DNA from: Gemmatimonadaceae bacterium
GTDB taxonomy: Bacteria; Gemmatimonadota; Gemmatimonadetes; Gemmatimonadales; Gemmatimonadaceae
Direction of reading: 5' to 3'
NCBI GenBank assembly: GCA_045803545.1
Contig: JBJMOW010000005.1
Coordinates: 352,001 to 416,000 of the forward strand
Length of the DNA stretch: 64,000 nt
Shown here: one piece after another, positions 1-64,000 of the stretch
How positions within the stretch are numbered: position 1 is the stretch's first letter
How the letters are laid out: each line of letters starts with the position of its first letter
Made by a program: the position numbers and the translations under genes
The notes under the pieces: model-generated
Database searches by the model: none
What the model saw: only the letters and a program-made list of their open reading frames with translations
Told to the model about the DNA's origin: nothing

Positions 1-2480
1 TGCTCGCGCACCGCGTCGCCCATCGCCTGCAACGCGGGCAGATCAGGCGCGCTCACATTCGCCGCGACGACGCGCACACCGTCAACCATCTGTCCCTGCT
101 CGACGAGATTCCTGATTCCACCCCCGCCGCCGCGCATCGCTTCTTCAACGCGTTTCTCGAGGGTGCGCCGTTCCTCGACGAGAGTCTGCACGCGTTTGAC
201 GACCTGACCGGCAGGCGCTTTGACGAGGGTCTCGATGTCGTGCAGCTCACGCTCCCTCTCGCGGAAAAGCGCCAGCGCCGCGCGACCGGTGACCGCCTCG
301 ATGCGACGCACGCCCGCCGCAACGCCGGTCTCGCTCACGATCTTGAACAGCGCGATCTCGGCGGTATTCCGGACGTGAGTTCCGCCGCACAACTCCATGC
401 TGACACCCGGAACGCTGACGACGCGCACGACCTTGCCGTATTTCTCGCTGAACAGCGACATCGCGCCCGCAGCACGTGCCTCTTCGAGCGACTTCTGCTC
501 GAAGGTGAGATCGACACCGTCGAGGATCTCGCGGTTCACCAGGTTCTCGACTTCGGCGATCTGTTGCGGGCTCATTGGCCCGTGATGCGCGAAATCGAAA
601 CGCAGACGGTCCGGCGCGACGAGCGATCCCTGCTGATGCACGTGCTCGCCGAGCACGGTGCGCAGCGCAGCATGCAGCAAGTGCGTCGCCGTGTGATTGC
701 GTTCAGTGTCACGCCGCCGATCGCGCGGAACAGTCGCGCGTGCGGGCCCCAGCCGAACGGTTCCCGTGCGCTTCCCGAGCGCGGCGATGCGACCATCGAC
801 ACGCCGAACTTCGTCGACTTCAACCCGCCATCCCTCACCCTGAATCTCGCCCTTGTCGGAAATCTGACCCCCAGACTCGACGTAAAACGGAGTCTCGCGC
901 AGCATCACCGCAACACGCCCGTCTGGCAGGTCCTGCTTCGCGATGACACGTGTCTTCACATCGAGCGCTTCGTATCCGACGAATTCCGTGCTGTCGCTGT
1001 CTTCCAAGCCGCTTCCCGCTTCCCGCTTCCCGCTTCCCGCCTCCCGCTCCCACGTCCCTTCGCCAAGTACGTCCGCGGCAATGCCGACTTTCTTGGCGCG
1101 GCGATCTTCCTGCGACATCTCGCGCTGCGCCTGCAACGCCTGCTCGAAGCCAGCGATGTCGACCGAATAGCCGCGCTCGCGCGCCATCAGCTCGGTGAGG
1201 TCGATCGGGAAACCGAAGGTGTCGTAAAGCTTGAACGCGTCCTCGCCCGAGATTGTGCCGTGAATCGCTGTCGATCCCTGCGTTGTTTTCACGGGAGCGA
1301 GCTCATCGAACCGCTTCATGCCGCCTTCGATGGTGGAGAGGAAACGCTCCTCTTCGGCGCGAGTGGTGTCGACGATGTGTTTGGAACGCTGTTTCAATTC
1401 CGGATAGGCATCGCCCATCTCGTTGACGACGACCTTGACGACTTCGACGAGTGTCGGCTGCCGCCTGCCCAGCAACCATGCATGGCGGACCGCTCGGCGC
1501 AGAATCCGGCGCAGGACGTAGCCGCGACCTTCGTTGGATGGGAAGACTCCATCGGCAATGAGGAAAGCGACTGCGCGACTGTGGTCCGCGATGACGCGGA
1601 ACGATGCGCCCTCTTCGCCGCGATCGTATTTCTTGCGAACGGTTTTCTCGACCGTCGCGATGAGCGGCTGGAAGAGATCGTTATGGAAGTTGTTCGATTC
1701 TCCCTGCATGAAAGCGGCGATACGATCGAGCCCCGCACCCGTATCGACCGACGGCTTGGGTAGCGGCACCAGCTTCCCGTTCGACTGCTGATCGAACTGC
1801 ATGAAGACGAGATTCCAGAACTCGAGGAATCGTCCCGCCTCTGCTCCTTCGACGAACGCGTCGAGCGAAAATTCCTTGCGATCGACTTCGGTCCACTCGC
1901 CCCTCGCGCCCTTCGGGAACTTGTAGTCTTTCACAATGTGCGCGAGATCGACGAAGATTTCGCTGCACGGACCGCACGGACCCGTGTCCGCCATCTGCCA
2001 GAAGTTGTCGTGCGCGCCGAGTCCGTAGATGCGCGAGTCAGGAAGCCCCGCGATCTCGCGCCAGAGCGCGCGCGCCTCGTCATCCTCCTTGAAAACGGAA
2101 ACTCGAAGATATTGCGGCGGAAGCTTCAGCTCTTTGGTAACGAACTCCCACGCAAACGTGATCGCATCGCGCTTGAAGTAGTCGCCAAACGAGAAGTTGC
2201 CGAGCATCTCGAAGAACGTGTGGTGTCGCGCGGTATGGCCGACCTGCTCGAGATCGTTGTGCTTCCCGCCCGCCCTGACGCACTTCTGACACGTGGTCGC
2301 GCGCCGTCCGCCCGGGGGCAGCTGCTCGCCGAGGAATACGCGCTTGAACTGCACCATTCCCGCGTTGGTGAACAGCAGCGTCGGATCGTCACCGGGCACG
2401 AGCGAGCTACTCGCGTGGGCGACGTGCCCTTTGCGCTCGAAATACTCGATGAACTTTCGGCGGATCTCGGCGGCTTTCAT
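1..2480 (-). CDS. alaS: Alanine--tRNA ligase (3' end beyond window edge)
   Basis: Absent from ORF track, consistent with no stop in the window. Manual translation of segments from ATG 2480: MKAAEIRRKFIEYF...DPTLLFTNAGMVQFK, HHTFFEMLGNFSFGDYFK, editing-domain motifs RNHTATHLLHAALR and ELCGGTHV. Confidence 0.97.
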   Translation of the reverse strand, partial: MKAAEIRRKFIEYFERKGHVAHASSSLVPGDDPTLLFTNAGMVQFKRVFLGEQLPPGGRRATTCQKCVRAGGKHNDLEQVGHTARHHTFFEMLGNFSFGDYFKRDAITFAWEFVTKELKLPPQYLRVSVFKEDDEARALWREIAGLPDSRIYGLGAHDNFWQMADTGPCGPCSEIFVDLAHIVKDYKFPKGARGEWTEVDRKEFSLDAFVEGAEAGRFLEFWNLVFMQFDQQSNGKLVPLPKPSVDTGAGLDRIAAFMQGESNNFHNDLFQPLIATVEKTVRKKYDRGEEGASFRVIADHSRAVAFLIADGVFPSNEGRGYVLRRILRRAVRHAWLLGRRQPTLVEVVKVVVNEMGDAYPELKQRSKHIVDTTRAEEERFLSTIEGGMKRFDELAPVKTTQGSTAIHGTISGEDAFKLYDTFGFPIDLTELMARERGYSVDIAGFEQALQAQREMSQEDRRAKKVGIAADVLGEGTWEREAGSGKREAGSGLEDSDSTEFVGYEALDVKTRVIAKQDLPDGRVAVMLRETPFYVESGGQISDKGEIQGEGWRVEVDEVRRVDGRIAALGKRTGTVRLGPARATVPRDRRRDTERNHTATHLLHAALRTVLGEHVHQQGSLVAPDRLRFDFAHHGPMSPQQIAEVENLVNREILDGVDLTFEQKSLEEARAAGAMSLFSEKYGKVVRVVSVPGVSMELCGGTHVRNTAEIALFKIVSETGVAAGVRRIEAVTGRAALALFRERERELHDIETLVKAPAGQVVKRVQTLVEERRTLEKRVEEAMRGGGGGIRNLVEQGQMVDGVRVVAANVSAPDLPALQAMGDAVRE
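1010..1051. repeat. Heptamer tandem array (CGCTTCC) x6, in-frame in alaS
   Basis: cgcttcc x4, cgcctcc, cgctccc; reads EREAGSGKREAGSG in AlaRS. Confidence 0.9.
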
Positions 2481-2548
2481 CCGCTGTAATATACGCGACG
2501 CTGGTGGCGCTTCGAATGCATCGCTTCACAGGATCGGCGCGGTGTCCT

Positions 2549-2891
2549 CTGCGCGCCGAATCTCGCCTTTTCGGTGGCTTGGGTTTCGTCTAGTCCTTGA
2601 GCGCGTCCGTGGCTCGCGTTAATCGCGATCCGATACCGCGCTCGAAGGTCGGCGCTACGAGGACACCCCGCCTCCTGTATAGCGTCGCAACCGCGGCGCG
2701 CAGCGCCGCGGTTAGTGACGAGGCGCCGCCGCGATCCGCCTCTTACGCGAGACCTTGGTGGGAAGGCGCAGCGGAGGCTCGGAGGCGCGGACCTTCGAGC
2801 GATGTATCGGATCGCGATTCGCACGAGCCACTGAGACGCTCAAGGACTAGACGCAACCCGAGCCACCGAAAAGGCGAGATTCGGCGCGCAG
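2549..2891. repeat. Long inverted-repeat element (107-bp arms, 11 mismatches) between recX and alaS
   Basis: 2549-2655 is reverse-complementary to 2785-2891; inner hairpin aaccgcggcgc/gcgccgcggtt in the loop. Confidence 0.9.
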
Positions 2892-2923
2892 CAGCCCCCG
2901 CTGCGCCTGACCCGCACCAATCT

Positions 2924-3385
2924 CTACGTAAGACTGCCGATCACGCGTCTGATTTCGTCGAGATCATACCCGCGGCGCGCGAGAAACGCGAACAGCCGGC
3001 GACGCAAGACAAGAGGCTCGAGATCTCCGAGCTGCGCGAGCCTTTTCCGAGCGACCCCCTCGACGACCGCCGCAGTGTCGATCTCTTCGTCAGCAACGAC
3101 TTTGTCGATGGCAGTCGCGGCGATCTCGCCCTTGATCCCCTTGCGATATAAATCCTGGGTGAGCCGGCGCTTGGACGCGCCCGTCGCGAGCATTTTCGAC
3201 CGCGCGTACTGCTCGGCGAATTTGGCGTCGTCGAGGAGCCCGTTAGCAACAAGGCGGCGGATCGCATCGTCTGCGTCCGCCGCCAGGTATTCCTTCTGAA
3301 TCAGTTTCCTGTACAGCGCGCGCGTCGAATACGGGCGCGCTCCCAGGAGGTTCAGCGCGTAGTTGTACGCACTGACGCGGTTCAA
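2924..3385 (-). CDS. recX: Regulatory protein RecX
   Basis: [30 protein letters not shown]; overlaps recA stop. Confidence 0.92.
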
Positions 3386-4428
3386 TCCGCCAGCTCGACC
3401 TCGGTCTCGGCACCGACCGGAGGACGAATGCCGAGTACGGTCTTCACCTTCTCCTCGACCTCGGCGAGCAGAGCCGGATTGTCCTTGAGATACATCTTCG
3501 CATTCTCACGACCCTGGCCGATTCGCTGCGCACCGTAGCTGTACCAGGCACCCGACTTGTCGATGATGCCGGACTCGGCAGCGATATCGAGCACGAGCGA
3601 GGCGTGGCTGATGCCCTCGGCGTACATGATGTCGAACTCGGCCTGCTTGAACGGCGGCGCGACCTTGTTCTTCACGACCTTGACTCGCACGTGCGAGCCG
3701 ATCACGTCTTCTTTTTCTTTGACCGGAGCAATGCGACGGATGTCGAGACGGACCGATGCGTAGAACTTGAGCGCCTTGCCACCGGTCGTCGTCTCGGGAT
3801 TTCCGAACATGACGCCGATCTTCTCGCGCAGCTGGTTGATGAAAATGACTGAGGTCTTGGAGCGAGCGATCGCACCGGTCAGCTTGCGCAGCGCCTGGCT
3901 CATAAGACGAGCCTGGAGTCCCATGTGGGACTCGCCCATGTCGCCTTCGATTTCCGCCTTCGGAACCAGCGCGGCAACCGAGTCGATCACGATCACGTCG
4001 ACAGCACCTGAGCGAACGAGAATCTCGCAGATCTCGAGCGCCTGCTCACCGGTGTCGGGCTGAGACACGAGGAGGCTCTCGACGTCGACGCCCAGCTTGG
4101 CAGCGTAGTCGGTGTCGAGCGCGTGCTCGGCGTCGATGTAGGCGGCCACTCCGCCCGCGCGCTGGGCGTTGGCAACGACGTGGAGACAGAGCGTCGTCTT
4201 GCCGCTCGACTCCGGACCGTAGATCTCAGTGACACGGCCGCGGGGAATCCCGCCGACGCCGATCGCAGCGTCGAGGTTGATGGCGCCCGTAGGAATCGCC
4301 TCAACGCGAACCCGCGCATCAGCCGATCCCATCTTCATGATGGCGCCCTTGCCGCAATTCTTTTCGATCTGCGCAATCGCCAGGTTCAACGCCTTTTTCT
4401 TGTCTTCGTTAACCGTGGATACAGCCAT
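3382..4428 (-). CDS. recA: Recombinase RecA
   Basis: Walker [40 protein letters not shown]. Confidence 0.99.
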
Positions 4429-4483
4429 TATTCACCCTTTAGTTTGACGTTTGGACTTGGCTTTCCCGGCCAGCAAGGTACCC

Positions 4484-4516
4484 GAACAAAATACGAAAAT
4501 ACTGCCTTGGCAGCAA
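4484..4516 (-). promoter_or_regulatory. Putative sigma70 promoter of recA with overlapping candidate LexA box
   Basis: TTGCTG (4516-4511), 17 nt, TATTTT (4493-4488); TTTC-N7-GTTC at 4498-4484. Confidence 0.45.
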
Positions 4517-4555
4517 GGATTTGGCTGAAATTTCTTCAGGTAAAATCAATCGAGC

Positions 4556-4948
4556 TCATCGCTGATTTCCGTGCAGAAGGAAGGCGTTCTCGACGTGTTG
4601 GACCCGCACCGCCTCTGCCCCAAGAATGACCCCGATCACGTCGAATCGGAAGGTATCGCCCGGGCGCTCAAATCGAGAGATCCAAATCTTTGCCGAACGG
4701 CTCAGCTCACGCTGCTTTCGCCAATTCACGGCGCCGATCGGACCTCCAAAGGTATCGCTCGCCCGCGTCTTCACTTCGACGAAGGCGACGGTCCGATTGG
4801 AGTCGTGCTCAGGGCGCGATGCGACGAGATCGATATCGCGATGGCCGTTCCGGAAGCGATGTTCGACGATGTTCCAGCCGTGCACCCTTAGCCATCTCGC
4901 GGCAACGCGCTCGCCTTTCATTCCCATCGTTTGTCGCGCTTTTGTCAT
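4556..4948 (-). CDS. yraN: YraN family (UPF0102) putative endonuclease
   Basis: GERVAARWL, DIDLVA, AFVEVKTR, RFDVI; ATG 4948 preferred. Confidence 0.9.
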   Translation of the reverse strand: MTKARQTMGMKGERVAARWLRVHGWNIVEHRFRNGHRDIDLVASRPEHDSNRTVAFVEVKTRASDTFGGPIGAVNWRKQRELSRSAKIWISRFERPGDTFRFDVIGVILGAEAVRVQHVENAFLLHGNQR

Positions 4949-5144
4949 GAATCGCAAAGTAGAGCGTTCCATTTATCCACCAAACATCCATTCGCGTCGA
5001 ACAACATCACGAACCGGCGCGTAGTTCTAGTGAGGGATATCCCTTGTTTTTTTCATTCGAGAAAAACGGGAACTGATGTGGGGTACCGCCCCGACATCGA
5101 AGCCTTTATTATCGCGGACTCATCTACTCACTTCGGTGATAAAA

Positions 5145-5762
5145 ATGAACAAGGAAGACGCGCCGGAAATCATCAGGGTAGTGATGGTGGAAGCGAGCGA
5201 GGATGACGCAGCGAAGATCCTCGATGTGCTGCGCGAAGCGGGAATGAAGATCGAATTCGAGCGGGTTCAGTCGGAAAACGAGCTCGCCAGCGCGCTAAAG
5301 GAATTCAAGCCCGACGTGGTGCTGTCAGAGTACTCGCTTCCAACCATCGAGTACCGCGACACCATCAAAGTCGTGCAAGCACTGCGGCCGCGCACGCCGG
5401 TGATCCTTGTCGGGGGAAAGCTGCGCAATGAGGACGCGGGGTCCTGTGTGCGAGCGGGTGCTGACAGCTTCGTCTCGAAGCTCAACCTGTTCGTCCTGCC
5501 TCTCGCAGTGCGCTCCGCCATTGAAGCACGCGCACCCCTGTTCAAGCTGACAACGCGACAGATGGAAGTGATGCGGCTGGTCGCCAGCGGTTATCGCACG
5601 CGTGAAGTCGCCAAGGCGCTCAAGCTGAGCGAAAAGACCGTCGAGACCCACCGGCATCAGTTGATGCGCAAGCTCGGTCTCGAGAGCACAGCCGGATTGG
5701 TTCGCTACGCGATGCGCTGCGGCTTCGCCATCGTCACGCCGCTGGTCGCGCTGCCGCAATAA
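5145..5762 (+). CDS. NarL/LuxR-family response regulator with atypical receiver
   Basis: REC-like N-terminus plus LuxR HTH (LTTRQMEVMRL, LSEKTVETHR, LMRKLG). Confidence 0.88.
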   Translation: MNKEDAPEIIRVVMVEASEDDAAKILDVLREAGMKIEFERVQSENELASALKEFKPDVVLSEYSLPTIEYRDTIKVVQALRPRTPVILVGGKLRNEDAGSCVRAGADSFVSKLNLFVLPLAVRSAIEARAPLFKLTTRQMEVMRLVASGYRTREVAKALKLSEKTVETHRHQLMRKLGLESTAGLVRYAMRCGFAIVTPLVALPQ

Positions 5763-5797
5763 CGCGCCGTCGCTCGCACGAAGCGGCGCGCGGGAAG

Positions 5798-7282
5798 TCA
5801 GGTTGGCGGCGCTGAGTACGGCTGGGTGATGCGCGTCTGGGTTGTGAACTGAGTCGTATCGAAACGCGCCATCTCGCTGGTCCACACGGGCAACGCAAAG
5901 CTGAAGACGCTGCCCTTCCCCTCTTCGCTGTCGACGGTGATCGAGCCGCCGTGCGCTTCGACGATTCCCCGCGCGATCGCCAGACCGAGTCCGACGCCGC
6001 GCCCATCGCCACGCTTGGCCTGCCAGAACTTTCCGAACAGTCGCGGAATCTGCGCCGATGGAATTCCCGGCCCATTATCAGCGACCGAGCACATGATTTT
6101 CCCATCGTCGCGCGCCGCCGACAACGTGATCGCACCGCCAGACGGCGTGAACTTCACCGCGTTGCCAACCAGATTCGAGAATACCTGCAGCACTCGCGAT
6201 GAATCTGCGCGGACCGCCGGTAGATCCGCGGCTGCGCTCACCGTGAGGGTGATCGACTTCTCACGCGCAATTGGCTCCAGCAGCTCACACGCCTCATGCA
6301 ACAGCTCGTTGACCGAGACGCGCTTGGGCGCAATCGACAGGCGTCCTGCCTCGATCGTCGTCACGCTGAGCAGATCCTGAATCAGTCGATTCATGCGCTC
6401 ACCTGATCGTTTGACAATCCTGAGCTGACTCGCGCGCGCGGCCTCCTGTTTGGTGTCCTCCAGCATCAGGTCCGTCGCCATCGAGATGGTGTTCAGCGGA
6501 TTGCGCAGATCGTGCGCGACGATGCGCAGTATTTCCTCGCGGGCGTCGATGATGCGCTCCGACTCGCCCAACATTTTGTCGAGCGTGACGCGATGCACTT
6601 CGTTGGTCACCACTCGGCGGATCATCTCCGTCACATAAAACGCCAGAACTCCTGCGAACGCGACGGCGACGAGAGACCCACCCGCTGCCGCCAACGGTAA
6701 CCAACCGAACGCCGCAGACAGGAGCAATGCGAACGCGCCGAGTCCGGTGCTGATCTCCACCGCCCGGCGCGTCAGCCTGAAGGCGCCGGTGAAAGCGAGC
6801 ACGATGCAAAGTGCCGCAAACGTCGCCGAGAGTCCTGGCGGGCGGGTAAACGGGTCGGTGCCGAACTGGCTCACGGCGAAACCGATGAGAAGGAGCGACG
6901 CATCGGCGATCGGAAACGCGCGCCTGACCCACGGCCGATACCAGTCGCGACGCAACAGCATCAGGATCGCCGCCGAAAAAGTCATCCATCCGAGGGCCGC
7001 ACCGAGAGACCCAGTGGTAGGCGGAGCAATGCTGGTGATATCGGAGAGCAACAATCGCCCGAACACGAACAGGGAGAACACCCCTGCCGCACCGACTCTG
7101 AGATACGCGAGTCTTAGCTCGGCGCGGCGTGCTTCGTCGAGAAGCGATTTCTCGATCGCGCGCGCGAGCTGCGTCTCGTCCTGCTTGGCGCGCAGTTGCA
7201 TGCGCACCGATTCGGCGATCTCGGCGGCGAGTGCAGCCCGCGAGTCGTTCAGATTGACGGGCCTGTCATTTCGGAACTTCAT
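5798..7282 (-). CDS. Membrane sensor histidine kinase
   Basis: Several TM segments; H-box AHDLRNPL, N-box NLVGNAVKF, DNGPG, GVGLGLAI; start uncertain. Confidence 0.92.
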   Translation of the reverse strand: MKFRNDRPVNLNDSRAALAAEIAESVRMQLRAKQDETQLARAIEKSLLDEARRAELRLAYLRVGAAGVFSLFVFGRLLLSDITSIAPPTTGSLGAALGWMTFSAAILMLLRRDWYRPWVRRAFPIADASLLLIGFAVSQFGTDPFTRPPGLSATFAALCIVLAFTGAFRLTRRAVEISTGLGAFALLLSAAFGWLPLAAAGGSLVAVAFAGVLAFYVTEMIRRVVTNEVHRVTLDKMLGESERIIDAREEILRIVAHDLRNPLNTISMATDLMLEDTKQEAARASQLRIVKRSGERMNRLIQDLLSVTTIEAGRLSIAPKRVSVNELLHEACELLEPIAREKSITLTVSAAADLPAVRADSSRVLQVFSNLVGNAVKFTPSGGAITLSAARDDGKIMCSVADNGPGIPSAQIPRLFGKFWQAKRGDGRGVGLGLAIARGIVEAHGGSITVDSEEGKGSVFSFALPVWTSEMARFDTTQFTTQTRITQPYSAPPT

Positions 7283-7511
7283 GTCAGCGATATACGGATA
7301 GAGCTTGTTAGCGGCTACTATATGAGCCTTTCGCCCTGGCCGCCAGCCAAAGCAGATGGACACTAGTCCCAAACGGCACCGCGTTTCGAGGGTCAGAAAA
7401 GCGAAACCGTGAGGCGCGGAGTGCGCCTCAGAATTCTCTGGCGAGGCTTAACCGGGACTACTATAGTGTACCTCCGCCCAAACATCTGGGGCACCATAGA
7501 GGTAGGGCAGG

Positions 7512-10058
7512 TTGTCCACGTCCCTAGACACGCTGCAGCTGTCCCTGACTGACCGGTATACCATCGAGCGTCAAATCGGGCGCGGTGGTATGGCAACGGT
7601 CTACCTTGCGACCGACGCAAAAGTCGGTCGACGCGTGGCGATCAAAGTACTGCTGCCAGACCTGGCGGCCGCCGTCGGCGGGGAGCGTTTCCATCGCGAA
7701 ATCCAGATCGCGACGCACCTCACACATCCGAACATCCTTCCGATCTACGATTCCGGCGAGGCGGACAGTACCCTGTACTACGTGATGCCGTTCGTCGAAG
7801 GCGAGTCGTTAAGGGACCGCCTGACTCGCGAGCGCCAGCTCGCAATCGATGACGCGATCCGCATCACATGCCAGGTCGCAAGCGGTCTCGACCATGCGCA
7901 CCGAGCCAACATTATTCACCGCGATATAAAGCCCGAGAATATTCTTCTCGAGTCGGGTCAGGCAGTCATCGCTGACTTCGGCATCGCACGCGCGGTGACC
8001 AGCGTCACCGACTACAACACGCTGACCGGTACCGGAATCTCGCTTGGGACTCCGACCTACATGAGTCCCGAGCAGGCGATGGGCGAGCGCAATCTGGATG
8101 GTCGCACGGACCAGTACGCACTTGCGTGTGTCGCATATGAGATGCTCGCCGGCCAGCCGCCGTTTACCGCTTCTACGATGCAGGCGATAGTCGCGCGTCA
8201 CGTCGCGGAGGATGCGCCGTTGATCACGACTGTGCGTCCCGCCGTGCCCGACGAGGTTGAAGACGTCATACTGCGCGCCCTTGAGAAAGTGCCCGCTGAC
8301 CGCTTCCCGACGATCGGGCAGTTTGCTGAAGCGCTCGCGGACGCCGCCTCCGTCACGATCACGAGGCCACGGCGCGCGACAGGGTCGCGAACCCTGCGTG
8401 GTACACGCTCGAACCGGGCTTTTCGAAAGAGACCGTGGTCCTCAAAGAAGCGAGTAGCCGCGGTGGCGACAGCGGTGCTGCTCGTCGCAGGGACTGCCGC
8501 CGCCGGCATTTGGGCGTGGCCGCGACCAGCGTCCTCCTCAGTTCCCGCTGACGGCTCGTTCAACCCAAAGCGGATTGCCGTGCTCTACTTCGCCGACGAA
8601 AGTCGCGGTAACCAATTCGGATACCTCGCCGACGCGCTAACGGAATCTCTCATCGGAGAACTCGATCAGGTCAGGGCGTTGGACGTCATTTCAAAAAACG
8701 GCGTTGCCCCGTTCCGTGGATCAAATACCGATGTCGACAGCGTAGCGGCCGCATTGCGCGCAGGAACGATCGTACGCGGCAGCATTGAGGGTGTTGGCGA
8801 CCACGTCCACGTAACATTCCGACTCATCGACGGGAACAGCGGCGCCGAGTATGATCGGGCGGGCGTTGACGCCTCAGTCGCCGGCGCGTTGCGCGCACCG
8901 CGAGCAGTCGCCGAGAAAGTGGCCGACCTGCTTCGAGAACGCCTCGGCCCCGAAGTACGATTGCGTGAAGAGCGGCTTGGAACGACTAATCCCGACGCCT
9001 GGTCCCTCGTGCAAAGAGCGGAGAAGACTGGAAAAGAGGCGTTGGCATTGGTGAAGTCGGACAGCGGCAGCGCCGGCATGCAACGCTTCGCTGATGCCGA
9101 CTCACTGCTTGCGAGAGCGGAAGTGCTGGATCCAAAGTGGTCCGTGCCGCCGAGCACGCGAGGGAGGCTTGCCTTACGCGAGATCACCAGCACCGAAGAT
9201 GGTTTGCGTAGATCACAGCTGGTCGCAACGGGGCTGGAACACGCACAGCGCGCGCTGACACTGGATCCGCGAAGCGCGGAGGCCTACGAGGTACGAGGTA
9301 CGCTGCGCTATTACAAGAGACAGTTGGGTCTGGCTCCAGATCCCACCGAGGCGGCTGACTTGTTGCGCACCGCGGAGGAAGATCTGCGGAAGGCAACGAC
9401 GCTTGACGAGTCGCGTGCTTCGGCGTGGAATACGCTGAGCGCGCTGCTGTACCAGAAATTCAATCGCGTCGAGTCGAACCTCGCGGCGCGGCGTGCCTAT
9501 GAGGCTGATGCATATCTGTCGTCGGCGCCGGAGATAATCTGGCGCCTCTACGCCACATCGTATGACCTCGAGCAGTTCGTAGACGCGTCCCAGTGGTGCG
9601 ACGTGGGCCACAAGCGGTATCCGGCTGACCCACGATTCTTTGAATGTCAGATGTGGCTGCAGACCACGAATATTCGGCCACCGAATGTGGCCGAAGAGTG
9701 GCGGCTGCTCGGAGAGGTGCAGAAGCTGACGCCGAAGAGCGAGTGGGCGTTAGAGGGTCGGCAGATGACGATGGTTGTTGCGGTGCCAATCGCGCGCGCA
9801 GGAATGATCGATAGCGCGCGTCGCGTCATCGTCAGAGCCCGCGCAGGGCCGGACGTGGACCCCAGAGGCGAGTTGACCGGTGCGGAGGTAGTCATCCGGG
9901 CGCTGATTGGCGACAAGGAAGAGGCGCTCAATCGGCTCAAGATCTATCTCACCGCTCACCCCGAACACCGACTTGGATATACGCGCCACCGAACCTGGTG
10001 GTACCGCTCACTTCAGGACGATCCGCGCTTCAAGGCAATAGTTGGAAACGGGGAGTAA
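7512..10058 (+). CDS. Hanks-type Ser/Thr kinase with TM helix, TolB-N-like domain and TPR-like repeats
   Basis: GRGGMATV, VAIK, HRDIKPEN, DFG, GTPTYMSPEQ; TM VAAVATAVLLVAGTAAAGIW; RIAVLYF motif. Confidence 0.93.
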   Translation: MSTSLDTLQLSLTDRYTIERQIGRGGMATVYLATDAKVGRRVAIKVLLPDLAAAVGGERFHREIQIATHLTHPNILPIYDSGEADSTLYYVMPFVEGESLRDRLTRERQLAIDDAIRITCQVASGLDHAHRANIIHRDIKPENILLESGQAVIADFGIARAVTSVTDYNTLTGTGISLGTPTYMSPEQAMGERNLDGRTDQYALACVAYEMLAGQPPFTASTMQAIVARHVAEDAPLITTVRPAVPDEVEDVILRALEKVPADRFPTIGQFAEALADAASVTITRPRRATGSRTLRGTRSNRAFRKRPWSSKKRVAAVATAVLLVAGTAAAGIWAWPRPASSSVPADGSFNPKRIAVLYFADESRGNQFGYLADALTESLIGELDQVRALDVISKNGVAPFRGSNTDVDSVAAALRAGTIVRGSIEGVGDHVHVTFRLIDGNSGAEYDRAGVDASVAGALRAPRAVAEKVADLLRERLGPEVRLREERLGTTNPDAWSLVQRAEKTGKEALALVKSDSGSAGMQRFADADSLLARAEVLDPKWSVPPSTRGRLALREITSTEDGLRRSQLVATGLEHAQRALTLDPRSAEAYEVRGTLRYYKRQLGLAPDPTEAADLLRTAEEDLRKATTLDESRASAWNTLSALLYQKFNRVESNLAARRAYEADAYLSSAPEIIWRLYATSYDLEQFVDASQWCDVGHKRYPADPRFFECQMWLQTTNIRPPNVAEEWRLLGEVQKLTPKSEWALEGRQMTMVVAVPIARAGMIDSARRVIVRARAGPDVDPRGELTGAEVVIRALIGDKEEALNRLKIYLTAHPEHRLGYTRHRTWWYRSLQDDPRFKAIVGNGE

Positions 10059-10188
10059 TTCCGCGTCGCTATTGCAGGCGTAATAGCAGCTGCTATCTCC
10101 GCAATTTTTTGTGCGAGATCGAGGGACATGGATTCAAGTTCGGTCGGATTTACCGCGTAGGGGGCATCGCCCCCGAGGAGGTTCTGTG

Positions 10189-12693
10189 ATGTTTCGCGTT
10201 CCCGTCTTCGTGCTTGCTGTCGCGGTACTCGCGGCGGGTTGCACGGATACCCAAAGTACCGCTCCGCGACCGCCGGTTGGCGATCCGAGCAAAATGATTC
10301 TTGACGCAGCGCATCACGGAGGCAACCCGGATTTCTTCTTCCTTCCTCTGATCGGACCAGACGCGAGAAATAGTCCCTACTTCGACAAGGGGAAATTCAA
10401 CGCGACTCTTACTCCGATCGTGAAGATCTGTAAGCTCGTGTTACCGGTCACGGGGGCAACGACGCGCCTCGTGGCAGATGTGCCGAGGTCGCTATGCGGT
10501 CCGCTCGTCGCGACACTTTCCGACGTAACGGTCTCTCCCGCGCTGGAGTTCTATCTCGCGTCCTGGAAGACCCGCAACTATAACCTCGACCCCGACGCCT
10601 TCTATCGTGTCCAGGTCTTTGTAGGCAGCACCATGCTCGGGTTCGTGGATGTGACCGTAGTCACGAGCCTCAAGGAGGCGGTGAATGCGCTAACCGGAGA
10701 AGTGGTTCCGTTCGCGGACGACTTCACTTTGCCGATCCCATTCCGCATTGAGGCCGGCGCACTGACCGGTGGCGCGTCGAGCGCATGCAAAGGCACAACT
10801 CCCGACTGCGTCGAGGTGAGCGTCAAGAAGGCGGGAGGGACGTTCTTCACCAACACCAAATGGGCCGGGATTCAGCTCGAAAGTGGTTGGGTATCCGACG
10901 AAGCGTTGGCGCTGGGCGGCGGCTCGATTGTGCTTACTATCGAGCGCGTCCGCGCGAAGGACGGCGACTGTCACGGCGGCAGCGACGGGGAGCCGGGGGA
11001 GGCCGCAGCGTTGGGCAGCCTCTACGTCGAGCTGAACGGATGCTACCACTACGCGACGGATCCCAGTCTCGTCGATCCGCGAATCCCCGAGGCGAAGCGT
11101 GGATTCCAAACGGATAACAACAAGGTGGGACAGTGCACCCACGAGCTGCCAACCGATGCGGGCATGGCGGACGCGGACTACATGCTGTTCAAATCCGACC
11201 CAGGTCAGCGCATCATTCCGCTCAAGGACGTACCGGCACCGGTGGGACTCAGTTGCACGGACTTCGCGTTCTATCAGGCGCTGCCGGACAATCCAGTTCT
11301 CCGTTACGCCAGCATCAAGCTGCACAATCTTCGAAACGCTTTAAGCCGGTTCGTCGTGAATGAGGCGTATGCCTGGGACGGTGGTCTTGGCGGAACCCTC
11401 CCCAGGTCGCCCACAAGTGCGCTCAGCAACATCAGCCGCGGAGTCGGTCTAAGGGCTGCAAGAACATCGACCAACAATCAAACGGGGCTCGCCGGCACGA
11501 GCATCGAGTTCAGAGTGCGGGTGACGACAGAACATCTGCACGCCGGCCAGGAATCAAGGGCCGCCAAAGCCGGAGTACCCGTAACCTTCACCGTTCCGGA
11601 CGAGTTGAGCGGAGATTTTGGCGAAGGTGGAACATCGTACACCGCGACGACTGACGAGAATGGAGAGGCGGCTGTGCCGTGGTATCTCGCTGTCGGGACC
11701 CACACGATATCTGCAACGGTGCCAACGATCGATCCAACGCCAATAACGTTTACCGCACTTGGCACAGCGGCTGTTGACCTCGGTGTGCTCGCGGGCGACG
11801 ACTTTAGCCAGGCATTCGCTGTCAACAGTTCTGGGCAAGTGGTAGGCTTTAGCGGACAAAGTGGCGGGCAGACGCGCGCATTTCGTTGGACGAGTCGCCT
11901 CGGGATGATTGCTCTCAACCTACCAACGGACGAAGGTGGGAACAGCAGTGCCACGGGAATCAACGACAACGGTGTGGTGGTTGGTGAAATGACCGTTGGC
12001 GGCGCCAGGCATGCGTTCCGGTGGGAAAATGGTGTTACAACCGATCTTGGCGTCCCGAGCTGGGCGAGCTCCAGCAAGGCTGCAGCAATCAACACTTCGG
12101 GCACCATTGTCGGTTGGAACGATGTGGTTACGGGAGAGGAGGCGCACGGTTGGTCCTGGAATATCGGCGGCCCAATCACGAATCTCGGTGTGTCCAGCCC
12201 AATAACGAATGCTACGGCGATCAACGACGCGGGACAGATAGTTGGCAGCTCCGGATCGGGCCATGACAGGAATCCGTGGATCAGACAATCAAACGGCTCC
12301 GTGACTTTTCTGGGCGGTCTCACCGCGGGGCGATCGGCAGCATTTGCAATCAATTCCGCTGGGGTTGTTGTCGGTGCGAGCGATGTCGCGTCAGAGCAAA
12401 TCCACCCGTTCCGCTGGACGGCCGGGGTCATGCTCGATCTCGGAACGTTGGGTGGCAGGACCGGGAGTGCGGGAGGAATCGATGATGCTGGCCGCATCGT
12501 GGGTTCAGCCGACATCGCTACCGGAGAGAATCACGCATTCGTCTGGCAGAACGGGCACATGAGTGATCTCGGTGCTCCTTTTGGAGCACCACGCTCGAGC
12601 GCCAACGCTATCCGAGGCGGCAACATCGTCGGTAGCGCTGCCACCGCAGGAGGCTTCACACACGCGGTGTTGTGGGATATCGGATCGCCATAA
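10189..12693 (+). CDS. Lipoprotein with Ig-like domain and about 7 HAF-family repeats (probable beta-propeller)
   Basis: GAGGAGG before ATG 10189; lipobox LAAG-C; repeats RAFRW, HAFRW, HPFRW, HAFVW, HAVLW with DLG and INxxG.IVG motifs. Confidence 0.8.
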   Translation: MFRVPVFVLAVAVLAAGCTDTQSTAPRPPVGDPSKMILDAAHHGGNPDFFFLPLIGPDARNSPYFDKGKFNATLTPIVKICKLVLPVTGATTRLVADVPRSLCGPLVATLSDVTVSPALEFYLASWKTRNYNLDPDAFYRVQVFVGSTMLGFVDVTVVTSLKEAVNALTGEVVPFADDFTLPIPFRIEAGALTGGASSACKGTTPDCVEVSVKKAGGTFFTNTKWAGIQLESGWVSDEALALGGGSIVLTIERVRAKDGDCHGGSDGEPGEAAALGSLYVELNGCYHYATDPSLVDPRIPEAKRGFQTDNNKVGQCTHELPTDAGMADADYMLFKSDPGQRIIPLKDVPAPVGLSCTDFAFYQALPDNPVLRYASIKLHNLRNALSRFVVNEAYAWDGGLGGTLPRSPTSALSNISRGVGLRAARTSTNNQTGLAGTSIEFRVRVTTEHLHAGQESRAAKAGVPVTFTVPDELSGDFGEGGTSYTATTDENGEAAVPWYLAVGTHTISATVPTIDPTPITFTALGTAAVDLGVLAGDDFSQAFAVNSSGQVVGFSGQSGGQTRAFRWTSRLGMIALNLPTDEGGNSSATGINDNGVVVGEMTVGGARHAFRWENGVTTDLGVPSWASSSKAAAINTSGTIVGWNDVVTGEEAHGWSWNIGGPITNLGVSSPITNATAINDAGQIVGSSGSGHDRNPWIRQSNGSVTFLGGLTAGRSAAFAINSAGVVVGASDVASEQIHPFRWTAGVMLDLGTLGGRTGSAGGIDDAGRIVGSADIATGENHAFVWQNGHMSDLGAPFGAPRSSANAIRGGNIVGSAATAGGFTHAVLWDIGSP

Positions 12694-12792
12694 GAACTGC
12701 GACCTGCTTCGCAAGCAGGCGCATTCTGCTGGACAGGAATTTCGCGCGCGCACTCTAATTGGGCTGCGCGCGTCGGAGTGGTGGCTTCACAA

Positions 12793-12826
12793 GGAAGGCA
12801 ATTGCAGGTGCAATTGCCTTCCCTTT
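12793..12826. terminator. Hairpin between convergent HAF lipoprotein gene and ftsK
   Basis: 13-bp perfect stem ggaaggcaattgc/gcaattgccttcc, 4-nt loop, short T run. Confidence 0.55.
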
Positions 12827-12828
12827 AG

Positions 12829-15405
12829 CTAGCTGCGCGGTCCCGCAATCCGTTCCAGGTCATCGAGCCCCGCGAGCACATCGCGGGGCTTTGATCCATC
12901 CGGCGGTCCCAGGATACCGGCAGCGTGGAGCTGATCGATTATACGCGCCGCACGACCGTAACCGACTTTCAGACGCCGCTGCAACAACGATGTCGATCCC
13001 TGCTGATGCTGGATCACAACCTCGGCTGCCTCGCGGAACAGTTTGTCGCGATCCGTATCATCAAGCGACTCGCCGTCGGTGCCGCCCGCTTCTTCCGCTT
13101 CCTTGCGACGGATCGTCTCGATGATGTCCGTCTCGCTCGGCACGTCGTCGACGATCAGACCCTGTGCCTCGTACAGTGCCTTGCGCTCGGCACGACGCAT
13201 CTCGTACCAGCCCATCAACCGCTCGGTGTCTTCGCTGGAGATGAACGCGCCCTGAAGACGCGACGGCTCCGACTTGCCCGGCGGAATGAACAACATGTCG
13301 CCGTTGCCGAGCAGCGCTTCGGCGCCGATGCCATCAAGGATGGTGCGCGAATCAACCTGCGACGCGACACGGAACGCGATGCGGCTCGGGAAGTTCGCCT
13401 TGATCAGACCGGTAATCACGTTCACGCTCGGACGCTGCGTCGCCAGAATGAGGTGGATGCCGATCGCGCGCGCTTTCTGCGCCAGCATCGCCAGCGGCGT
13501 CTCGATCTCTCCCTGCACCGTCATCATCAGGTCGGCGAGCTCGTCGATCACCACCACGATGTATGGGACGATGCCGCCCTTGTACTCCAGCTCCTCGAAC
13601 GCGACGTCCGCGCGCTTCACGTTCTTCAGCTTCTGTCCTTCCTGAACCTTGCGATTGAAATCCTGGATGTTGCGCGCACCGTTTGCGGCGAGCAGCTCGT
13701 AACGATCCTGCATCTCGAGCACCGCCCACTTCAAGACTGCTGCAGCATCGCGATTGTCGGTGACAACCTTGTGCCGCAGATGCGGGAGTACGTTATACAC
13801 CGACAGCTCCACCATCTTCGGATCGACCATCAGGAATCGCAGCGTTGTCGGCGTGTGACGATACGCGAGCGACGTGATCAGGGTGTTGATGCACACCGAC
13901 TTGCCCGACCCGGTCGCTCCGGCGATCAATAGGTGAGGCATCTTCGCCAGATCGGCGATTACCGGGCGGCCTTCGAGATCCTTGCCGAGCGCGATCGGCA
14001 GCGCGGCGCGCGCATTCTGAAAATCGCGCGACTCGATCAGCTCTCTGAACGCGACCATCTCGGGATTCGGATTTGGAACTTCAACGCCGACAGCTCCCTT
14101 CCCCGGTATCGGTGCGACGATGCGGATGCTCTGCGCGCGCATCGCCAAAGCGAGATCGTTGGAGAGATTGGCGATTTGCCGCACTTTCACACCCGCTGCC
14201 GGCGCAACCTCGAATTGCGTAACCACCGGACCCGTTGTCCGTCCGACGAGCTCGCCTTCCACGCGAAACGTCCGCAGCGCCTCCATCAGCTTCACACCCA
14301 TCGCGTCGAGCTCACGCTTGCCGATATCAACGTTCCGCGGCGGCGCCGGGGATAACAATTCCGGCGATGGCAGATCTTCATCGGAGAAAGCGAAGTTCTC
14401 CGTTGCCTCGAACGCATCGATCGCGGCGCCGATTGATTCCGCGGTTGTCTTGTTCCACTTCCCGCTTCCCGCTTCCCGCTTCCCGCCTGCCGCGTCCCGC
14501 TTCCCGCTCCCCGGCTCCCGTTTTTTCCTGATCGGCAGCACCGGATCCTCGCTCGACAGCGACTGCATCAGCGAATGATCGATCGCCGGCATCTCCTCCG
14601 GCTCCGGCTCGAGCAAAGTCGCCGAGACGACGCTCGCGGCGGCGTTCGCCGCGGGAACAACGATTTCTTTCGACGGATCGAGACCGGCGCGCTCGGCAGG
14701 CGTGGGTGCGGTCATCGAGTCGAGCGTGCGCACACGCTTCGCGACGACGACGCGGATCGGATTCCACGACAATGCGACAGCCGTGAGCGTGCACAACGCG
14801 ATCGCCAAGAGAATCCACCCGCCAACTACACCCGCAAACTGCAGGATGTAAAACGCCGCAAAATCACCCCATATACCCGCTAGCGGTCCCGCCTCGCGCG
14901 TCCCTCCTCCCGCCTCCCCAAATACAATCGGCAGCAGCACGACCATGCCCAGCAAAAACACCATCCACGAACGGTCTTTGCGCTCGCCAAGTCGGCCGAA
15001 CAGCCGCAGCGCATGCGCGATCAACGCCAGCGGCAGCAGTGCCGACGCGGGCCAACCAACGAGCAGAGCGATCGGACGCGCGAGCAGCGCGCCAATCCAC
15101 CCGAAATTCGCTTTGATGGTGCCGTGACCCTGCAGCTGGGCGTAGCCCTGCGCTGCCAGTGCCCCGGCGAGGAAAAGTCCGAAGAGAAGGAGGACGATGC
15201 CGCGGATCTCGCGCGCGAGCGCGGACGAGGACGGCTTATCGTGCCCGTTCGGGCCCGAGTTTCGTGATTTGTCGCTCCTGAAAGATCGGGACCACAGGAT
15301 GGGAGTCCACTTCCGCGGCGGCGGCGAGGTCGTCACCAAATCCTGCTTCCTGGAGCGCTTTCCCGTGGGCTGATTCTTTGAAGACTTTCGCGATGTTGTC
15401 GCCAT
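12829..15405 (-). CDS. ftsK: DNA translocase FtsK/SpoIIIE
   Basis: N-terminal TMs; PHLLIAGATGSGKS, IDELADLMM, ATQRPS; gamma domain STSLLQRRLKVGYGRAARI; start 15405, 15339 or 15336. Confidence 0.97.
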   Translation of the reverse strand: MATTSRKSSKNQPTGKRSRKQDLVTTSPPPRKWTPILWSRSFRSDKSRNSGPNGHDKPSSSALAREIRGIVLLLFGLFLAGALAAQGYAQLQGHGTIKANFGWIGALLARPIALLVGWPASALLPLALIAHALRLFGRLGERKDRSWMVFLLGMVVLLPIVFGEAGGGTREAGPLAGIWGDFAAFYILQFAGVVGGWILLAIALCTLTAVALSWNPIRVVVAKRVRTLDSMTAPTPAERAGLDPSKEIVVPAANAAASVVSATLLEPEPEEMPAIDHSLMQSLSSEDPVLPIRKKREPGSGKRDAAGGKREAGSGKWNKTTAESIGAAIDAFEATENFAFSDEDLPSPELLSPAPPRNVDIGKRELDAMGVKLMEALRTFRVEGELVGRTTGPVVTQFEVAPAAGVKVRQIANLSNDLALAMRAQSIRIVAPIPGKGAVGVEVPNPNPEMVAFRELIESRDFQNARAALPIALGKDLEGRPVIADLAKMPHLLIAGATGSGKSVCINTLITSLAYRHTPTTLRFLMVDPKMVELSVYNVLPHLRHKVVTDNRDAAAVLKWAVLEMQDRYELLAANGARNIQDFNRKVQEGQKLKNVKRADVAFEELEYKGGIVPYIVVVIDELADLMMTVQGEIETPLAMLAQKARAIGIHLILATQRPSVNVITGLIKANFPSRIAFRVASQVDSRTILDGIGAEALLGNGDMLFIPPGKSEPSRLQGAFISSEDTERLMGWYEMRRAERKALYEAQGLIVDDVPSETDIIETIRRKEAEEAGGTDGESLDDTDRDKLFREAAEVVIQHQQGSTSLLQRRLKVGYGRAARIIDQLHAAGILGPPDGSKPRDVLAGLDDLERIAGPRS
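14456..14518. repeat. Heptamer tandem array x9, in-frame in ftsK linker
   Basis: cgcttcc-type units; reads REPGSGKRDAAGGKREAGSGK. Confidence 0.88.
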
Positions 15406-15982
15406 ATTTTTTTTCGATCAGCACCGATGCGGCCGCCGCATCGTTCATCTCGATCGGGTCCGATCGTTTCGGAATTGCTTTGACGTAGCGCCCAGCGCAG
15501 GCGGCATCCTCGAGGGTGAATCCCCCATCCTCACCGGCGCAGATGATAGCGATGTCAGTGTTGGAGCTGGCCGCGACTTTCATCATGGTCAGCACCGCCG
15601 TGAAGTTGACGTATGAAGCTATAACTATGTCACGCGCGCCCTGTACTCCCAGCAGCGCCCGGGTGCCGTTGGTCGTGGTGAGGAGGATTGTTTTCCCCTT
15701 CACTGCCTCAGGCGTGAAGCTCTGCGGTGAGTTGCCGAGGTCGAATCCCTGGATCGGCAGCATCTTCTGCTCGCCGGCCAGCACCACCGCCGAGCGGTGA
15801 AACTCCTTCGAGCGGGTGATGACATCGTCGGCATCGGGAAGCGGCATCACCGTCTTGGCGCCGTTAGCCAGTGCAGTCGCCACGGTTGTTGAAGCACGAA
15901 GCACGTCGACAATCGCGACGAGCCTTCCCGCTGTATCAGCTGGTTTTACCTGAATTGGAGAAAAGAAGAGATCAAGCCGCAC
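15236..15982 (-). CDS. comB: 2-phosphosulfolactate phosphatase family protein
   Basis: [34 protein letters not shown]. Confidence 0.9.
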
Positions 15983-17336
15983 TGGCCGGCTCCTTCATCA
16001 GCTCGCTCTCGCGCTCGAGGAATTTGGTATCCACTTGCCCCGCCTGGAATTTTTGATTTCCCATCACGCGCCCCAGGAAAGGAATCGTAGTGGTCACACC
16101 CTCGATGATGAAGCTCTCCAGCGCCACTTGCATCCGCGTGATGGCTTCTGCGCGATCGCGCCCCTGACAAATGAGCTTGGCGAGCAGGGAGTCGTAGAAT
16201 GGCGGAACTCTGTAGCCCGCGTAGACGTGCGTATCGAGGCGCACGCCCGGACCGCCCGGCGGATGGAAGACTTCGATTAAACCCGGCGACGGCTGAAAGT
16301 TGCGCGCCGGATCTTCGGCGTTCACGCGGCACTCGATGACGTGTCCGCGGCGCTCGATCGGCGGCTTCACCGACAGTTTCGTCCCGAACGCAACCTGAAT
16401 TTGCTCCTTCACCAGATCGATTCCTGTCAGCATCTCGGTTACCGGATGCTCGACCTGGATGCGGGTGTTCATTTCCATGAAGTAATACGATTTGTCTTCG
16501 TTGAGCAGCATTTCGATGGTGCCGGCGCCCACATAATCGATCGCTTTGGCGCCTTTCACCGCCGCCTCTCCCATCTTCTCCCGCAGCTCGGGGGTCATTG
16601 CCGGACTGGGCGCCTCTTCGATGAGTTTTTGATGTCGACGCTGTACCGAACAATCGCGCTCGCCGAGGTGAATGACGTTGCCGTGACGATCACCCATGAT
16701 CTGGAATTCGATATGGCGCGGGCGTGACAGATATTTCTCGACGTAGACATCGCCATTCCCGAACGCAGACAGCGCTTCCGACCGGGCGAGCTGGAACGAG
16801 CGCCCAAAATCTTCCGGGTCAGTGGCGACGCGCATTCCTTTTCCACCGCCGCCGGCGGCCGCCTTGATGATCACCGGGAACCCGATGTCCCGCGCAAACT
16901 TCAGCGCTTCGTCGGAATCCTCGATCGGGCCCGGCGTGCCCGGCACGATCGGCACGCCGACATCCTGCATCGTTTTGCGCGCCGCCGCCTTGTCACCCAT
17001 CACCCGAATCTGCTGCGGCGTCGGGCCGATGAACGCGAGATTGGACGCGATGCAGGTCTCGGCGAATTCGGCATTTTCAGCGAGAAAGCCGTAACCGGGA
17101 TGAATGGCGTCGGCGCCGGCGATTTCGGCGGCGGCGATGATGCGCGGAATGTTGAGATATGATTCGCGCGCCGGCGCTGGCCCGATGCACACGTCATCGT
17201 CGGCGAACCGAACGTGCAGCGACTCGCGGTCAGCCTCGGAATAGACCGCGACGGTCTGGATGCCGAGCTCGCGGCAGGCGCGGATCACTCGGAGCGCAAT
17301 CTCACCGCGGTTTGCGATCAGGATCTTTTTGAACAA
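15972..17336 (-). CDS. accC: Acetyl-CoA carboxylase biotin carboxylase
   Basis: [45 protein letters not shown]. Confidence 0.98.
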
Positions 17337-17432
17337 TAGGGTCGTCGGTTCGGACTACCAGCGCGGACCAGCTGAAACTTCGAGGCGTTACGGATTGCGA
17401 AACTTACTGCAGACCGCGGGCTAACTGCTAAA

Positions 17433-17570
17433 AAAGGTAGGCTGCATGCAGAGTAGCTCAGAAGCAGAGTTGGCAGCTACGTACTGGCCGTTGGAATCTT
17501 GCGAGTCTTCGAACGCCACGAACGTAGCTGCCAACTCATTTCTGAGCCGCTCTGCCGACTGCCTACCTTT
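17433..17570. repeat. Long imperfect hairpin, family B copy 1
   Basis: aaaggtaggc/gcctaccttt outer stem, 16-bp perfect inner stem; similar to 24702-24868. Confidence 0.8.
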
Positions 17571-17588
17571 GGTTCCGTTGTCCGCAGT

Positions 17589-18767
17589 TCAAGTCGCTTC
17601 CTGCTTGACCGTATCCCACGAAGTATCCGACGACGCCGAGATTCCCTGGGTGCGCAGCGAGAATTCCGCCGGATTGGTCGCGGCGAACAGCGCATCGTCG
17701 TACGTGATGACGCCCTTCTGGTACCAGTTCATCAGCGATTGGTCGAAGCTCTGCATGCCGTAAGGTACCGCGCCTTCCTTGATCAACTGCGGAATGCTCA
17801 TCGCCTTGCTCATATCCCGCATCTGATCGCGCACGGCTTCGGTGTTCACCAGAATCTCGGCGGCGGGCACGCGTCCCTTCTTGTCGGCGCGGCGCACCAG
17901 CCGGAGCGAGATGATCGCCCGCAACGCACTCGATAGCATGAAACGCACTTCGGCCTGCTGATGGGGCGGATAAAACGACAGAATTCGATTGATGGTCTGC
18001 GACGCGTCCGTCGTGTGCAGCGTCGAGAAAACCAGGTGACCGGTCTCTGCCGCTTTCAGCGCAATGTCGAGGGTCTCGAGGTCGCGAATTTCTCCGACCA
18101 GCAGCACGTCGGGGTCCTGCCGGAGCACGCGACGCAGCGCCTGGGCAAAGCTGTTGGTGTCCGTTCCAACTTCGCGCTGGTTGATGCTGCTCTTGATGTC
18201 GCGATGCAGGAACTCGATCGGATCTTCGATGGTGATGATGTTCGCCTGGCGCTGCTGATTGATGTAGTGCAGCATCGAGGCGAGCGCCGTCGACTTTCCG
18301 GAGCCGGTGATTCCCGTTACCAGGATCAAACCGCGTGGCATGAGAGCGATGCGCTCGCACGCCTCAGGCAGGTTCAGCTCCGCGATCGTCTTCGCCTGGA
18401 ACGGCACGCTGCGCATCGCATACGCGATGGTTCCGCGCTGTTGATACGCGTTGACGCGGAAACGACCGATGCCTGGGACCGCGAGAGCGAAGTCCGACTC
18501 CTTCTGCTCCGAGAACTCCTTGATGTTCTTGGGCGCCATTATCTGCTCGGCGAGGCTGCGCAGGTCTTCCTGCTTCAGCGCGGGCATATCGAGATTTATC
18601 ATCTGCCCATCGACGCGCAGTGTCGGCGGACGACCGACTTTGAGATGCAAGTCGGACGCGTTCGCCTGAATCATGTGTTGCAGCACGCCCTTGTAGTCGA
18701 AGGTGCCGCTGGAGTGAGGAGATGGGGCAGCCGTCTTGGGCGGCGGGGGACTCAGTTTTTCAGCCAT
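17589..18767 (-). CDS. pilT: PilT/PilU-family type IV pilus retraction ATPase
   Basis: ASDLHL, Walker A GITGSGKS, TIEDPIE, LRQDPD, AAETGHLVFSTLHT. Confidence 0.9.
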   Translation of the reverse strand: MAEKLSPPPPKTAAPSPHSSGTFDYKGVLQHMIQANASDLHLKVGRPPTLRVDGQMINLDMPALKQEDLRSLAEQIMAPKNIKEFSEQKESDFALAVPGIGRFRVNAYQQRGTIAYAMRSVPFQAKTIAELNLPEACERIALMPRGLILVTGITGSGKSTALASMLHYINQQRQANIITIEDPIEFLHRDIKSSINQREVGTDTNSFAQALRRVLRQDPDVLLVGEIRDLETLDIALKAAETGHLVFSTLHTTDASQTINRILSFYPPHQQAEVRFMLSSALRAIISLRLVRRADKKGRVPAAEILVNTEAVRDQMRDMSKAMSIPQLIKEGAVPYGMQSFDQSLMNWYQKGVITYDDALFAATNPAEFSLRTQGISASSDTSWDTVKQEAT

Positions 18768-19260
18768 TCGGATCAATGCGTAAGAGGACCTGGCCGTATT
18801 CGACTGGATGCGCGTTGGACGCGAGAATTTCCTTCACCACTCCATCAAACTCCGACTCGATCTCGTTCATGATTTTCATCGCTTCGATGATGCAAAGGAT
18901 CTGTCCTTTGCTGATGCGATCACCGACTGCGAGGTACGGTTTTGCCCCGGGCTCCGGAGCGCCGTAGTAAGTCCCAACCATTGGAGACTTCACTTCCAGG
19001 TATTTAGACTTGGCAGCCTCCACTTTTGGAACATCTGCGGCCGTAGAGCCCGAATCCGGGGGGGCAACGGGCGCCGGCGCCACCGCGGGTGGCAAAAGGG
19101 CCGGCATCGCCATCGGCGCCGCCATCTGCAACGCACCCCGCTGCTGCGGAGTCTTGGAGATCCGAATCTTCATCCCCTTGTCCGACGAGATCTCAATCGA
19201 GTCCACACTCGATTCGTCGAGCATTTCCACCAGCTTCTTTACGTAGCGGAGGTCGATCAT
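18760..19260 (-). CDS. accB: Biotin carboxyl carrier protein
   Basis: KSPMVGT, biotinylation motif IEAMKIMNEI. Confidence 0.97.
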   Translation of the reverse strand: MIDLRYVKKLVEMLDESSVDSIEISSDKGMKIRISKTPQQRGALQMAAPMAMPALLPPAVAPAPVAPPDSGSTAADVPKVEAAKSKYLEVKSPMVGTYYGAPEPGAKPYLAVGDRISKGQILCIIEAMKIMNEIESEFDGVVKEILASNAHPVEYGQVLLRIDPNG

Positions 19261-20345
19261 GCGACTTCCATCAGTTCGCGTGGAAAATCCGTCAATATTT
19301 CGGGGCCGCTGCTGGGGAGGTACACATCGTCTTCAATGCGCACTCCGCCCCAGCCGGGTTTGTAGATGCCAGGCTCGATGGTCACGACGGCGCCCGCACC
19401 AAGCGGCGCTTCGGCCGTCTTCGCCAGACGCGGTGCTTCGTGCACCTCGAGACCGAGGCCGTGACCCAGGCTGTGGCCAAAGGCATCGCCATAGCCCTGG
19501 TCTTCGATGTAACGGCGCGCTAGTCCATCCGCCTCCTGGCCCTTCATGCCGGCGCGAACCGAATTCGCGGCAACAGCGTTGGCGTGACGCACGATCTCGT
19601 ATATCTCTTTCTGTTCTTCGGTCGCGCGACCGACGACGACGGTGCGTGTCACGTCGGAGCAATAGCCTTTGTACTGGGCGCCAAAGTCGAGCAACAGCAG
19701 ATCGCCACGTTCGATTACGCGCGACGACGCCCGCGCATGCGGCAGCGCAGCACGAGGACCCGACGCGACGATGGTCGCGAACGGAAAGTCCTCGCTCCCC
19801 TGATCGCGCAACGCATGCTCGAGTATGCCGGCAACATTCAGCTCGGTCATTCCCGCGCGCACCTCGCGCAGGGTTTTCCCGAGTGCGGTCGTCGCCATCA
19901 GGCCGGCCTGTCGGATCAATGCGACTTCATCGGCGTCCTTCGACTCACGCAGGGCTTCGACCAGGTTGACTTGCGGGCGCCATTGCCAGCGCGTCCCCTC
20001 GGTGAGCAACCGCTGGAAATCGCGATGCAGCAGGTGCGCCGATTCGAATCCGACGATGTCGACGCCGCTGAGAGTGGCGCCGAGATTCCACAAGCCCGTC
20101 CACAGGCTCTGAGCCTCGATCCGAGCAACGACGATGTCGCCTACTTCCTCTTTGATCTGCTCATCGTAGCGGAAATCGGTGATGAAGTGCACGTCGCGCT
20201 GCGTGATCAGCACCAGCGCGCTGGTGCCGGAGAAGCCGGTCAGATAGCGAACGTTGGGCAGACTGGTGAGCACCAGGGCATCGATGTGCGCGGCAGTCAA
20301 CGCGTCTCTGAGCGCTGCGATGCGCGCGGGACGACGATCAGCCAT
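19257..20345 (-). CDS. Xaa-Pro aminopeptidase/dipeptidase (M24 family)
   Basis: YLTGFSG, DFG..Y.SDVTRT, HSLGHGLGLEVHE, EPGIY, GVRIEDD. Confidence 0.93.
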   Translation of the reverse strand: MADRRPARIAALRDALTAAHIDALVLTSLPNVRYLTGFSGTSALVLITQRDVHFITDFRYDEQIKEEVGDIVVARIEAQSLWTGLWNLGATLSGVDIVGFESAHLLHRDFQRLLTEGTRWQWRPQVNLVEALRESKDADEVALIRQAGLMATTALGKTLREVRAGMTELNVAGILEHALRDQGSEDFPFATIVASGPRAALPHARASSRVIERGDLLLLDFGAQYKGYCSDVTRTVVVGRATEEQKEIYEIVRHANAVAANSVRAGMKGQEADGLARRYIEDQGYGDAFGHSLGHGLGLEVHEAPRLAKTAEAPLGAGAVVTIEPGIYKPGWGGVRIEDDVYLPSSGPEILTDFPRELMEVA

Positions 20346-20784
20346 TGGCGACCACCGGGAGCCTCTTCACCAAACCGCGCAACGCCAGCTCGTACCCGTA
20401 GGAGCCGAAGCCACAAATGACAGCGACAGCCACGTCAGCGATCGCAGAGCGACGTCGCTCCGGCTCGCGCGCATAGATGTTCGTTAGATGCACTTCTACG
20501 AACGGGATCTTTATGCCGGCCAGCGCATCACGAATCGCGAGACTGGTGTGGCTATACGCGCCAGCGTTCACCAAAGCGCCATCGGCGCGTCCACGCAGCG
20601 CGTGAATCGCGTCGACGATCTCCCCTTCTCCGTTGTGCTGCGAGAAAGTCAGCTGAACCCCGAGCTCTTTAGCTACACCCAAGAGATGGGCCTCGATATC
20701 GGCCAGCGTTTCCTTCCCGTACAGTTCGGGCTCACGCGTGCCGAGCAGATTGAGATTCGGTCCATTGATGATTGCGATTCTCAC
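20338..20784 (-). CDS. aroQ: Type II 3-dehydroquinate dehydratase
   Basis: NGPNLNLLGTREPELYG, HTSLAIRDAL, VEVHLTN. Confidence 0.97.
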   Translation of the reverse strand: MRIAIINGPNLNLLGTREPELYGKETLADIEAHLLGVAKELGVQLTFSQHNGEGEIVDAIHALRGRADGALVNAGAYSHTSLAIRDALAGIKIPFVEVHLTNIYAREPERRRSAIADVAVAVICGFGSYGYELALRGLVKRLPVVANG

Positions 20785-22619
20785 TCGCCGGTGAGTCCGT
20801 CGAGCCAGGCGCGGAATTTTGCGACGTCTTCTTCTGATTCCTGCGCCTGCGGCAGTCGCGGATTGACGCGCGGCGTCGGCATCGGTGGCGTCGGCGGCGT
20901 CGTGCGCGCGCCCGGAGTTCCGCTGAATGCTCCCGCCAATCGCGCTGCAGCACGGCTATCCGCGGGATTTACCTGCGCCCCGGCGAAGACGGCGTCGAGT
21001 GATGCACCCGCGGCGGCGCCACCCATGTCTGCGGGCGCACTGGGCGACGCGGACATTGGTGGGACTTCGGCGCTGCTCGGCGCCGCATTCATTGCGCTAC
21101 TACTGCCATAGTTCGCGCTGTTGCCGCCGCGGCCTGATGTCGTCGCTCCCGCGCGAGCCGGGCGACGCCTCCCCAGCGTTGCGAAGAATTCCTTGATCGA
21201 CGGCTGACGAGCGGCGATTCCTTCCGGCTCAGCGCGCGGTTCCTCGCGCGCCGGACTCTCGATCGATTCACGATGACGCGACGGTGGTGCGCCTGGAGGC
21301 GAGTCGATCGGCGTGCGGTCGTAGCCCGGAGCTTCCTCCGACTCCGATCCTCGAGAAGGAGTTGGAGCCTCGATGGATGGCGAGCGAGGCGCGGGGGTCG
21401 GTGGAACGGCTGGCTCGCCCGGATGCGCGGCGCGATCAGCGGCCTCGATCTCGGCGATCTTGTCTTTCAGTCCCTGGTCGTTCGGTCGCGACGCGCTGAG
21501 CTGGTAATAAACCTTGAGCGCGAGCTGGCGAAATCCCTGCTGCAGATAGAGCTGCGCCATCGTCTCGTTGACGAACGGCTCCGGCGATGGGCCGGAGAAC
21601 ATTCGATCTTCCTTGCGAGATTCGACTCGCTCATGCACGTGCGCACCCGGCGGCGGCGTCCAGGTATCGAGCGCGTCTTCGTCGTCCGAGCGGGAGCCGC
21701 GGGTGCCGGCCAGCGGAGATTCTACTGGCTTCCCCTTGAGACCTTCGGCGCCCGCCGGCTCTGGTTCCGGCGCACCACCGCTCAGGCCCTCTGCCCCTGC
21801 CGTCGCTGGTTCGACGACACTGTGTACGCCCTCGAGGCCCGTGGCGGGTGTCGGAATCGAGCTCTTGAGTCCTTCCGCCCCCAGACCGACGCCAAGTTCT
21901 TCTGCGCTTAGCTCGCTCCGGTCAGCAGGCGTCTCTGCTCCGGGTTCGGCCGACGCCGCGGGAGCCGATTCTGATTCGACAGGGTAGTGCCGCTCGAGAC
22001 CCTCGATCGCGGACACCGGCGTTGGAGCTTCGAGCGCAGCTGGTTCGGGCGCCCCGGGTTCCTGTGCAACCGGTTCGGGGGTTGCTGCTTCGGAAGCCGC
22101 AGCCGTGTGTGACTCAGCGCCAATTGCATTCCCTTCCGCATCGGCGATGAAAGGGATCGGCTGGTCACCGGCATCAGTATCGACACCCGGAATGACTTCC
22201 GCTGTCGGTGTGACTGCTTCGGCCGACGCATCGATCTCCGCGACCAGTGTTACAACCGCCGTATCCTTTGGATCTGCATCGAGCAGTCGCATGTACCAGC
22301 TGCGCGCCTGGACCGTGTCGCCGCTCTGGAGCGACATGTCGCCAAGCGTTCTCAGCGCGATGAGATTTTCCGGGTCGAGAGTGAGCGCGCGCTCGAACAC
22401 CTGTCGCGCCTCATCGAATTCGCCGGCCTCGTACAGCGCCTGACCGAACACGATCTGTCCGCTCATGTGTCCCGGCATCTGCGCCAGCTGAGCGCGACAA
22501 ATCTCGATTGCGCGCCTCGGCTGACCGCCCTTGCGATACTCGTTGGCGAGTGGCGCGAAGTAGCGGCGGGGATTCTCTTCGAATTTTTCCTGTAACTCTC
22601 TTAACCGATCGTAATCCAT
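20781..22619 (-). CDS. TPR protein with long Pro/Ala/Glu-rich linker
   Basis: N-terminal TPRs (FAPLANEYRK), ETMAQLYLQQG, C-terminal helix FRAWLDGL; ATG 22619 preferred. Confidence 0.8.
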   Translation of the reverse strand: MDYDRLRELQEKFEENPRRYFAPLANEYRKGGQPRRAIEICRAQLAQMPGHMSGQIVFGQALYEAGEFDEARQVFERALTLDPENLIALRTLGDMSLQSGDTVQARSWYMRLLDADPKDTAVVTLVAEIDASAEAVTPTAEVIPGVDTDAGDQPIPFIADAEGNAIGAESHTAAASEAATPEPVAQEPGAPEPAALEAPTPVSAIEGLERHYPVESESAPAASAEPGAETPADRSELSAEELGVGLGAEGLKSSIPTPATGLEGVHSVVEPATAGAEGLSGGAPEPEPAGAEGLKGKPVESPLAGTRGSRSDDEDALDTWTPPPGAHVHERVESRKEDRMFSGPSPEPFVNETMAQLYLQQGFRQLALKVYYQLSASRPNDQGLKDKIAEIEAADRAAHPGEPAVPPTPAPRSPSIEAPTPSRGSESEEAPGYDRTPIDSPPGAPPSRHRESIESPAREEPRAEPEGIAARQPSIKEFFATLGRRRPARAGATTSGRGGNSANYGSSSAMNAAPSSAEVPPMSASPSAPADMGGAAAGASLDAVFAGAQVNPADSRAAARLAGAFSGTPGARTTPPTPPMPTPRVNPRLPQAQESEEDVAKFRAWLDGLTGE

Positions 22620-22812
22620 CGCCTTTTGGTGCCTATCTTTCGCGAACTCCCGTTTCACGCTCAGTTGCGGAAGCGAGAAAGATGCATCATTCCGGTCTTT
22701 AGCGCGACTTGCATCTAACTCACTCAAACCCGTATCATACAAGGCTATACGCCTTTTCGCCCTCGCGCACCGAGGGGTTTTTCAAAACGAGTAGGGGGCC
22801 GAAGCCCAGTCC

Positions 22813-22842
22813 CGCTTCCCGCCTCCCTCCTCCCGCTTCCCG
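22813..22842. repeat. Heptamer array x4 upstream of surA/ppiD
   Basis: cgcttcc cgcctcc ctcctcc cgcttcc. Confidence 0.75.
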
Positions 22843-22859
22843 AATTCAGGAGTAGTGCC

Positions 22860-24689
22860 TTGCTGCAAGCGATGCGGGCCTCCGCAAAATACATCTGGAT
22901 AATCATCGTCGTTCTCTTCGTCGGCGGGTTCCTTCTCGCCGAGACGTCGGGCTTGCTCGGTCGAGCGCCAGTGACGTCGACCACTGCGGTCGCCAGCGTC
23001 AACGGCCAGGACATTCTCGCGACAACCTGGTACCAGGCAACACAAAATCTCGAGCAGGAAGCCATCCAGCGCAGCAGTCAAAGCATCTCGCTCGACGAGA
23101 GACAGCGATTGATGGATCAGGCGTACGACCAGCTCGTGACCGACGCCCTCCTCCAACAGGAGTACAAGCACCGCGGTATCACAGTTACAGACGATGAAAT
23201 ACTCCAGGCGGCACGCTACGCCCCGCCGCCTGGTCTGATGCAAGCTCCTGACTTGCAGACCGATGGACGCTTCGATCCGCAGAAGTATCAGCGCTTCCTC
23301 GCCAGTCCGCTCGCCAAGCAGCAGGGTCTCCTCTATCAGCTCGAGGCGTACTATCGGACGGAAATTCCAAAAGAGAAGCTGTTCGATCAGATCGCCAGCG
23401 ATGTCTACGTCACCGACGAGCAGTTGTGGCGGCGATACAAGGATACTAACGATTCCGCGCGCGTGTCCCTGGTCGCGTTCGAGCCGGATCGGATCTCGGA
23501 TTCCGCGGTGCGGGTAAGCGACGACGAGATTCGCTCGTACTACGACACCCACAAGAAGCAGTTCGATCGGCCAGGCAGCGCCAAGGTTTCCATTTTGACT
23601 ATCCCGCGCTCGGTGACGGCCGCGGATTCGGCAGCCGTGCGCAACCACGCCCTCGCAGTGAGGGCGAGAATCGTCGGGGGCGAGAAGTTCGAGGACATCG
23701 CGAAAGCTGAATCGGCTGATTCCGGTAGCGCGGCAAACGGTGGTGCACTCGGCACCAATGCGAAGGGACGTTTCGTCGCGCCCTTCGAGGCAGCGCTCGC
23801 TGCGCTCAAGCCGGGTGAGCTGTCACAACCGGTGCTTTCACCGTTTGGCTATCACCTGATTCGCCTTGACGGCAGAAAGGGCGACAGCACCACGGCGCAT
23901 CACATTCTCTTCCGCATTCAACAAAGCGATTCGGCGGCTACTCGCACCGATCGCCGCGCCGATTCACTGTCGCGCATTGCCGCGTCGACCGATCAGCCTG
24001 CGAAGTTCGACGAGGCCGCGCGCACGCTGCAGATCCCGATTCTGAGAGCGCCGGTGATCGAAGGGAATCCGTTGACGATAAACGGGCAATTCATTCCGAG
24101 CGTCGGCCCCTGGGCATTCGAGGGCGCGCGCCCCGGCGAGACGAGCGAGCTCTTCGACGCCGAGGACGGATACTATCTGGCGAGACTCGATTCGCTAACG
24201 CCGGGCGGAACGCAATCGCTCGACGACGCGAAGCGTGACATTCGCCAGTACTTGGCGCGACAGAAAAAGATCGACGCGCTGCTGCCGCAGGCAACGAACT
24301 TTGCCAAGGTCGCTGCTGCCGGTACTCTGGAGGGAGCGTCGAAGCTGATGAACATGCAGGTGGTGAGCACGAAGTTCTTCACGCGCGTCACCGGAACACC
24401 GGAGCTGGCGCAGGCGCCGGAAGCTGTCGGTGCCGCGTACTCGCTGCCGCTCAACACCGTGAGCCAGCCCATTCGCGCAATGAACGAAGTGGTGATCGAG
24501 CGTGTCGACGCGCGCGTGCTGGCCGACAGCGCTGCGTTTGAAAAGCAGAAAGGACAGCTGCGCGCTCAGGCGCTACAGCAACTTCGCCGACAGAGGGTGA
24601 CTGACTACCTGACCAATCTCAAAGCTGCGGCGAAGATCGATGACCGGCGGAAGTCGATTGAGGCTTCGACGCGAAGGGCGACGCAGTAA
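22860..24689 (+). CDS. SurA/PpiD-like peptidylprolyl isomerase
   Basis: N-terminal TM, SurA-N domain, parvulin motifs FEDIAKAES.D.GSAANGG and SPFGYHLI; AGGAG RBS. Confidence 0.88.
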   Translation: MLQAMRASAKYIWIIIVVLFVGGFLLAETSGLLGRAPVTSTTAVASVNGQDILATTWYQATQNLEQEAIQRSSQSISLDERQRLMDQAYDQLVTDALLQQEYKHRGITVTDDEILQAARYAPPPGLMQAPDLQTDGRFDPQKYQRFLASPLAKQQGLLYQLEAYYRTEIPKEKLFDQIASDVYVTDEQLWRRYKDTNDSARVSLVAFEPDRISDSAVRVSDDEIRSYYDTHKKQFDRPGSAKVSILTIPRSVTAADSAAVRNHALAVRARIVGGEKFEDIAKAESADSGSAANGGALGTNAKGRFVAPFEAALAALKPGELSQPVLSPFGYHLIRLDGRKGDSTTAHHILFRIQQSDSAATRTDRRADSLSRIAASTDQPAKFDEAARTLQIPILRAPVIEGNPLTINGQFIPSVGPWAFEGARPGETSELFDAEDGYYLARLDSLTPGGTQSLDDAKRDIRQYLARQKKIDALLPQATNFAKVAAAGTLEGASKLMNMQVVSTKFFTRVTGTPELAQAPEAVGAAYSLPLNTVSQPIRAMNEVVIERVDARVLADSAAFEKQKGQLRAQALQQLRRQRVTDYLTNLKAAAKIDDRRKSIEASTRRATQ

Positions 24690-24701
24690 CTCCGTGACTG
24701 C

Positions 24702-24868
24702 GGACTGGAACTGAAAAAAAGGTAGGCAGTCGGCAGAAGCGCTGGGTGGAGTTAACAGCGTATGGTCGTAGTCGTATGGCGCTCGCCGCTACGAATGCCA
24801 CGAACGACGCTGCGAACTCCCAACTGCGCCACTCTGCTGACTCCCTACCTTTTTTTCCGTTCCAGTCC
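24702..24868. repeat. Long imperfect hairpin, family B copy 2 (may also terminate convergent genes)
   Basis: ggactggaac and aaaaaaaggtagg pair with cctaccttttttt and gttccagtcc. Confidence 0.8.
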
Positions 24869-24880
24869 TCAATCCTTCTG

Positions 24881-25135
24881 CTACAAGAGCCTCTTGGGCG
24901 TCCTCTCGCTCTCATCGACCGTGCGCTGTCTCTCGATGTCAGGAGAGGTCAGGCGGTTCGAGGTATCTGACGTCTCTGACGTCACCTCGCGCGTGGCATC
25001 GTTGATGTTCTTCTTGAACTCACGAATTCCCTTCCCCATCGAGCCGGCGATCTCGGGGATCCGCTTCGCACCGAAGAGAAGCAGGATGACCACCATGATG
25101 ATGACGAGCTCGGGAAAGCCAAGATTACCGAACAT
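24881..25135 (-). CDS. tatA: Twin-arginine translocase TatA/E
   Basis: ELVIIMVVILLLFGAKRIPE...GKGIREFKK. Confidence 0.95.
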   Translation of the reverse strand: MFGNLGFPELVIIMVVILLLFGAKRIPEIAGSMGKGIREFKKNINDATREVTSETSDTSNRLTSPDIERQRTVDESERTPKRLL

Positions 25136-25143
25136 ATAGACTC

Positions 25144-25434
25144 CTAGAAGAGCGAACGCGCGATCAGATAAGCGACCACTACACCCAACAGACTCAAAAG
25201 TGACACATCCAGCGCGATTGGGCCAAGGGCAAATTTGAGAATAATCAAATCGACAGGCAGGGGGCCGATCGCCGGCGTCACTCCGGTCGTGAAAAACTCC
25301 TTGGCCGCGCCCGGGGGCAGGAAACGGCGCCCGACCTGGGTCAATAGCCCGCCGATTACAAAACCGGAGGCCAGCACCAGGGCATGAAACATCGACCCGC
25401 GCCGGTTGTGTCGGCGCGGTGGTGTCGGTGGCAT
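25144..25434 (-). CDS. Small membrane protein (DUF4321-like)
   Basis: Two hydrophobic segments; start coupled to upstream stop. Confidence 0.65.
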   Translation of the reverse strand: MPPTPPRRHNRRGSMFHALVLASGFVIGGLLTQVGRRFLPPGAAKEFFTTGVTPAIGPLPVDLIILKFALGPIALDVSLLSLLGVVVAYLIARSLF

Positions 25435-26489
25435 TACGAGTGTCTCTCCATGACGTACGAAATTGATGCTGACAGTGACTGCCGCGCTACGGTGTCCGGC
25501 AACTCGCCGAGCGCATCGTGCGCTTTCTCAGCGAACTCCTCGCCACACTGGCGAGCGAACTCGAAACCGCCGTTGTCACCCACGATCCCGACAACTGAAG
25601 CAATCTCCTCGTCCGTGGCGTTGTCCTTTGCGAACAGCCTCTCGACCTCGCCCCTCGCAGCAGACGACATTCGACGCAGCGCATGGATCAATGGCAACGT
25701 CACCTTGTGCTCGCGGAGGTCGAGGCCCGACGGCTTGCCGGTCGTCTCCTTCTCCTCGCGGTAATCGAGTAAGTCGTCTGTAATCTGGAACGCCATCCCC
25801 AGGTTCTCGCCGTAGGCGCCCAGTTGATCGACGTAATGTCGCGCGCCCGAGATCGCGCCCAGCTCGCACGCCGCGCGCATCAACGACGCGGTCTTCGACT
25901 TGATGAGTGCGTAATACTCGTCTTCGCTGAAGCGCAGTGGATCGCTCACACCTAGCTGGCGCATCTCGCCAAGCGTCATCTCCGTCGATGCACGCGTCAG
26001 CGCCTGCAGCGCCTCGAGGCTGCCGAGGCTCACGAGATGTGTCAGTGCGGTCGAGTACAGAAAATCACCCATGATCACCGAGATCTGGTGACTGAACAAC
26101 GCGTTCACTGTCGGCATCCCGCGCCGCAGCGCCGAGTGATCGACAGCGTCGTCGTGCACCAGCGTCGCGAGATGGATCAGCTCCAGCGAAGCGGCGAGCG
26201 AGACGGCACGATCCTCCGCTTTGCCTTCGACGTCGCTCGACAGCAACAACAGCGTCGGACGAAACAGCTTGCCGCGCATCGCCAGCAGATGCGCGCTGAC
26301 TTCGCCGACGAGCGGCATCTCGCTGGCGACGATGCTCCCCATCGCCCGCGATACCGCGTCCAGCTTCTCTCTGATTGGCCGTTGAATCGCGCTGAGGCTG
26401 ACTCCGCGCGGTGCGTCTACGTTCACGCTTTCAATATCTGTTGTCAGCGCCTTCGGTGTCAGTCCTTGAAAAGGCGCACCCGATGTCAC
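25434..26489 (-). CDS. Polyprenyl diphosphate synthase
   Basis: GKLFRP, HDDAVD, RRG, FQITDDLLD, GKPSGLDLREHKVTLP. Confidence 0.95.
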   Translation of the reverse strand: MTSGAPFQGLTPKALTTDIESVNVDAPRGVSLSAIQRPIREKLDAVSRAMGSIVASEMPLVGEVSAHLLAMRGKLFRPTLLLLSSDVEGKAEDRAVSLAASLELIHLATLVHDDAVDHSALRRGMPTVNALFSHQISVIMGDFLYSTALTHLVSLGSLEALQALTRASTEMTLGEMRQLGVSDPLRFSEDEYYALIKSKTASLMRAACELGAISGARHYVDQLGAYGENLGMAFQITDDLLDYREEKETTGKPSGLDLREHKVTLPLIHALRRMSSAARGEVERLFAKDNATDEEIASVVGIVGDNGGFEFARQCGEEFAEKAHDALGELPDTVARQSLSASISYVMERHS

Positions 26490-28822
26490 TTCGCGGCAGC
26501 CTTGGCCATCTGCTTGAGCCGCTTGCTCACATCGCGGAAATCGATGTCGATCGCGAACACCCGCTGGTAATACGCAGCAGCGTCACGCGGCTTCTTGCTC
26601 CCTTCAGAAGCAAAACCGAGCAGGTAGAGAACTCCGATCAGATCCTCGTCCTCCATACCCTGCTCGCGCAGCGCGCGCCCGAGGACGGTGATCGCCGTCT
26701 CGTTGTCGTTGCGATCGATGAAGCATTGGCCAAGTGCCTCATAGGCGCGTATGCGATGAGTCGCCCCGCGCAGCGCCTTCTGGAACTCGGCGATCGCTTC
26801 GTCGATCAAGCCCATTTCCTTGTAGGCGATGCCGAGGTCGTAGTGACTGTCGAAATCCTCATCGTCGACGTTCGCCGCGACACCAGCCTTGAACTTCTCG
26901 AGCATGTCGGTGAAGTCTGCCTGCTCGCCCTCTGCGCGATTGTGGTCTTCCTCTGCAACCATGCGATAGGAGCGCGGACCTCGATCCTCGCGCAGCCAAT
27001 CGCCAAGATCGACGAAATGCTCGTCGGGGCGCGGTGCACTCTTGTTCTCCTTGGGAGTCGCCGCGCGCGGAACTTCCGCCGGCGGTGTCGAAACGCGCTG
27101 ACCTGATTTCGGCGAGGGTGCTTTTGGTTTTCCCTTAGGCTTCATGAAGGGATTGATTCCCTGCCGCTGCCCACTCTGCGCAGGAGGTGGTGGCGCTTCG
27201 TCGCGCACCGGTGTCTTGGGCTTCTTCTTCGGGCGAGTGATGCGCAGCGGTGACGCGGCCAGCTTCGGCTTGGCCTTCGCGGCTGGCGCCTCTTCCTCGA
27301 GTTCCTCGCTCTCCTCTTCTTCCTCGATCTCCTCGGGCTCCTCCTCATCGACTGGCGGAGGCGGACGACGCTCGGCACGCTGCGGCTCGCGCAGCGGTGT
27401 CTTGGCCGCGGGTCTCGGCGCTGGACGCGCAGGCGCTGGTGGACGAACCGGCTCGGGCTCCGCTTCCTGTTCCGGCAGTTCGTCGCGAACCACTACTTCA
27501 TCGGGAAGTCCGGGCTCATCGATTTGAAAATCGAGGGTGTCGATTTCATCATGCGCCTCCGCGGGCGGCGCTTCCGCGACCGGCTCTGGCGCGAGCTTCG
27601 CGGATGCTTGTTCATGGGCGCTGAAGCGATCGTCCTCCAGCACGCTCAGACCGGCGAGAGGATCCTCGGTGCTGAGAGGCTCGCCGAGGCCGGGCTCGGC
27701 CGGATCCGACCTGAGCGGGTCTTGATCGCTAAGGCTCAAGCCGCTGTCAGCGGAAATGAGGCCTTCAATCCCACTGCCGCCGCCCGACTCCGCATCAGTT
27801 GCAAACGCCGATGCATCCGCCTGCGACTCCAAACCCTCGAGGGGAGACACGTCGACATCGCTCACACTCAAATCGAACGCGGGCTCAATCGCCGGTTCCT
27901 CGAGCCCAAGGGGCTCTTCCGCCGCAGCAGGCTCTTCTGGGGGCGCGAATTCTTCGGCGAGTGAGGTCGACTCGATTTCGAGGTGCGGAATCTCCACGAC
28001 CGCGGAAGGATCTTCGAACTCCGGGATCGCCTCGAACACTGGATCGGGCTGCACATGCGTCGGAGTCTTGGGCCGCGCGGGTGGCTCCGCAGGACGGGGA
28101 CGTTGTGCTTCGACTTTCGGCCTTGGCTTTGTTGGTGACCCGCCGACGTCGAGAAAAACGAGGCCACCCGAATCGCGACTCACCGGCGTCTTGGAGCGGC
28201 GCGGCTCCACAGCAGGATCGAGGCTGCGCATGCGCTCGATGGTCGCTTCCGCTTCAGCGGTGCGACCTTCGGCGTCGAGCGTTTCATGGAGGATCTGCAG
28301 CTGCTCGATTGCTTCTACGTTCTTACCGGCCTTGGCCAGCTGGTCGGCGAGCATCAGCCGAATGTCGTCCTGACCCGGACAGAGATCGGCGAATTCCTGA
28401 AGTGCTCTGAACGCGTCGGTGTCCTTGCCGGCGCGGTGCATTCGATCGGCGTACTCGAGGAAGTTTTTCTTGGCGTCGCTGTTGAAGCCTTTCTTGGCCG
28501 AGATCTTACCGAGCTTGTAGTAGATCTGGTGGCGCGCCGGCGCGTGGCGGAGAATCTTGTTGCAGAGGGCGATGGCGTTGTTGAGATATCCGCCTTCGGT
28601 ATAGAGATCGACCGCCTGCTCGTAATAGTTGACGGCCTGGTCGGTCTTGTTCAGTCGAAGATAAAGATCGCCGACCCGGTTAAAGACCGTAACGTCTTTT
28701 TCCTCGTTCGCCTGCGCCTCGGCGTGCCCAATGATCTGCAGGTAGACCTCGAGGGCCTTGTCGAACTGCTTCTTCTGCTCGAACTCTGCAGCTTTCTTTT
28801 TAAGCTTTTCGACGTTGGACAT
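26486..28822 (-). CDS. Large TPR protein with acidic/Pro linker and conserved-looking C-terminal TPRs
   Basis: N-terminal TPRs; C-terminal SHYDLGIAYKEMGLIDEAIAEFQ and IDFRDV. Confidence 0.85.
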   Translation of the reverse strand: MSNVEKLKKKAAEFEQKKQFDKALEVYLQIIGHAEAQANEEKDVTVFNRVGDLYLRLNKTDQAVNYYEQAVDLYTEGGYLNNAIALCNKILRHAPARHQIYYKLGKISAKKGFNSDAKKNFLEYADRMHRAGKDTDAFRALQEFADLCPGQDDIRLMLADQLAKAGKNVEAIEQLQILHETLDAEGRTAEAEATIERMRSLDPAVEPRRSKTPVSRDSGGLVFLDVGGSPTKPRPKVEAQRPRPAEPPARPKTPTHVQPDPVFEAIPEFEDPSAVVEIPHLEIESTSLAEEFAPPEEPAAAEEPLGLEEPAIEPAFDLSVSDVDVSPLEGLESQADASAFATDAESGGGSGIEGLISADSGLSLSDQDPLRSDPAEPGLGEPLSTEDPLAGLSVLEDDRFSAHEQASAKLAPEPVAEAPPAEAHDEIDTLDFQIDEPGLPDEVVVRDELPEQEAEPEPVRPPAPARPAPRPAAKTPLREPQRAERRPPPPVDEEEPEEIEEEEESEELEEEAPAAKAKPKLAASPLRITRPKKKPKTPVRDEAPPPPAQSGQRQGINPFMKPKGKPKAPSPKSGQRVSTPPAEVPRAATPKENKSAPRPDEHFVDLGDWLREDRGPRSYRMVAEEDHNRAEGEQADFTDMLEKFKAGVAANVDDEDFDSHYDLGIAYKEMGLIDEAIAEFQKALRGATHRIRAYEALGQCFIDRNDNETAITVLGRALREQGMEDEDLIGVLYLLGFASEGSKKPRDAAAYYQRVFAIDIDFRDVSKRLKQMAKAAAK

Positions 28823-28847
28823 TTATAGGGGCAGCCCGGGCAACGAA

Positions 28848-30164
28848 TTACCCGGTAGGCACAACCTCCGGGGGACGAGCGTTCAAATTAGTTACGCTTT
28901 CGTAGGGGTGACAAGGCGCGCCAGCCTTCCAACTCCCCACACAAAGACGTGCCCCGTACCAGTATGGCAACTCACGAACATCTGTGATCGAAAAGAGCGC
29001 CAGGTCGGCTGAAAACCCCGGTGCAATCTGGCCAATTTCCCCTGCAAGCCCGAGCGCCGCCGCGCCGTTGACCGTGCTGGCGATCAGCGCTTCACCCAAG
29101 CTCATGCGCAGCTGGCTGACGCCGAGAGTCATGATCAGCGGAAAATTGACGGTTGGAGATGTGCCAGGATTGAAATCGGTCGCCAAGGCGACGGCAGCGC
29201 CAGCATCGATCAGCTCGCGCGCAGGGCCCTGCTTCGACTTGCCCAGGAAAAGCATGGTTCCCGGCAGCAGCGTAGCCACGGTGTCGGACTTCGCGAGCGC
29301 AGCCATCCCCTGGTGTGAGACCGCCGCCAAATGATCAGCGGAAGTCGCCTTCAGTTCGACCGCTAGCTCGGCGCCTCCTGACGCCTTGAGCTCGTCGGCG
29401 TGGAGCTTGAGACCGAGACCCGCTTTCCGTGCAGCGCTGAGAATGCGACGCGTTTCATCGATGGTGAACACGCCCGGCTCGCAAAAGACATCGGCGAATC
29501 GCGCGACGCGCTGCTCAACAACTCGCGGCAACTGGACGTCGACGAGGGCATCGATGAATTTCTCCCGCTGCGACGCATCGGACCGATACTCGTGCGGAAT
29601 TTCGTGAGCGCCGAGCCAGGTGGCGACGATGCGGAGCGGCTGTCGCTCGGCGAGCCGGCCGATGACGGCGAGCGCTTTGAGCTCGTCGTCGGTGCTCAGT
29701 CCGTAACCGCTCTTGATCTCGACGGTGGTGGTGCCATACGACGCAAGCTCCCGCAGCCGCTGCACCGCCATCGCGTACAGCTCCTCTTCGGCGCGCGCGC
29801 GAAAATCGCGCACGGATGCGTGGATGCCGCCGCCGCGACTCGCGATCTCCATGTAGTCGAGCCCCGCCGCTCGCTGCTCGTGCTCCTCGAACCGCGCTTT
29901 GCCAAACACTGCGTGGGTGTGGGAGTCGACGAGCCCCGGCGTGAGCACGCCACCTTTGCAGTCGATGACCTCCGCATCAGCGTACGCGTTCTTGAGGTCC
30001 GATGCCGCGCCGATCATCGCGATGCGGCCGTTGCTGACGGCGACAGCCGCGTTCTTGAGGATGCCGATTTCTTTCATTTCGGATCCGTGGCGGGCGCGCG
30101 CGGGACCGGCGCAGGTTATGAGCTGGGACGAGTTGATGAAGAGGAGGGGGCGTTCGGGCATCAC
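28848..30164 (-). CDS. hutI: Imidazolonepropionase
   Basis: PGLVDSHTH, GGGI..SV, EIKSGYGL, LHADEL, ATDFNPG. Confidence 0.96.
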   Translation of the reverse strand: MMPERPLLFINSSQLITCAGPARARHGSEMKEIGILKNAAVAVSNGRIAMIGAASDLKNAYADAEVIDCKGGVLTPGLVDSHTHAVFGKARFEEHEQRAAGLDYMEIASRGGGIHASVRDFRARAEEELYAMAVQRLRELASYGTTTVEIKSGYGLSTDDELKALAVIGRLAERQPLRIVATWLGAHEIPHEYRSDASQREKFIDALVDVQLPRVVEQRVARFADVFCEPGVFTIDETRRILSAARKAGLGLKLHADELKASGGAELAVELKATSADHLAAVSHQGMAALAKSDTVATLLPGTMLFLGKSKQGPARELIDAGAAVALATDFNPGTSPTVNFPLIMTLGVSQLRMSLGEALIASTVNGAAALGLAGEIGQIAPGFSADLALFSITDVRELPYWYGARLCVGSWKAGAPCHPYESVTNLNARPPEVVPTG

Positions 30165-30188
30165 CGTAAAGTACTGCGCACCGAGGAC

Positions 30189-30772
30189 AACGGCGCACTG
30201 CCTCGCTGAGCGCTTATCGCTGCACGCTTACCGCTGAGCGCTGCAAGCGACGGGACAGATTGCGAGTAAACCAAACAAACCCGCCTGACAGGAAACGATG
30301 TCTTGATCACGCTAAGACCGAGCAACCTCAGTCATGGCCGATCACAAGAAACTGCGAGTCTGGCGCATGGCCTACGCTCTAGCGCTGAACGCTGATCGCG
30401 TCGCTACCGAGATCCGAAATCCGGATCATAAAGCGTTACGCAGTCAGTTGAACCGCGCTGCGATGTCCATTTCGGCAAATATTGTCGAGGGAAGAGCAAA
30501 AAAGAGCGATCGGGATTTCGCACGCTTTCTCGGATACGCGCTTGGCTCCGCCGCGGAGCTAGAGCACCACACAATGATTGCGCGAGACGTCAAGGCGATT
30601 TCTGTAAGTGATTCTTCTGTCCTTCTCGCTGAGGTCGTGGAGGTTAAAAAGATGCTCCATGGTCTAATCAATCGACTCTCGGGGTGAGTAGCCCACTGCG
30701 ATTTGTCCCGTCGCTTGCAGCGCTCAGCGGTAAGCGTGCAGCGATAAGCGCTCAGCGAGGCAGTGCGCCGTT
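30189..30772. mobile_element. Candidate IVS-like cassette: four-helix-bundle gene within perfect 69-bp inverted repeats
   Basis: 30189-30257 is the exact reverse complement of 30704-30772; each arm has six CGCT-heptamers; mobility is inferred, no transposase or TSD seen. Confidence 0.65.
30334..30687 (+). CDS. Four helix bundle protein (23S rRNA IVS protein family)
   Basis: KLRVW, LRSQLNRAAMSISANIVEG, DFARFLGYALGSAAELE, KMLHGLI. Confidence 0.92.
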   Translation: MADHKKLRVWRMAYALALNADRVATEIRNPDHKALRSQLNRAAMSISANIVEGRAKKSDRDFARFLGYALGSAAELEHHTMIARDVKAISVSDSSVLLAEVVEVKKMLHGLINRLSG

Positions 30773-31767
30773 CAGTTCGCAGTCCGAGTAGTCGGCGAAG
30801 CTAGCACGTCCCTCACCCGCGACATCTGCAGCGGCGCCTGCGCCTCCCCCCGGCAAGCGTAGTAGCACGCATTACAGTTTATTGGCTGGTACTTCCGAAA
30901 CTCCGTCCAATGAAAGTCCGGCGGAAAATCCGGGCAGCGCTTCACATTGCCGAGCGGATCGATGTGAATCGTCCGCATTCCCGAGCGGCATGGCTCCTTC
31001 ATCTCGCCGCGCACGTAGCGAGGAATCTGGGCCAGGTAGTAGTCGGAGTTAGTGATGACGCCGCGCGTTTTTTTCTTGAATGCGAGCAACTCGGCGACGA
31101 CTTCCTCGAGCTGCTTCGTCTGATCTGACTCGAGCAGGCCTTCCTTGTTGCCGTTCTTGGCGTCGGTGTAGCAGCTGAAGTTCACGCCGCAACCCAGCTC
31201 GCGCGCGCGCAGCACGATCGGCATCAGCTGGTCGAGATTGTCGCGCTTGATCACGGTGTTGACCCGAATGCCGGTGATGCCGATGGCGCGCATGCGTGGA
31301 ATTACGTTCTGGATGCGCTGGGCTAAGCCAGGTATGCCACGGGCGTGATCGTGGCGCTCGTCGAGAAAGTCGAGCGAGATGTTGAACTGATTGACTCCTG
31401 CCTGCCACAGCGATCGGGCGCGCTCCGGAGTCAGCATCCCGCCGTGAGTAATCAGCATGATGTACTTCAATCGCACCGCGCCCTTTACCGCGGCAACGAG
31501 ATCTTCAAGATCGCGACGCAGCGTCGGCTCGCCACCGGTGAAAGTGATCAGCGCTGGGTTGAAGTAGCGCGCGGCGTCGGCGAACGACTTGACCTCAGTC
31601 GCTTTGGCTGACGGATCGGTTTTCCAGTAGTCGCAAAAACCACAACGGGCGTTGCAGCGCATGGTGACTTCGAAATGCACCAGCACCGGTCGTCCAATGG
31701 TGGTGAGCCAGGCATACTTGCCGATGAATAGCGGGATGTGCCATGGCTTGAACTCGGCGGAAAGCAT
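30772..31767 (-). CDS. Radical SAM protein with SPASM/twitch-like C-terminal Cys cluster
   Basis: CNARCGFC, FTGGEP, C-terminal CRSG...IDPLGNVKRC...CNACYYAC. Confidence 0.92.
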   Translation of the reverse strand: MLSAEFKPWHIPLFIGKYAWLTTIGRPVLVHFEVTMRCNARCGFCDYWKTDPSAKATEVKSFADAARYFNPALITFTGGEPTLRRDLEDLVAAVKGAVRLKYIMLITHGGMLTPERARSLWQAGVNQFNISLDFLDERHDHARGIPGLAQRIQNVIPRMRAIGITGIRVNTVIKRDNLDQLMPIVLRARELGCGVNFSCYTDAKNGNKEGLLESDQTKQLEEVVAELLAFKKKTRGVITNSDYYLAQIPRYVRGEMKEPCRSGMRTIHIDPLGNVKRCPDFPPDFHWTEFRKYQPINCNACYYACRGEAQAPLQMSRVRDVLASPTTRTAN

Positions 31768-31769
31768 CT

Positions 31770-31813
31770 GCGGGAAGCGGGAAGCGGGAAGCGGGAGGCG
31801 GGAAGCGGGAAGC
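31770..31813. repeat. Heptamer array (GCGGGAA) x6 filling the hutU-radical SAM spacer
   Basis: gcgggaa x3, gcgggag, gcgggaa x2. Confidence 0.92.
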
Positions 31814-31816
31814 TAC

Positions 31817-33520
31817 TCAGTCGATCATTGGCAGATGCAGGTTATGCGCGCGAGCCGTCTCAACTGCTTCTTTGTAACCCGCGTCTGCGTGCCGGGCGAC
31901 GCCGATACCGGGGTCGTTGGTGAGAACGCGCTCGAGGCGGAGGCGCATCTCTGGAGTGCCATCAGCAACGATCACCTGGCCGGCGTGGAGCGAATTGCCG
32001 ATGCCAACGCCACCGCCATGGTGGAATGAGACCCACGACGCGCCGCTGGCGACGTTGAGCATCGCGTTGAGCAGCGGCCAGTCGGCGACGGCGTCGGTGC
32101 CATCGCGCATGCCTTCAGTCTCTCTGAACGGAGACGCGACGCTGCCGGTGTCGAGATGGTCGCGGCCGATCACGATCGGGGCGGAGATTTCACCCTTGGC
32201 GACGAGATCGTTGATCGCGACGCCGAACTTTGCGCGGTCGGATTGACCGAGCCAGCAGATTCTCGCAGGCAGTCCCTGAAATTTTATTTTCTTTTGCGCC
32301 AGCGAGATCCAGCGCTTGAGATGCTCGTCGTGCGGAAACAGCTCGAGCACCAGCGCATCGGTGCGCGCGATGTCTTTGGGATCTCCGGACAGCGCGACCC
32401 ATCGAAACGGTCCCTTGCCTTCGCAGAACAGCGGGCGGATGTACTCGGGAACGAACCCCGGAATGTCGAACGCGCTCTTGAGCCCGGCGTCAAACGCGAC
32501 AGTGCGGATGTTGTTTCCGTAGTCAAACGTGATTGCCCCACGCTTCTGCATCTCGAGCATCGCCGAAACGTGCCTGACCGCCGACTGAGTCGCGCGCTTC
32601 ACGTACTCCTGAGGATTTGCGTTGCGCATCTCCAAAGCTTCCGGGAACGACATTCCCGACGGTACGTAACCATTCAGCATGTCGTGCGCGCTCGTCTGGT
32701 CGGTCAGCACATCAGGGGTGACGCCACGCTTCACCAACTCGGGCAGGACCTCCGCCGCGTTGCCGAGCAATCCAACCGAGACAGCCTCACCGGCGGCTAC
32801 CGCGGTGTGGATCATCTCCAAAGCGTGATCGAGGTGCTCCGCACTGCGATCGAGGTAACGCGTTTGAAGCCGCTTGTCGATGCGCGACTGGTCGACTTCA
32901 ATCACCAGCGCTGCCGCGCCCTGCATCGTCGCTGCCAGCGGTTGCGCGCCGCCCATCCCACCGAGTCCCGCGGTGAGAACGAACCGGCCGCGAAGATCGC
33001 CGCCAAAGTGCTTGCGAGCGACGGAGCCAAGGGTTTCGTAGGTGCCCTGGACGATTCCCTGCGAGCCGATGTAGATCCACGATCCGGCGGTCATCTGACC
33101 GTACATCATCAAGCCCTTTCGCTCCAGCTCGCGAAAGTGATCCCAGGTTGCCCAGCGGCCGACGAGATTGCTGTTGGCGATTAGCACCCGTGGTGCGCTG
33201 GCATGGGTGCGAAAAACGCCGACCGGTTTGCCGCTCTGAATCAACAACGTCTCATCGGCGCCGAGGTTTCTCAGCTCGCGCACGATCGCATCGAAACAGT
33301 CCCAGTTGCGCGCCGCCTTCCCCGTTCCCCCATACACTACGAGGTCCTGGGGCCGCTCTGCGACGTCGGGATCGAGGTTGTTCATCAGCATTCGCAGTGC
33401 TGCTTCCTGCTGCCAACCTTTGCACGAGATGCTGGTTCCTCGAGGAGCGTGGATCGGACCACGCTCGCGCGCCGCCGCCTCGAAGGATTTCGGATCGTAT
33501 TGCACTCTGAGATCTGTCAT
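31817..33520 (-). CDS. hutU: Urocanate hydratase
   Basis: [43 protein letters not shown]. Confidence 0.98.
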
Positions 33521-35037
33521 GTCACAGTCCCAATGTCAGCGAACTTCTGTTCGGCCACCGCCGAACAGATTGCGGCGATGTCGGTGCTGAGCACGCGATC
33601 GCGCTCGAGACGGGGCACAATATCACGCACCCGCTCGTGCGCAGTTCTCACACCACGCCCCGGTCGCAGCGGTGCTCTGAAGTCTATACCCTGTGCGCCG
33701 CACATGAGCTCGATGGCGAGAATGTTCTCCAGATTACGTATCACCCGCCGCGCTTTCCATGCCGCACCCATCGCCATCGGCACCACATCTTCGCGATTGC
33801 CGTCGGTGGGAATCGAATCGACGCTCGCCGGATGTGACAGCACCTTGCATTCGCTCGCCAGTGCAGCTGCCGTTACCTGCGCCATCATGAAACCGGAGTT
33901 CACACCGGCGTTAGGCGTCAGAAACGGCGGCAGTCCCTGATTCAGATCCGGGTTAACCAGGCGATCGATACGACGCTCGGACATCGTCGCCAGGTGCGTC
34001 ATGATGATGGCAAGAAAATCGAGCGCCATCGCGACGGTGAGCCCATGAAAGTTGCCACCGCTCAGTGTCTCACCGTTTTCGAACACGAGGGGATTGTCCG
34101 TCGCTGCGTTGATCTCGCGCGAGACTGCTTCGTCGATCCAGTCGAGCGCGTCCAGCACGGGACCGTGCACCTGTGGCATGCAGCGTAGCGCATACGGGTC
34201 CTGAACCCGCGGATCACCATGGCGGTGCGATTCCCGAACCTCGCTGTCCGCCAGCAGATCGCGGAGCAGCGCTGCCGACCGTATCTGGCCGCGCTGTCCA
34301 CGCGCATCGTGGATCCGCTCGTCGAACGCGACGGGAGTTCCAAGCAGCGCTTCGAGCGACATCGCGCCAGCGACGTGCGCGGTTCTCCAGAGCGCGCGGG
34401 CGTGGACGAGCGCAATCAACGCAATTGCCGTGTGAGCCTGGGTGCCGTTGATCAGCGTGATGCCTTCCTTCGGCGCCAGCGTCACCGGGTTGGCGCCGAT
34501 CTCACGCAGCATCGCTGTCGCATCCGCTTCTCGATCGCCCTTGAGCAGCGTTCCCTCGCCGATCAGCGCCAGCCCCAGATGCGCGAGGGGCGCCAGATCG
34601 CCGCTGGCGCCCACGCTTCCCTGCTCCGGAATCGGCGGATACACGTCGGAGTTGAGTAAATGAAGCAGCAGATCGACGAGCTCGGGACGTGCGCCGGAGT
34701 ATCCCTTGGCGATCACGTTGGCGCGCAGCAGCATCATCGCCCGCACTTCAGCCTCAGGCAGCCGATCGCCGACGCCCGACGCATGGCTGCGCACCAAATT
34801 CACCTGCAGCTCGGCGAGCTTGTCGGGGGGAATGGCGACCTCGGACAGCTTTCCGAAACCGGTGGTAACGCCGTAGACGATCTCGTTGCGCTTGACGATG
34901 TTGTCGACGACCGCTCGCGTGCGCAGCATCCGCTCGCGCGCAGCCGGCGCCAGGCCCACGCGCACTCGCTCGACCGCGACCGCGTATGCTTCTTCGACCG
35001 AGAGTGTGTCGCCGTCGATCAGAACTTGTTCGGTCAT
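33517..35037 (-). CDS. hutH: Histidine ammonia-lyase
   Basis: [11 protein letters not shown] motif [27 protein letters not shown]. Confidence 0.96.
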
Positions 35038-36068
35038 GCGCGGCGAGCCGGAGGCGGGAGTGGGGACCCGGGAGGGGGGAGGCGGGAGGCGTTGCGAACA
35101 AGCCTTCGACCATCAGGATTCCAGCGCCACTCCGCCGGCGGGACAATCTCGACGCCTCCGAGCCAGCGCGATTCGGTGTTGATGCTCTGCCAATCTTTTT
35201 TGCCGGCGAGCACGTCGCGACCAAGCGAAGTGAGCGTGAGCTCTCCCTTCACGAAGTCGCGCGATTCGGCAGGTGTGGGAGCAGTCACCGGTGTCCCATC
35301 GCGCCAGGTTACGAGCGGATTGTCTCTTCCACTCAGTCGTTCGAGATAGGAGAAGAAGACGAGGTCGCCGAGGAAAATGCTTTCCTGTTTCTTCGCCACT
35401 TCCAGGAACGCCGCGACAGGAGTGTTATGTCCCTCGCTGATTGCGGTGAGAGCTTCTTGCTCGGAGCGCGAAAGTCCATTCACCGTTGACGGAAATTCCT
35501 CGAGATGTCGCATCAAAGCGCGCGAGAGATAAGGCAATGCCGACGTAGGTTCCTGCAGTAGTCGTTCGATGCGCGTCGGATCGGTCGAGCCAAAATCGCT
35601 CCACGCGCGCTTGGCGAGTGCGAGCTGTTCGGAAGTGACGGCCGGCCGCGCTTCATCGAGCTGCCGCAGCTCCTCCGCTGTCAGCGGTGGAATGTAGCCA
35701 TCGACGACGATGAGTGAGAGTCGCTTCGACCCCGCTGTCCCGGTACTGAAAAAGTCGAGCAGCTGGATCAGCTGCAGCTGATCGTAGAGGTCGTCCTCGA
35801 ACCAGAGAACCACTTCCTCGAAATAATCGAGGTGCTGGATCATCCGATCGCGCTCGACGAAATCGCCGCTGACGTGTGAGAACTCGGCCCAATTGTTACC
35901 GGCGATGAAGCGCGCCCGCTGCTTGCTCAGCTCCTCGAGCGGAAGCGACGAGTCGACCGGACCTTCGTGCAGCACATCCCGCCACGCAATGATCTTCCCC
36001 TCTATGCCAGCGTCGCTGAGGCTGCCGGCGGCAGAATCGCCGTTGGTGATGTTGAGCCGACGAGTCAA
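35034..36068 (-). CDS. DUF1835-like protein
   Basis: LNITNGDSA, WRDVLHEGPV, LWFEDDLYDQLQL, RWLGGV. Confidence 0.75.
   Translation of the reverse strand: MTRRLNITNGDSAAGSLSDAGIEGKIIAWRDVLHEGPVDSSLPLEELSKQRARFIAGNNWAEFSHVSGDFVERDRMIQHLDYFEEVVLWFEDDLYDQLQLIQLLDFFSTGTAGSKRLSLIVVDGYIPPLTAEELRQLDEARPAVTSEQLALAKRAWSDFGSTDPTRIERLLQEPTSALPYLSRALMRHLEEFPSTVNGLSRSEQEALTAISEGHNTPVAAFLEVAKKQESIFLGDLVFFSYLERLSGRDNPLVTWRDGTPVTAPTPAESRDFVKGELTLTSLGRDVLAGKKDWQSINTESRWLGGVEIVPPAEWRWNPDGRRLVRNASRLPPPGSPLPPPARRA
35050..35091. repeat. Degenerate heptamer array (GGAGGCG) x6 in the DUF1835 gene tail
   Basis: ggaggcg ggagtgg ggacccg ggagggg ggaggcg ggaggcg; reads SRLPPPGSPLPPP. Confidence 0.7.
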
Positions 36069-36071
36069 ACG

Positions 36072-39000
36072 TCAGGGAGTCAGCGGACGGTAAGTGGCTC
36101 GGTCATAGTTGAATTTTAGATCGGGCTCCGCATTGAGGGCAATGAAGAAATTGAACGCGAAGTTCCCGTTCGGCGCCTGGGTAAATCCGAAGATCGCGCG
36201 CCAGTCGTGCAGTTGGCGCTGCAGGGTGACGGTGTGAGCGCCGAATTTCTTGGACTCAAAGTCGTAGTTGGTGCCCCAGGTGCCGGCCCAGTTCTGTGTC
36301 AGGTGGAAATTGAAAGACGAGTTGATGTTCTGGGTTGTCGGTGTCCGCACGAACGGCGCACCTCCCAGGCTGGTCCCCTGGCTGGCGGTGGCATTCTGTG
36401 CCTGCGTCAGGGCCTGCTGCAGACACTGGGTGTAAACGATCGGATTCGCCTGCACCGGTGCACACTGCGCCTCGAAAGAGTTTTGATCGATGATGACGCC
36501 GTTCCCGGTGGGGGGACGCTGCCTATTGAAGTTGTAGTTGAGGCTCAAGCTCCAACCCCGGTCGGCAGGAAGCGAGAACTGCTGTTGGCGCGACGTGATA
36601 CCCGCTATCGGTGTGCTCGCGACCCGGTTGGCAAGCGCGTCCTGGCCGGTTACTTCGGTCGTCTCGATACCCGGATGCGTCGGCGGGACCGCGCGGCCAA
36701 AGAGTCGGGTTATAACGCCGAAGATTCCTGACTGCGCGTTGAGCGATAACGACGAGCTGATGCCGGTCAGATACGGCTTGAAGCGCGCGGTATCGCTGAG
36801 AACTTCGCCCTGGTACAGCGACCAGTGCACGTTCCCCGTAAAACCGGGGAGCAGCTCGGACGTCAGGTTGGTATTGAAGTCCGACGTGCTGAATCCAGAA
36901 CGATGTGTCTTGCGCGCGCGCTCGAAATCGTAGGCCACCGAAGAGAAATCCATCGATAATACTTTGATCTTCTTGGGCTCCGCGACGCTGCTGGTGTCGT
37001 CGCTTCTCACTTTCGCCTCGAGCACGTGAGAGAGACCGAGAGTGATCTTGTTCTCTGCCAGCGACCCGAGAAACTCCTGACGACTGCGATTTGTGGCCTG
37101 CAGGAATTCGTCGCTCAAATGGGCGGTGGGCGAATACGTGTACTGGATCACCGGCGTGATTGAATGCCTGAAGCGACTCACCGGGCCGAAGCCCGGGAAA
37201 AGCGCAAACAGCGTCGGAGAGGCGCTGAGGTTGAAGCTCGGTCGCTTCGACTGATGAACGAACTGTCCATTGCTGAACAGCGATCTCACCCAGAAGCCGT
37301 GACTGCCGTCGACGTTGCTGAATCCAATCGAAGGATTGAGGTTGAGCGATCCGTGAAGCAGCCCGGGCAGCCCGAAAGAGGTCTGCCAATCGACGTTGGT
37401 GTCGAAGGATTTCGCGAACACCCTGCTGGTGCGGATCGAAGAGTCGGCCGGATTGCGGATGACCCACGTTTGCGGCGTGTTCACTTCATTGTCCGTCATC
37501 GAAAAGCTGTTCTGCCAGTTGAACCCGCCGATTCGAATCGGAGTCGAGAAACTCGAGCTGGTGTGTCTCTCGTCGTGTCTGTTCGCGACGGAATCCTGCA
37601 CGCCCCGTGAATTCAGGAAGTACCGATAAGGGAACTCGCTTCCCTGATCCATGTTGAGCGATTGGTTGGTGACGAAACTGAAATTCGGGGTCCAGTCCAG
37701 CCAGCTTGCCAGCGCAATCACCGGCGAGGAGATGCTCAGTTTCGGAAACTCGCGGTCGACTTCTTTCCGGCCGGAGTGCTGCGAATTGCTGAAGCCAAGT
37801 CCGAGGGCTGCGGGTCCGATCTTTGTGTCATAGCTGGCTGTCGAGCGGATCGTGGCCAGCACCTGCGCCACATTGAATGTGGTCTGTCGCTGCAGCGCGG
37901 TGTTGGTCTCGTAATTGATGTCCGCGTGCAGATGGGTGTCCTGCGACAAATCCTGGTTATGATACCAGCTCACGGCAGTGTTCGACGAGCCATCGCGCTG
38001 CGCATGGTAATACGCTCCGATGCGACCACTCATGAACCGGTCGAGCCAACGGTACTGCAGCTCGCCATTGTAGCGCATATAGCCCGGATCGCCTTGGGAC
38101 GGGCGACTTCCACTGCGCCAGTCGAGCGCGACCTGTGCATCCATATAGTCGCTGATCGCGAAGTAGTAGCCGAGGTTATCGATGTGCCGCCGGTACGTCG
38201 GGCTGTTGCGGAATATTTCACTCAGTCCGAAACGCGGCGCGAGCACCCCACTACGTCGTCCGGATCGCAGATCCTGGAAGATGAACGGCAGCCACATGAC
38301 GGGAACGTCGCCGATATAGAGCACTGCCGGACGCGCGACCATAATGTTCTTGGAAACCATCTTGATCTCGTTGGCGCGGAAGTGATAATCGGGGATCGAG
38401 TCGTCGCAGCTGGTAATCGTCCCGTTGCGAACGTAGAAGGCCGTCTCTTTCCCGCGCGACGTGTCGCTCACAAAAGCAGCCGTGCGACCGTTCACGAACC
38501 AGTTCTCTCCGGTCTGGGCGATCTGGGTCTGGATGTTGGTGACAACGCCGCGGTGCAGCTCGACGTTGTACGCCATCTCACCCCTCGCGATGACGTCCGC
38601 CGCCTGCTGCTGTGGATCGCGCAGGATCACGGTGTCACCACGCGCGACGATGATCTTGGTCGAGTCGCTGTAGATGATGCTGTCGCCGACGAGGATCGTC
38701 TGCTCGCGATTGACGCCTGCCGGCTTGCCTTTCAGCGTAAGCGTCTTCGTCTGCACGTTGAACACCGCCTGCGCACCCTGATATCGCGTCGGGGTGTAGC
38801 CTTCCCGGTGCAGCAATGCCTGCATCACCGAGTCGGTATCAGTCCACTTGATCAGATCGCGCTGAGTCGAATCACGCCTGGTCGTGTCGCGCCGGGTGGT
38901 ATCAGGCCGAACTGTCTGCCCGGGTCGCGCACCGCCGACTTGCGCCGAGCTGACATGCGGCGCGAGGGCCAGACCCGAAGCGAGGAGCAACATCATCAGC

Positions 39001-39839
39001 CGCCGCAGGCCAGGTGCTGGAACGGGTTCCGCTGCGCCAAGCTCGGCGGCCCGCGCTTCCGCCTGCTCGCGCAGATCCGCTTCCTCACGCCTGCGTTCGC
39101 GCTTCTCACGCTGCCGAACGACAAAGAACGCGACCGCAACGCTCAGCTCGTACAGGAAATACAGCGGAACCGCTAGTGCGAACAACGAATACGGGTCCGC
39201 GCCCGGCGTGATGAACGCAGCCGCCGTCAGACAAATGACGATGGCGTGCCTTCTGTATTTCGAAAGGAACTTCGGGCTTACTAACCCGAGCGCAGTCAGC
39301 GCCAGAATCGCGATCGGCACTTCGAACACCGCACCGAAGGCGAGGCACATGCTGATTGCAAAGTCGAAATAGTCGGTCGCCGAGATCATCGGAGTCAAAG
39401 CAGTTGACTCGATGCCCATCAGGAACTTCAGCGTCAGCGGCAGCACCACGAAGTAGCTGAGCGCGATCCCGAGCAGGAACAGCACGACGATCGAGACCAG
39501 CACCGGCACGATGACTTTCTTTTCGTGCGCGTAGAGCGCGGGTGCCAGGAATCCCCAGAACTGACCGGCGACAACTGGTGATGCCAGAATGATCCCCAGC
39601 ACCAGCGATGCATTCAACAAAATGTGGAATGAGGTGCCGGGGTGCGTGTAAATCAGCTTTTGCCCGTGCAGCAACGGCAGAATCGGACGCTCGAGCACAC
39701 GGATGATGTCGAGCTTCGATAGTAGAATGAACGCGACGACTACGCCGAGGACAACGGCGGCCGCAATCCAGAATAGGCGGTGGCGCAGCTCCTCGAGATG
39801 GTCGAGGAACGGCATCTCATGGCTTGGAGCTTCACTCAT
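36072..39839 (-). CDS. TatC fused in-frame to an LptD-type outer-membrane assembly protein
   Basis: TatC motifs MPFLDHLEELR, WGFLAPALY..E, FGAVFEVP, AAFITPGADP; then signal-like segment; then LptD-like TITSCD..PDYHF, ARPAVLYIGDVPVMWLPF, RRSGVLAP, RQLHDW. Confidence 0.85.
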   Translation of the reverse strand: MSEAPSHEMPFLDHLEELRHRLFWIAAAVVLGVVVAFILLSKLDIIRVLERPILPLLHGQKLIYTHPGTSFHILLNASLVLGIILASPVVAGQFWGFLAPALYAHEKKVIVPVLVSIVVLFLLGIALSYFVVLPLTLKFLMGIESTALTPMISATDYFDFAISMCLAFGAVFEVPIAILALTALGLVSPKFLSKYRRHAIVICLTAAAFITPGADPYSLFALAVPLYFLYELSVAVAFFVVRQREKRERRREEADLREQAEARAAELGAAEPVPAPGLRRLMMLLLASGLALAPHVSSAQVGGARPGQTVRPDTTRRDTTRRDSTQRDLIKWTDTDSVMQALLHREGYTPTRYQGAQAVFNVQTKTLTLKGKPAGVNREQTILVGDSIIYSDSTKIIVARGDTVILRDPQQQAADVIARGEMAYNVELHRGVVTNIQTQIAQTGENWFVNGRTAAFVSDTSRGKETAFYVRNGTITSCDDSIPDYHFRANEIKMVSKNIMVARPAVLYIGDVPVMWLPFIFQDLRSGRRSGVLAPRFGLSEIFRNSPTYRRHIDNLGYYFAISDYMDAQVALDWRSGSRPSQGDPGYMRYNGELQYRWLDRFMSGRIGAYYHAQRDGSSNTAVSWYHNQDLSQDTHLHADINYETNTALQRQTTFNVAQVLATIRSTASYDTKIGPAALGLGFSNSQHSGRKEVDREFPKLSISSPVIALASWLDWTPNFSFVTNQSLNMDQGSEFPYRYFLNSRGVQDSVANRHDERHTSSSFSTPIRIGGFNWQNSFSMTDNEVNTPQTWVIRNPADSSIRTSRVFAKSFDTNVDWQTSFGLPGLLHGSLNLNPSIGFSNVDGSHGFWVRSLFSNGQFVHQSKRPSFNLSASPTLFALFPGFGPVSRFRHSITPVIQYTYSPTAHLSDEFLQATNRSRQEFLGSLAENKITLGLSHVLEAKVRSDDTSSVAEPKKIKVLSMDFSSVAYDFERARKTHRSGFSTSDFNTNLTSELLPGFTGNVHWSLYQGEVLSDTARFKPYLTGISSSLSLNAQSGIFGVITRLFGRAVPPTHPGIETTEVTGQDALANRVASTPIAGITSRQQQFSLPADRGWSLSLNYNFNRQRPPTGNGVIIDQNSFEAQCAPVQANPIVYTQCLQQALTQAQNATASQGTSLGGAPFVRTPTTQNINSSFNFHLTQNWAGTWGTNYDFESKKFGAHTVTLQRQLHDWRAIFGFTQAPNGNFAFNFFIALNAEPDLKFNYDRATYRPLTP

Positions 39840-39845
39840 CGCCAC

Positions 39846-39876
39846 CGCCTCCCGCCTCCCACTTCCCGCTTCCCGC
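39846..39876. repeat. Heptamer array x4 between cpoB and tatC
   Basis: cgcctcc cgcctcc cacttcc cgcttcc; gives GGAGG 8 nt before ATG 39839 on minus strand. Confidence 0.85.
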
Positions 39877-40709
39877 TATTTAATCGACTGTAAACGCTCA
39901 TCGGCGAGGGCTGCCTCGTCGGAGCGTGGATAACGCTTGATGATGTCCTGGAATATCCGCTTCGCTTCAGCGGTTTTCTTTTGCGCCTGCAGAGACAGCG
40001 CGCGTTTGTACATCGCGGTCGGCACGCGCGGTGAGTTGGGATACTTCTGGATCAACGATGCGTATTCCGCGTCGGCTGCATCGCTGTTTCGCTCAGCTGC
40101 ATACGCCTGCGCCGTATAAAACATCGCGTCGGGCACCAAGTCGGACCTGGGGTATTTCTGAATCAGCTCGGCGAACGCTGCGCGCGCGGACGTGTTGCCA
40201 CCCTTGAGCAGCTGATCGCGGCCCGCCTGTAAGAGTTGCGCGGGACCCGGTCCCCCGGCAGTCGGCTCCGCGGCACTGACTGGAGAAGTGTCTGCGCTCG
40301 TTGGCGCCGGCTGCGTGGTTTTATCCTCGATCTGAGCGCGCATGTCGCGAAGGCGCTGCTCGCTCTGACCACTGAGATCCTGCAGCTGCTGGATGTCTTC
40401 CTTCATTGCGGCCAGGTCAGACTCGCTCGCCGTCTTCATGGCATTGACGCGCCTGCTCAGCGCATTGACCGAATCGGTCAGTGTACGCATGCTGCGCGTA
40501 ACTTCGATCAGATACGCGCGCTGCACGGAATCGGCGGCGGTGGTGCTGGCGCGGGTGCCAACGAGGTCCTGCTGTAACTGGCTGACGTCGGACTTCGTGG
40601 CAAAAAAGCACGCAGCGTTCAGGAGAGGAACACCGAGAACGACCACCCTGCATTTGAAAACCTTCGTCGGGTGGGAAAAGATCCCACTGCGCAAGAATTG
40701 TCTGGTCAT
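39876..40709 (-). CDS. cpoB: Tol-Pal-associated CpoB/YbgF-like protein
   Basis: Coiled-coil N-terminus, TPRs with YP.S motifs; directly follows tolB; possible lipobox LNAA-C. Confidence 0.82.
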   Translation of the reverse strand: MTRQFLRSGIFSHPTKVFKCRVVVLGVPLLNAACFFATKSDVSQLQQDLVGTRASTTAADSVQRAYLIEVTRSMRTLTDSVNALSRRVNAMKTASESDLAAMKEDIQQLQDLSGQSEQRLRDMRAQIEDKTTQPAPTSADTSPVSAAEPTAGGPGPAQLLQAGRDQLLKGGNTSARAAFAELIQKYPRSDLVPDAMFYTAQAYAAERNSDAADAEYASLIQKYPNSPRVPTAMYKRALSLQAQKKTAEAKRIFQDIIKRYPRSDEAALADERLQSIK

Positions 40710-42019
40710 TGGGAGTACGAGCCCACTTCAGGGTTTGCGAGAATAGGCGACCACGCTGCCAGCCTCGCTCCCTTGCTGTGAGTGAGCTGCCGAGCGCGAC
40801 CGGATTCCGTATCCACGATCCACAACTGCTTGTCGCCACCACGCGACGACGTGAAAACAAGATGGCGTCCATCAGGCGCCCACGACGGATCTTCGTTCTC
40901 TCCCTCACTGGTCAGCTGCTTTGGTACCCGATCGCGCAGGTCGATCATCCAGACCTGGAAATTCCCGTTCTGCTGCTCGTACGCGATCGCGCGACCATCC
41001 GGCGACCAATCCGGACTCGCACGGTAGCTGCGCACACCAGGCTTGTACGGCGTGAGCAGCTGAACATTGGACCCGTCCGCATCCATAATATAAACCTGAG
41101 GCGACCCGGATCTTCCCGAAATAAACGCGACCTGAGTACCATCGGGACTGTATGATGGCGAAGTGTTGTCGGTGCCTCTGCCGATGGTGATTCTCTTCGG
41201 CTCTGTCGAATCCATCGACGCGAAAACCAGGTCTGTCCCGTTGCCGGTTCCGCGCGCGTAAAGAATCCCGTTTCCGTTCGGTTGATAGACCGGCGTGATG
41301 TTGAGACCGGCGCGAATCTGACTGACGCGACGCGTCTTGCCCGTCTTCACGTCGAGCTCCTGCACCTGAGTACCAGTATTGCCGAGTACGGTGAAGACTA
41401 CTGCTTCGCCCGACGGCGACCATGCTGGCGACAGAGCACCGCGTCCCGTCGTGATTGCGCGCGTCTCGGCGCCATCGCTATCGACGATTTTCAGCTCGCC
41501 GTTTATCACGTACGCGATACGGGTCTGGGCGATGCCGCGCTTTCCAAAAGTCCACGCTTCGATCTGATCGGAGACACCGTGTAAAGCAAATCGCCAATCG
41601 CGATCGCGACGATCGAAAAGAAAATGCTCGGACTGCAACAGCTGTCCCCGAGCCACGTCGTATGCGGCGACGTGGAGTCCCTGTGAAGTCGGCGTCATTC
41701 TCACCAGCAGCGCCGCTCCGAATTTCGCGAACAGTGGAAAATTGATTTTCTGGCCTGCCGACGGTGTCATCCCGCGCAACGTCTCGGCGTCGAGGTCGAC
41801 CACGGTGAACCGGTCGCTGTAATCGAGATCGCGTTGCACGATCGTGCGCAAAGAATCCCTGTCATCGTCCTGAACTGGCAGCACGATTACACCTGGCTTG
41901 GTACCGCTCTCGTAACTGAGCCCGAGGCGGACGCCAGGTGTCGTTGTCGTATCCTGGGCGCGCAAACCCATTGGAGCGACGAGAAGAGCAGCAAGTGCGA
42001 TTAAGACGCGACGATTCAT
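40706..42019 (-). CDS. tolB: TolB periplasmic beta-propeller protein
   Basis: DLDYSDRF, TRIAYV, PD40 repeats SPAWSPSG, SPSYSPDG, PSWAPDG. Confidence 0.9.
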   Translation of the reverse strand: MNRRVLIALAALLVAPMGLRAQDTTTTPGVRLGLSYESGTKPGVIVLPVQDDDRDSLRTIVQRDLDYSDRFTVVDLDAETLRGMTPSAGQKINFPLFAKFGAALLVRMTPTSQGLHVAAYDVARGQLLQSEHFLFDRRDRDWRFALHGVSDQIEAWTFGKRGIAQTRIAYVINGELKIVDSDGAETRAITTGRGALSPAWSPSGEAVVFTVLGNTGTQVQELDVKTGKTRRVSQIRAGLNITPVYQPNGNGILYARGTGNGTDLVFASMDSTEPKRITIGRGTDNTSPSYSPDGTQVAFISGRSGSPQVYIMDADGSNVQLLTPYKPGVRSYRASPDWSPDGRAIAYEQQNGNFQVWMIDLRDRVPKQLTSEGENEDPSWAPDGRHLVFTSSRGGDKQLWIVDTESGRARQLTHSKGARLAAWSPILANPEVGSYSQ

Positions 42020-42771
42020 TACTTCAGGAATTCCGGATCGAAGCTGAAGACGACAGGAAGCGCGTCGTCGGGAAAGCCGGCCGGCAACGGTCCGAATGCG
42101 CGCGTGCTCGAAGCGGCTTCGACCGCTCCCTGCGCTTCGAGATCGAACGAGAAATTGCCGGACTTTCTGATGAATGTGAGATCGGACACGGAGCCATCAC
42201 GATGGATTAAAAACCTTACTTCCGCTCTCAAACGAGCAGCGGGATTTCTTGGTTTGAAGTTCAGCGCAATCTGTCGAACGATGTTGTTGAGATACCCTGG
42301 AAACGGGAACTCGATCCCCTCAGCGCGCACCGTCGCAACGTCGGTTCCCTTCCCGCCAATCGGGCCTCCGCCCGCCTTCGGCGCGTCCGTCTTGGTCTGA
42401 GTGGTTGGCTTGGCTTCGGTCGGTGTTGTCGCTTTCGGTTTTGCCGCAGGAGCCGCTTTTGTCTGCGTCGGCGCCGGCCGTGCTTTCGCCGGCGCGGTCT
42501 TCGCCTTCGGGACAGGCGGTTCCTTGATCGTTGACGGAGCAGGTGTTGGCGGGGTAACAGGTGTTCTCGCCGCCTCTGCGGGCTTCACCTCACCGATCGC
42601 CCGCTCGCCAGGAGGCGCGGCGACGATATTGACCCGGTACATCGGTGGGAGGGCAACGGGCTTTCGCTCTTTAAGGCTGTTGAAGAGCAGCGTCGCGATC
42701 GCGACATGCAGCAGCGCCGAGAAGGTGAACGGAGCGGCGAGTCCCGAATTCTGCCGCGCTCCGTTGCGCAT
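42019..42771 (-). CDS. TolA/TonB-family energy transducer
   Basis: TM with SALLH motif, Pro/Lys/Ala linker, TonB_C-like SGNFSFD. Confidence 0.82.
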   Translation of the reverse strand: MRNGARQNSGLAAPFTFSALLHVAIATLLFNSLKERKPVALPPMYRVNIVAAPPGERAIGEVKPAEAARTPVTPPTPAPSTIKEPPVPKAKTAPAKARPAPTQTKAAPAAKPKATTPTEAKPTTQTKTDAPKAGGGPIGGKGTDVATVRAEGIEFPFPGYLNNIVRQIALNFKPRNPAARLRAEVRFLIHRDGSVSDLTFIRKSGNFSFDLEAQGAVEAASSTRAFGPLPAGFPDDALPVVFSFDPEFLK

Positions 42772-43184
42772 TACCTGGCCTCGGGCGGCTCGGCGACTAG
42801 TCCGATATCACCGACGCCCGCCGCTCTCATGATCGCCAGCACGCGCACGACTGTGCCGTAAGGGACGCCATCGTCGGCGCGCAGGTAGACCCCGCCGGTG
42901 CCGCGACGGTTTGCCAGCGCTTTGAAGCTTGCTGAGAACTGACTGAAGCTGAGACGCACATCATCAACATAGACCGCACCAGCGCGATCGATGGTCACCG
43001 TCAACCCGCTCTTCGATTCCAGCGGCCGCGACTCCGCTTTTGGCAGAGAGATGTCGACGCCGCCCTGCATCATGGGAGCCGTGATCATGAAGATGATCAT
43101 CAGCAACATCATCACGTCGATCAGGCTGACCACGTTGATCTCCGCGTTCAGTGCCAGGCGATCGCGACCGCGACGGCGCGCCAC
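42771..43184 (-). CDS. tolR: TolR/ExbD
   Basis: EINVVSLIDVMMLLMIIFMITAP, LRAD..VPYG. Confidence 0.88.
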   Translation of the reverse strand: MARRRGRDRLALNAEINVVSLIDVMMLLMIIFMITAPMMQGGVDISLPKAESRPLESKSGLTVTIDRAGAVYVDDVRLSFSQFSASFKALANRRGTGGVYLRADDGVPYGTVVRVLAIMRAAGVGDIGLVAEPPEAR

Positions 43185-43900
43185 TAGATCATTCCCTCGC
43201 GCACCATCAGCGCGATCAGCTCAGAGCCGAAGCTATCGAGCTCGCCTTCGATTCGGTTGAGACGCGCAGCAAAAATGTTGTACGCGAACACCGCGGGAAT
43301 TGCTACGCTCAACGCAGCTGCTGTTGCGATCAGCGCTTCCGCGACGCCAGGCGCGACCGCACCAATATTGCCCGATCCCTTCGCCGCGATTCCAACGAAG
43401 GCGTCGATGACGCCGAGCACGGTGCCAAGCAGTCCGATCAGCGGACTCACGGATCCGATGGTGGCGAGCGAAGCGACGAAGCGGGCAAGCCTGTCACGCT
43501 CCGTCGAAGTCTCGGCGGCGAGCACGAGCTGAAGCGCTTCGACCTGGGCTCCGCTGAAGCGCGCAGAACGCTCCGATGTGCCGGCGAGCGCGGGCCGAGT
43601 CTCCTCGATGAAGCGAGTCGCCCGCTCCATGACCTTCGCCGGCGGCCCGCCACTTTCGCTCGCCATCTGTTGCGCGCGGGCGAGCGTTGGCATTCCGGCA
43701 AACTCCCGCTCGAAACTCTGGGTGATGCGGAGCGCGCGACGCAGCTCGTACCACTTGGCGAAAATGATCATCCAGCTGATCAACGACAGGATGATCAGAA
43801 TGAACAACACCACTTTGGTGGCAGTCGTTGAATTGGTGACCAGCTCCGCTGGTGAGGTGGGGATTCCCTGCCCGACCTGGAGCAGCATTAAACCGGTCAC
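43184..43900 (-). CDS. tolQ: TolQ/ExbB
   Basis: SPLIGLLGTVLG, VAPGVAEALIATA, AIPAVFAYN. Confidence 0.88.
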   Translation of the reverse strand: MTGLMLLQVGQGIPTSPAELVTNSTTATKVVLFILIILSLISWMIIFAKWYELRRALRITQSFEREFAGMPTLARAQQMASESGGPPAKVMERATRFIEETRPALAGTSERSARFSGAQVEALQLVLAAETSTERDRLARFVASLATIGSVSPLIGLLGTVLGVIDAFVGIAAKGSGNIGAVAPGVAEALIATAAALSVAIPAVFAYNIFAARLNRIEGELDSFGSELIALMVREGMI

Positions 43901-44859
43901 GTCACCGCCTCACTCAACTGCTCGGCCGCCCACTTGTAGGATAGAGAAAGTCCTTCTTCCAATCCCACCTGCGGGGTCCAGCCAAGCAGCTGCTTCGCCT
44001 TCTCGACGTTTACATACGATTCCTGCTGCTCGCCGGGACGGTGAGGAGCAAATTCTACCGGTACGTTGCTGCCCGCTGCAGCCTGCAGTTTGCGCGCGAT
44101 CTCGATTACGGGTGTGCCAACACCGGTGCCAACGTTGAACGCGCGCGCATCCATTCTGCCTTTTTCAGGCAGCGGCTTGGTGCCCGCGAGGAAAACGGCG
44201 CGCGCGACATCTCCAACGTAGACGTAGTCGCGCGTCTGCATCCCGTCGCCAAAGATCGTCAGCGGCTTGTTGCTGAGAATGCGGCCGCAGAAAATCGCGA
44301 CCACTCCCGCTTCGCCGTGCGGATCCTGCCGCGGCCCGTAGACATTGCCAAACCTCACCGCAACCGCTTCCTGTCCGTGCACACGCCCGTAGTACGCGAG
44401 GTAGAGCTCGATACTCAGCTTCGAGATCGCATACGGAGATTCCGGATCCTTCGGATACGTCTCGAGGTTCGGCGGAGTGTTGAAGTCGCCGTAGAGCACC
44501 CCACCCGTCGACGTGAAAACCACGCGGCTCTTGAAGTCGCTCTTTCTCAGCGCCTCCATCATGTTGAGCGTGCCGAGGATATTGATGGTGGCGTCATGGA
44601 CCGGATCGGCGACGCTCTTTCGCACATCGATCTGCGACGCGAGATGCGCGATCACGTCATATCGACCCTTTCCTGCCAGATCTGCGAAATCGCGCGAGTT
44701 GACGCTGACCTCGTAGAACCGTGCTTTCTCGGGCAGATTTCGGCGTTTACCGGTGGCGAGGTTATCGACAATATCGACTTGATAGCCTTTCTCCAGAAAG
44801 AGATCGGCTACGTGCGATCCGATAAACCCAGCGCCGCCGGTGACGAGCGCTTTAGGCAA
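43897..44859 (-). CDS. NAD-dependent epimerase/dehydratase (GalE-like)
   Basis: VTGGAGFIGSH, YAISK, NVYGPRQ, TRDYVYV; TTG 44859 overlaps hemA stop. Confidence 0.92.
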   Translation of the reverse strand: MPKALVTGGAGFIGSHVADLFLEKGYQVDIVDNLATGKRRNLPEKARFYEVSVNSRDFADLAGKGRYDVIAHLASQIDVRKSVADPVHDATINILGTLNMMEALRKSDFKSRVVFTSTGGVLYGDFNTPPNLETYPKDPESPYAISKLSIELYLAYYGRVHGQEAVAVRFGNVYGPRQDPHGEAGVVAIFCGRILSNKPLTIFGDGMQTRDYVYVGDVARAVFLAGTKPLPEKGRMDARAFNVGTGVGTPVIEIARKLQAAAGSNVPVEFAPHRPGEQQESYVNVEKAKQLLGWTPQVGLEEGLSLSYKWAAEQLSEAVT

Positions 44860-46144
44860 TGTCTTTGGTATCCTCTGGTTTCGGATCGTGGCTGTCACCG
44901 CGCTCGAGGGCAAAGAGGTAGCGCGCGGCATCGACCACGCCGAGTCCCCGACCATTGGCGGCGGCGGCTTTGAGTCGAACGCTTGGCTCGTGCAGGAATT
45001 TGTTCATCAGTGATTTTGAGAATTGCTCGATCGCATCAGCTTGTTCGGGCGACAGCGGGCCGATGCGCTTGAGGGCTGCCGCAAGCTCCGTGCTTCGCAG
45101 CCGGTCCATCTCGTCGCGAAACTCGCGGACTACCGGTACTGCGGCAAGAGCCGCTACCCAGTCCCAAAACTTTTGTACCTCTTCCGCAATGACTTCTCTC
45201 GCGGCGGGGATGTCTTCCTCTCTGCGCTCGAGATTTGCCGCGGCAGCGGCGCGCAGATCATCGAGATCGTAGAGGAACACGTTGTCGAGCGTTCCCACAG
45301 CGGGATCGACATCGCGTGGCAACGCAATGTCGAGAATGCAAAGCGGACGATCGCCACGCGCTCTGATCGCATCGCTCACTCGATTCAGAGTGACCACCGG
45401 CACCGGCGCCGCCGTCGAGCAAATGAGAACGTCGACTTCGCGGAGCGAATCCCAGCACTGCTCGTAATGCATCGCCGTCGCGCCATGACGCTCGGCGAGC
45501 GTGCGGGCCCGATCGTGAGTGCGATTAGCCACGATCGCAACGCGGACCCCTTCGCTCAACAAACACTCGAGCGCCAGCTCTGCGACCTCACCGGCACCAA
45601 GTACCATCGCGCGCCTGCCTGCGAGTCCGCCAAAGATTTTCTTGGCGAGCTGAACTGCCGCCGAGCTCACTGATGCCGCGCCACGACCGATGCCGGTCTC
45701 TTCGCGCGCGCGCGACCCAGCGAGCAACGCGCTCTGGAACATTCGGTTCAGAATCGGCCCCGATTGAGAGCGCGACTGTTCCCAGGCGTCCTTTACCTGC
45801 CCGTGGATCTGCGCTTCGCCGAGTATCATGGAGTCGAGCCCCGCCGCAACGGAGAACAAATGCGCGGTGACTTCACGCTCGCGGTGAACGTACATGTACG
45901 TCTCGGCACCCTCACCGAGTCGCCCGGCGTAGAGCGCAGTGATGCGCGGAGTGAAATCCTCGCTCTCCGCGACGGCGTAAACCTCGGTGCGGTTGCAGGT
46001 CGAGAGCACGACGCCTTCGCGTATTACACCCTCTTCCTTCAGGGACGACAGCGCGTGCAACGACTCGCGCGCATTGAGAGCGAGCTTCTCTCGCACTTCG
46101 ATGGGGGCGGTGGCGTGGCTGACGCCTGCGACGATCAGCGCCAT
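44852..46144 (-). CDS. hemA: Glutamyl-tRNA reductase
   Basis: LSTCNRTE, GLDSMILGEAQI, GAGE, ANRT, DIALPRDV. Confidence 0.97.
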   Translation of the reverse strand: MALIVAGVSHATAPIEVREKLALNARESLHALSSLKEEGVIREGVVLSTCNRTEVYAVAESEDFTPRITALYAGRLGEGAETYMYVHREREVTAHLFSVAAGLDSMILGEAQIHGQVKDAWEQSRSQSGPILNRMFQSALLAGSRAREETGIGRGAASVSSAAVQLAKKIFGGLAGRRAMVLGAGEVAELALECLLSEGVRVAIVANRTHDRARTLAERHGATAMHYEQCWDSLREVDVLICSTAAPVPVVTLNRVSDAIRARGDRPLCILDIALPRDVDPAVGTLDNVFLYDLDDLRAAAAANLERREEDIPAAREVIAEEVQKFWDWVAALAAVPVVREFRDEMDRLRSTELAAALKRIGPLSPEQADAIEQFSKSLMNKFLHEPSVRLKAAAANGRGLGVVDAARYLFALERGDSHDPKPEDTKDIA

Positions 46145-46740
46145 GAGTCCAACCTGTCGACGAACGTGCCGTTCTCGACCGAGTTGCAGAAATCAGTGTC
46201 CAGCAACTTCGACGACACGTCCTGCCATCGATCATCACCGCTGGCGAGTGAGCGCGCGCGCAAGCCGCGCAGCACCGACACCGCTTGCTCGTACCGACTG
46301 TCGAAACGCTCCGCGATCGCATCGCGAATCCGCGCCGCCGCGCCAGGCACACCACCGGCTGAAACCGCGATCGTGACATCACCCGACCGATGCAGCGCCA
46401 TCGTGTGAAAATTTCCCTCGTCGGGAAAATCGGTGATGTTCACGAGTTGTCCGTTCGCGTTCGCGTCGATGGCGATTTGTGCATTGGCTTCGCGCGAATC
46501 GGTTGCGGCGACGACGAGGTTCGCGCCCTCTAGCTGGCCTGTCTCGTATTCATCGCGTATGACTGTGATTCGATGCTGGCGCTCGGCTTCCACGAGCTCG
46601 TCGTTCATTCGCGGCGCAACGACGGTTACCTGGGCTCCCGCGTCCGCGAGAGCGAGAGCCTTTCGCGTTCCCACCGAGCCTCCCCCGACGACGACCGCCT
46701 TGATACGCTCACCGTGGAGGGCGATTGCGAAATCACTCAC
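46135..46740 (-). CDS. Precorrin-2 dehydrogenase/sirohydrochlorin ferrochelatase (CysG-N/SirC type)
   Basis: VVGGGSVGTRK, LVVAATD, VTIAVSAGG.P; GTG 46740 overlaps upstream stop. Confidence 0.9.
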   Translation of the reverse strand: MSDFAIALHGERIKAVVVGGGSVGTRKALALADAGAQVTVVAPRMNDELVEAERQHRITVIRDEYETGQLEGANLVVAATDSREANAQIAIDANANGQLVNITDFPDEGNFHTMALHRSGDVTIAVSAGGVPGAAARIRDAIAERFDSRYEQAVSVLRGLRARSLASGDDRWQDVSSKLLDTDFCNSVENGTFVDRLDSWR

Positions 46741-47543
46741 AGGAACTGGCCCCGATTGAGTGACGCGAGTCGGAAAACCACGTACAACAACACAACGCTG
46801 CCGAAGGTGACCGCCGACATCAGCGCGGCTCGTCTCGCCTGCCAGCCGCGCAATACGCGACCGAGCACGAGGGCGCTGACCGCCAGCCACGCGGCGAGTC
46901 CCCAAATCAGCTGCGGGAGCACCAGCGCTCGATACTCGAGCGAGTAGGCGGCAGCGAGCGCGACACCGAGCGTCAGGCCGAGGAAGCCGGCAATCGAGGC
47001 GAGATGATTGACTCGATCGAGGGTCTCGAGGGGCGGAAAGAATCGAAAGATCGCGCCGAAGCGGGCGGATTTCAGCTCGCGACGCGCGACGAGGTACATC
47101 GTGCCCGCTGCCGCTGCGGTCGCGTAGGCGGCGATGCCGATAAAGCTGAGGACGATGTGCATCGTGAGCCACACGGCGCGCGCGCCTTGCGGCTCGAGAA
47201 ATGGGTGCAGACCAGCGACGTTCCCGACCATCGTCACGACTGCAGCCACTGGAGCCGCCACCAGCGTGAGACTCACTTCGCGGGCGAGGCTTTCCACGAC
47301 GACGAGCGAGATCGCCAGCACCAGCCCGGCGAACGAGAGCGCGGGACCGAGGCCGGTCAGCGACGCCGCACCACTCTGCCGAGTGAGGGTAGCGAGTGCG
47401 GTCGCATGGGCACCGATCCCCAGCAACAGCGCCAGCACCACGCCGAACACCGGCGCCTTGACGCGTCTGGCAAACGGCAAAGCCGCGACGGCCGAAGCCG
47501 CCAGGTAGAACGTGACGGCCGCGAAGTGAGCGATCGCAATCAT
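46737..47543 (-). CDS. CcsA/HemX-like cytochrome c assembly membrane protein
   Basis: About 8 TMs, WLTMH, PPLETLDR, GWQARR; next to heme genes. Confidence 0.8.
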   Translation of the reverse strand: MIAIAHFAAVTFYLAASAVAALPFARRVKAPVFGVVLALLLGIGAHATALATLTRQSGAASLTGLGPALSFAGLVLAISLVVVESLAREVSLTLVAAPVAAVVTMVGNVAGLHPFLEPQGARAVWLTMHIVLSFIGIAAYATAAAAGTMYLVARRELKSARFGAIFRFFPPLETLDRVNHLASIAGFLGLTLGVALAAAYSLEYRALVLPQLIWGLAAWLAVSALVLGRVLRGWQARRAALMSAVTFGSVVLLYVVFRLASLNRGQFL

Positions 47544-47559
47544 TGACGCGAAATCTAAC

Positions 47560-47591
47560 AAAAAGCCCCGCGAACTTGATCGCGGGGCTTT
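47560..47591 (-). terminator. Intrinsic terminator after LysM gene
   Basis: gccccgcga/tcgcggggc stem followed by U tract on minus strand. Confidence 0.85.
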
Positions 47592-47615
47592 GGTAAAGCG
47601 TGATTTCTTGGATAC

Positions 47616-48851
47616 TTATGGCATCTTGCCTGTCAGGCGCACCGGCATTCCATCCCGAATGGTCGGCTGTTCCTGGTGGACAATGATCGCCGTGGCGGAA
47701 AACGGAGTTACGCGAACTACCTGGCCAACGCCGGCAACCACCGGGGGCGCCGCATCGTTGTCCGCTCTGCCGGTAGTGTTGTCGATGAAGGTGACTTCGT
47801 CGCCAACCGTCAGACCGTTGGACGAGTTGTTCGAAATGATCACGTAGTGGCCGATCGAAGGCAGCACCGGCTCGTTGTGCACATAGACAACTTCGCCGCG
47901 TGGGCCGCCCGAGACCGGAGAAAGGCTGCCGTCGGGCAGCATGATCTCCGCCGCCGCGATCACGGGCTGATCCAGCTTGATCTCGGCGAACTGGCGGACA
48001 ATACGCGCGACAGGGCGCTGACCAGCCGGCAGTCGTTCGATTTGCAGAATTCCGGTCGGAATGATTACCTGACCGTTCCTGCCCAGATCGGGACCGAGCG
48101 TGTACGACATGTACCTATCGCCAAGTCTCGCCGTCGCGCCGCGAGGCAGCTCCGTGTACAGAGCATCATTCAGCTGATAGCGGGACTGCACGATGGTGGT
48201 TTTGATGCCGGGGCGATCGACGCTGGAGACGAGACGGCCGGCCCCACGGGGGCCGCGATCGGCATACGGGGCCGCTTCGATTTCCCCTCTCCGTACCGGA
48301 CTCTGACGAGCACGGCCGATGACTTCGCCGCTCGCCGCTGCTGCGGCCGTGGCGGCTGCGACGCGGCTCATTGGCGACGCGAAGATGGTGAGATCGGAAC
48401 GTCCGCCCACAACCTGTGACTGCTGCACGGTACTGGTCGCGACATGAGAGACGACTTCGCCCGCGCTGTCGGCGCGAGCGAGTGCGTCCGCCTTTACTTC
48501 ATTGCCCCAGATGCGGATTACTTCGCCCGGATAAATCCAGTGCGGGTCCTTCACGACGTCCGTGTTGCGGCGGAAGATCTCCGGCCAGCGGAACGGATTC
48601 TTCAAGTATGCTTGCGCGAGATCCCAGAGCGTGTCGCCCTTCTTGACGACGTGCTTCACTTCCCTGGTGGTGTCGGTCGTCATGACGAGGTTGTTCGTCG
48701 TGTCGACCTGAGCCGCGGTTGTGTCGGGAGGTGTCGGGTTCTGTGCGAGAGCCGCTGCGCCGGAAATCGTCAGCGCGGCGACGACTGTAATGGCGCTGAG
48801 GCCGGATCTAATTGCGATTAATGACGATGGCGTGCGGGTGTGACGGCTCAC
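47616..48851 (-). CDS. Exported LysM peptidoglycan-binding protein
   Basis: Signal peptide; [23 protein letters not shown]...DPHWIYPG. Confidence 0.9.
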
Positions 48852-48980
48852 TCGTGCTCCGGGACTTAACGGATTGACATTGGCCCGCTTAGGGCGGGTC
48901 AGTCATTGGACGGCCGTAGTTGGGGGAAAGTCACTCTCGGTGACTCGGCGTATGGAGCCGTGTGCCTGGCTGACATCCAG

Positions 48981-49149
48981 AATACAAAAGCCCGGAGCTT
49001 CCAGCTTTGGGAGCTGCTAAGCGCCGGGCTCGGTTTTGATTTGTCCTGCCCGCGAACCCGGATGAAAGCGCGCTTCCAACCGTGCTGGGCGCTAACTAGC
49101 TCCCTAAGCTGGGAGCTCCCGGCTTCTGTATTGTACGCGCCAGTCGAAG
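48981..49149. repeat. Long hairpin element, family C copy 1 (downstream of ssb)
   Basis: Imperfect IR 48981-49132 plus cagtcgaag; similar to 56503-56670. Confidence 0.82.
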
Positions 49150-49173
49150 CCCCCAGATCCCTACTCCGAGATA

Positions 49174-49674
49174 CTAGAAAGGCAGATCGTCGTCCGTCTC
49201 TTCCAGCGCCCCCGGGAAATCCTCGAAGTCGTTGCCACCCGCGTTGGACGTGGCGGCCTTGGCGCCGGCAGCGGCCGGAGCACGGCTGCGACCGCTGTTC
49301 TCGCCGTCAACGTCGCCCTGAGAGCCGCGACCCCCGCCGAGCATTGTCAACTCACGCACATTGATCTCGGTGCTGTAGCGGGTCTGGTTGTCTTTGTCCT
49401 GCCACTGGCGATACTCGATGCGGCCCTCGACGTAGATCTTGTCGCCTTTCTTACAGTATTTCTCGACGACGTCGGCGAGGCCGGAGCCTTTGGTGTTCCA
49501 CACCACGCAGCGATGCCACTCCGTCTTCTCCTGCTTCTCACCATTCGGCGAATTCCACTGCCGGCTCGTGGCAAGCGAGAACGTAGCGACGCGGTTGCCG
49601 CCGGTGGTCGACCGCACTTCCGGATCGCTGCCCAGGTTTCCGATCAGCATCACCTTATTCAGACTTCTGCTCAC
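49174..49674 (-). CDS. ssb: Single-stranded DNA-binding protein
   Basis: LNKVMLIGNLG.DPE, TEWH, C-terminal DDDLPF. Confidence 0.98.
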   Translation of the reverse strand: MSRSLNKVMLIGNLGSDPEVRSTTGGNRVATFSLATSRQWNSPNGEKQEKTEWHRCVVWNTKGSGLADVVEKYCKKGDKIYVEGRIEYRQWQDKDNQTRYSTEINVRELTMLGGGRGSQGDVDGENSGRSRAPAAAGAKAATSNAGGNDFEDFPGALEETDDDLPF

Positions 49675-49713
49675 TTTGCCTCCTGGCGAGAGAATTCGTT
49701 CCCCGCCGCGAAT

Positions 49714-49742
49714 AGTATAGATCGGGGTCCGACCCCGGGCAA
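49714..49742 (-). promoter_or_regulatory. Putative sigma70 promoter of ssb
   Basis: TTGCCC, 17 nt, TATACT; GGAGG RBS downstream. Confidence 0.6.
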
Positions 49743-49759
49743 ACCAACAATTTCAGCGA

Positions 49760-50248
49760 TCAGCAAAACTTCCCGCAGACTCCCCTCTCGTCGCCGGCGG
49801 GCTCCAACTGCAGGCGCATCACCAAGGCATCTTCGACCGGGCGCCGATAGTAATTCCGCCGGCGTCCGATTTCCTTGAACCCACGCGAGCCATACAGAGC
49901 GCGCGCGGCACGATTCGATTCGCGCACCTCGAGAAAAGCAGTCCGGACACCAGTACCATCGAGCTGGATGAGAACTGCATCGAGCATCTGGCCGGCGAAA
50001 CCACGACCGCGATAGTCCGGGTCGACGGCGACGTTCAACAGCTCAGCATCTGCCCCCACCGAGAACGCGATGATATACCCGACAACAGCGCTCTCCGGCG
50101 GCACGACGACAACGTGAAAGATAGCAGCCTGGCCTCCCAGAATGCGCTGAAAAGATTCTTCACTCCAGGGGTCAGCAAAGGAGGTGCGCTCGATGCGGAC
50201 GATCTCCGCGACATCCGATGATTGGGCGGGCCGCAGCAGCGCGGTCAC
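49760..50248 (-). CDS. rimI: RimI-type N-acetyltransferase
   Basis: F.DPWS, NVAVDP..RGRG, LEVRESN..A..LY, RRNYY...EDA. Confidence 0.92.
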   Translation of the reverse strand: MTALLRPAQSSDVAEIVRIERTSFADPWSEESFQRILGGQAAIFHVVVVPPESAVVGYIIAFSVGADAELLNVAVDPDYRGRGFAGQMLDAVLIQLDGTGVRTAFLEVRESNRAARALYGSRGFKEIGRRRNYYRRPVEDALVMRLQLEPAGDERGVCGKFC

Positions 50249-50955
50249 GTCGTCAGCGGTCGCCCGTGCGTCGCTTCCCATCGCACCTGCGCCTCGGCAA
50301 GTCGTCCATAGTCGGGCTCCCAGGCCGCCAAATCAACTGGACCGCCGCTGAGAATGCTTTCCAGGATCGGAGCGACGCCGCGCGCGTGGGGATGAGCGTC
50401 GACGCTCTGGCCGGGCCCGATCACTCGAAGGCCCCGTCGCGATCCCAGCACACCGAGGTCGTCGGCACTGATGATTCTGGGTGGCTCCGATTGTTGCGGC
50501 GGCTCATTGCCGGGCACCACGATGCGGGCAGCGTAGAATTCGCCACGCATTGCGTCCAGAACCGAGAGATATTCCCCGTGGGGGGCCGGCGGTTTGGCGC
50601 CAGTCACAGTCAGCAACAGGGATGACACCGCGTAAAGCGGGACGCCAAGTCCAAACGCCAATCCTTTGGCGACTGAACCAGCGACCCTGAGGCTCGTGAA
50701 ACTCCCGGGACCGCTGCCGCAAACGATTCGGCCAATCTGCGAGCGATCGATCCCGGCCTCCTCCAGACACTCGGCGATCGCCGGCATCAGCTTCTCTCCA
50801 CGACCAGCTCGCGACACCGAACCATCATCGGCGCCAATCGTCCGCTCGGAGAGTACGCGACCTTCGGTGATGAGCGCGACGCTTCCACTATACGTCGAGC
50901 CATCGATGGCAAGCGTGTGAGCGGGTTTTTGAATGCGGGCGTTTTTCTCGGACAT
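50245..50955 (-). CDS. tsaB: t6A biosynthesis protein TsaB
   Basis: LAIDGST, GPGSFTSLRV, LDAMRGE, P.Y.R. Confidence 0.92.
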   Translation of the reverse strand: MSEKNARIQKPAHTLAIDGSTYSGSVALITEGRVLSERTIGADDGSVSRAGRGEKLMPAIAECLEEAGIDRSQIGRIVCGSGPGSFTSLRVAGSVAKGLAFGLGVPLYAVSSLLLTVTGAKPPAPHGEYLSVLDAMRGEFYAARIVVPGNEPPQQSEPPRIISADDLGVLGSRRGLRVIGPGQSVDAHPHARGVAPILESILSGGPVDLAAWEPDYGRLAEAQVRWEATHGRPLTT

Positions 50956-51018
50956 TCGATTGCCGTGGGAGCTCACCAATACTACAGCGGTGCCGGCACT
51001 AAGCAGCAGCTACGGGAC

Positions 51019-51473
51019 TTACCCAGCGAGAAGAATCCGCCGCGCCGGATCGTCGGGAACGTAATCCAGATCGATTGGAAGATGATCTTGGGGAAGCCGC
51101 GAGCCCGCACGCTCCGGCCACTCGATCAGCACCAAAGCGCGCGATGACACGATTTCGTCCCACCCGAGATTCGTGAGCTGCTCCGGTGAATCGAGACGGT
51201 AAAGGTCGATGTGGAATACCGCCGATTTCGGCGCGCGATATTCGTGGATCAATGCGTAGGTTGGACTCGTGATCTCATCCAACACGCCGTAGCCGCGACA
51301 GATTGCCTGCGCCAGCGTCGTCTTTCCAACTCCCAGCTCGCCGGTCAGCGTGATCAACAATGGTGGCGAGATTGCGCGTCCGAGCTCTTCACCCCAGTGA
51401 CGGAGCTCGCTCTCATCGAGAGTGAGGTGCCCCCTGGTGGCGTAGGGCGGGACGACGTGACGGTGCGCCGGCA

Positions 51474-51474
<1 letters not shown>
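51019..51474 (-). CDS. tsaE: t6A biosynthesis ATPase TsaE
   Basis: GELGVGKTT, SPTYAL, HIDLYRL, IEWPE. Confidence 0.95.
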
Positions 51475-53508
<2,034 letters not shown>

Positions 53509-53528
<20 letters not shown>

Positions 53529-55719
53529 TCTTGATGTCGCTCGACAGACGCTCTCGGCGCGCCACTTCTGTCACGCCCTTCACTCGTCTTGCCGCCTTAA
53601 TGATTTTCTGCAGATGCGCGAGATTGCCGACTTCGACCGCCAGCTCGCCGATCACGTGACCGTCAGCGCTATGCAGCTCGAAGCTCCGGATGTCGGTGCC
53701 AGTCGCTGACACCGCGGTGGCGAGGTCCGCGTAAAGCCCGCGCCGATCGGTGGCTTCGAGCGCGAGACGCACCATGAATTTCTCGCCTTCCAGCTCCTTC
53801 CAATCGATCTCCAGCCGTCGCTCCGGCTCCTGGATCAGCATCAACAGATTCGGACAATCCGAGCGGTGAATGCTGACGCCGCGGCCCCTCGTTACATACC
53901 CCACAACCGGGTCGCCGGGCACAGGCTGACAGCATTGGGCGTAGCGAACCATCATTCCGTCGACGCCCTGGATTCGGACGCCCTTGGTGGTTCCGCGAAC
54001 CTTGTCTACGAGCCAATCGAGCGGCCCAGGCTTCGGCGGCTCCGCCGTTCCGTCCGCTTCCGGATACAGCTCCTTCAGCACCTGCGAGACGTTGACGTCG
54101 CCCTGGCCGATCGAAGCGATCAGGTGATTGACGTCCATCAGGCGGAGTGTCTTCGCGACTTTCAGGAGATCGCTGTCCTCGGCCTTCGCGAGACGGCGCC
54201 GCTTGATCTCGCGCTCCAGAATCTCGCGCCCAAGCTTGATCGAGGTGTGATGCTCTTCGATGCGCAGCCGTTGCCGGATCTTGTGCCGCGCTCGCCCCGT
54301 GCGCACGTGCGCCAACCAGTCTCTGCTCGGCTTCGCCGACGGCGATGTGATGATCTCTACCGTCTCCGAGTTCTTGAGCTCGCGCGCCAGACTGCCGATG
54401 CGGCCGTTGATGCGCGCGCCTTGGCAATGGAGGCCGACTTCCGTATGAACCGCAAATGCAAAGTCGATTGGCGTCGCGCCCTTCGGCAGCTGAATCACAT
54501 CGCCAGTCGGAGTGAATACGAAGATCTCGTCCTGATAGAGATCGAGCTTGAGGAATTCGAGGAACTCATCGGGCGTCTTCGCGTCGAGCTGCAGCTCCAA
54601 CACCTGGCGGAACCACTGCAATTGGCGATCGAGCTCGTCGGCGCTCTTTCCGGAATCTTCCTTGAACCGCCAGTGCGCGGCGATGCCGTATTCGGCGGTG
54701 CGGTGCATTTCACGCGTGCGAATCTGGATCTCAAAAAGCTGGCTGCCCGGGCCGAACACCGTCGTGTGGAGGGACTGATATCCATTCGACTTCGGCTGCG
54801 CGATGTAGTCCTTGATGCGCTCCTGAAGCGGCGTGAACTGGTCGTGAATGACACCCAGCGCGTGATAACAATCCGGAACTGAATTGACGAGGACGCGCAC
54901 GGCGAGGAGGTCGTAAATCTCCTCGTACGGCTTGTCCCACTTCTTCATCTTCTTCTGAATGGACCAGAGGTGCTTCGGTCGCCCAGTGACATCAACGTCG
55001 GCGATGCCGGCTTTGCGAAGATGATTGTCGAGCGGCTCCTTGAGCTGAGCGATTGATTTCTCTCGCTCGGTGCGACGCGTCGCGACTTTCTTGGCGAGGG
55101 CTTTGTACTCCGCCGGCTCGAGATGCTTGAAGGCAAGATCCTCGAGCTCCCAACGAACACGCGCCATACCGAAGCGGTGCGCGAGCGGCGCATACAAGTC
55201 GCGCGTCTCCGTTGCAATGCGCTTCTGCCGATCGGCCGGCAGGAACTCGAGCGTGCGCATGTTGTGTAGTCGATCGGCGAGCTTGATCAGAATGACGCGC
55301 GCGTCCTTGGCGATCGACAGCAGGAGCTTGCGATAATTCTCGACCTGCCGTTCCTGAGAGGAATTGAGCGGCAGGTGACCGATCTTGGTCAGGCCATCGA
55401 CGATTTCGGCGATCTCGCGACCGAACTCGGCTTCGATGTCGTCGACAGTGACGTTGGTGTCTTCGACGACGTCGTGAATCAACCCGCTGGCAACGGTGGT
55501 TGAATCCAGCTGCAGATCCACCAGGATCTTGGCGACTTCGACGCAGTGCGAGACGTACTTGTCACCGGACAAGCGTTTCTGGCCTTCGTGGGCCTTCTCG
55601 CTAAACCGGTAGGCGCGCGTCAAAAGGTCCCGATCGAGGCGATCGGGCAGCCCTGCCTTTAACCACTCGGGAAGGGTGTCCTTCTCCGATTCCTTCTCTC
55701 TTACAGCACCTGCGGTCAA
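53509..55719 (-). CDS. rel: Bifunctional (p)ppGpp synthetase/hydrolase (long RSH)
   Basis: HDVVED hydrolase motif, [23 protein letters not shown] domain. Confidence 0.95.
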
Positions 55720-56399
55720 AGCAGTCCTGCCTCCGCGAAGCTTATGTAGCGCCCCCTACCGATAATAACGTGATCCTGCACTGGTATGTCGAGTAGTTTG
55801 CCTGCCTGCACAAGCTGCTCAGTTACTACCCGGTCGTCGGGTGAAGGTGTCGGATCCCCACTGGGGTGATTGTGGACCAGAATTATTGCTGCCGCGCGCT
55901 CCGCGATCGCTTCTCTGAAGACTTCCCGCGGATGTACGAGCGACGAGTTGAGGAGGCCGCGCGTTACGGTGATGTCGCGCTCGAGGCGGTGCTGTGAATC
56001 GAGCACGGCGACGTGGAACTCCTCGACCGGCAGATCTTCCAGGCGTTGCGCGAAGATTTCGTAGACGTCGCGCGGCCAGCGCACCGGGGCGCCTTCCTGC
56101 CGCTCTTCCGCCGCCATGCGCCTTCCCAACTCGAGCGCGGCGTGGATACAAACAGCACGAGCCGTACCTACTCCACGGACGCTGGTGAGAGTCGCAACAG
56201 GTTGCGACGCCAGAAGGCGGAGCGAGCCGCGGCACGTCGAAAGAATCTCCTGGCCAATGCCAAGGCTGGATCGACCCTCCGACCCCGAGCCAAGCAAAAT
56301 CGCCAGTAGCTCGCTCGAGCTCAGTGCGTGCGCGCCGTGGCTTCTTAGCCGTTCACGCGGCCGCTCGGCGGCGGGAAGCTCTCGTATTGCCAATGACAC
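55716..56399 (-). CDS. radC: RadC (JAB/MPN domain) protein
   Basis: ERPRERL, VHPREVF, HNHPSGDPTPS..D, DHVIIG; AAGGAG before GTG 56399. Confidence 0.95.
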   Translation of the reverse strand: MSLAIRELPAAERPRERLRSHGAHALSSSELLAILLGSGSEGRSSLGIGQEILSTCRGSLRLLASQPVATLTSVRGVGTARAVCIHAALELGRRMAAEERQEGAPVRWPRDVYEIFAQRLEDLPVEEFHVAVLDSQHRLERDITVTRGLLNSSLVHPREVFREAIAERAAAIILVHNHPSGDPTPSPDDRVVTEQLVQAGKLLDIPVQDHVIIGRGRYISFAEAGLL

Positions 56400-56502
56400 T
56401 CTTTCTCCTTGTTTCGGATTCGAGAGTGTCGCGCTGCGGCACGGCGGGGCTGCCACCCGCCGTAGGCAGACATCATCAGCGCGCTGCCGCCGGGCATCCA
56501 CG

Positions 56503-56670
56503 AAACTAAAGCCGGGAGCTACCAGTTTGGGAGCAGCTTAGCGCCGAGCCCAATTTGATTTCTTTTTCTGGGCGAAGATCTAGATGTGAGCGTGCTTTCA
56601 ACCAAGCTGGGCGCTAAACAGCTCCCAAGCTGGGAGCTCCGGGCTTTGGTTTACTGGATGGCAGTCGAAG
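56503..56670. repeat. Long hairpin element, family C copy 2 (downstream of secA)
   Basis: Imperfect IR 56503-56652 plus cagtcgaag. Confidence 0.82.
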
Positions 56671-56685
56671 TCGCCGCGATTCAGA

Positions 56686-60024
<3,339 letters not shown>

Positions 60025-60037
60025 CGACCCATCTACC

Positions 60038-60640
60038 TCAAGCGTCGCGCGACCTATAAAGCCGTCGCGACGCGATGAATTTCTCAACACTTTCCGGCAC
60101 GAATCCCCTGATGGATTTGCCGTCGGCCAATCTCTGCCTGATTTCCGTCGACGAGACATCAACCTGCCGCGTCGACAACGTCTCAACTCCCGTGCGCTTT
60201 ACCGACGGGTCGGAGGTCTTTGTCCCCCCTCTCGGTTTCGCCCGAAACATCACGGCGAGTGTCGCCAGCTCACGAATCCGCTCCGGTTTTCTCCAGCTGT
60301 CGAAGCTCGCGAGCGAGTCCTCGCCAAGCAGAAGGAATAGCTGCGATCCCTCAAAGCGGACGCTCAACCCCTCTAAAGTGTCAACGGTGAAAGATAACCC
60401 CTCACGACTGATTTCTGCGTCATCCACCGAGTAGCGCGAGTCTCCCGCAATCGCGAGTCGCACCATCTCCAGGCGCTCCGCTGCACTGGCGATAGCGGGC
60501 CGATCGACCTTTAGCGGTTGCGCATGCGCGGGGACGAAAAAAAGCCTGTCCAGCCGGAGCGCTTCGAACGCATCGGCAGCGAGGATCAGGTGGCCGATGT
60601 GGGGAGGATCGAAGGTGCCGCCGAAGACCCCAATCCTCAC
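60038..60640 (-). CDS. nadD: Nicotinate-nucleotide adenylyltransferase
   Basis: GGTFDPPHIGH, SFTVDTL, VSSTEIR. Confidence 0.95.
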   Translation of the reverse strand: MRIGVFGGTFDPPHIGHLILAADAFEALRLDRLFFVPAHAQPLKVDRPAIASAAERLEMVRLAIAGDSRYSVDDAEISREGLSFTVDTLEGLSVRFEGSQLFLLLGEDSLASFDSWRKPERIRELATLAVMFRAKPRGGTKTSDPSVKRTGVETLSTRQVDVSSTEIRQRLADGKSIRGFVPESVEKFIASRRLYRSRDA

Positions 60641-60641
60641 G

Positions 60642-61400
60642 CTAAGTCGCTGGCGTTGCCGGCGCGGGACCGCACCCGTCGCTTACCTCGCGATCGCCGG
60701 GATACGCTTTTCGCATTGCGTCGCAGAGATCGCGCGCATCCTCCGTGTATTTGATCGTGCGATAGGCTTCGAGCAATCGCAAATACGCGTCGCGGGTCTT
60801 CGGCGCGTTGGGATGAAGGCGGATGACGTCCTTGAAATAGATGATCGCCGAGTCGAAGGCCTTCCGTTTCAGGTACAAGTAGCCGGTGTCGTAATCCTTC
60901 TCGGCGAACCACTCGTCCAGTCTCCCCAACTCTGTCTTGGCGCGCGCCGAGTACGGCGAATCGGGAAAGCTCGTGAGCAGCGACTCGAACGCCGTCACGG
61001 CCGATTTTCCGTACGTCGCATCGAGCTGCGGCTTCCGCCACTCGTGCTGATACGCCTTCCCCGACAAGAAGAACGCATCATCGACAAGTGTGTCCTGCGG
61101 AAACGCATCTATCAGACGGTTGTACGTTCCTGCCGCGAGCAAGTACTCGCCTTGCTTCGTCTGCGACTGCGCCAGGTAGTAGTACGAGAGCGGCAGCCTA
61201 GGATCGCGCGCCGTCAGTTGCAGTGTCAGCTGCTCGAACGCCTTGGTCGCGTTGTCGTAGCGGCCGGCCTTGTATTCGGCCATGGCAACCTGCCACAGCT
61301 TGTCGGGCTCAGGATATGTCTTGACGTTGAAAGCAGCCTTGCAAGCGAGCGGTGCGACGAGCAGCAACAACGCCAGCCAAAATGATTTTCTATTGAACAT
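60642..61400 (-). CDS. bamD: Outer membrane assembly lipoprotein BamD
   Basis: Lipobox PLA-C, TPRs, FPDSPY; start 61400 or 61427. Confidence 0.85.
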   Translation of the reverse strand: MFNRKSFWLALLLLVAPLACKAAFNVKTYPEPDKLWQVAMAEYKAGRYDNATKAFEQLTLQLTARDPRLPLSYYYLAQSQTKQGEYLLAAGTYNRLIDAFPQDTLVDDAFFLSGKAYQHEWRKPQLDATYGKSAVTAFESLLTSFPDSPYSARAKTELGRLDEWFAEKDYDTGYLYLKRKAFDSAIIYFKDVIRLHPNAPKTRDAYLRLLEAYRTIKYTEDARDLCDAMRKAYPGDREVSDGCGPAPATPAT

Positions 61401-61441
61401 CCGATTGTTTATTACCCTCTGCGACATAGCGGGTTCATCCG

Positions 61442-62782
61442 CTATGCCGTGGCGTAGGATCCTGCCGAAGCGAGCGAAACGATTCGTCCCTTACCCTTCG
61501 CAAGTTTGGCGGTGGCGTTTCTGGAATCCACCACGACCTTGGCGAGGTGAACTACGCGCTGATAGTCGATTTTGGTGTGGTCGGTAACGATGACGACCGC
61601 GTCGGCCTTGGTCAGCTCGTCGTCGGTGAGAGGAACGCTGGCATGCTCGTGTCCGTCCTCGCGGAACTTTGCCACGTACGGATCGTGGTAGCGCACTTCC
61701 GCGCCCTGTTGCTCGAGCAGGCGAATCACATCCAGCGCCGGACTCTCGCGCATGTCGTCGATGTCCTTTTTGTAAGCGACACCCAGAACCAGAACTTGGC
61801 TTCCATTCACTGCCTTCCGCTCCTCGTTGAGCGCTTGCGCCACCTTGCGCACTACGAGCGCCGGCATCTCACTGTTGATCTCACTGGCCAGGTCGATGAA
61901 GCGTGTCTTGTAGTTCAGCGTCCGCATCTTCCACGCGAGGTAGTGCGGATCGAGCGGAATACAATGGCCGCCGATGCCAGGGCCCGGCGTGAATTTCATG
62001 AATCCGAACGGCTTGGTGGCAGCTGCGTCGATGACTTCCCAGATGTTCACGCCCAGTTTGTCACAAACGATCGCCATCTCGTTTACCAGACCGATGTTCA
62101 CCGAGCGGAAAGTGTTCTCCAGCAGCTTGACCAGCTCCGCCGTCTCAGTGCTCGAGACCGGTACCAGCGTTTCGAGACAAGTTGCGTAAAGCGCCGTCGC
62201 CACTTCAGTGCAGTTCGGCGTGATTCCGCCGACGATCTTGGGCGTGTTCTTGGTGTTCCACTTCGGATTGCCGGGATCGACGCGCTCGGGGCTGAATGCA
62301 AGAAAAACGTCCTCGCCGACCGTCAGACCCGCCGCCTCGAGCTTGGGCTGCAGCATCTCACGAGTCGTCCCCGGATAGGTCGTGCTCTCCAGAACCACAA
62401 CGATTCCAGGCCGGCAATTCCTGCCGATCGCGTCGGCGGCTGCGATCACGAAGCCCATGTCGGGATCGCGCGTCTTCGCCAGCGGAGTGGGCACAGCGAT
62501 CGAGATTGCGTCCATCTCCTGCATCCGCTTCTCGTCCTTCGTTGCCTCGAACTTACCCGCCTTCACCAGCTTCGACAGCTCCTCACTCGGCACATCCTGA
62601 ATGTGCGATTTGCCCGACATCAGCGTCTTTACAACCCGCTCGCTGACATCGTAGCCAATGACCTTGAAGCCTGCCTTGGCGAATTCCAGCGCCAGCGGAA
62701 GTCCGACATATCCCAGTCCGACAACGCCAATGCACGCGGTTCTGTTTTCGATCTTTGAAAGGAGCTGATCTTTTAATTGCAA
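61442..62782 (-). CDS. UDP-N-acetylhexosamine 6-dehydrogenase family (WbpA/WecC-like)
   Basis: GLGYVGLP, VPTP, ESTTYPG, SPERVDPG, GGHCIP, D.RESP. Confidence 0.93.
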   Translation of the reverse strand: MQLKDQLLSKIENRTACIGVVGLGYVGLPLALEFAKAGFKVIGYDVSERVVKTLMSGKSHIQDVPSEELSKLVKAGKFEATKDEKRMQEMDAISIAVPTPLAKTRDPDMGFVIAAADAIGRNCRPGIVVVLESTTYPGTTREMLQPKLEAAGLTVGEDVFLAFSPERVDPGNPKWNTKNTPKIVGGITPNCTEVATALYATCLETLVPVSSTETAELVKLLENTFRSVNIGLVNEMAIVCDKLGVNIWEVIDAAATKPFGFMKFTPGPGIGGHCIPLDPHYLAWKMRTLNYKTRFIDLASEINSEMPALVVRKVAQALNEERKAVNGSQVLVLGVAYKKDIDDMRESPALDVIRLLEQQGAEVRYHDPYVAKFREDGHEHASVPLTDDELTKADAVVIVTDHTKIDYQRVVHLAKVVVDSRNATAKLAKGKGRIVSLASAGSYATA

Positions 62783-62821
62783 TTGTCGCTCGACGGGTGA
62801 ATGGGAAAAAGGAGCTTGGTT

Positions 62822-63934
62822 TTAGCGGCCGTAAAAACTGCGCACAGCGTCAATGACTTCGTCCAGCTGCGACTGCTGCAGCTCGGGAAAAATCGGTATT
62901 GAAATCGCTTCCTGCGAAGCTCTCTCGCTCTCCGGCAATGCACCGCGCTTGTAGCCGAGATACTCGAAGCAGGGTTGCAAGTGAAGTGAAAGCGGGTAAT
63001 AAACCGCAGTGCCGATCTCTCGGTCCTTTAGATGGGCCTGCAGACCATCACGCTTGGCAACGCGCAGCGTGTACTGGTTGTAGATCGATTCGTTGGCCGG
63101 GTCGATTGTCGGCGTGCGCACATCGTCCAGGTCGGCAAATGCTTTGTTGTAGTACTCGGCGTTCTTGCGGCGCGCGGCACTCCACGAGGCGAGGCTCGGC
63201 ATCTTCGCGCCAAGGATTGCTGCCTGAAGGGCGTCGAGACGGCTGTTATAGCCGACTTCTTCGTGGTAATACGTTTTCATTCCACCGTGCACCCGCAACC
63301 GCTTCAAGCGCGTAGCAATCTCGTCATTCTGCGTCACGATCATGCCGCCGTCGCCAAACCCGCCGAGATTCTTCGAAGGAAAGAAGCTGAAGGTGCCGAT
63401 CGTGGCTGCTTCGCCTGCCATCACCCACTTGTCGTCGACCTTTCGACGGGCGCCAATCGCCTGCGCGGCGTCCTCGATTACGGGAACGGTGTCCGCGATA
63501 TCCATAATTGATTCAATCGGCGCCATCTGACCGAACAAATCGACCGGAATGATCGCTTTCGTCGACGGCTTTATCGCTGCGGCAATTGCTTCAGGCGAGA
63601 TGTTGAACGTATCCGGCTCGATATCGACGAAAACCGGCCGCGCGCCTACGTTGTGAACAGCACCAGCGGTCGCGAAGAACGTGAATGGCGTCGTAATGAC
63701 TTCGTCGCCGGCGCCAACGTTTAAGGCCCGCAGACTGAGTAGCAGCGCATCCGTCCCATTTGCGACGCCGATTGCATGACGCGCGTGCGAAAGCAGGGCG
63801 ATTTCGCGCTCCAGCCGCTCGACTGGCTCGCCGAGAATAAACGCCTGCTCGTCGACGACTTTGGACATCGCATTGATGACCGAGTCGCGGATGGTCGCGT
63901 ATTGGGCTTTAAGGTCTAAAAGAGGGACAGCCAT
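62822..63934 (-). CDS. DegT/DnrJ/EryC1/StrS aminotransferase
   Basis: NGTDAL, EDAAQA, SFFPSKNLG, NSRLDALQAA. Confidence 0.94.
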   Translation of the reverse strand: MAVPLLDLKAQYATIRDSVINAMSKVVDEQAFILGEPVERLEREIALLSHARHAIGVANGTDALLLSLRALNVGAGDEVITTPFTFFATAGAVHNVGARPVFVDIEPDTFNISPEAIAAAIKPSTKAIIPVDLFGQMAPIESIMDIADTVPVIEDAAQAIGARRKVDDKWVMAGEAATIGTFSFFPSKNLGGFGDGGMIVTQNDEIATRLKRLRVHGGMKTYYHEEVGYNSRLDALQAAILGAKMPSLASWSAARRKNAEYYNKAFADLDDVRTPTIDPANESIYNQYTLRVAKRDGLQAHLKDREIGTAVYYPLSLHLQPCFEYLGYKRGALPESERASQEAISIPIFPELQQSQLDEVIDAVRSFYGR

Positions 63935-64000
63935 TGGGGTCGAAAATCGGGTCAAAGCTATGAAGCCGTTAAAGATACAACCTTTCGGCTCAGACTTGTG

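Follow-up and report, generated by a model that had tools for sequence, protein, structure and literature searches.

The four-helix-bundle gene in the hut operon of the window, the whole 64,000-nucleotide stretch of DNA analysed here, sits in a single member of a genome-wide family of hairpins. One gene per arm family, grouping of the copies by genome, flips, relocation of the gene and purifying selection on it emerge from comparison of genomes and are best read as the work of hairpin copies that likely overwrite each other via their inverted arms and of a ring-forming protein that likely binds the 7-base units of these arms and sustains the family. We give this reading about an even chance of being correct. 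The original prediction for the locus described a caged cassette and overlooked that its arms belong to a family found across the genome, whose copies appear to be replaced at their sites. In the following, G000 designates the genome carrying the window's cassette, other G numbers designate compared genomes, and C2, C4, etc. are G000 contigs.

The gene-bearing hairpin of the hut operon

The perfect 69-bp inverted repeat predicted for the locus was recovered, with its two arms being exact reverse complements at 69/69 positions (Table 1). The six tandem heptamers proposed for each arm are also present; in the left arm they lie at 30204-30245 and read CGCTnnn, and the arm matches itself at 62% of positions at period 7 vs 12-30% at periods 3-6 and 8-12. 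GACAGAT forms the end of the cassette arms. Pairing had been suggested to continue for about 7 bp inward with G-U-compatible mismatches, and all three mismatches among the 7 bases just inside the perfect arms are indeed G-U on the + strand. Folding of the cassette region yields a 76-bp stem with z = -12.5 vs 20 shuffles. While the perfect arms stood, the element as a whole turned out to be larger than they are, and the stop codon of the radical SAM (rSAM) gene, which the right arm had been thought to abut, lies inside the outer arm.

Table 1. Features of the gene-bearing hairpin and its hosts (positions in the window)
Feature	Position	Strand	Basis or remark
Whole gene-bearing hairpin element	~30167..30796	.	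Family HMM projection; outer limits +/-10 nt or so
Left outer segment, degenerate GGACTG-type, site-specific	30171..30188	+	Arm-end comparison
Left arm, perfect part, with six CGCTnnn heptamers	30189..30257	+	Exact inverted match
Leader of four-helix-bundle gene	30258..30333	+	Weak small stem ahead of start codon
Four-helix-bundle gene, 117 aa	30334..30687	+	TIGR02436 / PF05635; fold of Xcc0516, BT_0352, Avd
Right arm, perfect part	30704..30772	-	Exact inverted match
Right outer segment; gives radical SAM gene its last codons and TGA	30773..30790	-	
Host radical SAM gene, upstream in hut operon	30772..31767	-	Profile matches
Host hutI, imidazolonepropionase, downstream	28848..30164	-	Profile match

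As predicted, the gene is antisense to its hosts, running opposite to hutU-rSAM-hutI. In 8 cognate cassettes, the start codon follows the inner arm after 83-88 nt. The leader stem is weak, with double changes in 2/11 pairs, a promoter scan of the leader gave no match to the sigma-70 consensus, and the cassette has no Rfam match. Reads of the RNA runs X10 and X11 do not extend over the element. The rSAM gene, which has no assigned function, lies between hutU and hutI across the whole genus and is absent there in other sampled families. An assembly artefact, named beforehand as a possible source of the perfect repeat, is unlikely because contigs of run X1, which may derive from the source sample, end 30 nt into each cassette arm, as a genuine repeat would make them do, and because G014 and G060 carry the same cassette with other arm sequences that still match themselves at 64/66 and 63/64 positions (hand count). 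Near-perfect arms are confined to the three cassettes at the hut site, the arms of the remaining cognate cassettes being ~83-92% alike.

The protein matches TIGR02436 (E 8.6e-28, 96.7 bits vs a cut-off of 24) and PF05635 (95.4 bits vs 33.8). Its predicted model (pLDDT 94.8) has four helices and superimposes on Xcc0516 (2GSC) and BT_0352 (2RLD) with TM scores of 0.82-0.88, 2GSC alone giving 0.88. Against Avd (PDB 4DWL, 8UB7) the TM score is 0.77-0.82 at 12-16% identity, in agreement with the fold that had been suggested to unite S23p proteins and Avd; the PHROG Avd match is weak (E 0.057). As 2GSC and 2RLD comprise five chains each, we infer that the protein would form a homopentamer like Xcc0516 and Avd. 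It is all-helical and has no invariant tyrosine. In the cognate gene, pN is 0.04-0.24 vs a pS of 0.54-0.91, with pS of the host rSAM and hutI genes at ~0.5; by these values the gene is under purifying selection. To our knowledge, structures of the S23p/four-helix-bundle family have been solved and its function is not known, and we know of no established origin for the abundant heptamer repeats of many bacteria.

A family of hairpins and its variation between genomes

The arms are not unique to a one-off cassette. An iterated profile search of the whole G000 genome detected 61 arms, which represent 29 inverted pairs and 3 singles. The pairs comprise 27 ORF-less hairpins of ~235 nt with a conserved ~55-nt loop, one mini-form and one cassette, so that the gene is present in 1/29 hairpins and the other 28 are without an ORF. 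Arms are about 90-100 nt long and built of 7-nt-periodic units. With gene-pair orientations taken from a simple custom gene caller, 15/29 hairpins lie between convergent genes, while 11 of the others separate co-directional genes and 3 divergent ones; the convergent share exceeds the background of 496/3429 gene pairs (p 2.6e-6). In 34/41 arms facing the 3' end of a gene, a stop codon falls within the outer 24 nt (hand count).

G000 has eight four-helix-bundle loci, each with inverted arms of its own sequence family and 2-34 gene-less pairs. Seven of these arm pairs were recovered as a single long pair and the eighth just as a 29-bp match. The paralogue at C6:61404 is frameshifted, yet 6 pairs of its arm family remain. 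Throughout the genus, inverted repeats flank the paralogues, as the original prediction had asked: arms were found at 27/27 four-helix-bundle loci with enough flank (30 minus 3 dropped at contig ends), whereas only 3/150 size-matched control genes had them, and all three are paralogues. Across eight aligned cassettes, the arms show an invariant GC every 7 nt with variable bases between, a pattern expected of a putative multi-subunit binding site. Cassette arms are most like the short copies of their own genome, and the eight independent families of G000 occupy each other's sites. In the short copies, the two arms show no private covariation (0.78 own vs 0.76-0.78 cross), and inspection of the 61 arm ends by eye revealed no constant GTAG-type tag. 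A descent of the short loop from the leader of the gene is not supported overall: 1/4 leaders beat shuffles (1/100) and the other three did not.

Several related elements lie within the window. Gene-less copies at 17507-17579 and 24696-24874 belong to the arm family of paralogue C5:27124, and G121 carries a four-helix-bundle cassette at a site near 17300-17640; gene-less copies at 48970-49104 and 56583-56664 belong to that of the frameshifted C6:61404. Heptamer arrays of the GCGGGAA type, of which G000 has 82 in all (13 paired, most of the rest single arms), occur at 1009-1048, 14458-14520, 22810-22842, 31770-31813, 35050-35091 and 39845-39877. At C4:669609 a short pair of this type is present in G000 and a four-helix-bundle cassette with such arms in G014. 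An ORF-less element of another, non-heptamer kind occupies 2539-2901; its 117-nt arms are 87% complementary and enclose a loop of 129 nt. Elsewhere in G000, inverted arms surround unrelated passenger genes in composite forms at C4:1137708-1138414 and C2:39095-40002 (a small membrane protein and a 150-aa protein). At C4:1328303, relatives are too rearranged to define the element ends.

Site-by-site comparison of two genomes, G000 and G014, covered 26 G014 copies (29 loci minus 3 duplicates). Of these, 19 are at G000 sites, 17 of them placed by both flanks and 2 by a single flank. Another 4 correspond to empty G000 sites, 1 to a site where half an element is left in G000, and 2 could be placed nowhere; a further G014 copy leads to a fifth site empty in G000. 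Most flanks of shared sites are ~80-85% alike, whereas the elements themselves have an identity of 0.73 vs 0.70 for unrelated sites. For 52/53 copies the nearest neighbour comes from their own genome; the counterpart at the same site never ranks first, its rank being 3-23 of 27. The copy tree needs 2 changes of genome vs 17.8 when shuffled. Within-genome identity is 0.83 in G014 and 0.72 in G000, vs 0.73 for same-site copies; the grouping thus owes most to a sweep in G014. Loops are flipped at 8/19 shared sites, compatible with random orientation, and any single case in these short-read assemblies could be a mis-join across the repeat. The core changes, whereas the outermost 20-30 nt, together with any attached terminator, are retained at each site. 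At C2:1175400, C4:718499, C4:1178955, C4:1248562 and C5:236880, an intrinsic terminator takes the place of one arm's outer segment; such terminators are found at the same site in different genomes, next to cores that have been replaced.

The hut junction itself was surveyed in 24 genomes having both flanking genes (11/30 initial loci were without one and were dropped). The junction is occupied by this cassette in three genomes and by a hairpin without an ORF in 6; one genome has a lone arm there, another a GxxExxY gene flanked by its own arms, and 4 have a short arm-less spacer. The remaining 9/24 junctions are near-empty; aligning orthologous hut loci therefore revealed the empty alleles expected of a small dispensable element. 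The three cassette genomes form one clade (support 100/98) whose sister has a short hairpin, so the cassette gene likely arrived once, at a site that was already occupied. The GxxExxY (TIGR04256) gene, found in G018 (L018:983-1405) with 9-mer inverted arms, represents a second orphan family with the same layout and the same sites; G000 has no GxxExxY gene. G005, a single case, lacks both the cognate gene and an arm at the hut site. The hut-site interiors of G002 and G012 match at 130/145 positions only when one is flipped, and in one contig of run X3, from a related strain, the cassette loop is read inverted, possibly through a mis-join across the repeat.

The cognate gene (at least 66% identity) is present as one copy in each of 12/12 genomes, a minimum count given that the relatives are 62-93% complete. 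It is found at the hut site in three genomes, at C2:201916 in four (two each way), at C2:1175400 in three and at a G000-empty site in one, and is unplaced in the last, giving at least four sites overall. In G000, C2:201916 and C2:1175400 are short gene-less hairpins, although the gene is there in 7/12 genomes; conversely, G114 and G115 have a short hairpin at the hut site. This alternation of short hairpin and gene at the hut and other sites amounts to a reciprocal exchange. The unpublished genomes G050-G054, G117 and G118 are counted in the 12-genome single-copy tally and the 109-genome RNase III tally given below, and supply 2 of the 27 armed loci and one cassette among the 15 that underlie the mismatch count of 36/29 below; the site-by-site and relocation results are independent of them.

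Explanations for the spread of the hairpins

If hairpin copies overwrite each other, a break or gap in one hairpin would be repaired from another copy. The inverted arms would let the donor pair either way round, which would lead to flips. A gene-bearing donor would turn a short copy into a cassette, a short donor would do the reverse, and repair between the two arms of a cassette would keep them near-perfect. The simplest role for the protein would be to bind its own arms as a ring. The pentamer would read the GC-every-7-nt pattern on single-stranded arms, one unit per subunit, and would serve as the specificity factor of the family, in the place that RAYT holds for REPINs, with cutting and strand exchange supplied by host enzymes. 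Such a ring protein would have a likeness in TRAP or Hfq, and SbcCD would be a candidate for cutting the hairpins; the search for SbcD gave one sub-threshold match, so a host hairpin nuclease is no more than a possibility. Under neutral conversion from 28 short donors a lone gene would soon be erased, so its persistence implies selection. Several observations count against the overwriting reading. The grouping by genome reflects mostly the G014 sweep, identity among copies is just 70-90%, a low value for RecA, and the frameshifted paralogue still has its 6 pairs. Nor would recombination between copies account for the seeding of new sites, five G014 sites being empty in G000. The same pattern could arise purely by gene conversion of the host, the protein being a mere bystander, and the protein may promote copying, shield the cell from hairpins or regulate adjoining mRNAs. 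A bolder version, which we regard tentatively as possible, is a transposase-free intragenomic replicator in which each Avd-fold ring protein would read its own 7-nt-periodic hairpin family as single-stranded DNA and drive copy-and-overwrite, its own gene included. If true, this would provide a function for the S23p/IVP family and an origin for orphan bacterial heptamer repeats, and rRNA intervening sequences (IVSs) would be copies that landed in rRNA.

Among the alternatives, domesticated regulation survives best, though we consider it rather doubtful. It holds that the hairpins have a role at the 3' ends of mRNAs (in stability, convergent-gene insulation or termination), that the protein is their RNA-binding regulator, and that ordinary gene conversion by the host produces homogenisation, flips and gene moves as side effects. 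The stop codons in the outer arms and the excess of convergent genes fit this explanation, as do the retention of most sites between genomes ~80-85% alike and the binding of structured RNA by Avd, as described in 10.1101/2023.10.23.563531. In G014, moreover, there are 86 G-U vs 51 A-C mismatches, and one strand folds better in 37/53 copies. The bias is not general, since the G000 short copies have 75/76, and the cassettes 36/29 (15 cognate cassettes) and 67/54; the mismatches thus suggest no overall selection for a one-strand RNA duplex, with G014 leaning mildly otherwise. Long stems may also be tolerated in a host without RNase III. This enzyme was not found in G000, in any of 109 genus genomes or in any of 134 genomes of families f1-f8 of the phylum, and PF00636 gave 0/5; it was detected in 15 genomes of other families and in 8-9/14 controls. 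The entire lineage (genus g1; families f1-f8), single-contig genomes included, thus seems to lack RNase III, and we found nothing in the literature on its loss in this group. Regulation leaves other features poorly explained: eight independent families using each other's sites look selfish, as does the GxxExxY cassette at the G018 hut site, orientation is free, and the genes adjoining the hairpins have no obvious common function.

Classical MITEs, moved in trans by a DDE or RAYT-like HUH transposase and carrying the gene as passive cargo, would account for inverted arms, for filled and empty alleles and for the other cargo between arms of other families. We nevertheless consider them improbable. 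The transposase search, which was for Y1/RAYT, found no PF01797 in G000 (93% complete). The inner core is the part that changes, and the bases at the extreme ends are specific to the site, the reverse of what MITE ends do; the gene, moreover, is tied to arms at all 27 genus loci. Comparison with four empty sites showed no target duplication, though there the flanks, ~80% alike, are too diverged to recognise 2-4 nt.

An IVS-like stem in hut mRNA, with the ORF looped out and the duplex cleaved by a double-strand nuclease such as RNase III, is very improbable. The long stem and its folding score agree with it, folding would put the rSAM stop ~25 nt from the hutI start, and the Coxiella IVS, described as cut by RNase III, has the same layout with GACAGAT heptamers (PMC4990558). 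The RNase III cleavage invoked in the original prediction, however, finds no enzyme in G000, the 109 genus genomes or the 134 of families f1-f8, the host mRNA contains the ORF in antisense orientation, and the gene-less family and the flips are left unexplained. Least probable of all is DGR-like RNA-templated homing, in which the Avd-like protein and a reverse transcriptase would copy element RNA into other copies: the Avd fold and the in-place overwriting are compatible with it, whereas no RVT_1 was found in G000 and positions with A in the consensus do not vary more than those with T (0.24 vs 0.25, 0.14 vs 0.17).

Relation to known repeat systems

The 23S rRNA IVS of Coxiella burnetii resembles the cassette in that an S23p family protein lies in the loop of a heptamer-bearing stem (PMC4990558). 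The cassette differs in lying between rSAM and hutI, outside rRNA and antisense to the host transcript, in a host without RNase III and with a gene-less daughter family; its gene is under purifying selection, whereas the Coxiella gene is described as decaying (PMC4990558). Avd of DGRs, whose solved relatives are reported as pentameric (10.1101/2023.10.23.563531), shares the fold with our protein at the low identity given above, and here there is no reverse transcriptase, template/variable repeat pair or adenine bias.

Orphan intergenic heptamer repeats have been described in Xanthomonas and Nostoc (PMC4692102), Beggiatoaceae (PMC4679880) and Geobacter (PMC2700814). Like the arms studied here, they consist of 7-nt units by stop codons, partly as inverted pairs, and can supply stop codons. 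In the available parts of these three papers in-place replacement is not described. The term 'four helix' is absent from the main texts of PMC4692102 and PMC4679880, and 'S23' from those of PMC4679880 and PMC2700814; their supplements may list such genes beside repeats. We found no paper on the gene-plus-hairpin class in a literature search that covered subscription journals thinly.

The closest parallel is REPIN-RAYT. REPINs are described as repeat groups each with one single-copy gene (PMC3337134), and at conserved sites they appear overwritten (10.1101/2024.10.14.618302). In both systems, many extragenic inverted doublets form hairpins (29 pairs here), several groups coexist per genome, each with a single-copy gene under purifying selection that is flanked by its own repeat, and repeats at conserved sites are seemingly overwritten. 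The gene here, in contrast, encodes a four-helix bundle without an HUH/Y1 domain, no Y1 transposase was found in G000, and the ~90-100-nt arms of 7-nt-periodic units replace short REP palindromes. The gene also lies inside one element and changes site, whereas RAYTs are described as non-transposing. The cassette system works like REPIN-RAYT but is no member of it, as the HUH transposase is missing. The locus ties the S23p/four-helix-bundle family to heptamer repeats in a REPIN/RAYT-like partnership in which no transposase was found, within a large bacterial lineage that seemingly lacks RNase III and carries ~100 long hairpins behind stop codons. With eight matched protein-repeat pairs in one genome and site-by-site overwriting, specificity and mechanism of this partnership become directly testable.
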